In this document: positions 1 through 64,000 of the stretch, in pieces
Layout of the letters: every line of letters begins with the position of its first letter
Position numbering within the stretch: position 1 is the first letter of the stretch
NCBI GenBank assembly: GCA_049840675.1
Contig: JASGKB010000001.1
Coordinates: forward strand, 40,151 to 104,150
DNA: 64,000 nucleotides
From: Pirellulales bacterium
GTDB taxonomy: Bacteria > Planctomycetota > Planctomycetia > Pirellulales > PNKZ01
Direction: 5' to 3'
Program-made: the position numbers and the translations under genes
The notes under the pieces: generated by a model
The model's input: the letters and a program-made list of their open reading frames with translations, nothing else
Databases searched by the model: none
Told to the model about the DNA's origin: nothing

Positions 1-2056
1 GCGATCTCGATCCGATTCGTTGGCGGCAACTCGACCATAACCCGATTGCGCTGCTCAGCGAGTTCAACGCCGATCGGTTGGAGCTTCGCGTCGCCGAGTT
101 CGTGCTCTACAGCCGGATCAATCATGCGTATCGTCGGCTCAAGGAATATCTGACGTCGAACCAAACCTGGGGCAACACGCATGTCGGGCGTGTTGGGCTC
201 GAAGCCGGTGGCCTACTTCTCGGCCGAGTTCGGCATGCACGAATCGATTCCGATCTATTCGGGCGGCCTCGGCGTGCTCTCGGGCGATCACGTGAAAAGC
301 TCGAGCGACTTGGGCATTCCGTTCATCGCCATCGGGTTGTTCTACGACCAAGGTTACTTCAAGCAACGCCTCGACCACGACGGCTACCAAGTCGAAGAAT
401 ATCTCGACACCAAGGTCGAAAACCTGCCGATGGCGCCGGCCCTCGGCGTCGACGGCCGACCGGTGCTGCTGCACATCGACACGCGTTCCGGCGTGTTGCA
501 CTTCAAAGTCTGGAAGATGAACGTCGGCCGCGTGCAGCTATATCTCTTGGATTGCGACGTCGACGGCAACAGCCCGGAAGATCGCGAACTCACGGCACGC
601 CTGTACGGCGGCGACCATCGCACGCGCATCCGCCAAGAGCTGGTGCTCGGCGTCGGCGGCGTGAAGGCGCTGCGGGCTTTGGGCATTTCGCCGGGTGTGT
701 ATCACTTGAATGAGGGCCATAGCGCATTCGCGCCGCTGGAAGCAATCCGTCAGATGATGGAAGACGACGGCCTGACGTTCGACGACGCGATGCGCGATGT
801 GGCCCGTCACACGGTCTTCACCACGCACACTCCGGTGCCGGCCGGCCACGACCGGTTCGACGCCGGCTTGATCGAAGAGCACTTGGGCCCGCTACGCGAT
901 CGGCTCGGCATTTCGCACGATCAATTGATGGGGCTCGGGCGCGTAGAGCCGCATAACGGCGGCGAAACGTTCTGCATGACCGTGTTGGCGCTCAAGGCGT
1001 CGCGGCATGCCAACGCCGTATCGAGCCTGCACGGCCACGTGAGTCGGCGGATGTGGGCGCACTTGTGGCCGTGGCGCGTCGAAGAAGAAATTCCGATCGG
1101 CCACATCACCAACGGCGTGCACGTGCCGACGTGGCTCGCCCACCAGATGCAGCAGCTTTACGATCGCAACTTCCCGGTGAACTGGATGAACCGGATGGGT
1201 GAGCCGGAAGTGTGGCAACAAATTTTCAACGTCGACCCGGGCGAGTTGTGGGAAACGCATCACTCGCTGAAGAACCTGCTGTTGGCATTCGTCCGCCGCC
1301 GCGTGAGCCGTGATTGTCGCCGCCGCGGTGAGAGCGACGATGCCGTCGAAGCGGCCCGCAATATGCTCGACCCGAACGTGTTGACGATCGGCTTCGCACG
1401 CCGCTTCGCGACGTACAAGCGGGCTAACCTGATCGCCACCGACATCGAACGCCTGACCGACTTGCTGAACGATTCCGAACGTCCGGTGCAGCTCATTTTC
1501 GCCGGCAAGGCGCACCCGGCCGACGAGCCGGGCAAGGGTCTGATTCGCAGCGTGGCGAACCTGCGGCACGATCCGCGATTCGCCGGCCGCGTGGCGTTTA
1601 TCGAAGACTACGATATCAACGTGGCCCGGCACATGGTGCAAGGGGTCGACGTCTGGTTGAACAATCCGCGCCGCCCGCTCGAAGCTTCCGGCACCAGCGG
1701 TGAGAAAGTCGTGCTCAACGGCGGCTTGAACCTCAGCGTGCTCGACGGCTGGTGGGCCGAAGCCTACGACGGCAAAAACGGCTTCTCCATCGGCAACGGC
1801 TCGAGCCACGTATCGTACGAGATCAACGACCGTCGCGACGCCGAAGACCTGTACCGCGTGCTGAAGGAGCAAGTCATTCCGCTCTACTACGAGCGCGATG
1901 TCGACGGTCTGCCGCGCGGCTGGATCAAGCGCATGATGAACTCCATCGCCACGCTGGCCTGGCGCTTCAGCGCTCACCGCATGGTGATGGACTACGTGAA
2001 AAGCGCCGTACCTCCCGGCGGCCGGCGGCGTAAGCTGCGTGATGGGCCAGCGATAG
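1..2056 (+). CDS. glgP: alpha-glucan (glycogen) phosphorylase; 5' end lies outside the window; apparent frameshifts near 180 and 2008
   Basis: Motifs [46 protein letters not shown] (PLP lysine) and DGWW. The N-terminal part is in the frame of ORF 78..713. The C-terminus [15 protein letters not shown] ends with TAG at 2054-2056 in a shifted frame. Confidence 0.93.
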
Positions 2057-2129
2057 CGAGGTATCTCCTGCCCTCGGCGGAACACTCGAGGGCAGGCATG
2101 CGCGGCGGGCGAGGCAGCCAAACGCTCGC

Positions 2130-3612
2130 TCATACGAGCAGATCGTCGAGCGGCGGACGCCAGAGCGGCAGCCGCGGAAAGAGCACGGCCGCGGCTTGCA
2201 GCGTGGCGGCGTTTGTCGCTTTCACGCGCCCAGCGGCGGCGGCTTCTTCCAAATCGAGATGCCCCAAGAGCATCCGCGTGAAATCGGCGCCGCTCAGCTT
2301 CACGACGCTCCGACCCAGCGAACCTCGCGGGCCCGTCACACGTTCCAGCTCCGCAGCGCGAGCCGAAACGCCGACTTTCAGCCGCAACTCTCCTGCGGCG
2401 ATGCCGATCTCGGTCGGTTGCCGCAGTCGCTTGGCTTGTTGCGCCGCTGCAGCACGGGCATGGAGCGTCGGCAGCAATCGTTCCAAGAAAGCCTCCGGAT
2501 CAGCGAGCTTCACCATCGTCACTTCCCCATGGCTCGCTTCGCTGCGATGAAGCTCGGCGCCGGAACCTTCGACGATGTTCCAAAGCCGATCATTGGGAGC
2601 CAAGTGCAACCGCACGATGTGATGGTCGCGTTCGATCGCTTCGCCGCAGGCCCGGGCCAGCAGTCGCTCCGCCGTGCCGGGATGTTTGGCCGAGGCGACG
2701 AGCTCCAAGATGCGATTGTCGCGTTGCACGACGTAGCCGACGATCGAATCGTCGTGGAAATCGAAGTCGAAGCGCTTCGGGCCGGCCAGCGCCACGAAGA
2801 TGTTCTCCGCCGCTTGCCGGCCGACGAGCCAGCGCCAGTAAGCTTCCGTACGTTCGTAAGGCCCGGAGGCCCGGGCGGTTTGTTCGCCGTAGAGTCGCAC
2901 CAGCGAAGGCAATTCGACGTGCCGCCAAGGGCGAATATTTAGCACGTCGCCGGCGGCGTCGTGCGGTGCGAAGCCGCGGGCTGAAAGTTGCGCGAGCAAG
3001 TCGCGAGCCCCGACCACGGCATGGCTGTGCCGCATGCAGACGACCCAACCGTGACCGCGAAAGAAATGCGGAGCTGCGCGTCGTCAGGATGCCGAGCGTC
3101 GAACCTTCGGCCGCGAGTTGTTCGTCGACTTTGTCGAGCAGCCGACGTCCATAGCCGCGGCCGCGAAACTCAGGCAAGATCGCCAAGCGATGCAGGGCTG
3201 AAGCCGTGAGGTTTTCGCCTTGAAAACGCATCACGCGCTGGGCCAAATGCGCATGGCCGACGAGATGCGAACCACGCTTGATCACCAGCCGATCGCACGG
3301 TTCGTAGAAAGGATCTTCCAACGAAGCCGAAAACTCGTCGCGCGACGGAGCGTGAAATACGGCCGCCAACAATTGCTGGATCGCCGGATGATCGCCCGCC
3401 GAGGCCGGCAAGACTTCGCAACGCTCCGCACCCGCCTTGTTCACCGCCGGAGGTTCGCCGGCGACCACGCCTAACGGCCAAACGTATTCATCCGGTGCGG
3501 CCTCGGGAAACGTCGACTTCTTTTTGGCCGGTCCTGTGGATAACTTGTCGACAACCGGGGCTGCTGGATTTCGGGGTGAAGAATGACCGCCGAGAGAATT
3601 GTCCGAGCGCAT
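2130..3612 (-). CDS. Eis-like tandem GNAT acetyltransferase with C-terminal SCP2-like domain; frameshift near 3060
   Basis: Acetyl-CoA motif [11 protein letters not shown], second GNAT-like region (RTEAYWRWL...VGYVV), and a C-terminus typical of the Eis architecture ([17 protein letters not shown]...LFP). GAAGGGA RBS before the ATG at 3612. Joins ORFs 2590..3612 and 2130..3035. Confidence 0.8.
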
Positions 3613-3660
3613 AGCCAGAATCCCTTCTGTTTGTCAAGGCCGATCCGCTGGACCGGTAAC

Positions 3661-5329
3661 TTAACGCCAACGCGCAGCTATCGCTAGCAAAAAATCGCGC
3701 AAATCCTTTTCGGGAAATAGGTAGGCGCTGTACTCGCGCGATCCGAAGTAACTCGGCGACGCGTCCCGCCGCGTGGCTCTCCTTAGCAATATGCCGCCAC
3801 TTTTCCGCCTCACCGGCCACCAGCGGCTGCAGCGTTTCGTTGGCCGCGCGAATTGCCTGGCAGCGGATTCGCGCAGTTTCCGCGGTGGGAATTATGTCAG
3901 TCCAGCGACGTTTCTCGGCCACGGCCGCCGCGGCCGTTTCCCGCTCCGCCGGGTTCGAAATATCGGCCGGATGCAGAAACCGCTCCGGATGATGCCGAAG
4001 CTCCCAAAGCCGATGCCGGGCCGTCGGCTCGTCGACCGCGGACAACGCCTCGACCGCCGGTCGACCGGCTTCGTCGACAATCGGCAGCTTCCGCGTGGCC
4101 GTTACGACGGCGAACTGCGGCGGCGCAACGGCGAAAAACCGGCCGAGGATCGCATCGGTAAGTTCGTCGTACTTGCCGCCGCCGATGCCGTGAACAAAGA
4201 GGTCGCCGAGTACCACGCGCGCATACATGGTCGTCAGCAAGGCTCGGCTACGGAGGCGAATGCCGCGCCGGGCCGCTTCGTGGAGCGCCTCGGCGAAATC
4301 GTCGTGCCGAGCATCGACGAGAGGCAACTTGAGCACGAGGCCTGCCCGATCGGTGAGTTCGACTTCGCGGCCGCCTCCCTCACTCACTCGGCGTCGTACG
4401 AACACGTGCCGACGTCGCGGCTGGTCGACGGTCCACAGCCAAAGAGGCGATTCGAGCCAGTCTCCCTCCTGCTCCAGAGCCGGCACCGGATGATTCGCGC
4501 TGCGAATATTCTCGCGCCGCTTGTAAATCTCCAGTTCCGAATTGTGCGCTTCGACGAACCGCGGCAACTCGGCAACGAGGTGGCCGACGAAACGGCGGAA
4601 GTGATGCGAATCGCAAACGTGACTTTGCGGCAGTTCCAGCGTGCCGAGCCCCCAGGAACCTTCCAAGCGATGGCGGGCCTGCGCGATCGCCAAGCCGAGC
4701 TTGCCGCAAGCCTTGGCCTGTCGCACGACGTCGGGCCAGAAACTTCGCAACAACGGGTCAGCCACGAACGGCCGTAATGCGTCCGCGACGCGATTTCCGA
4801 ACGAGGCAAACATCGCCGCGTCGAGCACGCGTCGCTCTTCGAAGGGAATCTCGTCTCCGGGTGCGTCGAAGGGAACGCTCTCCACGTTCGGTTCGCGCAG
4901 GCTCCCGGTCGGCACGCGGAGCGACGCCGCTTTGAGCGTGTCACCGTCGATCACCAAGTTAACGGCCGTGCCGCCGACGGCCGCGGCCAAACCCGAGAGA
5001 GCGAAATTCTTGGCCCACACGCCGGGATGAAAGAGTTCCGGCTGGTGACCGGCCAACAAGAGAGGCGAGTGCGAAGCGCTGAGCGGGGAATGCGAAACGT
5101 CGCGATAGGTGCGAGTGTAGGCGGTCGCCGCGGCGACAAACTCCGCGCGGGCCGTGGCCGCGAAACCTCCGAACGACTGGCCGGCGAGGCCCAATGACCA
5201 CCGTGCGCGTTCGGCGATGTTTGCGCCGACGACGCCCGGCAACTCGTTTGCCGCCCGATCGATGAGCACGCCGCCGTCTTCGCGCGGGGCACGAAGTTTG
5301 CGACGGCCGACGTCGGTCATCCCGCGCAT
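3661..5329 (-). CDS. Conserved hypothetical protein, remotely BshC-like (putative cysteine/amino-acid-adding enzyme); frameshift near 3742
   Basis: The motifs LAGHQPELFHPGVWAK, VNLVIDGD and FVHGIGGGKYD occur in the same order as the BshC motifs GQQ..LF.GP, FW..EDHD and GPGEIAY. The corrected C-terminus SREYSAYLFPEKDLRDFLLAIAARWR* ends at 3661. Confidence 0.6.
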
Positions 5330-6075
5330 TCCTCACAGTTCGCGAGCGTGCCGGTCCAAAGCTCTCCGGCATGGCTCCCTTCGCCCAGACGAGCGAAGCT
5401 GCGATCGAGCACTAAGTGGTAGTACTCAAGCCGCGTCCAACTGTTGTCGAGCGAGCCGCCGAAGGAGCGTTTTTCGTCGAGGTAGATGCGGGGCACGGGA
5501 AGTTCGCGAATGCGGAGCTTTGAGTACGCCGCTTGAACCCACAATTCGAGCGGCATCGCGTAGCCGGCCTCCAACACCTGCAGGTGCTTGAGCGCTTCCA
5601 CGCGGTAAGCTTTGAACCCGCAGAACGCATCGGTCAGGCTCAAGCCGAGCCGACGGTTGAGTTCGGCCGTGAGTTGCTGATTGATCCGCTTCCGCTCGGG
5701 GGGAGCTTCGCTGTCGCCCGGATAGTTCTTCAGGTAGCGACTCCCCGAGACGATGTCCCAGCCGTCGCAGGCATCGACGAAGCGCGGGATGCGCTGCGGC
5801 TCGTGCTGGCCGTCGCAATCGATGGTGACGAGAACGTCGTAGTGATGCCGTTGAGCGTACTCGAAGGCCGTCTTGAGGGCGGCTCCGTAGCCGCGGTTTT
5901 TAGCGTGCCGCACGAGATGGACATTCGGCAATTCGTCGAGTACTTCACTCGTGCCGTCGGTGGAACCGTCGTCGACGAGCAAAATCTCCGGGCTGTAGCG
6001 GCGGACTTCTTCGACAACCCCGCGCACGTGCCGGGCTTCGTTATAGACGGGCAAGGCGGTGAGAAAGCGAGTCAT
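5317..6075 (-). CDS. Glycosyltransferase family 2 (DPM-synthase-like)
   Basis: Motifs LPVYNE, VDDGSTDGT, NRGYGAAL, DCDGQH and DAFCGFKAY. Start placed at MTRFL; the 3' end overlaps the next gene. Confidence 0.9.
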   Translation of the reverse strand: MTRFLTALPVYNEARHVRGVVEEVRRYSPEILLVDDGSTDGTSEVLDELPNVHLVRHAKNRGYGAALKTAFEYAQRHHYDVLVTIDCDGQHEPQRIPRFVDACDGWDIVSGSRYLKNYPGDSEAPPERKRINQQLTAELNRRLGLSLTDAFCGFKAYRVEALKHLQVLEAGYAMPLELWVQAAYSKLRIRELPVPRIYLDEKRSFGGSLDNSWTRLEYYHLVLDRSFARLGEGSHAGELWTGTLANCEECAG

Positions 6076-6419
6076 CGAAGTCCTCAAGATTGGGGGCTGC
6101 CGGCACGCGACCACGACCGCCGCACGCGACACTATTCCCAGACCGCATGCAGCAAACGCGAAGCCAAAGCCGAGCCTGTCCATTTTAGGTGGAGCCCGGC
6201 CATCGTCAACGCGACCGAACGACGCCCACGACCGCTACAAACGGCCGAAATCACGGCATTTCGCGCGCTGTACTAGCTTGGATGCCGGGGACCGCGGCAC
6301 GGTTACGCGTGGAGAAACGGAATGACATTTCTGCCGGCGTAGACTTGGCAATATCAACTTGCGATCATGCACGCATGGCGAAGATTGAAGAACGCTTCGT
6401 CGTTTTGCGAGGAGTACTT

Positions 6420-6659
6420 ATGTCACAGGCCGCCGATTTTTCGCATGTGTTGGCCGCCGCTTTAGCGCTGCCGTCCGACGAGCGTGAATCGTTGGTCGGC
6501 AAACTCAACGACTCACTCCACAACGAACTCCGCGAGACCGTCGGCGACGCCGGCATCACGGAAATTCGGGAGCGAATCCGCCGCTTCCACGACGGCGAAT
6601 CGCAAGCCTGGACGATCGAAGAAGTTGCCGCAGAAGTCCGACGTCGACGCGACGCATGA
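6420..6659 (+). CDS. Addiction-module antitoxin (TIGR02574-like)
   Basis: Small protein with pattern ALALPSDERESL...EIRERIRRF...WTIEEV. GGAG RBS precedes the ATG at 6420; ATGA overlap with the toxin gene. Confidence 0.8.
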   Translation: MSQAADFSHVLAAALALPSDERESLVGKLNDSLHNELRETVGDAGITEIRERIRRFHDGESQAWTIEEVAAEVRRRRDA

Positions 6660-6957
6660 CGACGCCGGTCTTTACGACGGAAGCACGCGAGGATCTGATC
6701 GCCGCCGTCGTCTACTATGATCTTCAACAGCCCAGCTTAGGCGCTCGTTTCGAGACCGCAGCGTACGACGGCGCACTCCGAATCGCAGCCGCGCCGGAAG
6801 CATGGCCGCGCATTGACACCGACGCGAGATTCTTTCGGCTCGAGCCGTTTCCTTATGCGCTGATCTACTTTGCCGACTCGGCTGATCGGGCCGTAATCGT
6901 CGCCGTGTTCCAACTGAACCAAGACCCGAAGAAATTGGCTAAGCGCCTCGCCGGCTC

Positions 6958-6961
<4 letters not shown>
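6656..6961 (+). CDS. RelE/ParE family type II toxin
   Basis: 101 aa with motifs [16 protein letters not shown] and PFPYALIY...IVAVF; translationally coupled to the upstream antitoxin. Confidence 0.85.
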
Positions 6962-9042
<2,081 letters not shown>

Positions 9043-9233
9043 AGAGTTCGGGCGATTTTGCAGCGGGAAAACGTCGGATTGTAACGACTTACAACACAGT
9101 TCGCTTAAGAGACACGGCGGGCTCGAATCAGGCTCGAACCCTTGCCCGGCACAATCCGTATGATACATTTGATTGTAGTCGTTTTGACTATTATCGCCGT
9201 TGGATTTAGTGTCGTTTTTTGGACTATCTCGCC

Positions 9234-11159
9234 ATGTCCGCCACAAAAACTAGCGACTCGTCTCTGTCGCTGTCGCAAGATTTACTTAGATTCGCCCTCG
9301 AACATGCCGATTCGACGGCAGTTTTTCTCGATACGGCCTTGGGAAAGCTCACCTCGACGGTCGGTGCCGACTACGCGGCCGTCGTTCGCAATCTCGACGG
9401 CCGATGGTCGGTCGTCGGGGCGTTCGGCACCACAGCCTCCTCGACTAGCTCGGCCTTGCCGACCACGCACCTTGCCGACGTGCTCGACCGCGAAACGGCC
9501 GGCGTCTCCGGCCATTGGCTGGCGTTGCCGATCGACCGCCGCAGCGCGCCCGGCGAGCTCCTAGCGCTGCACGCTCCCGACACGGCCGCCCTGAAGCGAA
9601 TGCAGGAGGCCGTCGAACAATCGCGAGGCGTGTTCGCCCAAGGCTATGCCACGGTGCGGGCCGGCGAAAAGCAACGCCGCAGCAACGAACGGCTCGCTGC
9701 GCTGCTGGAGATTAGCGGTCGCTGGAACCAGACGCAGGAGATGGAGCCGCTCTTGGTGCAGATGGCGGAAGCCGCGACGAAGATGCTCGGCGCCGATCGT
9801 GCGAGCATTTTCTTGTGGGACAAGCCGAACCGGCAGTTAGTCGCCCGGCCGGCGCTAGGCGTGGAAGGGAACGAGCTCCGCATGCCCGACGATACGGGAG
9901 TCGTCGGCAAGACGCTGCGCTCGCGCATGCCGCAACGTGTCGACGCTCGCTACGGTCAGGAAGAGATCGCCCGTGAGATCGACCAGAAACTTGGCTATCG
10001 CACGCGGACGCTGCTGTGCGTGCCGCTCGCGTCGCGCAAGGGGGAAATGCTCGGCGTTTTCGAAGTGCTGAACAAGCGCGAGGGAGACTTTAACGACGAC
10101 GACGAGCAAGCCCTTGTCGAGCTGGCGGCCCACGCCGCTACCGCGCTGGAAAACACGCAAGAACGCGAACGACTGCTGCAATCGCGCCGGCAATTGACGG
10201 AAGAAGCGGCGGCGGGCGTGCGGCTCATCGGCGACTCGCCGGCGATTGAAGCCTTGCGCTCGACGACACGCCGCGTGGCCGACACGGAGCTGGCCGTTTT
10301 GATTCTCGGCGAGAACGGCACAGGGAAAGAAGTGGTCGCTCGCACGATTCACTACTTGAGCAGCCGGCGCGATCAGCCGTTTATCGCGGTGAACTGCGCA
10401 GCGCTCACCGAGACGTTGCTCGAAAGCGAACTCTTCGGACATGAGAAAGGGGCCTTCACCGACGCTCACGAAGCGCGGCCCGGCAAGTTTGAACTCGCCA
10501 ACGGCGGGACGCTGTTCCTCGACGAAATCGGCGACTTGAGCCTCGGCGGGCAGGCAAAACTCCTGCGCGTGCTGGAGGAGAAGGTCGTCGTCCGTGTCGG
10601 CGGATCGAAGACCATTCATACGGACGCGCGCGTCATTGCGGCGACGAACCAAGATCTAGGGGCGATGGTTCGCGAGAAGCGTTTTAGGCAAGACTTGTTC
10701 TTCCGTCTGAACGTCGTCTCGATCCATCTCCCGCCGCTCCGGGATCGGGCCGGCGACATCATCCTGCTGGCCGAACATTTCTTAAGCGACTTCGCCCGAC
10801 GGGCCCGTCGCAAAGTGCCGCAACTTTCGGCGGCGGCCAAAAAGCGGCTCGAAATGCATTCGTGGCCCGGCAACATTCGCGAACTCCGCAACGCGATGGA
10901 ACGGCTGGCCTATTTGTGCCCGGGCGAACGGATCGAACCGGAAGACCTGACGTTTATCCTCGCCGCCGGAAGCGAAGCGCCGGCGGCCGTGCCCGACAAC
11001 TTACCGCTGGCCGAAGCGACCGACGAATTTCAGAAGGCGTACATCACCCGTGCCATCGCCCGCAGCGGCGGCAACATGAGCGAAGCGGCCGAACGCCTGG
11101 GGCTGCATCGTTCGAATTTGTATCGCAAGATGCGACAACTCGGGATGCCGACGAGCTAG
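9234..11159 (+). CDS. Sigma-54-dependent transcriptional activator (GAF + AAA+ + Fis HTH)
   Basis: GAF domain, [37 protein letters not shown] and a C-terminal HTH ([19 protein letters not shown]). Confidence 0.95.
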
Positions 11160-11187
11160 ATCGGCGCCTCGACGTGATGCGCGATAT

Positions 11188-11268
11188 TAGGCCCGACTGC
11201 GCAAGCGAGGAGTCACGACGACCGACGTTACTCGGAGCATGTCCCCTCGCTCGCGCGTCGGGGCTAGT
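11188..11268. repeat. Inverted pair of REP-like repeats between convergent genes
   Basis: TAGGCCCGACTGCGCAAGCGAGG (11188-11210) faces TGTCCCCTCGCTCGCGCGTCGGGGCTAGT (11240-11268). Related copies at 14612-14640 and about 43391-43416. Confidence 0.75.
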
Positions 11269-11293
11269 GTGCGGTGGTTCGCCGAATCCCAGA

Positions 11294-12292
11294 TCACGCC
11301 TTCACTTCGTTCGTCAGCGCCGCGCCTCGGGCAAATTCGCCAAGATTCATCAGCGTCTGTCGCGCAATGGCTTCCAAGGCTTCCCGCGTGAAGAACGCTT
11401 GATGCCCCGTGACGAGTACGTTCGGGAACGTGAGCAGGCGTGAGAAGACGTCGTCGAGAATGGCGTGAGCGGAGTGATCGACAAAGAACAGATCCCCCTC
11501 TTCTTCATACACGTCGATGCCGAGCGAGCCGAGCTGTTCGCTTTTGAGCGCGGCGACGACGGCCCGCGTGTCGAGCAATGCGCCGCGGCCCGTGTTGATG
11601 AGCATCGCGCCGCGTTTCATGCGGCTGAGTCGCTCGGCGTTGATGAGGTGATGCGTATGCGGCGTGAGCGGACAATGCAGCGTGACGATGTCGGCCCTCG
11701 GCAAGAGTTCTTCGAGCGACACATACGCGGCGCCGAGTTCGCGCATCGCCGCGTTTTCGTACGGATCGTATGCCAGCAACTTGCAGCCGAAGCCGGCCAA
11801 GATGCGGGCCGTACATTCGCCGATCTTGCCGGTGCCGACGATGCCGACCGTGCGACCGTGCATATCGAAGCCCAGCAGGCCGTCGAGAGCGAAGTTTCCT
11901 TCCCGCACGCGATTGTAGGCTTTGTGAAACTTACGGTTGAGCGCGAGAATCATGCCGACGGTGTGTTCCGCCACCGCATACGGCGAATAAGCCGGCACGC
12001 GGGCCACACGAATGCCCAGACGCGCGGCCGCAGCGAGGTCGACATTGTTAAAGCCCGCGCAACGCAGCGCGATGAACTTCGTACCGCCGCCGGAGAGCGC
12101 TTCAAGCACCGCGACATCAAGGCGGTCGTTCACGAAAGCGCACACGGCCGGAAAGCCGGCGGCCAAGCGGGCCGTCTCGACCGTGAGCAACGGATCGAAG
12201 AACACCAATTCACAGTCGCCGTCGATACGCTGAGCTTCCGCGGCCAGAAACTCACGATCGTACGGCTTTGTGTTAAAAACGGCACAGCGCAT
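11294..12292 (-). CDS. ldhA: D-lactate dehydrogenase / D-2-hydroxyacid dehydrogenase
   Basis: Motifs [42 protein letters not shown] and TGHQAF, closely matching LdhA. Start placed at MRCAV. Confidence 0.9.
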
Positions 12293-12397
12293 CGCGACAA
12301 ACCTCGGACCGTGTAGATAAGCCGATGAGGGCGTCCTCGTTATAATGCTCGCGTCCGATGGTCGTAAGTTGGTGATTTCCCCCAAGAACGTTCTTGC

Positions 12398-13018
12398 ATG
12401 ACGCACAGCCCTCCCATTCGTGGAATCGTGTTCGATCTCGACGGCACGCTCGTCGATTCGTGCTCGATTTCGACGCGATGCGGTTGGAAATGGGTTTAGC
12501 CCACGATCAGCCGATCTTGGAGGCGATCGACGCCTTGGCCGACCACGATGCCGAGCGGTGCCGAGCGATTTTGCATCGACACGAATATGAAGGCGGCCGG
12601 CGGGCCGTGCTAATGCCGGGCGTGCCCGAGTTTCTTGCCGACGTGCGGCGGCGCGGGCTGCATACGGCCGTCTGGACGCGCAACAGTCGGGCAGTGGCGC
12701 TAGCGACGCTCGCGCGAACGGGGCTGGAGTTCGAAGTCATCGTCGTGCGCGACGATGCCCCCGCGAAGCCCGACCCGACGGCGCTCGTCGAACTTGCAAA
12801 ACTTTGGCGGCTGCCGGCGAGCGAGCTGCTGATGGTCGGCGATTACGTATTTGATATCGATGCCGGACGCCGGGCCGGCGCGTACGGCGCTTTATACGGC
12901 CGGTGCCGCGCCGGAAACCTGCGCCGGTCACGATCTGGCCGACCTGCGCTTCGCGTCGTTTCACGATACGGCCGCGCTCTGGCGCGGCTTGGGTCACGAC
13001 GAATGCCGGCATTCGTAG
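12398..13018 (+). CDS. HAD family hydrolase; frameshifts near 12460 and 12890
   Basis: The N-terminus from ATG 12398 reads [13 protein letters not shown]; further motifs KPDP and MVGDYVFD. Confidence 0.85.
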
Positions 13019-13141
13019 CGCGCCGCAAACTCCGATAATTCCCGCGGCGGAACCGATCTAGGGGCGGTCGGGGGACGTTGCTAGAATCCCGCCCTCATTT
13101 CTCCGTCCCCGTTCGCGCATCCCGCACGTCGAGGCGCTTGC

Positions 13142-14090
13142 ATGTCGTCGCGCACCCTTCGGTCGACCGCCGTTCTGACCCTGTCGCTGGTTTTCGCCTC
13201 GGCGAAGTTCGCCGCCGCGCAAGCTACGCTGCAGCCGCCTCCCGGCGCGATGCCGCCGGGGCAACAGCAGTACGCGCAGCAGCCCGCGGCCGGTCAGCCG
13301 GCGCCGCAGCAAGCCCCCGCCGCGCCGTTTACGCTAACTCCTCAAGAAGAAGCGGTGCTCGATCGGTTGCTGGTCGATTGGCAAAACATGAGCGCCGGCG
13401 TGAAGACGTTCGAAGCGTCGTTTGCCCGTTGGGATTACGACGGCGTGTTTAGCGCCTCCGGCCGCCGACGGTACACAAGCCCCCAAGCGCGTTGTCAACG
13501 GCACGCTCCGTTACGCCGCGCCCGATAAAGGTTTCTACGAGTTGGCCGACCAATCCGAGAAATGGATCTGCACTGGCGATGCCGTGTTTGAGTTCCGCGC
13601 CGACCTCAAACAGGTCCGCGAACATCCGCTCCCTCCGGACATGCGCGGCAAGGCGATCGCCGACGGGCCGATGCCGTTTGTGTTCGGCGTGGAAGCCGGC
13701 AAGACCAAGGCCCGCTATTGGATGCGGATCATCACGCCGCAAGACAAGCAAGGGGAACAGGTCTGGCTCGAGGTCTACCCGAAGTACGGCCAAGACGCGG
13801 CAAACTTCTTGAAGATTGACGTCGTGCTGAAGTTCGAGCACGCAGGCGGACAAGTTACGAAGCTGGAACCGTTCGCGCTCAACATGCATTTGCCGAACGG
13901 TAAGGATCGCACCGTCTACCAGTTCAGCGACATGAAGACCAACACGGTGCTCGGCAATTTCCAGAACTTCTTCAACTTCTTCGTCCGACCGAGCACGCCG
14001 TTCGGCTGGCAGCATCAAGTCGTCGAAGCACCGACGGGCGTCGACCCGCCGCCGACGGCCCAGCAACCGCAACAGCCGGTGCAGCGATAG
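13142..14090 (+). CDS. Planctomycete TIGR03009-type LolA-like exported protein; frameshift near 13460
   Basis: Signal peptide, Q/P-rich linker, LDRLLVDW...FARWDYD, G.LRYAAPDKG and DGPMPFVFG. Joins ORFs 13142..13528 and 13422..14090. Confidence 0.7.
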
Positions 14091-14145
14091 GCGCTAGTTC
14101 TTAGGAACTGGGTCCTGGTTCAGAAGTGAAGCTTCAGAAGGCGGT

Positions 14146-16495
14146 TCATTCCGCCTTTCCCTCGTCCTTCATCTCCGCGATCCACTTCCGCAGCACGCTC
14201 GTGCCGGTCGGGTCGATGGCGTTGGTCGCCAGCGGCGGCATTTGACGCACACCGCGTAGTTCCACACGTTGCATGATCTCCGAGCGGTCCGGCTCGCCCG
14301 GTTTCACAAGCGCCGTTCCTTTCAAACGCCGGCGCGGTTCGGCTTGGGGCTTGTTCACGAAGTTGGTCTTCGCCGTCGGGGTGTGGTAACGCAAATCGCC
14401 GCTTCCCGGAGCAATCCCTTGCGGACGATGGCACATCGCGCAATTGACGTCGAGCCAAGCCCGAGCCAGCGTCGAAGTGTCTCCCTCGGGTACGCGCGGC
14501 CCGTGTGAACCCAGCGAACCGGGCGTCGGATCGTCGCCGCTACGATCCCAATTGCCGAAGGTCCACGTCGGGTAGCGATCGAGTTTGTCGAGGTCGAGCA
14601 CCTTGGCGTCCTGTCCCCTCGCTTGCGCGTCGGGGCTAGTATTCGGATCAAAGAGCCCGAGACGATTCCAGAGCGCAAGCTGCTGTTCTACCGCGCCGTG
14701 GTATGCAGTTCCCTATTCATCTGCCGCGTGTTGAGCCCGAGCACGAAGCCTTCCTGTTTGGTGTGACAGCTCAAGCAATCGGCCCGCGAAGGAAAGTAGT
14801 ACGCCTGCTGCACGTCGCCGGCGTCCGTGCGGATCGTGAGGTTCGCGCGATCGCCGTCCGCGGCCACCAGATGGGCCTCCTGTTGGTCGTCGTCGTAGCG
14901 ATACGTGTAGCCGTTCCAGCCTTCGGCCGTGCTGACGAGTAGTCGGGTTTCGAGCCGCTTCGCGTCGCTCCAATCGGTCCGGTCGTGATGCATCCAAAAC
15001 GTCTTGATGAACACCGTGCCGACGGGGAACTCCCATTTCTCCTTCGCATCGAACTTCACCTGCGCCCCCTTGGGCAGCGCAACGTAGCGATCTTTCACCG
15101 CGTAGTCCGACCAGAACGGCACGTTGATCTCGTACGGCAGCACGCCGGGGGCGACTTCATTCCGCGACCGACTTAAAGAACCCGGTCTCCGAGAGCTTCT
15201 TGGGAAACGCCGCGGCCACGGCTTTGCGATCGCCGGCCGTCGGTCGCAAGCGATAAATGCCGCCGTCGAACGCGCAGACGTACATCTCGCCGGCCTGATC
15301 GAGGCCGAACGCCGCAATGCTCAGATCGGTCCGCGCCGCTTGGCGCTTATCGGCGGTGCGACCTTTGTCGTCGAGTCGCACCGTCCAAACGTTGCCGGTC
15401 GCCCAATCGCCGTAGAAATACGCGCCGTCGAAGTCCGGCAACTCGGCCCCGCGGTAAACGAATCCGCCGGTCACTGAGATTCCCTCGCCGTGAAAGTACT
15501 CGGCGACCGGCTCAATCAGCTTCGGTTCATAGCCCGGCGTTTCCGGGTAGAAATCATGCGCCCCTTCGCGGATGTTCCAACCGTAGTTGCCGCCGCGCTC
15601 AATACGGTTGACCTCTTCAAACCGGTCTTGGCCGACATCCCCCGTCCAAAGGTCGCCCGTTTTGGAGTCGAAGCCGATCCGCCACGGATTCCGCAGCCCG
15701 TACGCCCAAATCTCGCCGCGCGCTCCTTCGCGGCCGACCAGCGGATTGTCTTTCGGCACGGCGTATTGCAATTCGCCGTCGCGGTTATCGACGTCGATCC
15801 GCAGAATCTTGCCCAAGAGCGAACCCAGGTTTTGCGCGTTGCCGTACGGGTCGTCGCGCAGAGCCGCCGTCTCCCATGCCGACGTACAAGTAACCGTCGG
15901 GCCCAAACTGAATGCTGCCGCCGTTGTGATTGGCAAACGGTTGCGGAATCTGCAGGATGCGTTTCTCGCTATCGCGATCGGCTTTGTTCGGATCGTCGGC
16001 CGACACGCGGTAACAGGCGATCACCGACGAGCGCGGCTGCGTCGAATAGTAAACGTAGAACTTGCCGTTCTCGGCATACTTGGGATGAAACGCCAGCCCG
16101 AGCAACCCTTCTTCGTTTCCTTCGCTCAAGACGATCTCGCGCAGGTCCAGAAACACGCCGGCCTCGGCGGCGCCGTTGTCGTTGGGAAACACCCGGATCA
16201 CGCCCTTCTGTTCCAAGACGAAGAGTCGGCCGGAGCCGTCGCGGGCATGCGTCAATTCGACGGGGCGCTCAAACGTGAGCTTCGGAAAGACCCGCACCTT
16301 TTCCAGCGGCAGCGGATCGGGAGAGCCGAGCACCCGCGACGTATCGACCGGGGTAAACTCGTTCGGCAGCGCGAACGCCGAAACACCTGACGGCTTTTCG
16401 GCCTCGGTTGGTCGAGAAGCGAACAGCCCCCAACCCACGGCCGCCAGCGCGGCGAGGAAAACAGCGGAAAATCTCAAGCGGCACCTCAGGCACAC
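14146..16495 (-). CDS. PQQ-dependent sugar dehydrogenase (GSDH beta-propeller) fused to a c-type heme domain; about three frameshifts
   Basis: Motifs GLLGLAFHP, NHNGG..FGPDGYLY, IWAYGLRNPWR, DVGQD, GGNYGW and SVTGG, then FWSDYA.K.R, CLSCH, CAMCH and QMPP. Joins four ORF fragments. Confidence 0.85.
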
Positions 16496-16833
16496 AGCAA
16501 CGGTGATTCACGTTGGGCGTGGCCGAGGGGAGAAGCAAACGATGCGCCAGGAAACGGTGCTCAAACTTTCGATGCTCTGCTCGCGAGCCGAAGTCCGCAC
16601 GCAAAACCGCGCGAAACGACGCAAATTACGAGACAAGAACCTTCGCGCCGCACTTCGGGCAAGGTCGTAACGTTCCGACATACATCGCCGGTGAGTTGAA
16701 CAAGTTACCGCAGACGCACGTCAAAGCCATCGTCCGCGAGGCCGTGCTTCGCTTTGCAACCTTCGCAATCGAACCGGACGTCGTCGGCAAACCCGTTAAC
16801 GAGCGGCATCTCTGCGACCTCGAAGTAACGCGG

Positions 16834-17142
16834 CTATTTCTGTTGCTTCCGCGCCGCGAGAATCGCTTTCACGAGTCCTTCGGGAATCGGCGGTTGCGGA
16901 GCACTGCCGCCGCACGGATCTTGCGCGGCCTTCGCGTCGAGCGCCTGTTTGCTCAAGGCGATCGTCTTCTTGTAGCTGTCGAGATACTGCACGCACGGAG
17001 GACAAAGAGCGAGGTGCTCTTCAAACACGGCCCGTTCCCCGGCCGGCAGATCGCCGTCGAGAAACGCCATCATGAAGTCGCAAATTTCGCGACAGCTCAG
17101 GTCGTGGCGATGTTCGCCGCAAGTCAGATGTTCGTCGCTCAT
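16834..17142 (-). CDS. Zinc-finger (zf-HC2) anti-sigma factor
   Basis: CREI...FLDGDL...HLALCPPC (HxxxCxxC); overlaps the stop codon of the upstream sigma factor. Confidence 0.85.
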   Translation of the reverse strand: MSDEHLTCGEHRHDLSCREICDFMMAFLDGDLPAGERAVFEEHLALCPPCVQYLDSYKKTIALSKQALDAKAAQDPCGGSAPQPPIPEGLVKAILAARKQQK

Positions 17143-17804
17143 CGGGCCGTCTCCCCCAGCCGGCGGTCGAGCAATTCGCGCAAGGCTTGCCGTGCTCGAT
17201 GCAGCCGAGTCTTTACGTTCGCCAGCGACAGCTCCAGCAGATCGGCCACCTCCTCGGTCGATCGCTCTTCGATGTCGCGCAATAGCAGGATCGTGCGATA
17301 ACTCTCCGGCAACTCGTCGATCGCGGCCCGCACGATGCCGCGCAGTTCCATGTTTTGCGCCGCATCATCCGGACGCACGCTCCAATCAGCCCGCGGGTCC
17401 GCGCGGTGACCGTCGTCGGCAAAGTGCGGCAGCAGGTCTTCGATCGGCTTCTCCGGACGGCGGCGGCGCGTGCGGAGCTTCATCAGCGCAGCGTTCACGG
17501 CAATCCGATGCAGCCACGTGGGCAAGCTCGAATCTCCGTGAAATCGCTCGATCGCTTTGAACACGCTCAACAGAGCCTCTTGCAACGCGTCCTGCGCGTC
17601 GCTCTCTTCCGGCAAGTAACGACGAATCACGGCCAGCAGTTGCGAACCGTAGCGACGAATCAACTCTTCGAACGCCTCGTCGTCGCCGGTGCGCAGACGG
17701 GCCGTCAACTCCGCTTCGGTCAGCGTCGCGGAAGAATTGCGCTCGATGAGAGGACCGTCTTCGATCATGCCGGTCAGCATACCGACGACGGAAGCTTCAT
17801 CCAA
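17139..17804 (-). CDS. ECF RNA polymerase sigma-70 factor (start codon uncertain, possibly 17768)
   Basis: Motifs GDDEAFEEL, DAQDALQE, TWLHRIAVN, LPESYR..LLLRDIE and NVKTRLHRAR. Confidence 0.92.
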   Translation of the reverse strand: MDEASVVGMLTGMIEDGPLIERNSSATLTEAELTARLRTGDDEAFEELIRRYGSQLLAVIRRYLPEESDAQDALQEALLSVFKAIERFHGDSSLPTWLHRIAVNAALMKLRTRRRRPEKPIEDLLPHFADDGHRADPRADWSVRPDDAAQNMELRGIVRAAIDELPESYRTILLLRDIEERSTEEVADLLELSLANVKTRLHRARQALRELLDRRLGETAR

Positions 17805-17942
17805 GCGGCGGCCCCTGCGAGCCTCCTGCCGCCTGATCCGTTCGATGCCGAAATCGAAACGCCGTTACGAAATTTTTCGGATGTCGGCGTGGCCGGGGCG
17901 TCGGGTGCTACCGGCGGACGAGCCGCCCGTGGCACCCTTGCA

Positions 17943-19458
17943 CTACGGCGAGTACGTCCCGTCGGCCGGTTCAGCGGACTGTCCGTCGTGGACAAACGTG
18001 CAATCGCGGCCCGACGATTTCGCCGCGGCCAGCGCAATGCCGGCCCTCATGACCACGGACACGCTGCGGTCGCCGCTTTGCACTGCGGCCACTCCGCAAC
18101 TGAGCGTGGCTTCGCTCAAGTGTCGCCCCCCCTCACGGCCGAAATCGCGCGCGGCCAGGCGAACCTGTTCGGCCGTGTCGACCGCCTCTTCGATCGTCGC
18201 CCCGTCGAGCAGGAGCGCGAATTGCCCTTGGTGATAACGGGCCAAGAAATCTTCGCGGCGGCAATGCGAACGGAGCAAATCGGCCGTATGGCGCAGCAGC
18301 AGATCGCCGGCCGAGCGACCGCCGGCCGCGTTGATCTGCGTGAGCCCGTCCACGTCGACGAGCACCATCGCCAAGGCCGTGTTCTCGCTGCGGCAACGTT
18401 GCACGCGGCGGCGCAGCTCGTGAGCGAACGCCGCGGCCTGCGGCAGGCCGGTCATCCGATCTTCTTCTTCCGTTTCGTGCAGGCCTGCGCCCGCGGCGGC
18501 AGACACGGCCGCGGCGGCCGACGCTTCGCTGACGTGCTCCAAGAGCCGCGGCGAATCCAGCGCGAGGAAATCCGTGCCGCTGTGGAAGTGGCCGCAATTG
18601 CGCCCGGCGGCCTTCGACAGGTACAGGGCTTCGTCGGCCCGACGAATCACCATGTCGGCGTCGTCTCCCGGCACGACTTCCGCCAAGCCGAGGCTGATCG
18701 TGACGGCGACCGGTTCGTGATCGTATTCAAAGTTATGATTGGCGATCGCTTCCAAGCAGCGCCTGCGCCGCACGTCGAGCGTCGCGCAAAGTCGTCGCCG
18801 GCAGAATCACGGCGAACTCTTCGCCGCCGAAGCGAGCCAAAAAGTCCATCTCGCGCAACACGGCCTCAAGCACGCGGGCCGTATCGCGCAGCACCGCGTC
18901 GCCCACGCCGGCTCCGCGCCTCGCGTTGATCTTCTTGAAGTGGTCGAGGTCGACCATCAATACGGAGAGCGGCACCGGCCGACGACGCCATTCGGCCAAG
19001 CGGCGCGTGAGCTCTTCTTCGAACCCGCGCCGGTTGGGCAACGTCGTGAGCGTATCAAGCCGCGTTTCGGTGAGTTGTGTTTCAATTTGTTGCGACTGGA
19101 CTTCGAGCCGCGTTTCGACGTCGGCCAGTTGCGCTTGCAGCCGGCTGTTGGCCCCGGCGATTTGCGTCATGCCTTCGAGCAACACTTGGTGGAGCTGATC
19201 GACGTCTCCCTCGGCGGCCCCTTGCAGCGAAACGGCGACGGCCCGCACTTGCTCGGCATGCCCGATGGCTTCGGCGCCGACGTCGTCGGCCAAGGTTTGA
19301 ATCTGCTTCAGAGCATCGGTGAGGCGCGCCGTCAGAGCGTCGGACGTCTGCAACATGTTGCGTTTGCGCGAGTGCAGCCAGTAGCCGATCGCACAGCCGC
19401 CGGCCACTTGAAAAGCCGAGATGCCCAACAGCAATAACATCGTGGACGTGGAAAGCAT
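17943..19458 (-). CDS. Membrane-anchored diguanylate cyclase with tandem GGDEF domains, the second degenerate; frameshift near 18770
   Basis: N-terminal TM segment and coiled coil; domain 1 has DTLTTLPNRR, DLDHFK and RFGGEEF; domain 2 has RYHQGQF. Confidence 0.85.
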
Positions 19459-19632
19459 GCGTACGGCAACCCGCACCAAGAGAGACGGACTTTCGCCACG
19501 GCGTGCGAACGAGCGCAACACGCCTTAAGTGAAAGCTAGGTCGCGGACGGGTCGAATGACGCCGAAAAGCAAAGAGATGCCGAGAGAAGCGGTCGTGACG
19601 ATTGCGCAGCCGCGAGGACCGGCGCGCGGTCG

Positions 19633-21019
19633 TCAGGCCGACGTCTTGGCGCTTCGGCGGCTGCGCATCGAAAAGAAAAACGGCACGCCCGCGGCGATCA
19701 GAGCCAAGCCGGCGGCCGACTCGATCGGCGACGTGACGGCCATGCTCGCGATGAACGCGCCGAAGGCCAGCAGAAACACGGCAGGCACGACGGGATAGCC
19801 CCATGTCTTATACGGACGCGGCAGGTCGGGTCGTTTGATACGCAGCGTAAACACGGCCGAGACGGCCAGCGCGTAGAACGTGTAGCCCCCGAAGATCACG
19901 TAGTTGGTCAGGGCGTCAAACGCATCGAGCGGCTTCTTGCTCGCGTCGTAGTGAAACACGGCGACGATCAACAGGACCGTCCAAATGCATTGCACGAGCA
20001 CCGCGTTGTGCGGCGTTTCGAAGCGGTGATGAATGCGCGTGCATGAAGCGCGGCAACAAGCCGTCGCGTGCGACGGCGAAGTAAATCCGCGGCCCGGTGA
20101 GCATATTGGAATTCACGGCGCCGAACGCCGAGAGCATCACGCCGAGCGACACCCAGCGAGCCGCCTCCGGACTGAACAAGCGGGCAAAGAGCGTCGCCGT
20201 CGGCGCTTCGCTGGCGGCGATCTCGGCGTGCGGCAACACCATGTGATAAGCGAACGTCGCGGCGATATAGATCGTCATGATGAGCGTGATGCCCCAGGCC
20301 AAGGCCCGCGGCACGTTGCGCTGCGGCTCGCGGATTTCTTCGACGACCGGCCCGATGTTGATCCAACCGTCGTAAGCCCAGAGCACGGCGACCACGGCCG
20401 CGGCCAAGCCGGTCCACAGCGAAGCGTCGTACGTTTGCGGCATCACCGGCTGCAGCAGCGCCGGATCGGCCCGCCCCATCAACAGCGGCAGCACGATAAT
20501 CAGCCCGAGGAAGGCGACCTTCAGGACCGTCGTGAAGTTCTGCACGTAGGCGGTCCAGCGCGTGCTGACGTAGTTGATCGCCGACAGGCCGATGACCAGC
20601 GCAATGGCGATCGCTTCCTGATGCCCGCGCTCCATCGGCGAGAACTCGGCGAGATAGATGGCCGTCGCCACGGCCAAAGCCCCGATGGAGCCGGTGCGGA
20701 CGACCCAGAATTCCGTCCAGGCCCAAAGAAAGGCCGGCAACCGGCCGTAAGCCTCGCGCAAGTAAACGTACGGCCCGCCGGCTTGCGGCAACATGGCGGC
20801 GAGTTCGGCCAGCGCCAGGCAGCCGCAGAGCGTAATCAGCCCGACGCCGATCCAGACGCCGACGATCGGCCCGAAGTTCGGCAACGCCTCGGCCAGCGTA
20901 TGCGGTTTGAGAAAGATTCCGCTGCCGATGACGCTGCCGACGACGATCATCGCCGCGTCGAATGCGCCAAGCACGCGCGGCAGCACGCGCGGTTCATGGG
21001 TGATGTCTTCCGAATGCAT
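19633..21019 (-). CDS. APC family amino acid permease; frameshift near 20035
   Basis: Motifs VIGSGIF, AGGPYVYLREAYG, WAYDGW and RPYKTWGYP; multiple TM helices. Confidence 0.9.
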
Positions 21020-21080
21020 GGCCTAGAACATACGCGCTAGGCCGCACCGCGCACAACTTCGATACGCGCGGATACGCTCG

Positions 21081-22389
21081 TCAGGTCTGCCCGCTTTGCG
21101 GCGTCGGCTTGGGGCCGAGCTTCGGCGTCGGTTTTTCCGGCGGCGGTTCCGGAGGTTCGCCCGGCGGCTGCTTACGCGGCGGCGGAGGATTCGGCGAGCC
21201 GCGACCGTCTTCGTTCGGCGGACGCCCGAAGCCGGGGCCGCCTCCTTCGTTTTCTCCCGGTTTGCGGAAGCCTTGCCGCGGTCGGCCGTCGCCCGAGCCG
21301 AACGTCCGCGGAAACGGCCCGAACTTGCCGAGCGCCGGCTCTTTCCAAAGCCCCCGCTTGCGCAAAAATTCACGCCGCAATTGGCTTTGCATCTCCTCCG
21401 GAGGCAGGGCCAGCAGGCCTTGTCGTTCGTTTTCCGAAAGCTCGGTCTCGAAAAATTTCCGCAGCTCGTGTTCGTCGATCCGCGCCGAGGTCACCGCGCC
21501 GACGCCCCGATACCCGACCGTCCGTTCGATGGCCGTGCGAATCCAGTCGGCCAGCAACGTCTTCGGATCGTCGCCGTCGCGCTCTCGTTCGGCGGCCGCC
21601 CAGGCGCGCTTGAGCCGACGGCGACAGCTTCCCGCGAAGTTCTTCCAGCGCGGCCGGCGAGACGACGTCGAATCGCGACGGCCCCGGCCCCCGATGTTGC
21701 GACAACACGTAGTACATCAGCGCCCAAGTACGCTCCCGGGCTCCCATCAGCTCGAACCGTTCGCGCACGGTGCCGGGCAGATTCTCCAGCAGCTTTTCCT
21801 GGTGCGTCTTCACCTGCTGTTCGAGCCAGGCCATGACGACCTTGGCGTCGGCGTCGCTGAGTTCTTGCGCCGCGAAGGCCCGTTGCTCGCCGACGATCTG
21901 CTCGACCTTCTTCAAACGCTCCGGCGCTTCGAGCCCGACAAACAGTGCGCTCTGCTGCGGCACGAGCTTCGCCTTCCAATGCAAATAATCGTGCAGCGTT
22001 TGCAGCAACGCTTGCGAATCGACCGAGCCGACGACGCCCGCGGCCAGTTCGCGCAGTCGGGCTTGTTCGGCGGCGGGGAGCTTTTCGAACCGGTCGTACT
22101 TCGCGGCCAGCGCGGCTTTGGCGTCGGCCGGCATGGCGGCGACTTCGGTCCGTCGCTCCGCCAGCGGATCGTGCCGCTGCCAAGCCCAGGCGATCTCGCC
22201 GATCAGCAACAGCCCGATACCGACGGCGGCCGCCACCCTCCGTTTTAGCCCGCGCGTACGGCGCTCGGCATTTTCCGGCTCTTCGGCCGGCTTAGCTTCA
22301 CGGTCTGCAGACGCTAAAAAGCCGTCGACGACGGGATTCAACGTCGTCAAACCGAGCTTTTCGGCCGAAGTTTTGTCGGGTGTCGTCAT
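21081..22389 (-). CDS. Hypothetical membrane-anchored protein with Pro-rich tail, third gene of the ECF operon; frameshift near 21590
   Basis: One TM helix and helical repeats; ATGA overlap with the upstream anti-sigma gene. Joins ORFs 21370..22389 and 21081..21557. Confidence 0.65.
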
Positions 22390-22946
22390 GGCTGCCGTGG
22401 TTGCGGAGTGTTGCGCGGCGACTCGTTACGCGGCGTCATCTTTTCCAGCGCGGCGAACGGAATCTTCGCGGCGTTCAGCTTTTGGAAAAACTCGGCCGTC
22501 TCGCCAGATTCGGTTCGGCCCAAGTCGTCTAGCTCGCGGACCGCGGGCAGATCGCGCAGCAGCGCGTCGTCCGGTCGCGACCGGAGCGTGTCGACCAGCA
22601 GGAACCCGCCGAGCGCCGCCGCCAGCACGCCGCCGGTGAGCAGCCCCAGATCGAACCAGCGATGGTCCGGCTTGGCTTCGGCCGTGGATAGTTCGGCCGC
22701 CGCATCCAGGGCGATCATCTCGACCGTGGTCTGCGTGAACTTCGCGCTCATGTCGCTGCGCGGCAGCGCATCGAGCAAGTCCCACGCCCGTTGCTGGCGA
22801 TGCAGCTCGGCCTGCAGTTGCGAATCGGCGGCGAGCCGCTGTTCGAACCGGCTGCGCTCGTCGGCGCCGAGTTCGCCGTCGAGATACGCGTGCAGCTCGT
22901 CGTGCTGATCGGCCGCGGCGCCGGAGGTGAGACGATCGTCGTTCAT
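22386..22946 (-). CDS. Transmembrane anti-sigma factor
   Basis: LHAYLDGELGADER..FEQRL, WDLLDALP, FTQTT and one TM helix; coupled to the sigma gene. Confidence 0.8.
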   Translation of the reverse strand: MNDDRLTSGAAADQHDELHAYLDGELGADERSRFEQRLAADSQLQAELHRQQRAWDLLDALPRSDMSAKFTQTTVEMIALDAAAELSTAEAKPDHRWFDLGLLTGGVLAAALGGFLLVDTLRSRPDDALLRDLPAVRELDDLGRTESGETAEFFQKLNAAKIPFAALEKMTPRNESPRNTPQPRQP

Positions 22947-23637
22947 GCGTCGTCCTCCTCGCGGCCGTCGTCGGCGTCGTCCGCACTCGCCACGCCGGCC
23001 GGCATCACGCCGCGCTCCAAGTACGCTTCGAGCACGTCACGCAGATTGTCGCGAGCGCGCGAAAGGAGCGACTTCACGGCCTGCGGCGTCATCTCCATGG
23101 TCTCGGCGATTTCGAGGTAGCTCATCCCTTCGAACTTGCAGAGCAACACGGCCATGCGTTGCCGTTCGTTGAGCGTTTCCAAGGCCCGCTGCACGACGTC
23201 GCGCATCTCGGCCTTGTCGAGTTGCCGCGTCGGCAGAAACGCGCTCTTGGCCTGCGCCATCTGCTCCAGCGACGGCTGACTCCACGCGCCCGTGTCGTCG
23301 CCGGCCGAAGGCGTGACGTTGCGCTCTTTCGCTGCGCCCTGCTCCGCCGCGCGTTCGAGGCCACGTTGTTCGCGATGGTGAACAGCCAGGTGGAGAACTT
23401 CGAGCCGGGGACGTACCGTTTGCGGGAGCGATAGATGCGGAGGAACACTTCTTGCGCGAGGTCCTCCGCGGCGTCGCGGCGACCGGTCAGATGTTCGAGC
23501 ACCGTCACAAGCCGGCTCTGGTAGCGCAGCATGAGCTTCTCGAAGGCCGCGGCGTTGTCGTCGCGCACCTCGAGCATCAACCGCACGTCCGGGTCGCGGA
23601 GCTCGTAACTTTGGGCCGACGATTCACCGACGGTCAA
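22943..23637 (-). CDS. ECF RNA polymerase sigma-70 factor; frameshift near 23320
   Basis: Motifs DPDVRLML, AEDLAQEVF, FSTWLFTIANN, LNERQRMA...EGMSY.EIAE and AVKSLLSRAR. TTG start inferred. Confidence 0.88.
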
Positions 23638-23910
23638 ACAACTACCCGTGAGTTCGCGTAAGGGGCGTTCGTTGTGGAGGTCGTCGTCCGACCGCGGCGG
23701 CGGCAACCGAAGCCGCGGCCGAGTTCCAGACGACGTCCGTCTCAGTCTAAGTCGCCCCCCGCAAGCGAACTAGTCGGTCGCGGAGAGGCTGCGGGATATG
23801 CTACCCCGCCCCCCGACGAAGGTTTCGCACGAGCCGACAAACCGCCGCCGGCCGGTCGACACGGAGCCGCGATTTTCGCCGCGCACCCTTATATAGGGAT
23901 AGAGATATAG

Positions 23911-23991
23911 CGATACAGGGCGACGCGAAACTTTGGGAGCCGACGCAGAACGATAGCGTGCGACGCAGAACTCTAGGGAGCGATACAGAAA
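23911..23991. repeat. Iteron-like array with 20-bp period
   Basis: CGACGCGAAAC (23921), CGACGCAGAAC (23941), CGACGCAGAAC (23961) and CGATACAGAAA (23981), plus CGATACAG at 23911. Confidence 0.7.
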
Positions 23992-24004
23992 GTTCGGCCG
24001 CACG

Positions 24005-24094
24005 TCACCGCCGCCGAATCCGCCGGGCAATGAACGTCATCGCCAAGACGACGACAAGCCCGGCGAACAACAGCAAGTTCTGGTCGATGAGCAT
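24005..24094 (-). CDS. 29-aa hydrophobic micropeptide, copy 1 (MLIDQNLLLFAGLVVVLAMTFIARRIRRR)
   Basis: Translated by hand; intact from ATG to TGA; one TM helix plus an Arg-rich tail; near-identical second copy at 25179-25268. Confidence 0.55.
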   Translation of the reverse strand: MLIDQNLLLFAGLVVVLAMTFIARRIRRR

Positions 24095-24468
24095 GCGTTC
24101 GATCGTAGTTCGCCACCGGAGCGATCACAAACTAAGCCCCGAGGCATGTTCTGCGACACTGTAACGATTTGTTCGACGACAATCGCCAGGTAGGTCACGA
24201 CAAGGTTCCTGACACCTTTTCATTCCTCTTTTCATATTCCCGTTCGTGACCATTAGCATGCCGTGCGTTTCTACAGAGCATGCCAGACACCTTTTTCACT
24301 GCAACCTTGTCGCACGCTTTCCGGAAAGTTAGCTGCTGCGGCAGAGATTTCTTTGGTGCCGCCATCGTCGCAAAATCCGCTTAATTTAAGCGCACGATCC
24401 TTCGTCGTCCGGTAGACTCATCGACGTCTTCCGTACGACCACATGCGGACTCCACCGAGGATTGCATC

Positions 24469-25086
24469 ATGCGCGTCCTGCTAGTGATCCTGTTGATCGT
24501 TTCTCAATTCTCGACATTGGAAGCGGCGCTGTTTCGAAGGCGGTGCTGCAATCGGAGTTGTTTGAGGTCTGGTTGCGGCGAGCCAAACGTCGCTAAGACT
24601 TCTCCGGTAAAGGAGTCGCCGCCGCCCGATCAAACGCCGATCCGTTGGTATCGAATTCGGTTTCATACCGAAGGCGGAAACTGGGGCGGCACAGATGCCG
24701 ACGTTTTCGCCCAGATTCATGGCCCGCGCGGCTATACGCACTTCATTTATTGCGACAGCCCGGGCGGCTCTCACGAATTCGATTACAACGACACTTATCT
24801 ATTTCAAGGCGAAGATGTGGGAGCCCCGGACAACATAAATGTTCAATTGGTACGACGGTCTTCGCTCGACAATTGGACGGTGAGACCCTACGTTTCGACG
24901 TTCAACAACGGTGCTTGGTCGCCTGAAGTTGAGTTGGGCGTGCGGGACTACGTCCTGACGGGCCCCGGACGTCAGCCACGCGGATGGGAGTATCCGCAAG
25001 GTAGCTGCCGTCAAGCACCCGGCGAACCTAACGACGCCGCAGGCGCCGGACCGAACGGAACTCCCGTTTGCCCGCCGCGCAGTTAG
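24469..25086 (+). CDS. Secreted PLAT/LH2-domain protein
   Basis: GAGG RBS, signal peptide, Cys-rich segment, and YRIRFHT...GGTDADVFAQIHGPRG matching the PLAT signature (Y.v.v.T....aGTDa.V.i.l.G..G). Confidence 0.7.
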   Translation: MRVLLVILLIVSQFSTLEAALFRRRCCNRSCLRSGCGEPNVAKTSPVKESPPPDQTPIRWYRIRFHTEGGNWGGTDADVFAQIHGPRGYTHFIYCDSPGGSHEFDYNDTYLFQGEDVGAPDNINVQLVRRSSLDNWTVRPYVSTFNNGAWSPEVELGVRDYVLTGPGRQPRGWEYPQGSCRQAPGEPNDAAGAGPNGTPVCPPRS

Positions 25087-25178
25087 TCAAACTCGACCTA
25101 TCGGCCGTTGCTCTCGAATCCGTTTCGCGGACCCAAAGGCGCCTGGAACCTTTTGTTCGGTTGGAACCTATTGTTCGG

Positions 25179-25268
25179 TCACCGCCGCCGAATCCGCCGG
25201 GCAATGATCGTCATCGCCAACACGACGACAAGCCCGGCGAACAACAGCAAGTTCTGGTCGATGAGCAT
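25179..25268 (-). CDS. 29-aa hydrophobic micropeptide, copy 2 (MLIDQNLLLFAGLVVVLAMTIIARRIRRR)
   Basis: Differs from copy 1 at two of 90 nt (one silent, one F to I). Forms the C-terminal part of ORF 25179..25448. Confidence 0.55.
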   Translation of the reverse strand: MLIDQNLLLFAGLVVVLAMTIIARRIRRR

Positions 25269-25372
25269 GAGTACCATGCTAATTCGCACAGGCGGCGACG
25301 ACCAATATTCTCCGGCGACTTGCCGGTAAAGGTTACGCCATCTCGATGTGGGTAAATGTCGGAGCGTAAGCG

Positions 25373-26038
25373 TCAGTGGCCGTAAATGATCTTCAGCGCT
25401 CGCGGGTCGTATCGACCGAAGGTCATGAGGTTGAACACCGGCCGCCATTCGGCGCTCTTGGGTTGCAGAACGTCTCTGGCGAAAACTTCGATTACAGCGA
25501 ATGCTTTGTACTCGTAGGTATCGGGCTTGCTGTCTTTCATGCCCTTCTGAGCGACTTCAATTGTGCGTTTTTGATAATCAATGTCGACTTTCTCGCCGCG
25601 AATATTCATGCGAGCCTCTTCTCGGATGCCCTCGTCTACGATGTCCGATAACGCTCGGAAAATGTGAGCGTTGACGGCTTCAAGCGTCGCGTTCGAAAGC
25701 TCTACTTGCAGTTGGTTCGCACGGCTTTGCAACGCACGTAGTTCGACTTCTTTGTCTCCAAACTGTCTCCGTAAATCTTCGATGCGACGCGCCCGCTCGG
25801 CAACTTCTGCTTGCAGTTGCTTAGCTTTTTCTTCCGTGGCTTTGTTATCCGCCGTCAGTCGAATCCCTTCGGTCCTCAGCTTTTCGACTTCACCTTTCGC
25901 GTCTTTCAGCTCGTTCTCTTTGCTGAAAACCGGATAGATCGTGGTGCGATACACGACGATGGCAAAAATCAATGTGCCGATGGCAGCGACGCGCAACGCG
26001 CCTTCGATGACTCCATCTTCCGGCTTCCACCACTTCAT
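25373..26038 (-). CDS. Hypothetical protein with N-terminal TM helix and long coiled coil
   Basis: AGGAAGAGG RBS; TM helix at about aa 14-31; heptad-rich region; intact 221-aa ORF. Confidence 0.7.
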   Translation of the reverse strand: MKWWKPEDGVIEGALRVAAIGTLIFAIVVYRTTIYPVFSKENELKDAKGEVEKLRTEGIRLTADNKATEEKAKQLQAEVAERARRIEDLRRQFGDKEVELRALQSRANQLQVELSNATLEAVNAHIFRALSDIVDEGIREEARMNIRGEKVDIDYQKRTIEVAQKGMKDSKPDTYEYKAFAVIEVFARDVLQPKSAEWRPVFNLMTFGRYDPRALKIIYGH

Positions 26039-26165
26039 TGCCTCTTCCTTCTGCTCGGTTTTTCCTAGTTTCGGCTTACCGATCGAGGTTCGTAAAAACC
26101 CGTCCGCGTATACGGTCGTGGATGTTCGAGAGTCGCGTCACGATGCAGCTCTCACGGGCCGACAA

Positions 26166-26513
26166 TCACACACCGTTTGCTAGTTGCAAAGCTGCTTGGC
26201 GAAAAAGAAGGATGGTATACGCCGTTGCGACGATCAATCCTGTGAAGCAAGGAACCAAGCTATTTGTGAACTCGGGAACTTGGTCTCTGGTTTTCTTGTG
26301 CCGAGCAAACACCATACGCATGGAGAGAATCATCGCGGTGAGCGCGATCACTCCTTCAATAAGACTCCCCAAGCCCGCGGACAACCCAACTCTCTGAAAC
26401 TGTCCGATTAGCCGCGGAGCACAGGATATCGCCAACGCGATACCCATGACATTCGCGTGCATGTTCCATTCTTGCTGCTCTTCCTTTGTCCACTCCTGCA
26501 TCGCTTCCTCCAA
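26166..26513 (-). CDS. Hypothetical membrane protein with about three TM helices
   Basis: Three hydrophobic segments; the start may be at MQEW (GGAGG upstream). Confidence 0.5.
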   Translation of the reverse strand: MEEAMQEWTKEEQQEWNMHANVMGIALAISCAPRLIGQFQRVGLSAGLGSLIEGVIALTAMILSMRMVFARHKKTRDQVPEFTNSLVPCFTGLIVATAYTILLFRQAALQLANGV

Positions 26514-26514
26514 T

Positions 26515-26543
26515 AAAAAAGCCCCGCCATTGCTGACGGGGCT
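26515..26543 (-). terminator. Intrinsic terminator
   Basis: On the minus strand: GCCCCGTCA-GCAA-TGGCGGGGC followed by T6. Confidence 0.75.
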
Positions 26544-26570
26544 ATATCGTTGTTGCCAAACAGCGAGAGG

Positions 26571-26885
26571 TCAGCCCAGGAGCTGCTTCTTCGTATACTC
26601 GACACCCGCGGCGTTGATCAGCTCCTGCCACGATCTGAAGCTCGTGGTGGTCCGCGTGAACTCGTCCTTCTCCGCGTCCGTCATTTGCTTAAAAGCATCA
26701 GCGGTCATTCCGCTCTGGGTGAACCAATCTTCGACGCTTTGGAAACGGCTGTGCGCACGCATAAAGCTCGGCGTCGCCATGTCGACGAGCTTGACTTCTC
26801 GCGTGCCGTCCAGTCGCGCGGCATTCTGCTGGAGCTTCTTCAACATCTTGTCGACGCCGCTCGTATCGATCTCAAATTTGAACAT
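26571..26885 (-). CDS. Small conserved hypothetical protein of a type seen in prophages
   Basis: 104 aa; motifs FM.AHSRF.S and TTTSF.SWQEL..AAG.EY resemble a family I recall from mobile regions (not verified); followed by a terminator. Confidence 0.7.
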   Translation of the reverse strand: MFKFEIDTSGVDKMLKKLQQNAARLDGTREVKLVDMATPSFMRAHSRFQSVEDWFTQSGMTADAFKQMTDAEKDEFTRTTTSFRSWQELINAAGVEYTKKQLLG

Positions 26886-26916
26886 TCCTTGCTCCCTAAA
26901 CGTCCGTGAAAGAATG

Positions 26917-26944
26917 AAAACCCCGGCGCCATCGCCCGCCGGGG
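26917..26944 (-). terminator. Intrinsic terminator or attenuator between yjzC and the next gene
   Basis: CCCCGGCG...CGCCGGGG stem followed by TTTT on the minus strand. Confidence 0.6.
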
Positions 26945-26951
26945 CTAGGAC

Positions 26952-27143
26952 CTACTTACCCGACTTGTTCTTCGTTCCGTCGACCAATTTGTAGGTGGAA
27001 CCGGCCGTCGGTGTCGGCGGAAGAGTCTTGCCCTTCACACCCGTCACTTCAGGTCCTGCTCCGCCACGAGGTCCGACCACTTGGTACTGGCCAGACTTGG
27101 GGGCATCCTGCCCCGGCTTCAAACCACTTGGCTTCTTACTCAT
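26952..27143 (-). CDS. YjzC family protein
   Basis: KPGQDAPKSGQY.VVGPRGG...EVT.VKGKTLPPT is the YjzC signature; GGAG RBS upstream. Confidence 0.85.
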   Translation of the reverse strand: MSKKPSGLKPGQDAPKSGQYQVVGPRGGAGPEVTGVKGKTLPPTPTAGSTYKLVDGTKNKSGK

Positions 27144-27208
27144 TGTCACAAACTCCGTTCAAAACCGGCCAGTGACCTATCAGAGATATCTGATGAATTG
27201 CCCCGACC

Positions 27209-27255
27209 GACCCGCATATTGTACCAATACTTGCCAGTGATACCACATGTGGTAT
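27209..27255. promoter_or_regulatory. Tandem NrdR-box-like operators upstream of yjzC
   Basis: Perfect palindrome ATACCACATGTGGTAT (27240-27255; core CCACATGTGG at 27243) and a second core CCGCATATTG at 27212, 31 bp apart. Confidence 0.5.
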
Positions 27256-27329
27256 GTGGTTTCGCGCAACCCCATGGTGTACAAGAGGTTGCGCATGTAC
27301 TTTTGTGCAGGTGCGAGTGCGGCGTCGTG

Positions 27330-27760
27330 ATGCGTTTTGAAAATCTCAAATCTTGGCAGCTCGGAGAGGCGATACACGGGTGCACGAAATGGTCGGCTAC
27401 TTCAACCGTTTGAAGAAACGAATGGCTGCGAGAAAGTTCGATGACGACCGCATCTCGCAATGCATTGGCGACGCCGAGCAAAAGCTCCACTCGCTTTGGG
27501 TTCATCTGCATTACATGACTTGCGGTGTCGCAAAGCAGGTAGCCCAAGTTGCTTTGAGGCGTTACGGGCGACCTTGCAAAAATGTCCGCCTAAAGAATCC
27601 TGGATCCTTCGACCCGATAGGTTCGAAGCTTTTTTCGATTCGGAGAATTCCAAAAGAATTTTCCGAGACGTCGACATCTTCGATTCTTCAAACGAAATTG
27701 CGTTCTCGAACGTCGTTTTATTTCGCGGCGATATTTCCGAGCCGTTGTCCAACCTGTTGA
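27330..27760 (+). CDS. Small hypothetical protein, probably frameshifted; ends uncertain
   Basis: The core GYFNRLKKRM...FDDD...LHSLWVHLHYMTC resembles small planctomycete proteins from memory (not verified). Confidence 0.4.
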
Positions 27761-27826
27761 CGGACCTCGCAACGTGTTGATTATTGCGAGCGTAGAGCAA
27801 CCGTTTCACGCAGGAGACAAAACGCC

Positions 27827-28129
27827 ATGTCGCTCGTTGAATTGCCCACGTTCGAGAATGAGCTTTTGCGGTCGGCTTTCGAGAAAGCGGAAAGTGGCAT
27901 GCCCGCTCAGATTTTCGAACGCACGACTGACCAATCCGAAGGTCCGTTCGTTGCTTGTAAGTACCAGTACACGAAGCCGGAAAACCGGCAGGGCGGTTTT
28001 GACGCTCTCGAAAACTTGATTCGCCTCGGCTTTGTCGAATTGCACCATGACGACGGTAACGGCCGTCTTGCCTACTCAATTACCAAAGCTGGCAAGGTCG
28101 TAGCTCGCAAGCTTCCGCCGACCGAGTAA
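27827..28129 (+). CDS. Hypothetical protein, possible winged-helix fold
   Basis: AGGAG RBS; C-terminal ALENLIRLGFVE...YSITKAGK is wHTH-like. Confidence 0.6.
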   Translation: MSLVELPTFENELLRSAFEKAESGMPAQIFERTTDQSEGPFVACKYQYTKPENRQGGFDALENLIRLGFVELHHDDGNGRLAYSITKAGKVVARKLPPTE

Positions 28130-28215
28130 AAAAAGGCGTCGTTCAGGAAAAGGTCAGAACTCCGAGCGGCCGCCAGCATCGTGCCCCGCTCCTTCGGCAA
28201 CCTCGCGTTATGCCG

Positions 28216-28896
28216 CTAGAAATTATTCAGTTCAATAGGGTTGATGCCTCTTGCCGCTCGAAGTTCATTCAAAAGAATCGCGATCTTCCGCATTTCTTCC
28301 GGAGTGAACTCATCACTTTTGATTTGGTTGCACCTGCCGCAGCACGGTACGACATTGTCCGCCACATAGATGCGTCGGGTGTTATCCAAGCGATCAAGCC
28401 CAATTCCCGTTTCATTGATTGGGAAACCGCAGTAATAACAGCCTTGCGATACTAACGCTTCGTACTCGGCTTTCGACAACGACCATTCGAGGCCGCGTTT
28501 TTTCGCAATTGCACGGGCACGGTTAAATCGTTGTCGCCGCATCTGCACTTGGGCGACCTTGGCCCAACATATCTTGCAATGATGGCCTTTTCCCGACTTG
28601 TTCGCAGCGTTGGAATGAAAGTCCGACAACGGCTTCACCGTCTCGCAATGCCCGCAGTATTTTTCGTTCTCACCTAACAAATACGAGTACGCCTTACCTT
28701 TGCATTTAGCCCCACAGTATTTGCTTTCCTGTCTGCCTTTGTATGGATTCTTGCACACCTCGCAGATTTTTTCGGGCCTGTAATGATTTTCGGGCCTCGC
28801 AACCTTTCGGCAGTCTTCGCAACAGAACTTTGCTGCCGAACCGCCAAAAAACGGTGTTCTGCAATTTTCGCACATTCTTTGGCTCTGTTTCTTCAC
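28216..28896 (-). CDS. HNH-like endonuclease with multiple zinc-finger modules
   Basis: Modules CENC..FCCEDC, CEVC..YCGAKC and CGHC..KPLSDF..CKIC, then CYYCG..GLDRLDN...NVVPCCGRCNQIK (His-Me finger typical of phage and viral nucleases). Confidence 0.8.
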   Translation of the reverse strand: MKKQSQRMCENCRTPFFGGSAAKFCCEDCRKVARPENHYRPEKICEVCKNPYKGRQESKYCGAKCKGKAYSYLLGENEKYCGHCETVKPLSDFHSNAANKSGKGHHCKICWAKVAQVQMRRQRFNRARAIAKKRGLEWSLSKAEYEALVSQGCYYCGFPINETGIGLDRLDNTRRIYVADNVVPCCGRCNQIKSDEFTPEEMRKIAILLNELRAARGINPIELNNF

Positions 28897-29211
28897 GCAA
28901 CCTCTCCCCCATTATTACATTCGCCTTCGCGGCGCTTTCGTCGTTTGCCCGGCCTAATCTACTCCAGATCGTCGACTCGTAAACTTGCGAGAATCTTCTA
29001 GCTCTACGACGCCAACGACCTATGCAGGACCTTTCTCAGGTGTGTCACTGAACTCTTCGACGATTACCAACGTTGTTTATCTCCCTCGCTCCGCAACGCG
29101 GGGCGAGGGGACCAAACCTGTTTTGTTCTGAAGCGGGTCGTCGGTTTGTTCGTCCAGCGAGACGGGCATGTCGGCCTTGTGGTTCGACGCTTGCTGAGGC
29201 GGAATCATATT

Positions 29212-29295
29212 TCATTAGCCGGAACGCGCTAGCGTCCGGTCCCGAATCGCAACCGATGGCGAATGGACCGGGGGCTAGCGCCCTCCGGCTGATGA
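29212..29295. repeat. Inverted REP-like doublet
   Basis: TCATTAGCCGGAACGCGCTAGCGTCCGGT faces ACCGGGGGCTAGCGCCCTCCGGCTGATGA. Confidence 0.7.
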
Positions 29296-29544
29296 GACTT
29301 CCTTGGGCTGATGGAGCGGGTCGCGGATCGATGTCGTGACGCGGCACCGCTAGATAGATGACAAAGCGTGACGCGGCGCATCGCACTAGCCGGCCGTGCC
29401 GGCATGGTCGGGGTTGGACGAGTTCGCCGGTTCTGCTACAAACCGCGGCCCGCGTAGGTCGGGCGTTGCCGGCTGGGAAGCCTCGGCAGCGCTGCGGTCG
29501 CCTTGCGCGAGGCTCCAAGTTTTGCGGCCGGGAAGTCGTCACGG

Positions 29545-31515
29545 ATGAACAACTTCGGAAGATCGCTCAAACTGGCGCTGCGCTATAAGTGGACGTTCGT
29601 CGGCTCCGTGCTGGCGGCGCTCGCCGTGGCCGTGCTGTGGGGCGGCAACATCGGCGCCGTCTACCCGCTCGTCGAGATTTCGCTCAAAGGGGAAACCCTC
29701 CGCGATTGGTCGCAGAAGCGGGTCGACACTTACCGCAAGCAAATCGAAGCCGACGACGCCGAACTGGTACGCCTCGGCGGACCGGAAGCCGGCAACGCAG
29801 CCCGCCATTTGGCGGCGCAGCGCGAGTCGCACGTCGCCCTGCTCCACATGTTCACCTGGCTCGACGAATCCGTCATCGCGCCTCATTTGAACTTCTCGCC
29901 GTTCGCCACGCTCGTGCTGGTAATCGGCGTCTTGCTGGTCGGCACGCTCGTGAAGAGCGTGTTCCTCGTCATCAATCAGATTTTGGTGACGCGGCTGGCG
30001 AGCTTGGCCGTGATGGATCTGCGCAAGGAGTTCTTTCGCAAGTCGCTCCGTTGCGACTTGGGCCGCTTCACGGCCGACGGCACCGGCGAGCTGATGAGCC
30101 GGTTTACGTACGACATGGAAAACCTGCTTTCGGCCCACAGCGAATTCTTCGGCAAGCTCGTCCGCGAGCCTCTGAAGATGCTGGCCTGCTTGGCCGGCGC
30201 GGCGTTCGTGAGTTGGCGGCTGTTGCTCTTCTCGCTGATTCTCGCGCCGCCGGCGGCGTTTCTGGTCCGCAAACTTGCCAAGGCGCTGAAGCGCGCGAAT
30301 CGCAAGCTGATGGAAGAGATGTCGGAGATGTACGAAATCATCGACGAAACCTTCCAAGGGGTGAAGGTCGTCAAGGCGTTCACCATGGAACGGCACGAGC
30401 GCCGCCGCTTCCACTACAGCAACAAAGAGTTCTACAAGAAATCCATGCGCATCGGCCGCTACGATGCGCTGACGCGCCCGCTCACGGAAGTGCTCGGCAT
30501 CGGCACGATCTGCGTCGCCCTCTTGGCCGGCACTTACTTGGTGCTCAATCAAGCGACGCACATCGGCTTCATCAAACTCTCCGACGAACCGATCTCGCTG
30601 AGCATGATGTTCGTGTTCTACGGCATGCTGGCCGGCACGAGCGACCCGGCCCGCAAGCTTTCGGAAGTGTTTAGCCGACTGCAGCGCAGCGCCGCGGCGG
30701 CCGACCGTATTTATCAACTGCTCGACCGCGAACCGACGGTCGTGAACCCGCCGAAGCCGGTGAACTTGCCGCGGCACTCGCGCGACCTCGTGCTGGACAA
30801 CGTCAGCTTTTCGTACACGCCCGACCGGCCGGTGCTGGAGAACGTTTCGCTCACGATTCGCGCCGGCGAAACCGTGGCGATCGTCGGCCCCAACGGCTGC
30901 GGCAAAAGTACGCTCGCCAACCTGCTGCCGCGCTTCTTCGATCCGACCGGCGGCCGCGTGCTGCTGGACGGCGTGGATATTCGCGACGTGCGCATGCAGG
31001 ACTTGCGCACGCAGATCGGCATCGTCGCTCAAGAGACGCTGCTCTTCGACGATACGGTGCTCAATAACATTCGTTACGGCTCGCCGCGCCACGCGCGAGC
31101 AAGTGATCGCCGCCGCCGAACAAGCGCACGCCCATCGCTTCATCGAAGAGAAGCTTTCGGCCGGTTACGAAACCGTGGTCGGTCAGCGCGGGAGCAAGCT
31201 TTCCGGAGGTCAGCGGCAACGCATCGCTCTGGCCCGCGCGATTCTGCGCGATCCGGCCTTGCTCATCCTCGACGAAGCGACGAGCCAAGTGGATTTGGAA
31301 AGCGAACAAGTCATCCACCGCGTGCTCGAGCGCTCGTGCGCGACCGTACGGCGGTGATCATCACGCACCGCCTCAGCACCTTGGCGCTGGCGGATCGGAT
31401 CGTGGTGATGAACGCAGGTCAGATCTTAGACGTCGGCACGCACGCCGAACTTCTCGGCCGTTGCGATTTCTATCGTCGACTGCACGAGTTGCAATTTCAC
31501 GACGCCGCGGCCTAG
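29545..31515 (+). CDS. ABC exporter with fused permease and ATPase (MsbA-like); two compensating frameshifts at about 31090-31335
   Basis: TM domain and Walker A GPNGCGKS; LSGGQRQR and ILDEATS lie in the shifted frame (ORF 31103..31357); IITHRLST. Confidence 0.92.
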
Positions 31516-31565
31516 GAGCACCGCGCGGGTCAGAGCTAGGTTCGGTTCGAGCGAGGGTCGTCTCC

Positions 31566-31993
31566 ATGATCGATTTCACTCCGACAGTGCGCCGGCGGTT
31601 GCCGCAGGCGCTGCTGCTTGGCATCGCCTGCGGTCTTACGATCGGCTTCGTCGGCTGTGCCAACTTCTCTAAGCACCGGCCTGCCGCGCTCGCGGCGGCG
31701 CACGATCGGCAGGCGCAACGCACGGCCGGCGTCGACACGCGCGACGCGATGCTCACGATCGTTCGCGAGCTCGTACCGCCGGGGACGTCGTTGGCCCAAG
31801 CCGAAGCGATTCTTGAAGCCGAAGGGTTCGACTGCGCTTCGCGGCCGACGACGCCGGCACGGTCGACTTTCTTCGCGGTACCCGAGTTGATTCGACCGGC
31901 CCGCTGGTTTCGCGCCGCTGGACCGTACGGTTGCCGTACCGCGACGGGATGGTGGTCGACTGCCACGTGGAAACCGGGCTCATCGGACCGTAG
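31566..31993 (+). CDS. Hypothetical lipoprotein; probable frameshift
   Basis: Signal peptide with lipobox-like FVGC; likely C-terminus ...VVDCHVETGLIGP* ending at 31993. Confidence 0.5.
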
Positions 31994-32028
31994 CGCAAAA
32001 AGGCCCGCCGGCAAGTCTTTGACCCCTT

Positions 32029-32043
32029 TGGCACATGGCTTGC
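32029..32043 (+). promoter_or_regulatory. Sigma-54 (-24/-12) promoter
   Basis: TGGCACATGGCTTGC fits TGGCAC-N5-TTGC with exact GG-N10-GC spacing and is intergenic. Confidence 0.8.
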
Positions 32044-32052
32044 CTATAGAGA

Positions 32053-32298
32053 GGTGTCACCGCTCCCGGAACAGAGAGCGGTGGCCCTCGGAGCCTTCGG
32101 GTTTCGGGAGCTTGCTCAGAGGCACTTCGGCCCTGGGAAGTCTTCCTTCGGGAAGCTCTCGAGCCGCTGTTTCCGGCAAAAACAAGCCTTTACGATCGTG
32201 GGCTCCGCAGTCCCTGTCGCAAGGTTTGGCCGGATGAGCAAGGCAGCGGGGCGGGTCGGGAGCTTGAATGAGGCACAAGCTTTCGACCCTCCCGTTGC
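32053..32298 (+). ncRNA. Putative structured RNA of unrecognised family; 3' end uncertain
   Basis: Starts at the predicted sigma-54 +1; consecutive hairpins, two with C(UUCG)G loops; G-U-containing stems; no credible ORF. Confidence 0.5.
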
Positions 32299-32729
32299 AA
32301 ATTGCAACGTTGCAGAATGATACACCTGTAGCAAAACGCTGCAGTTCACGGTCGGATCAGCCTGGGGAACAGGGGCTGCCGATCGTGTGAATTCTGCCGC
32401 GTTGGGTCTCGACGGGCGTGAGCGAAAGTCGTTGAAATCAAACGATTTTATTGACTCCAGCCCGGCGATTCCTACCATGAATGTTTGGCGCTCAGGTGGT
32501 TCCTTCGAGGGGAGTAGAACTCTCGACGGGACTTGAGGAAGTGCGAACGGGTAAACGCGCAAAGTGAATGCGCACGATGCTCGTCGCCCTCTCGTCTGAG
32601 TTCTCTTGTTCGATCTGAGTTCTCACGTCTGGGGTTCTCTCGTCTGCGTCGGCATTCATTACGTTCGCGTCGGGCTGAAAGTTTGTAGGCACGCAAGTTT
32701 GTCAGCACGCCAAGTCTGAAGCATGTGCA

Positions 32730-34502
32730 TTGGAAAGTTCGGTCGAGCATGACCAAGTCGTTCAACTGTTCTGTTGCACGCTCGTCGGTACGGATACTTG
32801 CACCATCGCGCTGGTACACCCCGGCGCTTCGTCTACCGCCGCGGAACTCGCGGCCGGTGCCGCGACGGCTGCTACGCGCAAACTTCCGCGCAGCGCCACG
32901 GGCAATGTCAGCGAAGGCGACATCATCAAGTACATCAACGAACAAATTCGCAAAGGCTGGGCCGATACGGGCGTCGGCCCGTCGCCGCAAGCGACCGATG
33001 CCGAATGGTGCCGTCGCGTTTATCTCGACATCATCGGCCGGCTGCCGACCGTCGAAGAATTGAACGCCTACCTCTCGTCGGGCAGTCCGGAAAAGCGGCT
33101 CCGCATGGTCTCGCTGCTCACCGGCGAAACGCTGCCGGGCAAAACCCAAGGACACAAGCCCTGGCCGACAAGTATCTGGAAGAGTACGCCCGTCACTGGG
33201 CTTCGAAGTTTTCGATTCTGTTCGTCGGCCGTCCGCCGGCTCAACGTCAGAACCGTGAGCTCGTGAACCGTGACGGCATGCAGGCCTTCCTCCGCGGTTC
33301 GTTCCTGCGGAACAAGCCGTGGGACAAGATCGTCGAAGAGATCGTCGCGCCACGGGCACGACGTCGCCGGGCTCGCCGGAATTCAACGGCGCCACGAACT
33401 TCCTCGTGAACAAGCTCGCTGAAAACGCCACGGAAGCCACGGCCAAAGACCGCCAAGTACTTCCTCGGCATCCAAGTGCAATGCACGCAGTGCCACAACC
33501 ATCCGTTTAACGATTGGAAGCAGGACCAATTCTGGGGCCTGAACGCCTTCTTCCGCCAAACCAAGAGCGTGCAAAATCGCAACGGCCAGAACGTCGAATA
33601 CGTGACGCTCGGCAACGAAGATTTTGCCGGCGAAGGGAACAGCCCGAAGGAAGCGGAAATCTACTTCGAACTGCGTAACGGCGAACTTCGCGTCGCCTAC
33701 CCGACGTTCGTGGACGGCACGAAGATCAACTCCAGCGGCTACGTGAACGAAGTCGATCGCCGCGGCGAGCTGGTCGAAGCTCATCGTCAAGCACGAAAAC
33801 TTCGGCAAGGCGTTCGTCAATCGGATGTGGGGCCACTTCCTCGGCTACGGCTTCACCAAGCCGGTCGACGACATGGGTCCGCACAATCCGATTTCGCACC
33901 CGGAACTTCTCGATCGCCTCGGCTCGGAATTCGCGGCCCGCGGTCACAACGTTCGCGAAGTCATCAAGTGGATCACGCTGAGCGAAGCTTATTCGCTTTC
34001 GAGCCGCACGACGCCGCGCAACAAGAAGGACGATCCTTCGCTCGGCGAGAAGCCGATGTTCTCGCACTTCTACATCCGCCAAATGCAAGCGGAAGAGTTG
34101 TACGAAAGCCTCTTGGCCGCCACGCGGGCCGACAAGGAAGGCACCCCGGAAGAACGCACGGCGAAGAAGGCCATGTGGCTCTCGCAATTCACCGTGACCT
34201 TCGGCAACGACGAAGGGGACGAAGCCACGACGTTCGACGGCACCATTCCGCAAGTGCTGATGCTCATGAACGGCGATCTCACGAAGACCGCCCTGACGAG
34301 CACCTTTATGAGCCAACTCTCGGCGAGCCCCGCCTCGCTGAAGGATAAGGTTGATTACTTGTACATGGCGACGTTGGCCCGCAAGCCGACGAGCCGCGAA
34401 GCAGGCTTGGCCCTGAACGCCAAGGGAGCCGGCCCGCAAGAAGTGCTGCAAGACGTGTTCTGGGCGCTGCTGAACTCCAACGAGTTCATCTTCAACCACT
34501 AA
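32730..34502 (+). CDS. DUF1549/DUF1553 (PSCyt2/PSD1) planctomycete protein; several frameshifts, start uncertain
   Basis: Motifs ATDAEWCRRVYLDIIGRLPT, FLGIQVQCTQCHNHPF..WKQ, VNRMWGHFLG, SHPELLD.L and WALLNSNEFIFNH. Confidence 0.88.
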
Positions 34503-34685
34503 CGCGTCGCGAAGAAGTATCGTCGCGTCGGGCCTTGGGAAACCCTCGGCGCGACGAAGCCCGACGAGCGATCAGGTAAGCGGATCGCATCGTCGGGAGG
34601 TAGGAAAGGCCGAGAGGTCGGATAAGTCACCGTTTGAGATCACGTTTAGAGATCACGCAGTTATCACGCTCCGGGAGATTCGCAG

Positions 34686-35995
34686 ATGTCCATGAATCGT
34701 CGTCACTTCATGTCGCACATGGCCGCTTCGGCCGCCATGACGGCGCCCGTCGCCGCGTCGTTCACCAACATCCTTCAGGCCAACGCCAAGGACATGCAGA
34801 AGCGGCAAAAAGCCTGCATTATGCTGTTCATGAACGCCGGACCTCCGACGATCGACATCTGGGACCTCAAGCCGGGCCAACCGACCGGCGGTCCGTTCCA
34901 AGAAATCGACACGTCGGCCCCCGGCGTGAAGATCAGCGAACACATGCCGTTGATGGCCAAGCAAATGCATCACACGGCCATCGTGCGCTCGATGAGCACC
35001 CGCGAAGCCGATCACAATCGCGGCCGTTACTACATGCACACCGGCTACGTGCCGAACCCGAGCATCGAGCACCCGAGCTACGGCGCCGTCATCGCCAAGG
35101 AACTCGGCAACCCGAACCTCGAAATTCCGCCGTTCGTCGCGATCGGCGGCTCGAGCTACGGCCCGGGCTTCTTGGGCATGAGCTACGCCCCGTTCGCCGT
35201 CGACTCCAACGGCGACGTTCGTAACCTGAACATGAACATGGAAGCCCCGCGTTTGGCTCAGCGGCTCGGCCTGCTGTCCGAAATCGAAGGCGGTTTCGCC
35301 ATGTCGTCGCGCGGCGAAGCCCCGATCGAACACAAGAAGGTGATCGATCGCACGGTGACGCTGATGACCAGCGACCAAATGAAGGCGTTCAAGATCGACG
35401 ATGAACCGGCCAACGTGAAAGAACGTTACGGCATCGCCGCTCCGGCGCAGGAATGGCCGCCGGCGGTCAAGGCGGCATGCGTCGCAACACGACCTTCGGC
35501 CGTAGCTGCTTGGTCGCTCGCCGTTTGGTCGAGCGCGGCGTGCCGTTCGTCGAAGTGGACATGGGCGGCTGGGATCTCCACCAAACGACCCACGACACGC
35601 TGAAGAACAGCCTCCTGCCGGTGCTCGATCAGGGCATGAGCGCCCTCATCGAAGACCTGGCCCAACGCGGCATGTTGGAAGACACCGCCGTGGTCTGGAT
35701 GGGCGACTTCGGCCGTACGCCGCGCATCAACGCTCGCGCCGGTCGCGATCACTGGGCTCGTTGCTGGTCGACCGTGGTCGCCGGCGGCGGTCTCAAGGGC
35801 GGTCAAGCCGTGGGCGCGACGAATGAAGACGGCACCGCGGTGGCCGACGGCGTCGATCCGATCAAGTCGGAAGACTTGATGGCTTCGGTGCTCAAGGGCC
35901 TCGGCGTCTCGCTCGAAACCACCTACACGAGCAAGAACAACCGTCCGATGAAGATTGCCAACAGCGGCAAGGTCATCAAGGAACTGTTCGCCTAG
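34686..35995 (+). CDS. DUF1501 family protein with Tat signal; frameshift near 35450
   Basis: Motifs NRRHFM, GPPTIDIWDLKP, ARRLVERGV.FV, GWDLH and GDFGRTP.IN...GRDHW. Confidence 0.9.
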
Positions 35996-36053
35996 TCTGC
36001 GTTCTCGACCCTCTCTCCCTGCGAGAGAGGGTCGTCACTCTCTGCGTGATTTC

Positions 36054-36090
36054 CACCGGCCGCGGGCTTCCCACCCGCGGCCGGTTTTTT
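36054..36090 (+). terminator. Intrinsic terminator
   Basis: ACCGGCCGCGGG-loop-CCCGCGGCCGGT followed by a T-run, after the DUF1501 gene. Confidence 0.8.
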
Positions 36091-36175
36091 ATTGCGCCCG
36101 GATCGCCGCGGCAAACTCGGATAGGCGTCGGCCCGGTCGGGGCTACACTGACGTCATCCCCTGAGAACCCCGACG

Positions 36176-36610
36176 ATGCTCCAATTCGTATTCGCCGCGT
36201 GCCTTTGCTTCGCGCCCCCTGCTCCGGCGGAGAGCGTGAGTCTCGATCGCGCCGCAGCAACCGCAAAAAACTTCGACCGACTGCAGGAGTTTCAACACGG
36301 CCGTAAACTGCTGGACTTGGTCGCACAAGAGTCCGACGATCAGACCGAACGGCTCAAGCCGTTCATCGGCTCAGTCGCTACGTTTCTTGCCCGCTGGCCC
36401 GGCGAGTCGGGAGAAGTCGACTTCGAAGGGGAACAAAAGACACGGCTGCACTTCGTCAACGTTCGCGGACGCCCTGTTAAGCACGCGCCGTCCGGCGCCG
36501 TTTGGGCCGACTATCTCATCACGGGAAAAGTTCTGAAAGTCGACGCCGACTCGCGAACGATTTTGCTGGAAGTCGACGACAAGAGTTTCGAGTTCCTGCA
36601 ATCCGGCTAG
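36176..36610 (+). CDS. Hypothetical exported protein
   Basis: Signal-peptide-like N-terminus; intact ORF with host-like codon usage. Confidence 0.6.
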   Translation: MLQFVFAACLCFAPPAPAESVSLDRAAATAKNFDRLQEFQHGRKLLDLVAQESDDQTERLKPFIGSVATFLARWPGESGEVDFEGEQKTRLHFVNVRGRPVKHAPSGAVWADYLITGKVLKVDADSRTILLEVDDKSFEFLQSG

Positions 36611-36740
36611 ACGAAACGGACGATCCGGCCGAACCGTACGCCGCTCAATTCAGAGCGGCATGGTCGGCCGGAGGGAATGCCGCGAAAATGACCGACGACT
36701 TCGACTACGACGCACACCGCAAGACCCAGACCAACTCGTA

Positions 36741-37154
36741 ATGCCCGCCAATCTCCTCTTCCTGCTCATCGTCAGCACTTTGATTTCGACGATGCTGCTC
36801 CGCGCGGCCGTCGTGATTTACAACCGCATCACTGCCCAACCGTCGGTCGGCGGGCTCTCGTTTCGCCAAGCCTTGGGCATTTCGCTCGTCACGTTTCTCA
36901 TCGGAGCCGTGGCGGGAGCGGTCGTCGGCGGCGTGCTGCAAGTCGAAGGTCGGCCGCCGCAAGACGTGCTGCCGCTGATGTACGCGTCGATCGGGCTGAA
37001 CGTCGTCGTCACGGCGTCGCTCGTCGGCTACGTGCTGCAAATCCCCTTTCGCCGCGGCCTGACGATCGCCGCGTTGCAGACGTTCATCCAATTCCTCATC
37101 GTCGCCGCCTGCCTGATGCTGTACGCACTCACCGGCGGCAGCATCGCGCCGTAA
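36741..37154 (+). CDS. Hypothetical membrane protein with four TM helices
   Basis: Four hydrophobic helices from MPANLLF. Confidence 0.65.
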   Translation: MPANLLFLLIVSTLISTMLLRAAVVIYNRITAQPSVGGLSFRQALGISLVTFLIGAVAGAVVGGVLQVEGRPPQDVLPLMYASIGLNVVVTASLVGYVLQIPFRRGLTIAALQTFIQFLIVAACLMLYALTGGSIAP

Positions 37155-37244
37155 CTCAAGCGCGCCGTCACGAACGGCGCTCCCCCAAAAGCCGACCCAA
37201 ACAGCGAGCCGGGAGCGTCAGCGACCGGAGTCCCCCGCAAACGC

Positions 37245-38001
37245 TCACACTTCGAGAGTCTTGCCGTCTTCGGCCAGCTCGGTGTTCGGAAAAATCCGCC
37301 GCGCCGCGGCCAGCCCGACGGGGTCGATTTCGTTAATCGCCGGGTTCAAATGCGTGAGCACCAATCGGCCGACCTTGGCCGCCTTGGCCAGTTCGGCGAC
37401 CGGCGTCGTTTGGCTGTGCCCCGTCTTCTCGGCAAACTCGGCCGGCACGTCGTCGCCGAAGTAGCACTCGTGCAGCAGCAGATCGACGCCGCGAACCTGC
37501 GCAACGTACGGCGCATCAGGTTCGCGCCGTCGTGTCGGTGACGTACGCCAGCGATCGGCCGGCCGCTTCGAGACGAAAGCCGATCGACCCGCCCGGATGC
37601 TCCAGCGGAAAGTAGGTTACCTGCCCGCCGCTGGCGACTTCGATCGGCCGCGGCTTCTGCAAATCGAGCGGCCGCATTTCAAACGTCGGCACCACGGGAA
37701 ACAACTCGGCCGAGAACAAATGCTCGCGAATCGCCGCCAGCTTCGCGCCGTCGCCGTGCACCGTCACGCGCCGCATTTGCTTGTCGTACAGCGCACCGAG
37801 CAGAAACGTGAGCCCGACGACGTGATCCAAATGGGCGTGCGAGAGAAAGATGTCGAGCTCGTCGGTCGTCAGCACGCTCCGCAACCGATGCATTCCGGTC
37901 CCCGCATCGAACACCACGCCGATTTCCGGCAGCATGTAGCAAGCCGTATCGCGCAAATCGTTCGGGTGATAACCGGTGGTGCCGAGCATGACGAGCTTCA
38001 T
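37245..38001 (-). CDS. rnz: Ribonuclease Z-like metallo-beta-lactamase-fold hydrolase; frameshift near 37520
   Basis: Motifs LGTTG, DAGTG, SHAHLDHVVGL, YVTDT, LLHEC, TGHS and LVLTH. Confidence 0.75.
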
Positions 38002-38069
38002 GCCGGCTATTGTACCGTGGAATTGGAGAACTTCACCACGGAGGCGCGAAGAGCAGGTAGCGACTTAAG

Positions 38070-38194
38070 AATGACCAATGATCAAGCACCAAATTCCAAA
38101 CAATAGAAAACGAACGAAGGACCAAACGAGCCGCTTTCATCGGTCATTCGGTCTTGAGATTTGTTTGGGTTTTGGTGCTTGGTCATTGGTGCTT
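38070..38194. repeat. Inverted heptamer-repeat hairpin element
   Basis: AATGACCAATGATCAAGCACCAAATTCCAAACAA faces TTGTTTGGGTTTTGGTGCTTGGTCATTGGTGCTT; 7-nt periodic and AT-rich. Confidence 0.75.
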
Positions 38195-38210
38195 ACGCTC
38201 TGAGCGGTCT

Positions 38211-41200
38211 CTACCTCTGTTCCGTCGTCGTCGGCGCCGCAGCCCCCGGGCCGAGTAGTTTGTTCAAGCCGCGGTTCAGCGCATCTTGTCCGCGGTTGAG
38301 CGCGTTCTGCGCCGCGTTGGTTCCCTTATCCAGAGCGCCTGCGCCGCGGTCGTCCCGCGATTGAGGAACCCTTGCGTCATGTTCTGGCCTTGCTGTACCG
38401 CATCCGGCACCGCACCGGGCTGCCCGCCGAGCGCCTGCTGCGAAGTCGCCGGCCGCGGCGGTTTGTACGAATTGCGTCGTCGCCTGCCGGAACGCGTCGC
38501 GGTCGAGCGTCGGCTTCTGCAACGTGCCGGCGATCGGCACACGGATCACCTGCCCGGAGAGGGCCGCGTTGGCCACCGGCAAGTTCTGCAATAGGTGTGA
38601 AGGAATCGGCACCTCGGCCATGAGCGAAAGCGATTGATCGGCCACGCCGACCGAGCCCATCGTCCGCACCGTCACGTTCGGAAACGCAAACTCCAAATTC
38701 TGGTGATAGATCCGTCCTTCGATCATCTTGAAGTCGACGACTGATTCGCGCGTCAGGTTCACCGAGGCCGGCAAGTTCACCAGCGTCGCCAGTTCCTGCG
38801 TGAGGAAGCCGGGGCCGACGTCGACGTCGTGCACCGTGAGCTTGCCGCCGATCGCGCCGGCCGCCGGGTTGCTGATCGGCACGCGGAATTCGTCGAGCGC
38901 AATCGAGAACCGGCCGCCGACCTGCGCGACGCCCGCCATGATCGGCATGACGTACTGCAAGCGCTCGTTGGCCATTTCGCGGGTGATCGTCACGTGGTCG
39001 GCCAGCAGGCCCGGATCGAGCCGTACTTCCATCGGCTCCGGCCCCATGCGCACCGTGGGAGCCAGCCGCAGTTTGCCGCCGCCGGCAGGCACTTCGAGCG
39101 CCGTCGTCCGCAAGTAGCCTTGGCCGAGCGTCGCTTCGAGTTGGTTCTTCGGTACGACGAAGCCGTACGCGCCGAGCTGGTCCCACCCGAAACGCTGCGC
39201 CGCCTTGCAGTTGATGCCAAGCGAGCGCGTCAGGCCGTTTCAAATCGACCAGCGCGCCGGAGAGCTGAAACGGTTGCGTTTCGCGACCGGTCATCATCAC
39301 GCTTTTGTCGAGTGATGTTTGGGCCAACGGCGTGAGCTTGGCCAGATCGTAGGTGAGTTCGCCGCGGCAATCGAGCACCCGCGTGGTGCTGATCTGATCG
39401 AGCTTGCCGGAGAGCAATACGCGCAGTGCATCGGCGGCCACTTCCAAGCGATCGATGGCCAAGGCATCGCGACGCGGCTCATACACGCCGCTGCCGACCA
39501 TCCGCACTTGCGGCTCGCGCCACAACGTCGCCGCTCCCTGCTGTACGACGAGGTCTTTCACGACGGCGTCGAGCGCCACGGCCGTCACGGCGCCGGTCCG
39601 TTCCAACTTGCCCGAAGCTTCAATGAGGCCGGCGTAGCGCAGCGGCGTCGTACTCGAGGAACCGGTCGCGGAGGAAGCGACGAGCAACTTGGCGAGGTCG
39701 CCGCGCAACCCGAGTTCGCCGTGCAGCTCCGGAGCTGCGCCCTTGGCCCGGGATGTATGCGAAGTTGCGGAGTGCGGCTTGCGTGCCGACGCTGTTGAGC
39801 GTGGCCTCGCGAACTTCAGTGCGATCCGGATGATAGCGGCCGACGAGCGTCAACTCTCCCGCCGGCTCGTCGATCGCGAGGCCCGGCATGGCCAACCGGA
39901 GCGGTTTGGCCGTGAGCTTCGATTGCACGATGGTTACTTCTTGCGGCAGGCGAATCTCGCCGACGGCGTTGAGTTCCACTTGGCCGTCGGCCGAGACCAT
40001 GGCCGGAATTCCGGCAAACGGCCGGAGCCGCGCGAGCCAAGTCGCCAACTGCCCGCGCCCTTCCACGACGAGCGGCAGCACGGCTTGAGGGTTCGTCAAA
40101 TCGGCGACCGGCGCGGTGAGTCGAGCCGTGAGCTGATCGCCGGCCGATTCGAGGCCGACCGTCGCTTCGTCGAGCGAAGCGATGCTCAGGCCGGCGGCGC
40201 GACCCAAGGCTCGCACGCCGACGACAAGTTGCTTCTCCGTCCAGGTCGGATAACCGGGGCAGAGCAGTTCGAAACCGTTGACGGCCGCGGTCCCTTCCAC
40301 GCGGAACCGATCTTGCTCGCGCGTCCATGAAGCTTCCGCGGTCCCCTGCCCTCGACATTGCAGCCCGACCAAATCAATGAATTGATCCAGCCTCGCCGAG
40401 AGTTGATCAAGCGAATATTGCGCCTGCAGCGTGAACTGGCTCGGCGTGTTGACCCCTTCGACCACGAGGAAGTCCGACCGGCAATTGACTCGATTGACCA
40501 CCGGGCCGCCCGAAGTTTCGACGGCGGTGACCACGGCCGTGAGCGGTTGCTGCCAAGTGACGGCCTGTCCGCGCCGAGGCCGTGAGGCTCGCCACGTCGA
40601 GGTCGGCCTGCCATTGCCGCACGCCCGCTTCATTGCGTTTGCTTTGCACGCCGACGACGACGTCGCCGCCGGTGACTTGTACGTCGTCGCGGAGCCGCAT
40701 CACGTGCGGCATCGATTGAGCGATCTTCGCCAAGCTCACACGAGCCGACGCGTGCCCGTCGCACCGCACCAGCAAGTCGAGCAGGCCGGCGACGCTGTAA
40801 GTGCTGAACAGCTTCGTGTAATCGTTGAGCACCAGCCGTGCTTCGGCCGACGCGAGATCGCAGGCTACGCCGAGCTGTTCGATGTTGAGTTGCGTGCCGA
40901 CGACGGAGGCCCGAATCGGCAGGTCGACGCTGTCGAGGCGAAGTTCGTCGCCGTCGAGCCACATGCCGCCGACGCACGGCCGTCGCAAACCGATTTGACC
41001 GTCGACGGAGACGGTCGACGGCGAGGCCGCGTAGTCGAACTTCGTTTGCACTTTGCCCACGGCCACGCCGGTGAACGTCAGGCCGGGCAGAAATCGCCGC
41101 GTCAGTGCGCCGACGAGATCGAGCGGCAAGGCGTCGATTTCCGCCGATGCGTCCCCTTGCGGAACGGCCGCACCGCCGTCGGTCGACAGGTCGCGATAGT

Positions 41201-41889
41201 TGCAGCGCAGACGAATCGGCCGCGGGCCGTCGGCGAAGGCCACGGAACCTTGCACGTCGACCGATAGCGGCTCGGTCGCCGCGGCCGGCACGATGACGAC
41301 CCCGCCGACGCGGGCAATTTGCCACTTCCGGTTGGTCAGCTCCTCGCGAACTTCAATCGAGCCGTCGACCAGCTCGAGCGCCACGTCGACGCCTTGCACA
41401 GAGGTGCCGGTCGCGGCTTTCGCGGCCGACGTGAAGTTGGCGAGCACTTCATCGAGATTCGTTTTGCCGTCGCCGCGAACGACGAGATTCAAGAACGGAC
41501 GTTCGATCCGAATGCGGCCGAGTTGCGTCGGACGCACGGCGAGATCGAGCAATTTACGATCGGCATGCACGAGCGCGGTGCGGCGCGACGAGTTGTCCGT
41601 CGTGCCCCGTGAGCTCGACCTCTTCGGCCTGCGGTTCCGTGAACCAGTTCAGCGAGGCTTCGCCGATCGTCACTTTGCCTTGCACGTCTTGCGAGGCCAG
41701 CCCGACGATGTAACGCAGCAGCGGCGTGCGGGCCACGATCTGCGGCGCCGCGACGACGAGGATCACGAGCCCGACGACGACGAAGAGCAACCGTCGTCCG
41801 GTCTTGCTGCGGCGCGGTGGGGCGAAGATCGGGTCGTCGATCGCCGTGTCGTTGTCGGAAGTCGACGCACGCTTATTGTTCGTGGCCAT
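38211..41889 (-). CDS. Large AsmA-like beta-rich envelope protein; multiple frameshifts
   Basis: N-terminal TM anchor (LLFVVVGLVILVVAAP) and long amphipathic beta-strand repeats; C-terminus TMGSVG..DQSL...VPIAGTLQKP. Joins five fragments. Confidence 0.65.
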
Positions 41890-42067
41890 GCTGCGCTCGT
41901 CCGTGAGCTGGAGATGGGAGCGAAAGACGGGCAAAAAGGGCCGGAATGATAGGGATTTGCGCGATTCTCATCCAGACGAACACGCGGCCTCGGTGCGGCG
42001 GCATGGAAGGGAATTCGCCGCCGATTTAGAATCGCAGTCGTACGTCCCGCCGCTTTGGAGCCCGCGC

Positions 42068-43343
42068 GTGTCGCAGTACCCTCGCATCTTTCGTGTTCGC
42101 CAACATTTCACCGGGCCGCAAGTCGCCGACATCGACGCCGAAGTGCGCGGCCAGCTCGGCCGGTTGCCGCTCGACAAGCGCATTCGGCCGGGCGAGAGCG
42201 TCGCCGTCACTGCCGGCAGTCGCGGCATCGCGAACATCGCCCAAATCATTCGGGCTTCGGTCGCACATCTGAAATCGATCGGCGCGAAACCGTTTATCGT
42301 GCCGGCCATGGGAAGCCACGGCGGCGGTACGGCGGAAGGGCAGGTCGAAATCCTGCACGGCTACGGCATCACCGAAGAGTATTGCGGCTGCCCGATTCGT
42401 GCGAGCATGGAGACGATCATCGTCTGCCAGACGCGCGAAGGGTTTCCGGTGCACTTCGACAAACATGCCTCGCAAGCCGACCACGTGCTGGTCGTCGGCC
42501 GCATCAAGCCGCACACCGGCTTCGTCGGCGATATCGAAAGCGGGCTGATGAAGATGATGCTCATCGGCTTAGGGAAGCACGCCGGCGCGCTGGTGTATCA
42601 CCGCGCGATTCAGGATTACAGCTTCCCGCAGATCGTGCGCAGCGTCGCGGCCGAAGTGATCGCCAAATGTAAGATCGTCGCGGGCCTGGGGATCGTCGAG
42701 AACGAGCGCGAGGAAACGGCCCAGCTGGCCGCCGTACTTCCCGAAGAACTCGAAGCGCGCGAGAAAGAACTCTTGGTCTTGGCCAAGCAGTGGATACCTC
42801 GGCTCCCGTTCGAACGTTGCCACATGCTCATGGTCGACCAGATCGGCAAGAACATCAGCGGCACGGGGATGGATACCAACGTCGTCGGCCGAAAGTACAA
42901 CGACCATAAGGCCGTGGAAGACGAATGGCCGAAGGTGAAGGTGATCGCCGTGCGATCGCTCACCGAAGAAACGCACGGCAACGCCACCGGCCTGGGGATG
43001 GCTGAATTCTGCCGCTCGCGCGTGCTGGAGCAAATTGACGTGAAGAAGACCCGCATCAATTGCCTTACCGGCGGGCACGTGGCGGCGGGAATGACGCCCT
43101 TCGACTACCCGACCGATCGCGAGATTCTTCGACATCGCGCTGCCGACGATCGGTCTCACCGATCCGCCTCACGCCAAGCTGCTCTGGGTCCACAACACGC
43201 TCGACCTCGTGGAAGTGGAATGCGGCGAGGCGTATTTGCCCGAAGCGCGCGAGAAGGCGAACTTGGAGATTCTTACAGAGCCGCGTCCGCTTCCATTCAA
43301 CGCGGAAGGCAACTTGCCGGACTCCGTGAAGGCGTGGCGATGA
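42068..43343 (+). CDS. Lactate racemase (LarA/DUF2088) domain protein; frameshift near 43130
   Basis: Motifs TAGSRGIANI, PAMGSHGG.T.EGQ, RIKPHT.F, ESGLMKM..IGLGK and GKNISGTGMD.N. Confidence 0.8.
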
Positions 43344-43431
43344 GGCGGTGTGCGGCTATTTAACGACCGCGCGTGCGACGAGCGCCGCACTCCCCGTGCT
43401 TGCGCGTTGGACCTAGCGTTTGTCGTTGCAG

Positions 43432-43905
43432 TCAGCGGCCGCTACGGCAACTTCCGCAACAGGCCTTGGTCGTAGCCGACGTACTAGGAAGCGATTCGAG
43501 CATCCGAGCCCATTGCGCCAATAGGCGATGATGGCGATGCTTCAAATAATCGTGAGCTTCGCGTAGCCGGTCTTGGGCCATGCGTTCCTCTTCGTGCGAA
43601 ACCGGCAGAACCGCCGCGGAATTTTCGCAGCAGGCCGGATCGATGCCGGGCTGTGCGGCCGTGCGTTCGCCGCACGCCAGCGAATGCTCGTGGTCGGCGA
43701 AGTCTTGCTGGTAGCTGCGAATGGCCCCGGCGTGAACCGACATCGCCGCCTCGTGAGCTTCGAGTGCGGCCTGCACGCGCTGCAAATCGCGATGCATGCC
43801 CGCCGCCTCGGCTTGCCAGAGGCTGATTTCCTCGCGCCAAAGGTCGTTCTCGTTGTTCCAACGCTGATGGTCTTCGTGCATGCGGATGTTGGCGACGTGT
43901 GTCAT
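43432..43905 (-). CDS. Hypothetical His/Cys-rich coiled-coil protein
   Basis: GAGGTG RBS before the ATG at 43905; helical; motifs PACCE and KACCGSC. Confidence 0.7.
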   Translation of the reverse strand: MTHVANIRMHEDHQRWNNENDLWREEISLWQAEAAGMHRDLQRVQAALEAHEAAMSVHAGAIRSYQQDFADHEHSLACGERTAAQPGIDPACCENSAAVLPVSHEEERMAQDRLREAHDYLKHRHHRLLAQWARMLESLPSTSATTKACCGSCRSGR

Positions 43906-43955
43906 GGCGGCACCTCGAAATCGGGCGGGGCTTACGGCAATCGGCTGATGAGGAA

Positions 43956-43971
43956 TGCACGCGCCGTGCCG
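43956..43971 (-). promoter_or_regulatory. Putative sigma-54 promoter
   Basis: Minus strand CGGCACGGCGCGTGCA (GG-N10-GC), about 50 bp upstream of the ATG at 43905. Confidence 0.5.
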
Positions 43972-44170
43972 CGGCGACGCCGTCGCGCCAAGAGTGCCAG
44001 AATCGCGGCAATTCGGCCGTCGCAAGGAAACCGGTCGTCATTGATTCGGCAATACCTAGGCGTGCGGCCGTTCCCAGGAGGCACATTGGTGCGCGGGCCC
44101 GCGCGCTTCTAGAATCGGGCGAATCGCCATTCGGGCTTTGACTCCTTCTTCTCTCGCCGAGACACCGCTT

Positions 44171-45272
44171 ATGAACAGTTCGAACGGCGAAGAATCCCTG
44201 CTCGCCGGTTCGCTCTTTTTCAATGCGGCCTTCGATTGGGGTGATGAGATCGATTTGTGCGAGCCGCGCCGTTGGCCCCTTCGCAAGAACAAGATTTGGG
44301 CCGGCGACCGCGAACGCCGGCTTCGATCAGTTACCGTCCCGCTCCTCTGCAATTTCCGCTGGCCGACGTCGGCATAAGGTTCGGCGATCGCGACGTGACG
44401 GCCCGCGCCGAAGCATCCGTGTTCGACTTCGGCGGCGTCAACGTACGGCTGGAAATTCCGCTCGATTGCGGACCCGAAGAATTACGCCGCGCGGCGGGAA
44501 ACCCGGCATTGCAACAATCGATGATTCGCGCGGCCCGGCAAGCGGTGGAACCCCTTCACCAACGACTCTTGCCGACGATCAAAGGGCCGGCCTGGAGCGA
44601 ACTGGTCGAAGAGTATTTCGTGTTCCGATTCGCTCCCGAGAACTGGTCGTCGGTCGAGAATGTCGCGTCGTCGCGGGCTGACTGGCTCGCCGGGCTTTTG
44701 CGATTGGAAGCCGGCCCCTTGGCGGCCGAGCAAGTGAACGAGGCCTTGAGCCGGCGCATCGCCTACGCGCCGCACGACTTGGTCGTCATCGATTGGGCGG
44801 CGGCCGTGGTGATCGACCACGATTGCGCGAGACGTTGCGAACGTTGGAGTTCGCCAATTTGCAGTTGCTGGAGTTTCGCTTGATCGACCGTCGGCTCGAC
44901 GACGCGCTGGAGAAAGCCTACGGACTCGTGCATTCGCTCGTCCGTCGCCGGCTGCTCTTCTTCGGTCGCTTGCAAGACCGGCCGATGCGGGTACTCGGCG
45001 ACATCAAAATGGAAACTGAGGCGCTTTTCGATCGGGCCGCCGGGGCGTTGAAACTCGTGGGCGATCAGTACCTGGCCCGCGTGTATCACCTGACGGCGGC
45101 GCGGCTGCATCTCGACGAATGGTCCTCCAGTATCAAGAGTTCGCTGGACACCGTGCAGGACGTGTATCAGATCCTCTCCGACCAAGCGGCGGCCGGGCGG
45201 ATCGAACTGATGGAGCTGATCGTGATCTTGCTGATCGCGGTGGAGATCGTCATCTCGCTGGTCGGACACTGA
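44171..45272 (+). CDS. DUF155/RMD1-like hypothetical membrane protein; frameshifts near 44285 and 44828
   Basis: Motifs AFDWGDEIDL, VFDFG, LEFANLQLLEFR..D..LD and GDQYLARVY; C-terminal TM segment ELIVILLIAVEI. Confidence 0.7.
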
Positions 45273-45904
45273 CCGAAACAGCCCGCGAAAGCCTTCGCCG
45301 GCCCCCTGCCGCGTCGCCGCAAGCCAAAGACTTGGGCGGAGATAGGCGTTTTCCCGCCGATTCAGAATCCGCTGTCAGCGGGTTGTATAGAATTCTCTTG
45401 TGTTCGCTTATAAGCGTCGATAAGTTAGAATACGGTATTACAGTACCGACGCGTTTCGCCGTCCGTATTTTGCGGCGTTGAAACGTGTCCCTGCCTGCCG
45501 AGTTCCTACAACTCGGCTACCCTGTTCCCCAAGCCGACGACTTCGACGATTTTCCCGGGCTGCTGGAAGCCTGCGAGAACGCGAATCGGCAAGGTTTGGA
45601 AGAATGGTGGACCGGCGATGTCCATTGGAGTCGGTTTCGAGGCCCCTCGGATCCCGGCTTGCTGACGTAAGTTGGTGGACGGCGCACGACCGGGTTTGCG
45701 GCAAGCTCTCGCTTGTCCGCGCGGTCAACGTGTCTCAACCGTCTCACGTCCGGCAGCGTTGAGCTACGGTTGATCGATCGAAATTCCCAAGTGCGGCCCC
45801 GTCGAATGCGGCTGCGCGCTGCGCGAACGTTCGCTCGTCCGGCCATAGTTCTCCCGGCGATCTCCGAGCGGTCTCTTCGTACGTGTTACGAGGATCTTGC
45901 GCTC

Positions 45905-51017
<5,113 letters not shown>

Positions 51018-51025
51018 CAAAAAGT

Positions 51026-51113
51026 AGGGAGCGGCGAGTGAGGAGTGGGGAATGAAGACAAGTTACATCGCTTGAATCTGTCGCTCCCCGCTCGCCGCTC
51101 ATCACTCCCCGCT
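51026..51113. repeat. Inverted heptamer-repeat hairpin
   Basis: GGGAGCG GCGAGTG AGGAGTG GGGAATG faces CGCTCCC CGCTCGC CGCTCAT CACTCCC. Confidence 0.7.
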
Positions 51114-51149
51114 CAATAAAAGTCACCTTTCGCTTCAGGAGGATCTCTC

Positions 51150-52619
<1,470 letters not shown>

Positions 52620-52713
52620 TCCGCTTCTTGAAACGCCGCAACTCCCCCCTTCGCTCGACGCGGCCGCCCTGGCGGCGGTCGCGTTCCCGCCTCGCTCGAA
52701 AGGAAGATTTACG

Positions 52714-53058
52714 ATGATCGATTTCGCCAACCCCGCTTCGGAAGTTACGCCGGAAACCGTCGCCGCGCTCGCCGGTGATCGGGAATCATTGGAAGGTTGG
52801 GCCGCGATGTTCGGCCTGATGGCCGACCGGACCCGACTGCGGATTCTCTATCACCTCTCGCGCCATGAAGAGCTGCATGTCGGCGGCCTGTGCGAACGGC
52901 TGAACCAAAGCCAACCGGCGGTGAGCCATCACCTGTCGCGGTTGCGCGAAGCCGGCGTGCTGGCGGCCCGCCGCGACGGCAAGCAGCGCTTCTATCGCCT
53001 GCTGCCGCAACGCTGCCGCGACGTCCTGCAAGCGGCCTTCCAAGGCGTGGAATCGTAA
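52714..53058 (+). CDS. ArsR/SmtB family transcriptional regulator
   Basis: ADRTRLRIL, V..LCE.L.QSQPAVSHHL..LR...RRDGK..FY. Confidence 0.9.
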   Translation: MIDFANPASEVTPETVAALAGDRESLEGWAAMFGLMADRTRLRILYHLSRHEELHVGGLCERLNQSQPAVSHHLSRLREAGVLAARRDGKQRFYRLLPQRCRDVLQAAFQGVES

Positions 53059-53197
53059 ATCGCTCGACGCGACTTCGCATTCAGGCGAGCGGGGGCCGTC
53101 AGGCCCCCGATGACGCCGAGAGAAGTTTCAGCGCAATTCGAAAGGCACACAGTCACCGGCCGGCTCACGCCGGCCGCTCGCCTTTACGCCCGCGCAC

Positions 53198-54889
53198 TCA
53201 ACTCTGAATCTTCTTGCTCAAGCGCTCGGCCAAACGTCCGAGCGCTTGGCTCTTGTCCGTCACGGAAAGGTGCGCCTGAATCAGGCTCACGCCGCGGTCG
53301 TTCCAGGCCGCTTTGAGGGCCGCATCGAACTCGCCTTCGGTCCGCACCTCGTATCCCTTGCCGCCGCCGTACACTTCCGGCAGCTTGTGATATTGCCAAG
53401 GGTTGATTTCGTTGAAGTCGCCCGGATGCAAGAATCGCTCCGTGCCGTAGCCCTTGTTGTCGAGCACGATGCAGATGTGGTGGAACTTGTGGCGAATGAG
53501 CGTCGAGAGCTCCTGCCCCGTCATCTGAAACGCGCCATCCCCCACCACGGCGATCGTCCGCTCGTTCGGTCGGGCCACCGAAGCGCCTAAGCTGGCGGGC
53601 ACAGAGAAACCCATCGACGTGTAATACGCCGGGCCGATGTACTCCGTCCGCCCGTGCATCGTCAGTTCGGTCGTGGAGAACAGCGAATCGCCGACGTCGC
53701 TGATTACGATCGTGTCGGCGTCGAGCGCTTCGTCGAGACGCGCGATCAGCCGCGCGATCGTCAGCGGCGCATCCGGCTGCAGCACGAACGGGCCCGCCGC
53801 GGCCTTCGGTTTCGTAAGCACGGGCCGTACCGCGGTCTGCGGCTTCGCCGCGGTCAGCTCCCGCAAGAAATCTTCCAGCAGCACGTCGTGGAAGTGGTGA
53901 TGGCGAATTCGCAGCTGCTCGCTCGTCGCATACACGCACTTGCCCGGATCGAGATTGGCCGTGTTGATTCCTAGGTTGATGTCCGTCATGAACGCGCCGA
54001 GCAGCAGCGTGCAATCGCTCTCTTCGACGTAGCGCGTCACCTCGTCCAGCCCCATCGCCCCTTCATACAGTCCGACGTACAACGGATGCTTTTCCGAAAC
54101 GACGCTTTTGCCCAAGATCGTCGACGCGATCGGAATTTTCGTCGCCTCGGCCAGCGCGATGAGCTGGTCCTGCAGCGCAAAGCGGTGAATTTCCACGCCC
54201 GCGATGATGATCGGCCGCTTGGCTTCGGCCAACAATCGCTTCGTCTCGGCGACCGCTTCCTGCAACGCCTCTTGGTTGCTCACCGGCTCCGCCTTGCGAT
54301 ACGCCGGCGACTGCGGCGGCACCACCTTCACCATGTCGCGCGGCAGTTCGATATACACGGGCCGCTTGTACCGCACGGCCGCGTCGAGCACGCGGTCGAT
54401 CTCGCGGCAGGCGGTGTGCGGATCGTTGAGCTCCGCGCAGGCCACGCAGATTTTCTCAAACACCTCGAACTGCGTCCGGAAGTCGCGCACCTTGTGATGC
54501 AGCAGCGGATTGTTCGGACGTTCGCTCAGCCCGGGCGAACCGGAGATCACGACCACGGGCGACTTCTCGGCGTAAGCGCCGGCGATCGAGTTCGTCAGGC
54601 TCAACCCGCCGACGCAGTACGTCACGCAAACGACGCCGAGCCCGTTGATGCGGGCATACGCGTCGGCCGCGAAGCCGGCGTGATCTTCCTTGCAGCAGCC
54701 GATCACGCGAATCGGCGAGTGTTCGAGCATCGAGTAAAACCCGAGCACGTAGTCGCCCGGAATGCCGAACACGTCGCGCACGCCGTATTCCTGCAACCGG
54801 CGAATCAGATAGTCGCCGATCGATTCGGCTTTGGCGGGCAGGTCTTGTCCGGCTTGATCGTGATCGCGCTTCGAACGGATGAGCGTCAT
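53198..54889 (-). CDS. TPP-dependent alpha-keto acid (indolepyruvate/pyruvate) decarboxylase
   Basis: Motifs [26 protein letters not shown] and the TPP motif [11 protein letters not shown]...NKGY. Start placed at MTLIR. Confidence 0.92.
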
Positions 54890-55057
54890 CGTGGCGATTC
54901 CTGGCGAGGTGGCCGCGGGCATGCGTGCGGCAAATTCATCCTTGCGGGACGACCCGTCCGGAAACGGCTCGTTTCGGAAAGGCATTCCCGCGGGGAATTG
55001 TACGCTCGACCCAAAGCGGCGGCCGGCCGAGTATTTCCCGCCGTAATCGCAGGCCTT

Positions 55058-55954
55058 TTAGACCTCGATGATCATCGCCGTAGCCTGATCTTTCAGCACG
55101 CGCGGCAAAGCCGGAAGCATGATGAGGACGCCGGACGAATTGGCCACGACGTCGGCCTTTTCATCACCGCCGACCGTGGTGACCGTGCCGATGCGCTCGC
55201 CGGCCGCCACGCGATCGCCGAGCTTCGCCGCCGGGGCGAAGATTCCCGTCAGCGGCGACGGATGCCCAAGCTGTAAGAAGCCCGAGTTGTCGCGCGCGTC
55301 TTCATGGACGAATCGCACGCAGGTCGGGGGCGGCGTACGCTCCAGCATCTCGAACTCGGCCGCCACGTTGAGGCAGCCGTCGACGTAGTCGCGCACGCCT
55401 TGCGTCGAGCAATCGGCCCCGCCGAGATACTCCGCATAGATCGCCGGCACGCCGGCATCGCGGGCCACGCTGAGGCTGCGGCCGTTCAGATTCGGCGACG
55501 TGCCCCAAATCAACGGCAAGTTGAAGGCCCGCGCCATGCGGCGCTGCGAGTCGAGCACGCGGGCGTCGCGATGCAGCACGTATCCGGCCAACGGAAAGAG
55601 GCGATACGCCACGCCGCCGGTGTGTAAGTCGATGTAATAGTCGGCCTGGCGAATCAATTCGCTCAACGCATGAGCGACGCGTTCCGTCGGCTTGCCGTCT
55701 GCGCTGCCCGGACATGTGCGGGCCAAGTCGAGCCCGTCGTCGGCCGTACGCGTGCCGCGCTCGAACGCCGCGACGTTCACGCACGGCACGATCGTCACAC
55801 GGCCGCGCAGCTCCGCGCGTCGGGCGGTAAACAAGGCCGCGAGTTCGCGGCAGGCGACCATCGGCTCGTATTCGTCGCCGTGGACGCCCGCGGTGATCAG
55901 CAGCTTCGGGCCTGCGGCGGCACCCGCGATTTCGATCGTGTGGAGCATGGGCAC
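55058..55954 (-). CDS. Succinylglutamate desuccinylase/aspartoacylase family hydrolase
   Basis: Motifs AGVHGDE, DLAR..PG, IDLHTG and AEY.G; C-terminal biotinyl-like domain. Confidence 0.88.
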   Translation of the reverse strand: MPMLHTIEIAGAAAGPKLLITAGVHGDEYEPMVACRELAALFTARRAELRGRVTIVPCVNVAAFERGTRTADDGLDLARTCPGSADGKPTERVAHALSELIRQADYYIDLHTGGVAYRLFPLAGYVLHRDARVLDSQRRMARAFNLPLIWGTSPNLNGRSLSVARDAGVPAIYAEYLGGADCSTQGVRDYVDGCLNVAAEFEMLERTPPPTCVRFVHEDARDNSGFLQLGHPSPLTGIFAPAAKLGDRVAAGERIGTVTTVGGDEKADVVANSSGVLIMLPALPRVLKDQATAMIIEV

Positions 55955-56002
55955 CGCCTTCGAGAAGCAACGTCGTGCCGATCGGCGGCCGAGGAATTTT
56001 GT

Positions 56003-56752
56003 TTATGCCAACGGCTTCGGCTGCGACACGGCCGGTCGACGGCGGCGCGACTTCGGCTCGGTCAGCGCATCCACGATCAACTGCCCCCAGTGCTTCACGG
56101 CGGCGTCGATATGCTTCGACATCGCCTTGCTGGCCGCTTTGCCGTCGCCCGCTTCCAGCGCCTCGGCGATGGCCAAATGTTCTTCGTTCTCTTCGGCCAT
56201 GCGCGTGAAATCGTTCCGCTCTTCAAAGCGGGCGTAGCCAACGTCGCGAAAGGCCCGAAACAGCAGCTTGAACTGACCGATGGCTTCGGCCAACCGTCGG
56301 CTGCCGCAGCAATGGGCGATGAGATCGTGCAGCCGCGAATCGGCCGTCCGAGTCTGTTCGATAAACGGCACGCCGTCGAGATTCTTCGAATGGCCGAGTT
56401 TCGCCAACCGGCGCAATTCGACGAGCAGCGATTCCAACTCGACGCGGTCGACCCGTTCGGCGGCACAGCGCGCCGCTTCCGATTCCAACACGCGGCGAAT
56501 CTGGCAAAGTTCGGCCACGTCGTTACGCGTGACGCTGCGCACGACCGCGCCCCGATTGGGCAGCAAATCGACGATGCCGATGCCGGAAAGTTCGACGAGC
56601 GCTTCGCGAATCGGCGTCGGGCTGACGCCGAACTCGTCGGCCAATTTTTGTACGACGAGGCGCTGGCCGGAGTGGTAGCGGCCTGCGAAAATGCCGTGCA
56701 AAATGGCTTGCACGATGGTTTGCCGGCGCAGGCCGTGCGTGCAGTTAACCAT
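56003..56752 (-). CDS. GntR family regulator (FCD domain)
   Basis: HTH LADEFGVSPTPIREAL and PNRGA; FCD region EEHLAIAEAL. Confidence 0.92.
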   Translation of the reverse strand: MVNCTHGLRRQTIVQAILHGIFAGRYHSGQRLVVQKLADEFGVSPTPIREALVELSGIGIVDLLPNRGAVVRSVTRNDVAELCQIRRVLESEAARCAAERVDRVELESLLVELRRLAKLGHSKNLDGVPFIEQTRTADSRLHDLIAHCCGSRRLAEAIGQFKLLFRAFRDVGYARFEERNDFTRMAEENEEHLAIAEALEAGDGKAASKAMSKHIDAAVKHWGQLIVDALTEPKSRRRRPAVSQPKPLA

Positions 56753-56915
56753 GGCGAAAGAATGCGGGCTGAGGCGGGAAGCAAGCGGTGGGACGGACTA
56801 CTTTGATACTAAACCATACGACCGGCGTGAGCAAGCAGCATCGTCGGCGGTGCAACGCTCGCCGATGATGCGACGCTTCCCTGCGGCCAAGAAGAGCGCC
56901 TAGCGAAAACCGACG

Positions 56916-58127
56916 ATGGCTCACTCCCTCGCACAGAACGTCGCCGTCGTCGGTTTTGGCCCCGCCGGAGGAGCTTTAGCGTTGCTCTTGGCTCGTGCCG
57001 GCCGGCGCGTGACTCTCTTTGAGCGTGCGGCGAAGCTCGGCCCCGTCGGCGCAGGCATCCTTCTCCAACCCTCCGGACAGGCGGTGCTTCATCGTCTCGG
57101 ATTATTGGAGCCGGTACGCGAGCGAAGCGAACGAATCGAAATGCTGCATGCGGTTCGCGCCTGCGGACGCACGCTCGTACGGCTGCGATACGACGGCGCA
57201 CTGCCGGATGCCGTCGCCTACGGCGTGCATCGCGGCGTGCTGTTCGAACTGTTGCACGCGGCGATCGTTGCGGCGGGCGTTGAAATTCGTAGCGGCGCGG
57301 AGATCAACGAAATCTCCGATTCGCCGAGCGGTGCCGAACTCATCGACACGGCCGGCCGCAGGCACGGACCTTTCGACATGGCGGCCTGCTGCGACGGCTC
57401 CCGTTCACGGCTCCGGCAATGCATTGATCCGCAAGTTCGATCGCAGCCGTATGACTACGGCGCGTTGTGGGCCGTCGGGCCTTGCACGCAGGTTCGCGGC
57501 TATCTGCATCAAACGGTCGACGGCACCCGCCGCCTCTGCGGAGTGCTGCCGATCGGCAATGCCCGCGCCACGTTGTTTTGGGGCCTACGCACCGACAAAT
57601 TCGACGAATTGCGACAATCGTCGTTCGGCGACTTTCGCGACGAAGTGCTCGCGCTTTGTCCCGAGGCCGAAGAAATCTTCACGGAGTTTCGCAGCTTCGA
57701 CCAAGCCGCATTGGCCCGCTACGGACATGCCGCGCCGCGCAAATTGTTCGGTTCGCGCGTAGTACTTGTCGGAGATGCGGCCCATGCCATGAGCCCGCAC
57801 CTGGGACAAGGCGCCAACCTCGGGTTGGTCGATGCGGAGACGCTGGCAAGCAGCTTAGGAACTTCGTCGTCTCTCGAGGCGGCGTTTCGCCAATATGTGG
57901 CGGCAACTCGCAGCCGGGTCCGTTTCTATTCCCGTTTGTCGCGACTGCTTTCACCGTTCTTCCAAAGCGACGGTTCGTTGTTCGGCCGAGGACGCGATTT
58001 CGCGCTCCCGCTGATGACGATGATTCCGCCGCTGCGGCGACAGATGGAACTCTCGCTCGCCGGTCTGAAGTGCGGTTTGTTGACCTCGGTCCGCAATTCT
58101 CCGAGCGATCATCCGCACGCGAGATGA
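56916..58127 (+). CDS. FAD-dependent monooxygenase
   Basis: Motifs VGFGPAG, CDG.RS.LR and GDAAHAMSPHLGQGANLG..DA. Confidence 0.9.
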   Translation: MAHSLAQNVAVVGFGPAGGALALLLARAGRRVTLFERAAKLGPVGAGILLQPSGQAVLHRLGLLEPVRERSERIEMLHAVRACGRTLVRLRYDGALPDAVAYGVHRGVLFELLHAAIVAAGVEIRSGAEINEISDSPSGAELIDTAGRRHGPFDMAACCDGSRSRLRQCIDPQVRSQPYDYGALWAVGPCTQVRGYLHQTVDGTRRLCGVLPIGNARATLFWGLRTDKFDELRQSSFGDFRDEVLALCPEAEEIFTEFRSFDQAALARYGHAAPRKLFGSRVVLVGDAAHAMSPHLGQGANLGLVDAETLASSLGTSSSLEAAFRQYVAATRSRVRFYSRLSRLLSPFFQSDGSLFGRGRDFALPLMTMIPPLRRQMELSLAGLKCGLLTSVRNSPSDHPHAR

Positions 58128-58247
58128 CTCCGCATAGTTTCGCCCGCGACCCGCGGCGCAACAATATTTTGTTGTCCGCAACGGCGTCACGGCGATAATC
58201 GCCGGTTTCACGACCGCCGTCTGCTACTGTTTTTCGCGAGTCTCCGC

Positions 58248-59623
58248 ATGGTCGCCAAGTTCTTCGGGATGTTCGCCGTCGTCGTCGCCGCGTTGGCCTC
58301 GCTGCCGCTTGTTTCGCAAGCCGGCCAATGGAAGGCAGGCACGGCCGTCGTAAACGTGACTCCGAAGGAACCGATGTGGATGGCCGGCTATGCGTCCCGC
58401 ACGAAGCCTTCGGAAGGCGTGGCGCTTGATCTCTATTGCAAGGCGCTGGCCTTGGAAGACGACGCCGGACGACGAGCCGTGATCGTCACGTGCGATCTCA
58501 TCGGCATTCCACGCGACTTGCGAGAGAATGTCGCCGCCGCGTGCGAGCGCGAATACAAACTTCCTCCCGAACGGCTGCTGCTCAATGCTTCGCACACGCA
58601 CTGCGGCCCGGAGTTTCGGCGGCAAAAAAAGGAAACACTCGCACTTTCCGACGAGCGCGCTCGGCAAGGAGCCGAATACGCCGAGCTGTTGGAGAAACAG
58701 TGGATTGCGCTAGTCGGCGAAGCTTTGGAGAACCTCGCGCCGGCGAAGGTGAGCTACGTCCAGGCCCGCTGCGGCTTCGCGATGAACCGCCGTACGCCGA
58801 GCGAGTCGGGCTACAAGAACGCGCCTTGGAGCGAAGGCCCGGTCGATCACGTCGTGCCGGTGCTGAAGATCGACGGCGCCGACGGCAAGCTCCGCGCCGT
58901 GCTCTTTGGTTACGCCTGCCACAACACGACGCTCGGCTTCCAACAATTCTGCGGCGACTACGCCGGCTACGCCCAGCAGTATCTCGAAGAGCGACGTCCC
59001 GGCACGACGGCCCACTTCTTCATGGGCTGCGGCGGCGACCAGAACCCGTACCCGCGGCGCGAATTGGAATACGCGCGGCAACACGGCAAGTCGCTCGGCA
59101 TCGCGGTCGAGGCGGCGCGAGAATCTGCGCCGGCTCGTGAACTGCAAGGACCGCTCGGCGCCGCGCTCACGATGGCGACGCTCGACTTCGCTCCACCGCC
59201 GCCGAAAGAAGTGCTCCAGCGGCAAACGCAGAGCCCGAACAAATTCGAAGCCCGGCATGCCGAACGCTTGTTGGAAGAACTCGCGGAGACCGGCAAGATC
59301 GCCACGACGTACGGCGCGCCGCTGCAAGCGCTGCAATTCGGCGACGATCTGACGATCGTGGCGTTTCCGGGGGAAACCGTCGTCGATTATGCGTTCGCGC
59401 TCGCCGCGATTTCGGCGACGACAAACGCATCGTCTGGCCGGCCGGTTATTCGAACGACGTGTTTGCGTATGTTCCCTCGAAGCGCGTGCTGCTCGAAGGA
59501 GGCTACGAAGCCGGCGGTGCGATGCTCTACGGCCGGTTTCCCGGGCCGTTTTCGGTCGACGTGGAAGAGCGCGTCATGCAGGCCGCGGCCGACGCGGTGA
59601 CGCGTAGTCGGCAAACACCGTAA
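58248..59623 (+). CDS. Neutral/alkaline ceramidase-like exported protein; frameshift near 59395
   Basis: Signal peptide; motifs MAGY, ASHTHCGP, YACHNT, GDYAG and GCGGDQNP; C-terminal GYSNDV.AYVP...EGGYE in a shifted frame. Confidence 0.8.
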
Positions 59624-59639
59624 CGCTTAGGTTAATGAG

Positions 59640-59710
59640 TGCCACTGGTGGCTTGTCCACCAGTGTCGTTTGACGTCGACCGAACACTGGTGGACAAGCC
59701 ACCAGTGGCA
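59640..59710. repeat. Perfect 27-bp inverted REP-like doublet between convergent genes
   Basis: TGCCACTGGTGGCTTGTCCACCAGTGT and its exact reverse complement at 59684-59710; each arm is itself a hairpin. Confidence 0.85.
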
Positions 59711-59722
59711 CCGGCAATAATT

Positions 59723-60598
59723 TCAGAGCGGGGCCGGTAGATCGCGCTTGGCAAACACGGCGACGGCTGCGACGTAGCACAGCAGCCCGGCCGTGAAGAG
59801 CACGCCGTTGTTCACGGCCACGTCGCGCCACGCGGTTTCCGGACGAATACCAAGCACTTCAGGTTCAAACGCCGAGAGAAACGATCCGTAGCCGAGCCAA
59901 GCGAAGCCGGGTACGGCGCGAGCCACGAGCTTCAGCAGCAGTTGAAACAAGTAGAAGCCGCACATCCAACCGACGGTGCGGCGTCGATCGCTGCCGCAAG
60001 CCGAAGCCAGCGTGGTCGCGGCGGTGAGAAAGAAGAGAAAGCCGACGAGACTCAACGCCGACGGTCCGAAATCGAACGGTGCGACGCGGCCGGAATATCC
60101 CATCAGCCGGACGCCGAAGCAGGTGCCGAGCCACGAAACGACGGCCAACAGCAACGCTCCCACGTTGTTCACGACGGCATGCGTTACGACGATCGCCCAC
60201 CGCCGCACCGGCTGCGCTAGCAGCATCTCCATCGTGCCGCGACCGATCTCGCCGCTCACGCAATCGGAACCGCGGGCAATGCTCCACGATACGCAAACGA
60301 AGATCGTCACCGGATGGACGTACGCCATCGCGAGCCGACCTTGCGGCGTCGCGAGCGAAGCCAAAGGGATGCCGAGCATCTTTTCAAACGACTTCGGCAA
60401 TGTGCGGAGAAACACCTCGAGCGCTCCCAACTCGACCTGGCTCGACATCCACACGTAAATCACTTGAAACAACACGGCCGTGGCGACCAGCGCCGCCAAC
60501 AGCCCGCGAGATTCGACCCAAGCCTTCCACCATAAGGCCCGCGGCAACGAACTCGTCGCTCCCTTCGCAACGTCGGACGTTTCAAGAGTCGCGCTCAT
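59723..60598 (-). CDS. ABC-2 type transporter permease
   Basis: Motif SGEIGRGTMEMLLAQPVRR, six TM helices, C-terminal FAKRDL; ATGA-coupled to the ATPase gene. Confidence 0.88.
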   Translation of the reverse strand: MSATLETSDVAKGATSSLPRALWWKAWVESRGLLAALVATAVLFQVIYVWMSSQVELGALEVFLRTLPKSFEKMLGIPLASLATPQGRLAMAYVHPVTIFVCVSWSIARGSDCVSGEIGRGTMEMLLAQPVRRWAIVVTHAVVNNVGALLLAVVSWLGTCFGVRLMGYSGRVAPFDFGPSALSLVGFLFFLTAATTLASACGSDRRRTVGWMCGFYLFQLLLKLVARAVPGFAWLGYGSFLSAFEPEVLGIRPETAWRDVAVNNGVLFTAGLLCYVAAVAVFAKRDLPAPL

Positions 60599-61512
60599 GC
60601 GGCGGGCTCCTGCGGCAGTTCGCTGCGCCAAGTTTCCGGCGGATGGAACTTCTCGTAGATCGCCGCCAACCCGACCGGCTCGATTCGCAGTTCGTCGGTC
60701 GGCAACGTGGCCAGCCAAGCCAAGAGCGGCCCCAGCGCACACCCGGCGACGATCACCAATTCGTCGCCGCGCAACGTCACGTCGACTTCGCCGCGGAGAC
60801 TCGTCGGCAATTCCGGCGCCGGTCTGCGCGAGTGCGCCACGATGCGGTGGCGACGTCGCAAATCGTGCAGGTCTTGCTCATGCACGAGCTTGCCTGTGCG
60901 CAGCAACAGCGCGCGGTCGCAGGCTCGTTCGACTTCGTCGAGCACGTGCGACGAAAAGAACACGGCCCGGCCGGCATCGCGGGCCTCGCGCACCGGCGCA
61001 ACGACTTCCCCTCGCACCGTCGGATCAAGATTCGCCGTCGGCTCATCGAGCACGACGAGCGGCGCATCGACGGCCAAGACCGAGGCCAAGGCGAGCTTCT
61101 GTCGCATGCCGGTCGACATGGCCCGCACGCGGCGCGAAAGATCAAGATCGAGCCGGCGAGCGAGGCCCGTCGCACGCTCGGCATAGCCTGCGTCGCGCAG
61201 GCCTGCGAAAAACTGTACGATCTCGCGGCCGTTGAAGTGCGGGAACAACCGGGCTTCGGCCGGCAAATAAGCTACGGCACGATGCACGTCGACCGACGCG
61301 GCGTGGCAATCAAGCCCGGCGATCGCCGCACGTCCGGCCGTCGGACGAAGGTAGCCCATCAGCAGCCGCAAGAGCGTCGTCTTTCCCGCGCCGTTGGGGC
61401 CGAGCAGCCCGCAGATTTCGCCCGGGCTAAGTTCGAACGTGCAGTCGTCGAGAGCCGTGAAGTCGCCGTACCGCTTCGTCAGGTTGCGAACTTCGACCAG
61501 GGCCTGCGGCAT
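60595..61512 (-). CDS. ABC transporter ATP-binding protein
   Basis: Motifs GPNGAGKTT, MSTGMRQK, LDEPT and SSH. Confidence 0.93.
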   Translation of the reverse strand: MPQALVEVRNLTKRYGDFTALDDCTFELSPGEICGLLGPNGAGKTTLLRLLMGYLRPTAGRAAIAGLDCHAASVDVHRAVAYLPAEARLFPHFNGREIVQFFAGLRDAGYAERATGLARRLDLDLSRRVRAMSTGMRQKLALASVLAVDAPLVVLDEPTANLDPTVRGEVVAPVREARDAGRAVFFSSHVLDEVERACDRALLLRTGKLVHEQDLHDLRRRHRIVAHSRRPAPELPTSLRGEVDVTLRGDELVIVAGCALGPLLAWLATLPTDELRIEPVGLAAIYEKFHPPETWRSELPQEPAA

Positions 61513-61724
61513 CGACGACTTCAACTCACAAAACAGATTGCGGCTCCCCGAGACGGCGACGATTCACTGTAGCCGGCCGGCCGCATTTGAACAGGTCGCC
61601 GGCGTTCTGCGGTAGCGAAACCGGCGGGTTTTCGCGATACTGCCCCGGCGGCTTTCGGGCCGCCTTCGGCACGTCGCCCCAGCGCTTTCGTCTTCCTTTT
61701 CCGGCCGCCTAGGTCGGGCATCGC

Positions 61725-64000
61725 ATGAGTTCCGCTCCCGGTCTGCGTCCGCTCATCGTCGACGCCAAACGGCGTTTGGCCGAAGGGCGCGAGCGCATCA
61801 AAGCACGTCACGAAAAGGGCTCGCCCGGCATTCAAGTCTGTCGGGCTATGACGGAACTCTACGACGGACTGATCCTCGAACTCTATCGCTCGGCGCTGGC
61901 CGACCTCGGCGAAGAAGGTCTGCAAGGTTTGGAGTCGGTCTGTTCGGTCGTCGCGCTCGGCGGCACCGGGCGTTGCGATTTGGCGCCGTACAGCGACGTC
62001 GACCTGATGCTCCTGCACGCGCCCACGCAAGACGCCGAGCGCCGCACGGCCAAACTCGCCGAACGATTGCTGCGCGACGTGTTCGACGTCGGCTTTCAGC
62101 TCGGGCTTTCCGTCCGCACGGCGTCGCAGGCTTGCCAATCGGCGCGGGGCGACGCCACGATTTGCACGTCGCTCATCGAAGCCCGCCTGCTGGTCGGCAA
62201 CCTCGAACTGTTCGAATATTTTCAGCGCCGCTTCCGCAAAGAAATGATGCGGCGGGCTCCCGCGCTCATTCGCCTGATCGAACAGGCCCGCGGCGACGAG
62301 CGCACGCAGTACGGCGAAACCGTGTACGTGCTCGAACCGAACCTGAAGCGCTCCCGCGGCGGCTTGCGCGATATCCAGTTCGTGCGCTGGATCGGCTTCT
62401 TGCAATACGGAGTCGCCGAGCCCGACGGATTGAAGCTGGTCGGTGCGCTGGAGCGGGCCGATCATGAAGCGCTCGTGCAGGCCTGGGAATTCTTGCTGAA
62501 TTTGCGCAATGAGATGCATTTCCAAGCCGGCAAAAGCAACGACCTGCTCGACAAGGCCGAGCAATTGCGACTAGCCGAAGTGATGGGCTACGAAGGGAGC
62601 GCAGGCCTGTTGCCCGTCGAGTGCTTCATGCAGCATTACTTCAAGCTGACAAGTCGCGTGAGCGGTATCGCGCTGCGATTCGCCGAGGCCGCGAAGCCGC
62701 GCCCGATGCTGGGCCGGCTGTTGTCGCCGCTGGTGTCGCATCGGTTCGAGGGCGATTATCGCGTCGGCCCCACGAGCATCGGTCTGCTGCCGCGCGCGTT
62801 TCCCAAGCTGCAAACCAGCTTGGAGGAACTTTTGCGGCTTTGCGATTTGGCGAATCTTTACGACAAGCCGATCGACCGCGACACGACGGAAGCGATTCAT
62901 TCGGCCGTGCCCAAGCTGCCCGAAGGTCTTTCGCCGGAGGCCGCGAAACGGTTCTTGGCGCTGCTCAATACGCCCGCGCGACTCGGCGAATTGCTGCGGA
63001 TGCTGCATCAAACCGTGTGCTTGAACGTATACTTCCCGACTTCGCGCACGCCCGTTGCCTGCTGCAGTTCAACGAGTATCACAAGTTCACCGTCGACGAA
63101 CATACGCTCCGCGCCGTGGAGCAAGCGACGTCGCTGGTGAACGATCCGGGTACGCTCGGCGACGCTTACCGCGGGCTCAAGCGGAAATGGCTCTTACACC
63201 TCGCCCTGCTCTTGCACGACTTGGGCAAGGGTTACGTGGAAGACCATAGCGACGTCGGCCTGCGAATTGCCGCGGAAATGGCGCCGCGACTCGGCTTGGA
63301 AGAGTCCGACGCCGAGACGCTGAAGTTTCTCGTGCACAAACATCTGATGATGTCGCACTTGGCGTTTCGCCGCGACACGAGCGACGAGCAGCTTATCACG
63401 AAGTTCGCCGTCGACGTCGGTTCGCCGGAAACGTTGCAGATGCTTTACGTACTGACGTGCTGCGACACGGCGGCCGTCGGCCCCGGCACGCTCAACGCTT
63501 GGAAATCGGAAGTGCTGACCGATCTCTATCGGCGAACGCGTCGGCGTTTGACGAGCGAAGATCCGAACTCGGCATCGCGGGCCGCGTTGGCGGAACGCCG
63601 GCGCTCAGTGCAAGAGGCTCTGCTGCCGACTGCGAACACGGCGCGGTGCCGCCGCAGCCGAGCCGTCACTCGACCCTTGGTTTCAGCGGCATCTCGACGA
63701 ACTTCCGGCGAGCTACCTTTACGGCAATCGGCCGGAACAGGTGGCGGCCGATTTGCAGAAACTCAAGTCGCTCGGACGGCAGGACGTCGTCGCCGAAGGA
63801 CGCTACTCGCCGGAGAGCAACGCCACGGAGTATTGGATCGGCACGTACGAAGACATTGCGCCGGGCGTGTTCCATCGTCTGACCGGGGCGATTTCCGCAG
63901 AAGGTCTGCAGATTCTTTCGGCCGAGATCAACACGCTTGCGGGCGGATTGATCGTCGACCGGTTTTGGGTGCAAGACCCCGACTACACAGGCGCACCGGC
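61725..64000 (+). CDS. glnD: [Protein-PII] uridylyltransferase; runs off the window end; frameshifts near 63020 and 63700
   Basis: NTase motif ALGGTGR..LAPYSDVDL, EPNLKRSRGGLRD, HD domain (YHKFTVDEH, LLLHDLGKG, DHS) and the start of the ACT domain. Confidence 0.93.

What the first reader, a model, noticed from the sequence alone, without database searches (positions are those of the whole stretch)
2130..6075. GT2 + BshC-like ligase + tandem GNAT: candidate undescribed low-molecular-weight thiol or acyl-sugar pathway
Seen: three co-oriented genes, the first two overlapping and the third 48 bp downstream. They encode a GT2 glycosyltransferase, an unannotated protein of about 555 aa, and an Eis-type double GNAT. 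The motifs of the middle protein (GHQPELF, VIDGD, HGIGGGKY) follow the order of the BshC Rossmann-fold motifs. Established: mycothiol uses a glycosyltransferase (MshA), deacetylase (MshB), Cys ligase (MshC) and tandem GNAT (MshD); bacillithiol uses BshA/B/C. Both pathways use GT4 enzymes, not GT2. Inference: this may be an analogous planctomycete pathway with a different, inverting sugar transfer, or an envelope glycolipid aminoacylation system. No deacetylase is in the window.
Basis: partly seen in the sequence, partly recalled or inferred. Interest (0 to 1): 0.75.

Follow-up and report, generated by a model that had tools for sequence, protein, structure and literature searches.

The report
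Rewired bacillithiol-type pathway in planctomycetes
Three adjacent genes look like a rebuilt version of the pathway for the protective thiol bacillithiol, with a different sugar-transferring enzyme, which would give a large group of planctomycetes their first predicted small thiol.

Summary
Observation confirmed. On the minus strand lie a 252-aa family-2 glycosyltransferase (5317-6075), a ~555-aa protein with no Pfam or NCBIfam family (3661-5329, here called X) and an Eis-type GNAT (2130-3612). In this assembly X and the GNAT each carry a frameshift.

X belongs to a large planctomycete family. Its AlphaFold model matches BshC, the cysteine-adding enzyme of bacillithiol synthesis, far above everything else (Z 23.7; next, class I LysRS, 18.6).

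In 201 sampled Planctomycetota:
- X (35 genomes) and canonical BshC (102) never co-occur.
- The GT2 subfamily is in exactly the same 35 genomes, none of which has BshA.
- 34 of the 35, including this genome, carry an unlinked BshB1-type deacetylase.
- In another family, canonical BshC sits directly beside this GT2 and BshA is missing.

Best reading: a rewired bacillithiol-type pathway. GT2 replaces BshA, BshB1 lies elsewhere, and X is a divergent BshC-like enzyme. Only in this order is there also a GNAT, which may N-acylate the product. Product and chemistry are inferred.

The scan noted similar GT2-for-BshA swaps on other DNA (Asgard archaea, other bacteria). My literature searches found no description. 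A 2018 paper states that Planctomycetes have no predicted low-molecular-weight thiol.

The parts
5317..6075 (-). GT2 glycosyltransferase, 252 aa, soluble, DPM1/ArnC-like GT-A fold. Proposed replacement for BshA. The ORF can be extended upstream to 6183.
   Evidence: Pfam PF00535 5.5e-29. The best NCBIfam hit is PpgS at 106.6 bits, far below its 370 cut-off. By sequence the closest PDB entries are DPMS 5mlz (6e-15) and ArnC. The AF2 model has pLDDT 90.3. Foldseek ranks ArnC, DPMS and GtrB first, with the soluble GpgS and MpgS close behind. There is no TM segment: maximum KD19 is 0.76. The subfamily profile reaches E<=1e-80 in exactly the 35 genomes that hold X.
3661..5329 (-). X: BshC-like protein, ~555 aa once corrected, member of an unnamed planctomycete family. 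Proposed amino-acid (cysteine)-adding enzyme. As the DNA stands the ORF runs 3488-5329 (613 aa).
   Evidence: No Pfam or NCBIfam hit. 2098 homologues among the candidates scored. 3947 50%-identity clusters at E<=1e-3. Fold match to BshC at Z 23.7.
3743..3748 (-). Frameshift site in X. One extra base relative to the family's reading, which replaces the conserved C-terminal 27 residues.
   Evidence: Three-frame translation and local sequence. Alignment A1. Two-frame profile hits.
2130..3612 (-). Eis-type acetyltransferase (GNAT ... SCP2), split here into ORFs 2590-3612 and 2130-3035. Lineage-specific accessory gene; proposed N-acyl capping of the product.
   Evidence: Acetyltransf_9 4.5e-14 and SCP2_2 7.9e-6. 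The intact 519-aa homologue in L001 has both domains. The gene lies downstream of X in 44 of 74 loci. Strong matches are found only in G000 and G190 among 201 genomes.
3076..3079 (-). Frameshift site in the GNAT gene.
   Evidence: Two-frame profile hits. Comparison with L001.

Best explanation
The three genes are the linked part of a variant bacillithiol-type pathway that makes an aminoacyl-glucosaminide, most likely a cysteine-bearing low-molecular-weight thiol.

Proposed steps:
1. The soluble GT2 takes the place of the GT4 enzyme BshA. It joins an N-acetylhexosamine from a nucleotide sugar to a small acceptor such as malate or a similar hydroxy acid.
2. A BshB1-type deacetylase, encoded elsewhere in the genome (contig 25), frees the sugar amine.
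3. X, a very divergent relative of BshC with a class I aminoacyl-tRNA-synthetase-like core, adds the amino acid, by analogy cysteine.
4. In this order only, the Eis-type GNAT acylates the free amine of the product. This is what MshD does in mycothiol synthesis and what the methyltransferase NmbA does, by methylation, in N-methyl-bacillithiol synthesis.

Shown here: the gene layout, the fold, the conserved linkage and the phyletic pattern.
Inferred: every substrate, the thiol nature of the product, and the role of the GNAT.

The frameshifts in X and the GNAT are most likely assembly errors. If they are real, the pathway is broken in this strain.
For: Fold.
- Model pLDDT is 90.4 and pTM 0.86.
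- BshC 4WBD is the top hit by Foldseek at E 4e-12.
- VIA gives Z 23.7, rmsd 6.3, 451 residues aligned, spanning model residues 6-572 and including the C-terminal long helices. Next come class I LysRS at Z 18.6 and then hits at Z 9.9 or below.

Weak sequence signal, consistent between two comparisons.
- hhalign aligns the GHQ, DxD and GGG-YD motifs of X or X' with the GQQ, DHD and GP-EVAYF motifs of planctomycete BshC.
- The scores are E 0.073 and E 0.0052.
- The short form X' is clearly homologous to X: probability 99.8%, E 3e-30.

Linkage.
- GT2 lies directly upstream on the same strand in 73 of 78 loci with more than 300 nt of upstream sequence.
- The pairing also holds in the distant clades with X' (L097, L098).

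Phyletic pattern in 201 Planctomycetota (cross-tabulated).
- X is in 35 genomes, PF10079 BshC in 102, both in 0.
- BshA is above cut-off in 92 genomes, all of them BshC holders, and in 0 of the 35 X holders.
- The GT2 subfamily at E<=1e-80 is in exactly the 35 X holders. This includes genomes where the two genes are far apart (G032, G118, G156).
- BshB1 at E<=1e-30 is in 34 of 35 X holders, 99 of 102 BshC holders and 5 of 64 others. Those five hits are all weak (1e-31 to 1e-35).
- The window's own genome has a BshB1 hit of 220 bits against a cut-off of 182.5, at G000:C25:42691-43359.

Bridge case.
- Four genomes of one family hold PF10079 BshC (265.6 bits in L101) but no BshA above cut-off.
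- In three of them this GT2 directly follows BshC.

Analogy for the GNAT. The canonical planctomycete operon is methyltransferase-BshC-PIG-L-GT4 (L100). A capping enzyme next to the BshC-type gene therefore has a precedent.

No rival thiol pathway in X holders.
- GshB is above cut-off in 1 of 201 genomes, and X holders reach 90 bits at most.
- The own genome has no PF04262 GshA.
- Hiras et al. [quoted passage not shown]
Against: - No sequence method places X in the BshC family. Pfam and NCBIfam give nothing. A profile search of PDB sequences gives no BshC hit. hhalign probabilities are only 0.8% and 6.9%.
- BshC's own reaction has never been reconstituted in vitro (review PMC5790435, passages read). 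'Cysteine ligase' is therefore itself a genetic inference.
- By sequence the nearest relatives of the GT2 use polyprenyl-phosphate acceptors: DPMS, ArnC and PpgS.
- The deacetylase is not linked to the operon in the 80 loci.
- The own genome lacks a YpdA-type reductase above cut-off, YtxJ and bacilliredoxin. However, only 1 of 5 canonical BshC planctomycete genomes checked has YpdA above cut-off.
- One GCS2-family ligase (E 1.2e-19) and one weak GSH-S_ATP hit exist in the genome.
- Related genomes are not independent, so the clean co-occurrence partly reflects descent.
- X and the GNAT are frameshifted in this assembly.
- The GNAT subfamily is missing from 33 of the 35 X holders sampled.
Confidence: 0.55

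Rival explanations
1. Envelope route. The GT2 makes a polyprenyl-phosphate-linked N-acetylhexosamine on the inner face of the membrane, as PpgS, ArnC or GtrB do. A deacetylase and X then modify the lipid-linked sugar by aminoacylation. The sugar is finally flipped and transferred to a cell-envelope glycan.
For: - The best NCBIfam hit of the GT2 is PpgS at 1.2e-30.
- The best PDB sequence hits are DPMS at 6e-15 and ArnC at 1.6e-12, with matching DxDxQH, GSRY and D..GF stretches in the printed alignment.
- The top Foldseek hits are ArnC, DPMS and GtrB.
- The model ends in one long, possibly amphipathic helix, residues 212-233.
Against: - The GT2 has no TM helix.
- No flippase, GT-C transferase or small membrane partner is among the conserved neighbours in the 80 loci.
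- The soluble-acceptor enzymes GpgS and MpgS match the GT2 model almost as well: E 9e-12 and 3e-10, with TM-scores in the same 0.64-0.71 range.
- The GT2 stands in for BshA next to a canonical BshC.
- It co-occurs with a deacetylase that passes the BshB1 equivalog cut-off, a model that rings only in the three known bacillithiol producers among the 14 control genomes.
Confidence: 0.15
2. The same three enzymes make a soluble glucosamine conjugate that is not a redox thiol. X would add another amino acid or acyl group, giving for example a compatible solute, a metal chelator or a signalling glycoside.
For: - Nothing in the sequence fixes cysteine as the substrate.
- After BshC, the next structural match is class I LysRS: Z 18.6, rmsd 3.4, 281 residues.
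- The bacillithiol-linked redox proteins YpdA, YtxJ and bacilliredoxin are not found in the own genome.
- X differs from BshC in its signature motifs.
Against: - X and BshC are strictly alternative: 0 of 201 genomes hold both. Both go with the BshB1-type deacetylase. This fits replacement within one function.
- X holders have no recognised glutathione or bacillithiol route.
- YpdA is also missing from 4 of 5 canonical BshC planctomycete genomes checked.
Confidence: 0.2
3. In this particular genome the cluster is a decaying remnant. The frameshifts in X and in the GNAT are real mutations and the pathway no longer works here, whatever the family does elsewhere.
For: - Both genes are out of frame in the window.
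- The public protein set holds the 610-aa read-through form of X (P0001).
- The X frameshift removes the invariant C-terminal SREY...FP block.
Against: - The coding sequence on both sides of each shift is otherwise intact and conserved.
- A possible third shift lies in the neighbouring phosphorylase gene near 2005. Errors so dense point to the assembly.
- The genome is 88.7% complete although it is in only 27 contigs.
- Split GNAT ORFs also occur in four other MAG loci: L008, L032, L039, L068.
Confidence: 0.1

Closest known systems
Bacillithiol biosynthesis: BshA (GT4, TIGR03999), BshB1 (PIG-L/LmbE, TIGR04001), BshC (PF10079; structure 4WBD)
   Same: - X has the BshC fold over nearly its full length (Z 23.7).
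- A BshB1-type deacetylase above the curated cut-off co-occurs with X.
- X and BshC are mutually exclusive across 201 genomes.
- A glycosyltransferase gene is translationally coupled to the BshC-type gene.
   Different: - The glycosyltransferase is a GT-A fold family-2 enzyme, not the GT-B fold GT4 BshA.
- X is not detected by any BshC sequence model.
- X carries GHQP, DxD and GGGKYD motifs where BshC has GQQ, DHD and GP-EVAYF.
- The deacetylase is unlinked.
- An Eis-type GNAT is appended in this order.
Mycothiol biosynthesis: MshA, MshB, MshC, MshD
   Same: - The logic is the same: glycoside, then deacetylation, then cysteine addition by a class I aaRS-like enzyme, then N-acetylation by a multi-domain GNAT.
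- MshC structures match the X model (Z 9.1-9.2).
   Different: - MshC scores far below BshC.
- The GNAT is Eis-type with an SCP2 domain. It scores 15.5 bits against the MshD model, whose cut-off is 163.1.
- The glycosyltransferase is not a GT4 enzyme.
N-methyl-bacillithiol operon (nmbA-bshC-bshB-bshA), as found in other Planctomycetota
   Same: A gene for an enzyme that could cap the cysteine amine sits beside the BshC-type gene: a methyltransferase in L100, a GNAT here.
   Different: - The capping enzyme is an acyltransferase, not a methyltransferase.
- That the L100 methyltransferase is NmbA is my inference from gene order and the papers read. It was not tested.
Polyprenyl-phosphate glycosyltransferases: DPMS/DPM1, ArnC, GtrB, PpgS
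   Same: These are the closest sequence and fold relatives of the GT2.
   Different: - The GT2 has no membrane-spanning or recognised membrane-anchoring part.
- All curated equivalog cut-offs are missed by a wide margin.
- The gene context is that of BshC-type enzymes.
Class I lysyl-tRNA synthetase (1IRX) and other class I aaRS catalytic cores
   Same: They share the Rossmann-type catalytic core: Z 18.6, rmsd 3.4 over 281 residues.
   Different: - No anticodon-binding domain is matched.
- Sequence identity is 12%.
- No aaRS family model hits X.

Membership tests
BshC (PF10079 / CC_BshC PF24850) | Match to the family's sequence models | tested here: not met
   X has no Pfam or NCBIfam hit at E<=0.01. 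PF10079 finds nothing in the whole own genome. A profile search of PDB sequences gives no BshC hit. hhalign probability is 0.8% for X and 6.9% for X'.
BshC (PF10079 / CC_BshC PF24850) | Fold: class I aaRS-like Rossmann core plus C-terminal long-helix (coiled-coil) domain | tested here: met
   4WBD is the top hit: Foldseek E 4e-12 and TM about 0.5; VIA Z 23.7, 451 residues, model range 6-572. The model has long C-terminal helices at 477-495 and 503-545.
BshC (PF10079 / CC_BshC PF24850) | Signature motifs after strand 1 (GQQ) and DHD | tested here: inconclusive
   X has GHQP and DxD at the positions that hhalign pairs with GQQ and DHD. The alignments are not significant.
BshC (PF10079 / CC_BshC PF24850) | Co-occurrence with the BshB1 deacetylase | tested here: met
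   34 of 35 X holders have a TIGR04001 hit at E<=1e-30. The own genome scores 220 bits against a cut-off of 182.5.
BshC (PF10079 / CC_BshC PF24850) | Co-occurrence with the GT4 glycosyltransferase BshA | tested here: not met
   0 of 35 X holders have TIGR03999 above cut-off. The best is 175 bits against 273.7.
BshC (PF10079 / CC_BshC PF24850) | Needed for adding cysteine to the glucosaminide | not testable with these tools
   This needs genetics or biochemistry. Even for BshC the reaction has not been reconstituted (PMC5790435).
Polyprenyl-phosphate glycosyltransferases of GT2 (DPM1/ArnC/GtrB/PpgS) | GT2 GT-A catalytic domain with the DxD motif | tested here: met
   PF00535 5.5e-29. Alignment to DPMS 5mlz covers the DxD-QH and GSRY stretches. 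Fold hits.
Polyprenyl-phosphate glycosyltransferases of GT2 (DPM1/ArnC/GtrB/PpgS) | Curated equivalog score for a named member | tested here: not met
   PpgS 106.6 bits against 370. ArnC 52.5 against 529. AglJ 57.4 against 325.
Polyprenyl-phosphate glycosyltransferases of GT2 (DPM1/ArnC/GtrB/PpgS) | Membrane-spanning helices or a membrane partner | tested here: not met
   Maximum 19-residue hydropathy is 0.76. The model has 252 residues and one C-terminal helix. No conserved small membrane protein is among the neighbours. Some members of this group also lack TM helices; I state this from recall, so this row alone does not exclude a lipid acceptor.
Polyprenyl-phosphate glycosyltransferases of GT2 (DPM1/ArnC/GtrB/PpgS) | Polyprenyl phosphate as acceptor | not testable with these tools
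   This needs an enzyme assay.
Eis-type acetyltransferases (GNAT + SCP2) | N-terminal Acetyltransf_9 GNAT and C-terminal SCP2_2 domain in one protein | tested here: met
   Window halves: 4.5e-14 and 7.9e-6. Intact L001 homologue: 2e-14 and 1.8e-5. The only PDB sequence hit is Eis 3sxn, at E 0.0082.
Eis-type acetyltransferases (GNAT + SCP2) | Curated Eis equivalog score | tested here: not met
   NF002368 scores 17.6 bits against a cut-off of 576.
MshD (TIGR03448) | Match to the mycothiol synthase model | tested here: not met
   15.5 bits against a cut-off of 163.1.
BshB1 (TIGR04001), for the unlinked gene at G000:C25:42691-43359 | Curated equivalog score | tested here: met
   220 bits against 182.5. 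The model rings only in B. subtilis, T. thermophilus and D. radiodurans among the 14 control genomes. Pfam PIG-L 1.4e-19.

The most novel reading that the evidence does not exclude
Planctomycetia and allied clades make an undescribed major low-molecular-weight thiol. It would be a cysteinyl-glucosaminide whose glycosidic bond is formed by a GT-A family-2 enzyme, so it may have a different anomer or aglycone from bacillithiol. In this order it would also be N-acylated by an Eis-type GNAT. The X family, which keeps a histidine-containing remnant of the aaRS signature region that BshC lacks, could be the tractable relative in which the still unknown BshC reaction is finally reconstituted.
Probability: 0.3. 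Interest if true: 0.85.

Novelty: new variant of a known kind. Interest (0 to 1): 0.7.

Why it matters
- Low-molecular-weight thiols set the redox balance of the cell. Hiras et al. 2018 singled out Planctomycetes as a major lineage with none documented or predicted.
A further sixth, including cultured Gimesia species, has this rewired set instead.
- If the reading holds, it predicts the missing thiol for those clades.
- It would also show that the first enzyme of the pathway can be swapped for an unrelated glycosyltransferase fold.
- It enlarges the BshC superfamily by about 4000 sequence clusters that no family model recognises.
- It offers new proteins for working out what BshC-type enzymes do chemically.
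- The prediction can be tested directly by thiol labelling and mass spectrometry in existing cultures.

Tried and rejected
- Sequence route to BshC. Pfam, NCBIfam, a profile search of PDB sequences and hhalign gave no significant match. Only the fold gives the link.
- Conserved deacetylase in the neighbourhood. I clustered all ORFs of at least 100 aa in the 80 loci. Beyond GT2, X and the GNAT, the only recurrent neighbours were unrelated or unexplained: NIF3/DUF34, a xylose-isomerase-like TIM barrel, transketolase, kinases and a sigma factor.
- Neighbourhood of the own BshB1-type gene. It holds a PfkB kinase, a rhomboid protease and unknowns, nothing telling.
- Bacillithiol accessory proteins in the own genome. 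YpdA is below cut-off and YtxJ and bacilliredoxin were not found. A check of 5 canonical BshC genomes showed YpdA above cut-off in only 1. I therefore give this little weight either way.
- Glutathione genes. There is no PF04262 hit, one weak ATP-grasp hit and one GCS2 hit. GshB is above cut-off in 1 of 201 genomes. A gamma-glutamylcysteine route through the GCS2 protein is not excluded.
- Sequencing runs. None was listed for window 1900-6200, so the frameshifts could not be checked against reads and nothing can be said on expression.
- ESM Atlas. Beyond the protein's own family, the nearest clusters carry PF10079 in 15% and 49% of members, with scores 0.83 and 0.78, below the level the tool calls reliable. 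I treat this as a lead only.
- Earlier findings. Look-ups by place and by sequence found nothing.
- BshC structure paper (PMC4303302). It is not held, so I could not compare its nucleotide-site residues with X.
- Complex prediction. No job was sent, because I do not claim that the proteins bind.
- GNAT as a core component. Rejected.

Full report
**What is in the window**

All three genes lie on the minus strand.

The first ORF runs 5317-6183. Relatives start at the methionine encoded at 6075, which gives a 252-aa protein. It is a family-2 glycosyltransferase (PF00535, E 5.5e-29).

The second gene starts at 5329 and overlaps the stop of the first by 13 nt. As the DNA stands it reads through to 3488 (613 aa). 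The last 84 residues look like noise. After '...VAELL', all 24 relatives in alignment A1 continue with a conserved C-terminus. The window encodes that C-terminus in another frame, which ends at 3661. The family profile accordingly hits the window in two frames.

The third gene starts 48 nt further on, at 3612. It is split in the same way. The N-terminal GNAT half (Acetyltransf_9, 4.5e-14) is in ORF 2590-3612. The C-terminal half, with an SCP2_2 domain (7.9e-6), is in ORF 2130-3035. The shift lies near 3076-3079. The closest syntenic relative, L001, has one intact 519-aa ORF with both domains.

A possible third shift lies near 2005 in the convergent alpha-glucan phosphorylase gene. I did not verify that one against relatives.

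Three points favour assembly errors over decay, though I could not check reads because no run was listed:
- The shifts are densely spaced.
- The genome is 88.7% complete in only 27 contigs.
- Split GNAT ORFs occur in four other MAG loci.

**The middle protein, X**

X has no Pfam or NCBIfam family, yet its family is large.
- 2098 of the 8000 candidates scored match at E<=0.001. All 120 listed have 513-610 residues and no precomputed Pfam domain, and those with a name are called 'hypothetical'.
- An exhaustive profile search finds 3947 clusters at 50% identity with E<=0.001, and 2117 with E<=1e-30.
The 80 best all carry planctomycete titles.

An AlphaFold model of a 71%-identical member, built with this alignment, is confident (pLDDT 90.4, pTM 0.86). 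Three searches agree on its nearest solved structure:
- Foldseek puts B. subtilis BshC (4WBD) first at E 4e-12, then class I LysRS at 2.4e-6.
- The VIA re-alignment gives BshC Z 23.7 (451 residues, rmsd 6.3, model 6-572) and LysRS Z 18.6 (281 residues, rmsd 3.4). GlnRS, GluRS, CysRS and MshC follow at Z about 9.
- A Foldseek-independent pass over 48,161 chains gives the same order.

Sequence methods do not confirm membership. A profile search of PDB sequences finds no BshC. hhalign against five planctomycete BshC sequences gives a probability of 0.8%.

The hhalign alignments are nevertheless consistent. They pair GHQ with GQQ and DxD with DHD. For a shorter sister group X' (430-462 aa) they also pair GGG-YD with the GP-EVAYF loop, at E 0.0052. 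X' is clearly homologous to X (99.8%, E 3e-30).

I therefore call X BshC-like by fold and probably a very distant homologue, not a member of PF10079.

**Gene linkage**

In the 80 best loci:
- The GT2 lies directly upstream on the same strand in 73 of 78 loci that have more than 300 nt of upstream sequence.
- Two more loci have it 1-4 kb away, and three have none within the flank.
- The Eis-type GNAT follows X in 44 of 74 loci with more than 900 nt downstream.

These 80 loci are the top-scoring relatives, so they are a biased sample.

No other gene is conserved, and no deacetylase is among the neighbours. A NIF3/DUF34 gene precedes the GT2 in 34 of the 80 loci.

The distant X' genes are also paired with a glycosyltransferase:
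- GT2-X' in L097 and L098.
- X' followed by a GT4 gene in L096, with the GT2 3.4 kb away.

**Phyletic pattern**

This is the strongest evidence. I searched the same 201 sampled Planctomycetota genomes with six models and cross-tabulated the lists.

| Model | Genomes with a match |
|---|---|
| Canonical BshC (PF10079) | 102 |
| X | 35 |
| Both BshC and X | 0 |
| BshA above its curated cut-off | 92, all BshC holders, none an X holder |
| GT2 subfamily profile at E<=1e-80 | exactly the 35 X holders |
| BshB1 equivalog model at E<=1e-30 | 34 of 35 X holders; 99 of 102 BshC holders; 5 of 64 others |

- The 35 GT2 holders include genomes where GT2 and X are hundreds of kilobases or whole contigs apart.
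- The five BshB1 hits in 'other' genomes are all weak, between 1e-31 and 1e-35.
- The window's own genome has a BshB1 hit of 220 bits (cut-off 182.5) on contig 25.
- The BshB1 model is specific. Among 14 control genomes it rings only in B. subtilis, Thermus and Deinococcus.

Related genomes are not independent. Even so, the X holders span 14 of the tool's family labels.

**A bridge case**

Four genomes of one family hold a canonical BshC but no BshA above cut-off. In three of them the same GT2 subfamily (E about 1e-71) lies immediately downstream of BshC. In L101 the BshC gene (265.6 bits to PF10079) is at 8106-9722 and the GT2 at 7333-8106.

This GT2 therefore partners BshC-type enzymes where BshA is missing, whether the partner is recognisable BshC or X.

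The ordinary planctomycete operon, for comparison, is methyltransferase-BshC-PIG-L-GT4 (L100).

**The glycosyltransferase**

By sequence it is nearest to enzymes that glycosylate polyprenyl phosphates:
- PpgS is the best NCBIfam hit, though at 106.6 bits against a 370-bit cut-off.
- DPMS (6e-15) and ArnC are the best PDB sequence hits.

Its model (pLDDT 90.3) matches ArnC, DPMS and GtrB first. The soluble enzymes glucosyl-3-phosphoglycerate synthase and MpgS match almost as well, at E 9e-12 and 3e-10 with similar TM-scores.

It has no membrane-spanning segment.

A small hydroxy-acid acceptor, as in BshA or GpgS, is thus structurally plausible. A lipid phosphate acceptor cannot be excluded. Whether the enzyme inverts or retains configuration cannot be told here.

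**The GNAT**

It is Eis-type by architecture. It misses the curated Eis and MshD models by a wide margin.

Strong matches to its subfamily are found only in the own genome and its one order-mate among the 201 genomes. It is a lineage-specific addition, not part of the core.

Its position beside the BshC-type gene mirrors that of the methyltransferase in the canonical operon. By analogy with MshD, I suggest it acylates the free amine of the product. This is inference only.

**Other thiol routes**

- The own genome has no PF04262 GshA, one weak ATP-grasp hit and one GCS2-family ligase.
- GshB passes its cut-off in 1 of 201 genomes, and X holders score 90 bits at most.
- YpdA, YtxJ and bacilliredoxin are not found in the own genome. 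YpdA is also below cut-off in 4 of 5 canonical BshC genomes checked, so this weighs little.

**Literature**

I ran four full-text searches: 'BshC' with 'Planctomycetes'; 'low-molecular-weight thiol' with 'Planctomycetota'; 'bacillithiol' with 'Planctomycet'; and 'BshC', 'crystal structure' and 'bacillithiol'. None found a description of this family or of a GT2-based route.
- Hiras et al. [quoted passage not shown]
- The 2018 review PMC5790435 (passages read) states that the BshC reaction has not been reconstituted and that BshC dimerises through a coiled coil.
- The NmbA paper PMC12719100 (passages read) surveys BshABC by BLAST and does not mention Planctomycetes in the passages found.

Supplementary tables of these papers were not opened and might list planctomycete hits.

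**Earlier notes of this scan**

These are AI notes, used as leads only.
- Several describe GT2-PIG-L-BshC-like cassettes with 'GT2 in place of BshA' in Asgard archaea.
- One describes such a cassette in several little-studied bacterial phyla.
- Others describe canonical nmbA-bshCBA operons in Planctomycetota.

The swap has therefore been seen before on other DNA. New here are the planctomycete family X, which no BshC model detects, the unlinked deacetylase and the appended GNAT. I did not test whether the GT2s are the same subfamily.

**Verdict**

The most likely function is a bacillithiol-type pathway in which a GT-A family-2 enzyme replaces BshA and X replaces BshC (confidence 0.55). The main rivals are a non-thiol conjugate (0.2) and a lipid-linked envelope route (0.15).

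It is a new variant of a known kind of pathway. It can be tested directly in cultured Gimesia species, which carry X homologues.

Noticed in passing
window 1995-2015 (+ strand), gene 181-2550: The alpha-glucan phosphorylase (TIGR02094, 3.9e-252) matches its model up to about residue 608. The ORF then runs on for 180 noisy residues into the convergent GNAT gene. Another frame gives a short plausible end, so this is a possible third frameshift within 2 kb.
   Followed up: partly
L002:4144-4941, L011:4244-5053 and 32 further loci: A NIF3/DUF34 gene (PF01784, E 1e-73 to 5e-75) lies directly upstream of the GT2 on the same strand in 34 of the 80 related loci, but not in the window. Its role, if any, in the pathway is unknown. 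It has a metal-centre fold of unsettled function.
   Followed up: partly
L026:1300-2211 and 23 further loci; L096:7951-8784: A xylose-isomerase-like TIM-barrel gene (AP_endonuc_2) recurs near the cluster. It lies upstream on the opposite strand in 24 of 80 loci, and directly after X'-GT4 in a distant genome. It might supply or modify the acceptor.
   Followed up: no
L101:7333-9722 (also L102, L103): In one planctomycete family a canonical BshC gene is directly followed by the DPM1-like GT2, overlapping by one base. No BshA above cut-off is found in those genomes.
   Followed up: yes
L100:3320-7558: A canonical planctomycete bacillithiol operon with the order SAM-methyltransferase, BshC, PIG-L deacetylase, GT4 BshA. 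It probably encodes an N-methyl-bacillithiol route.
   Followed up: partly
L096:5322-7882: A short BshC-like X' gene (442 aa) is followed by a GT4 glycosyltransferase that scores 175 bits on the BshA model, below cut-off. The GT2 lies 3.4 kb away on the other strand. One genome thus has both kinds of glycosyltransferase near X'.
   Followed up: partly
L008, L032, L039, L068 (GNAT region): The Eis-type GNAT is split into two ORFs in four other MAG loci as well. This suggests indel errors in those assemblies and not repeated gene decay.
   Followed up: no
window 6958-9246 (-) and 9219-11159 (+): Upstream of the GT2 lie a methionyl-tRNA synthetase gene, syntenic with L001, and a divergent gene. 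The latter looks, from my reading of its translation only, like a GAF-domain sigma-54 activator. Neither is conserved next to the cluster in other loci.
   Followed up: no
G000:C25:42691-43359 (outside the window; L107:6650-7396): The genome's BshB1-type deacetylase sits between a rhomboid protease gene and a 380-aa gene of no family, after a PfkB kinase gene. Six further PIG-L genes are scattered over other contigs.
   Followed up: partly

Follow-up and report, generated by a model that had tools for sequence, protein, structure and literature searches.

Sequestration by a dedicated RNA is a known principle. CsrB, RsmY and RsmZ are protein sponges with repeats exposed in loops, and the core of the CsrA site is A(N)GGA. 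CrcZ depends on sigma-54 and CbrB, and its repeats act with Crc. In enterobacteria, the sRNA pair GlmY/GlmZ includes a sigma-54-dependent decoy: GlmY mimics GlmZ and titrates RapZ. Eukaryotic miRNA sponges carry multiple sites against one small RNA, and some of these sites are centrally mismatched. We know of no bacterial sponge with an array of sites. According to the part of PMC12559287 that deals with sponge RNAs, CrfA sponges the SisA-D sRNAs in Caulobacter crescentus, and QrrX sponges the Qrr sRNAs in Vibrio. In the same part of that source, the bacterial sponges pair with the interaction site of the sRNA, and arrays of sites are not described (PMC12559287).

Here we describe a locus of a Pirellulales bacterium that can be compared with each of these systems. 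The window (the whole stretch of DNA that was analysed, 64,000 nucleotides) contains a predicted RNA gene behind a sigma-54 promoter. We give a probability of roughly 55% to the reading that its product is a sigma-54-controlled multi-site decoy that titrates a conserved sRNA. Two order-wide RNA gene families are defined, with their promoters, their ends and a specific predicted interaction, and the covariance-model seeds are usable for annotating both genes in several hundred genomes.

The predicted RNA would resemble CrcZ of Pseudomonas, a sigma-54-dependent RNA of ~400 nt with several repeats of one motif that acts by sequestration. The CrcZ repeats are A-rich and bind Hfq, whereas the repeats found here are G/A-rich and match another RNA. 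CsrB, RsmY and RsmZ likewise present numerous short repeats in the loops of hairpins, and CsrA genes are present in the genome examined here. Conservation in the present RNA does not centre on GGA, however, the promoter is of another type, and there is no Rfam match. The partners GlmY and GlmZ do not base-pair with each other, and they have no repeat array. Multi-site arrays and central mismatches are known from eukaryotic miRNA sponges and competing endogenous RNAs; the present system is bacterial and has no Argonaute, and the likeness is an analogy only. As with CrfA and QrrX in the account given in part of PMC12559287, a signal-induced, dedicated non-coding RNA would bind a trans-acting sRNA through its seed and so mask the seed from the target mRNAs. 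The present RNA differs from these two in that it comes from another phylum, shows no sequence or Rfam relation to them, carries an array of up to several sites, which are in many cases bipartite (8 + 8 nt with a mismatched centre), and is preceded by a sigma-54 promoter; its function is a presumed one. A multi-site array under sigma-54 control is thus the new element relative to the known principle. Nothing on either RNA was found in the literature searched, and no regulatory RNA is described there for planctomycetes. Both RNA families are new, though the 'Rhodopirellula-1' motif of Weinberg 2010, as given by its table entry (PMC2864571), may overlap either of them.

The RNA gene and its promoter

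The initial annotation had placed a sigma-54 promoter and an unannotated structured RNA at 32029-32298. All of the elements that it listed are found at those places in the window, namely the promoter, the P1 stem, its loop, the segment complementary to the loop, the UUCG hairpins and the long hairpin. The window features given below are all on the plus strand. The plus strand of 32050-32300 folds with -134.3 kcal/mol, compared with -104.5 ± 4.7 kcal/mol in 200 dinucleotide shuffles (z -6.34; 0/200 as good), and the z value of the minus strand is -3.64. These values agree with the plus-strand preference noted before, and the G-U pairs, many of which are located in the long hairpin, function on the plus strand alone. 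The RNA was also claimed to be novel, and the covariance search bears this out: Rfam 15 at gathering thresholds gave no match anywhere in the window. In permissive mode, the sole noise match was hya on the minus strand, with 15.8 bits against a gathering threshold of 56.8 and an E value of 9.4.

Two other assignments were considered and rejected. The open reading frame at 32054-32320 (88 codons) is not a conserved protein-coding gene, because the indels in the genus alignment are not multiples of three. As for 6S RNA, a search of the own genome with RF00013 (E ≤ 1) gave no match, and the RNA does not have the shape of a 6S-like rod.

By BLAST, the element is present as a single copy in its own genome, and homologues are found in four of the five other genomes of the genus (72-79% identity); none was found among 35 more distant relatives. 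In the resulting genus alignment of five sequences, conservation extends from the promoter to ~32520, and the sequences are unalignable from there to the downstream start codon near 32749. The conserved unit covers ~32055-32449. The element continues well beyond the end of the flagged region at 32298.

Covariance models were used to find more distant copies. Model R1 corresponds to the 3' domain (32240-32339) and model R2 to the 5' domain (32054-32125). R1 finds the element in 10/18 genomes of the family, and R2 additionally detects the P1 region in a genome of another genus and in a divergent member of the same genus (E 3e-5 and 3e-4). Model R3 was rebuilt from the ten family genomes found by R1. 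In an even sample of 151 genomes of the same order it matches 67, with a single match per genome except for G078, which has two. R3 gave no match in 150 genomes of the phylum outside this order, and this search doubles as a specificity control. Degenerate DNA patterns are less suited to finding the RNA, as they matched too few of the known members or would bring too many chance matches.

The sigma-54 promoter TGGCAC-N5-TTGC occupies 32029-32034 and 32040-32043, with a predicted +1 near 32055. It agrees exactly with the consensus, and its GG (32030-32031) and GC (32042-32043) doublets show the expected spacing of 10 nt. The sequence TTGGCAC-N5-(G)CTTGC is invariant in 5/5 sequences of the genus. 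R1 and R3 exclude the promoter region. Exactly one YGGCAY-N5-TTGC box is located 197-310 nt upstream of the R3 match at 32 of 34 loci; of the other two loci, one is truncated by the end of a contig and one lacks a box. From R3-negative genomes, 18 further loci were fetched via the repeat unit described below. A strict box lies 37-198 nt upstream at 13 of these, alongside units and the long hairpin, and one more carries the variant TGGTAT-N5-GTGC. The joint occurrence of units, long hairpin and box at these 13 loci indicates that the RNA family is wider than the R3 counts.

The own genome encodes one RpoN (Sigma54_DBD match, 206 bits) and has 24 matches to the Sigma54_activat AAA+ domain, corresponding to ~20 activator genes. 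The promoter assignment of the initial annotation is in line with these findings, and the motif suggests that transcription in vivo depends on sigma-54. A k-mer search of 32 loci gave no shared upstream activator motif; the region often contains the 3' end of an ABC transporter gene. The exact sequence TGGCAC-N5-TTGC has only 12 occurrences in the 7.4-Mb genome, both strands included, and is not enriched genome-wide, as 6-14 occurrences were counted at control spacings. Several of the 12 sites fall in non-coding DNA and look genuine.

Judged by its sequence, the flagged stretch is a real, not previously described gene of a putative non-coding RNA with a sigma-54 promoter. The best explanation of the window from 32055 to ~32449 on the plus strand is a stand-alone gene, with a structured non-coding RNA of ~400 nt as its predicted product. 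Its conservation, its structure and its promoter motif are computed results; the transcription of this RNA and the position of its ends we infer.

Structural elements of the RNA

The order-wide RNA would consist of three parts: a 5' domain with a purine-rich unit in one to several copies, a long covarying hairpin and an A/U-rich tail. RNAalifold predicts 91 pairs for 32050-32345 from the genus alignment, and 22 of them show compensatory changes. The covariation check proposed with the initial annotation gave a positive result for the first stem and for the long hairpin among the homologues.

The P1 hairpin has its stems at 32056-32065 and 32076-32085 and its apical loop at 32066-32075, with compensatory changes at three stem pairs in the genus. 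The loop reads CCGGAACAG (32066-32074), and its motif GGAACAGAG is invariant in the genus alignment. The P2 hairpin (32087-32108) shows compensatory changes at three pairs in the five sequences. In the window, P2 has a UUCG loop, and a second C(UUCG)G hairpin is present at 32142-32155. The loop of P2 is UUCACG in two members of the genus; UUCG hairpins are therefore present in the window as noted earlier, and the UUCG loop is not conserved. Between the two hairpins, CAGAGGCAC (32117-32125) is a degenerate GAAGAGGCA half-unit, in which GAGGC is invariant in the genus.

The variable middle domain (32126-32239) forms hairpins at the genus level, and the RNAalifold helices give them partial support. 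This domain contains CUGUUUCCGG at 32167-32176, which resembles the seed of the partner sRNA with one extra U. A long-range pseudoknot or switch had been proposed between the P1 loop and this segment, written there as CTGTTTCCGG (32167-32176). The complementarity is real, and 82% of the cells pair in the five genus sequences. On the other hand, the pairs show no compensatory change, and the pairing is lost in one sequence. The proposed pseudoknot or switch is confined to the genus and, showing no covariation, is not supported. The alternative helix given by RNAalifold for the segment 32167-32176 is also weak.

The long hairpin (32243-32298, core 32253-32289) carries UGAGGCAC in its loop (32269-32276). 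In an alignment of ten sequences, 17/20 of its pairs are compensatory. At the 34 best loci, 13/15 pairs of the core are changed on both sides and 93.6% of the cells pair; since the alignments used for counting pairs were fitted to the model, these counts are biased in favour of the structure. The hairpin core has a covariation score of 0.485; shuffles give 0.224 (0/500 reach the observed score), and slid partners give at most 0.135.

Repeat units of the 5' domain

Outside the genus, the 5' domain consists of copies of the unit GGGGCCGG-AACAGA-GAAGAGGC. The commonest k-mers in 32 homologues are AGAGGC(A), GAAGAGG, GGGGCCGG and GGAACAG. According to the aligned instances, the consensus of the unit is CGGGGCCGG-N5-7-GAAGAGGCA, with GGGGCCGGAACAGAGAAGAGGC as the full form, and the conserved repeat may also be written as GGGGCCGG-N-GAAGAGGCA. 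In the minimum-free-energy folds, the units are often found in loops. A relaxed search for the two-part unit in the own genome gave 74 matches, compared with 89 in the reversed control. In the window, the P1 loop represents a decayed copy of the unit.

The GGA of this loop had been regarded as a possible binding site of CsrA. The motif that is repeated and conserved is GGAACAGAG/GAAGAGGCA, not the GGA core, and the unit variants AGAACAG and CGAACAA do not keep GGA. The CsrA idea does not fit these data, and the conserved motif is better explained by its complementarity to a conserved sRNA.

The partner sRNA

The own genome holds one exact 22-nt copy of the unit, on contig C24. On the opposite strand, this copy reads GCCUCUUCUCUGUUCCGGCCCC, and a canonical terminator with a covarying GC hairpin and then U7 comes directly after it. 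The sRNA copy of the own genome spans G000:C24:198695->198563 on the minus strand (133 nt). The locus is 82-95% identical in 17/18 genomes of the family, and Rfam gave no match there.

The 21-mer CCTCTTCTCTGTTCCGGCCCC was searched with at most two mismatches. It is present in 127 of the 151 order genomes, mostly with no mismatch, and the reversed-control 21-mer gave three matches in total in the same 151 genomes. It was found in none of the 150 genomes elsewhere in the phylum. At 39/39 sRNA loci fetched, a hairpin and a T-run of at least six residues directly follow the 21-mer. A promoter of the TGGACA-N16-17-TGGTAnnAT type is located 74-140 nt upstream of the 21-mer at 39/39 loci as well; at two of these, the promoter regular expression took a closer spurious site. 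The placement of promoter and terminator at all 39 loci indicates that the C/U-rich strand is the transcript. The partner is, as predicted from these loci, a separately encoded, unannotated sRNA of about 125-165 nt with a sigma-70-type promoter.

The C/U-rich seed suggests that the sRNA would normally pair with purine-rich ribosome-binding regions. In the own genome, matches to the seed complement of at least 11, 12 and 13 nt numbered 72, 10 and 2, against 109, 21 and 9 in the controls. Because these counts are below those of the controls, mRNA targets are not identifiable by such genome-wide searches.

Complementarity between the two RNAs

A typical genome of the order has two loci with the 21-mer, one being the sRNA gene and the other an antisense-sense copy upstream of the R3 match. 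According to a coordinate comparison of the R3 and 21-mer matches, the second locus, which has one or two mismatches and is in the opposite sense, is found on the RNA strand in at least 26 genomes, at a distance of 130-290 nt upstream of the R3 match. The 21-mer is carried by 64 of the 67 R3-positive genomes, and G002, one of the other three, has a diverged copy. In family f15, both RNAs are absent (0/9 each). Related genomes are not independent, and the counts are therefore given without a P value.

Across 32 RNAs, the 5' domains contain 81 exact complements of at least 8 nt to the 26-nt seed region. The corresponding numbers are 3.85 for mononucleotide shuffles, 1 for the antisense strand and 18 for the reversed sequence; the last is a poor control because the unit is nearly symmetric. 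None of the 32 RNAs lacks a complementary site, and two or more are present in 26 of them, with the longest sites reaching 16-19 nt. Many units pair with the sRNA seed at both ends (GGGGCCGG and GAAGAGGC), and their centre does not match. The nucleotides of the sites are more accessible than the others, with a mean P(unpaired) of 0.54 compared with 0.34 elsewhere. The seed is invariant across the order, and this leaves no covariation between seed and site to be scored. Complementarity and genome-wide specificity are computed results, and pairing of the two RNAs in vivo is presumed from them.

In the window's genus, the repeat array is decayed. One clear site remains, CCGGAACAGAGA (32066-32077) in the P1 apical loop, whose 12 nt are perfectly complementary to the partner sRNA seed, together with two 6-nt remnants, AGAGGC (32118-32123) and GAGGCA (32271-32276). 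Among the ten exact matches of at least 12 nt in the own genome, CCGGAACAGAGA is the sole non-coding one besides the sRNA gene. The RNAduplex energy of the seed with the window RNA is -32.0 kcal/mol at 32065-32087, a value of the order seen in dinucleotide shuffles (-28.8 ± 3.1 kcal/mol; 46/300 as good). With the array decayed and the duplex energy at shuffle level in the window, the case for pairing rests on the family and not on the window alone.

The units might instead be sites for an RNA-binding protein (a CsrA paralogue, Hfq or another protein), so that the RNA would act as a sponge of the CsrB/RsmZ or CrcZ kind, with its match to the sRNA of secondary importance. The multiple repeats shown in loops are compatible with this, eight CsrA-domain genes and a single Hfq-like gene are found in the genome, and CrcZ is a precedent for sigma-54 control of such an RNA. 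We nevertheless consider it quite improbable. The conserved core is GAAGAGGCA/GGAACAG rather than the A(N)GGA of CsrA sites, with GGA replaced in some units, and the 21-mer search singles out the sRNA gene and the sigma-54 RNA. Contiguous complementarity of up to 19-21 nt would not be expected from a protein motif by itself.

Proposed mechanism

The decoy reading can be set out as follows. Sigma-54 and one of the ~20 enhancer-binding activators would switch the RNA on. Its purine-rich units would then base-pair with GCCUCUUCUCUGUUCCGGCCCC, the C/U-rich and invariant seed in the 3' part of the sRNA, and the sigma-54 RNA would titrate the sRNA as a multi-site sponge or decoy. The titration would relieve the mRNAs that the sRNA represses. 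The direction of control between the two RNAs is one that we infer. If the decoy reading is true, sigma-54 signalling is tied to post-transcriptional control through a many-site RNA-RNA sponge.

The two RNAs may also be viewed together as a switch, in which an sRNA with a constitutive promoter and an anti-Shine-Dalgarno-like seed, unchanged over 21 nt throughout the order, would be titrated by the sigma-54 RNA with its array of full and centrally mismatched (bulged) target mimics. This proposal is tentative, and we hold it with less assurance than the decoy itself. If it is true, the switch would be a bacterial counterpart of the eukaryotic multi-site miRNA sponges and the first defined regulatory RNA circuit of the phylum, a circuit not described in the literature searched.

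3' end and the downstream operon

A terminator-like hairpin, AAAGUCGUU-GAAAUCA-AACGAUUUU, is located at 32425-32449 and is likely to be the 3' end of the RNA. It is conserved and covarying in the family, and a consensus terminator scan gave no call at this position. Downstream of the RNA, the family shows an A-run, the hairpin, a T-run and then a sigma-70-type promoter. The promoter of the window, TTGACT-N16-TACCAT (32451-32478), is conserved in the family and is the sole match of the promoter scan, for which 0.1 match is expected. The DUF1549/DUF1553-DUF1501 operon, with its start codon near 32749, is predicted to be driven from it. A T-run followed by TTGAC recurs at 14/34 loci, and in one genus only ~45 nt separate the sigma-70-type promoter from the operon's start codon. 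Terminator-like T-runs are found 3' of the core at 18/33 loci. In other families, clear terminators consisting of a hairpin and T7-9 lie 47-94 nt past the core; in G039, G078 and G025, a strong one is present at +47.

The genomic neighbourhood is well seen in G005, a well-assembled member of the genus, in which the order is sulfatase, ABC transporter, small lipoprotein, the RNA, DUF1549/DUF1553 (635 aa), DUF1501 (441 aa) and alpha-amylase. The PSCyt2/PSD1/DUF1501 genes are in keeping with a planctomycete. Upstream, an ABC transporter gene is found at 15/34 loci; downstream, a DUF1549 gene on the same strand is found at 25/34. The initial annotation had offered a structured leader of this operon as a second possibility. 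In such a case the RNA would be the regulated party, a sigma-54-driven 5' leader, and the sRNA would control its stability, termination or read-through. The linkage at 25/34 loci is as expected for a leader, as is the absence of canonical terminators from view at 15/33 loci, and the complementarity to the sRNA is compatible with it as well. However, the RNA is complete in six genomes with a different downstream region. The next gene is PLD-like in G039 and encodes a 3-keto-disaccharide hydrolase in G069 and G135, these three genomes representing two families, and no DUF1549 gene was found downstream in G099, G086 and G049. The sigma-70-type promoter between RNA and operon at 14/34 loci and the strong terminators at 47 nt past the core also speak against a leader. 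Since the linkage is not universal and promoter and terminator-like sites intervene, the arrangement favours a gene of its own over an operon leader. We regard the leader as unlikely, though less so than the protein sponge. The part of the earlier proposal that the operon comes next holds at most loci, and the leader role itself is weakened. With the operon downstream at 25/34 loci, read-through or a role in cis is possible also for the decoy RNA.

The A/U-rich 3' tail

The 3' tail (32295-32339) contains UUGCAAA..., GAUACA-NN-UGUAGC and GCAAAACGC, and is strongly conserved in 34 sequences. A helix around GAUACA was considered and rejected as poorly supported, with 76.9% paired and 2/6 pairs compensatory. 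The locus might also be read without any functional RNA. According to this, the conservation would reflect DNA-level elements of the neighbouring genes, such as promoters, operators or activator sites. The palindromic, DNA-like elements TTGCAA and GATACA-NN-TGTATC in the tail, with their weak helix support, are compatible with this. The stems, on the other hand, show many compensatory changes and G-U pairs specific to the plus strand, the plus strand folds more strongly, and the complementarity to the sRNA is strand-specific (81 sites, as opposed to a single one on the antisense strand). Conservation at the DNA level alone is thus very improbable, far more so than the leader or the protein sponge.

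The 3' tail further carries UUGCAAAAUGA-like repeats and the palindrome GAUACA-NN-UGUAUC. Its A4/U4 runs are swapped between copies from different families.

Partner sRNA and unit-like sequences

The partner sRNA, whose seed is complementary to the purine-rich unit repeated in the 5' domain of the RNA, is encoded by an unannotated gene of about 133 nt outside the window, on the minus strand of the source genome (G000:C24:198563-198695). The gene has a sigma-70-type promoter and a canonical terminator in addition to the 21-nt seed, whose sequence does not vary across the order, and no match to Rfam was found for the locus. Two unit-like sequences, GGCCGGCACAGAGAACGAG and GCGGAACAGAGA, are located in non-coding DNA of the same genome, also outside the window (G000:C22:74100-74170), and this region likewise has no match in Rfam. 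The pair could be a further target or decoy of the partner sRNA. In two relatives, one near-perfect unit each is observed at the loci L089 (genome G044) and L099 (genome G066), with a stop codon on one side and an intrinsic terminator on the other; these units may be sRNA sites carried in a 3'UTR. The genome G124, another relative, contains 11 matches to the 21-mer of the seed, distributed across several contigs. Since all but one of them are near-identical variants with a GCTGC-like end, these ten variants suggest a dispersed repeat of that genome.

Conserved elements and flanking genes

In the 3' tail of the RNA (window 32295-32339) and in its homologues, a GAUACA-NN-UGUAUC palindrome occurs together with two or three elements that resemble UUGCAAAAUGA. 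The A4 and U4 runs change places between copies from family to family, and thus the sequences hint at alternative pairings in the tail. Directly past the sigma-70-type promoter, a conserved block, GAAYGWTTGGCG ... GGTTCNTTNGAGGGGA, is located at window 32479-32520. In one genus, the DUF1549 gene has its ribosome-binding site in this block, formed by GGGAGGGG. In the genus of the window, about 230 nt are inserted past the block, ahead of the DUF1549 start codon.

The genes neighbouring the RNA (window 29503-35995) are broken across several reading frames. The ABC transporter retains only positions 1-80 of the 137 of ABC_tran, the lipoprotein gene has a frame shift near 31900, DUF1549/1553 is spread over at least three frames, and DUF1501 is split into two ORFs. 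In G005, a genome of the same genus, the corresponding orthologues are unbroken (696, 137, 635 and 441 aa, respectively). The splitting of genes that are intact in G005 therefore points to indel errors in the assembly or to local gene decay.

Regulators in the source genome

6S RNA gave no match at E <= 1 in the source genome, which is 88.7% complete. Eight CsrA-domain genes, one Hfq-like gene (a weak match), a single rpoN and about 20 sigma-54 activators were found, and a sigma-54 activator is encoded inside the window (ORF 9219-11159).
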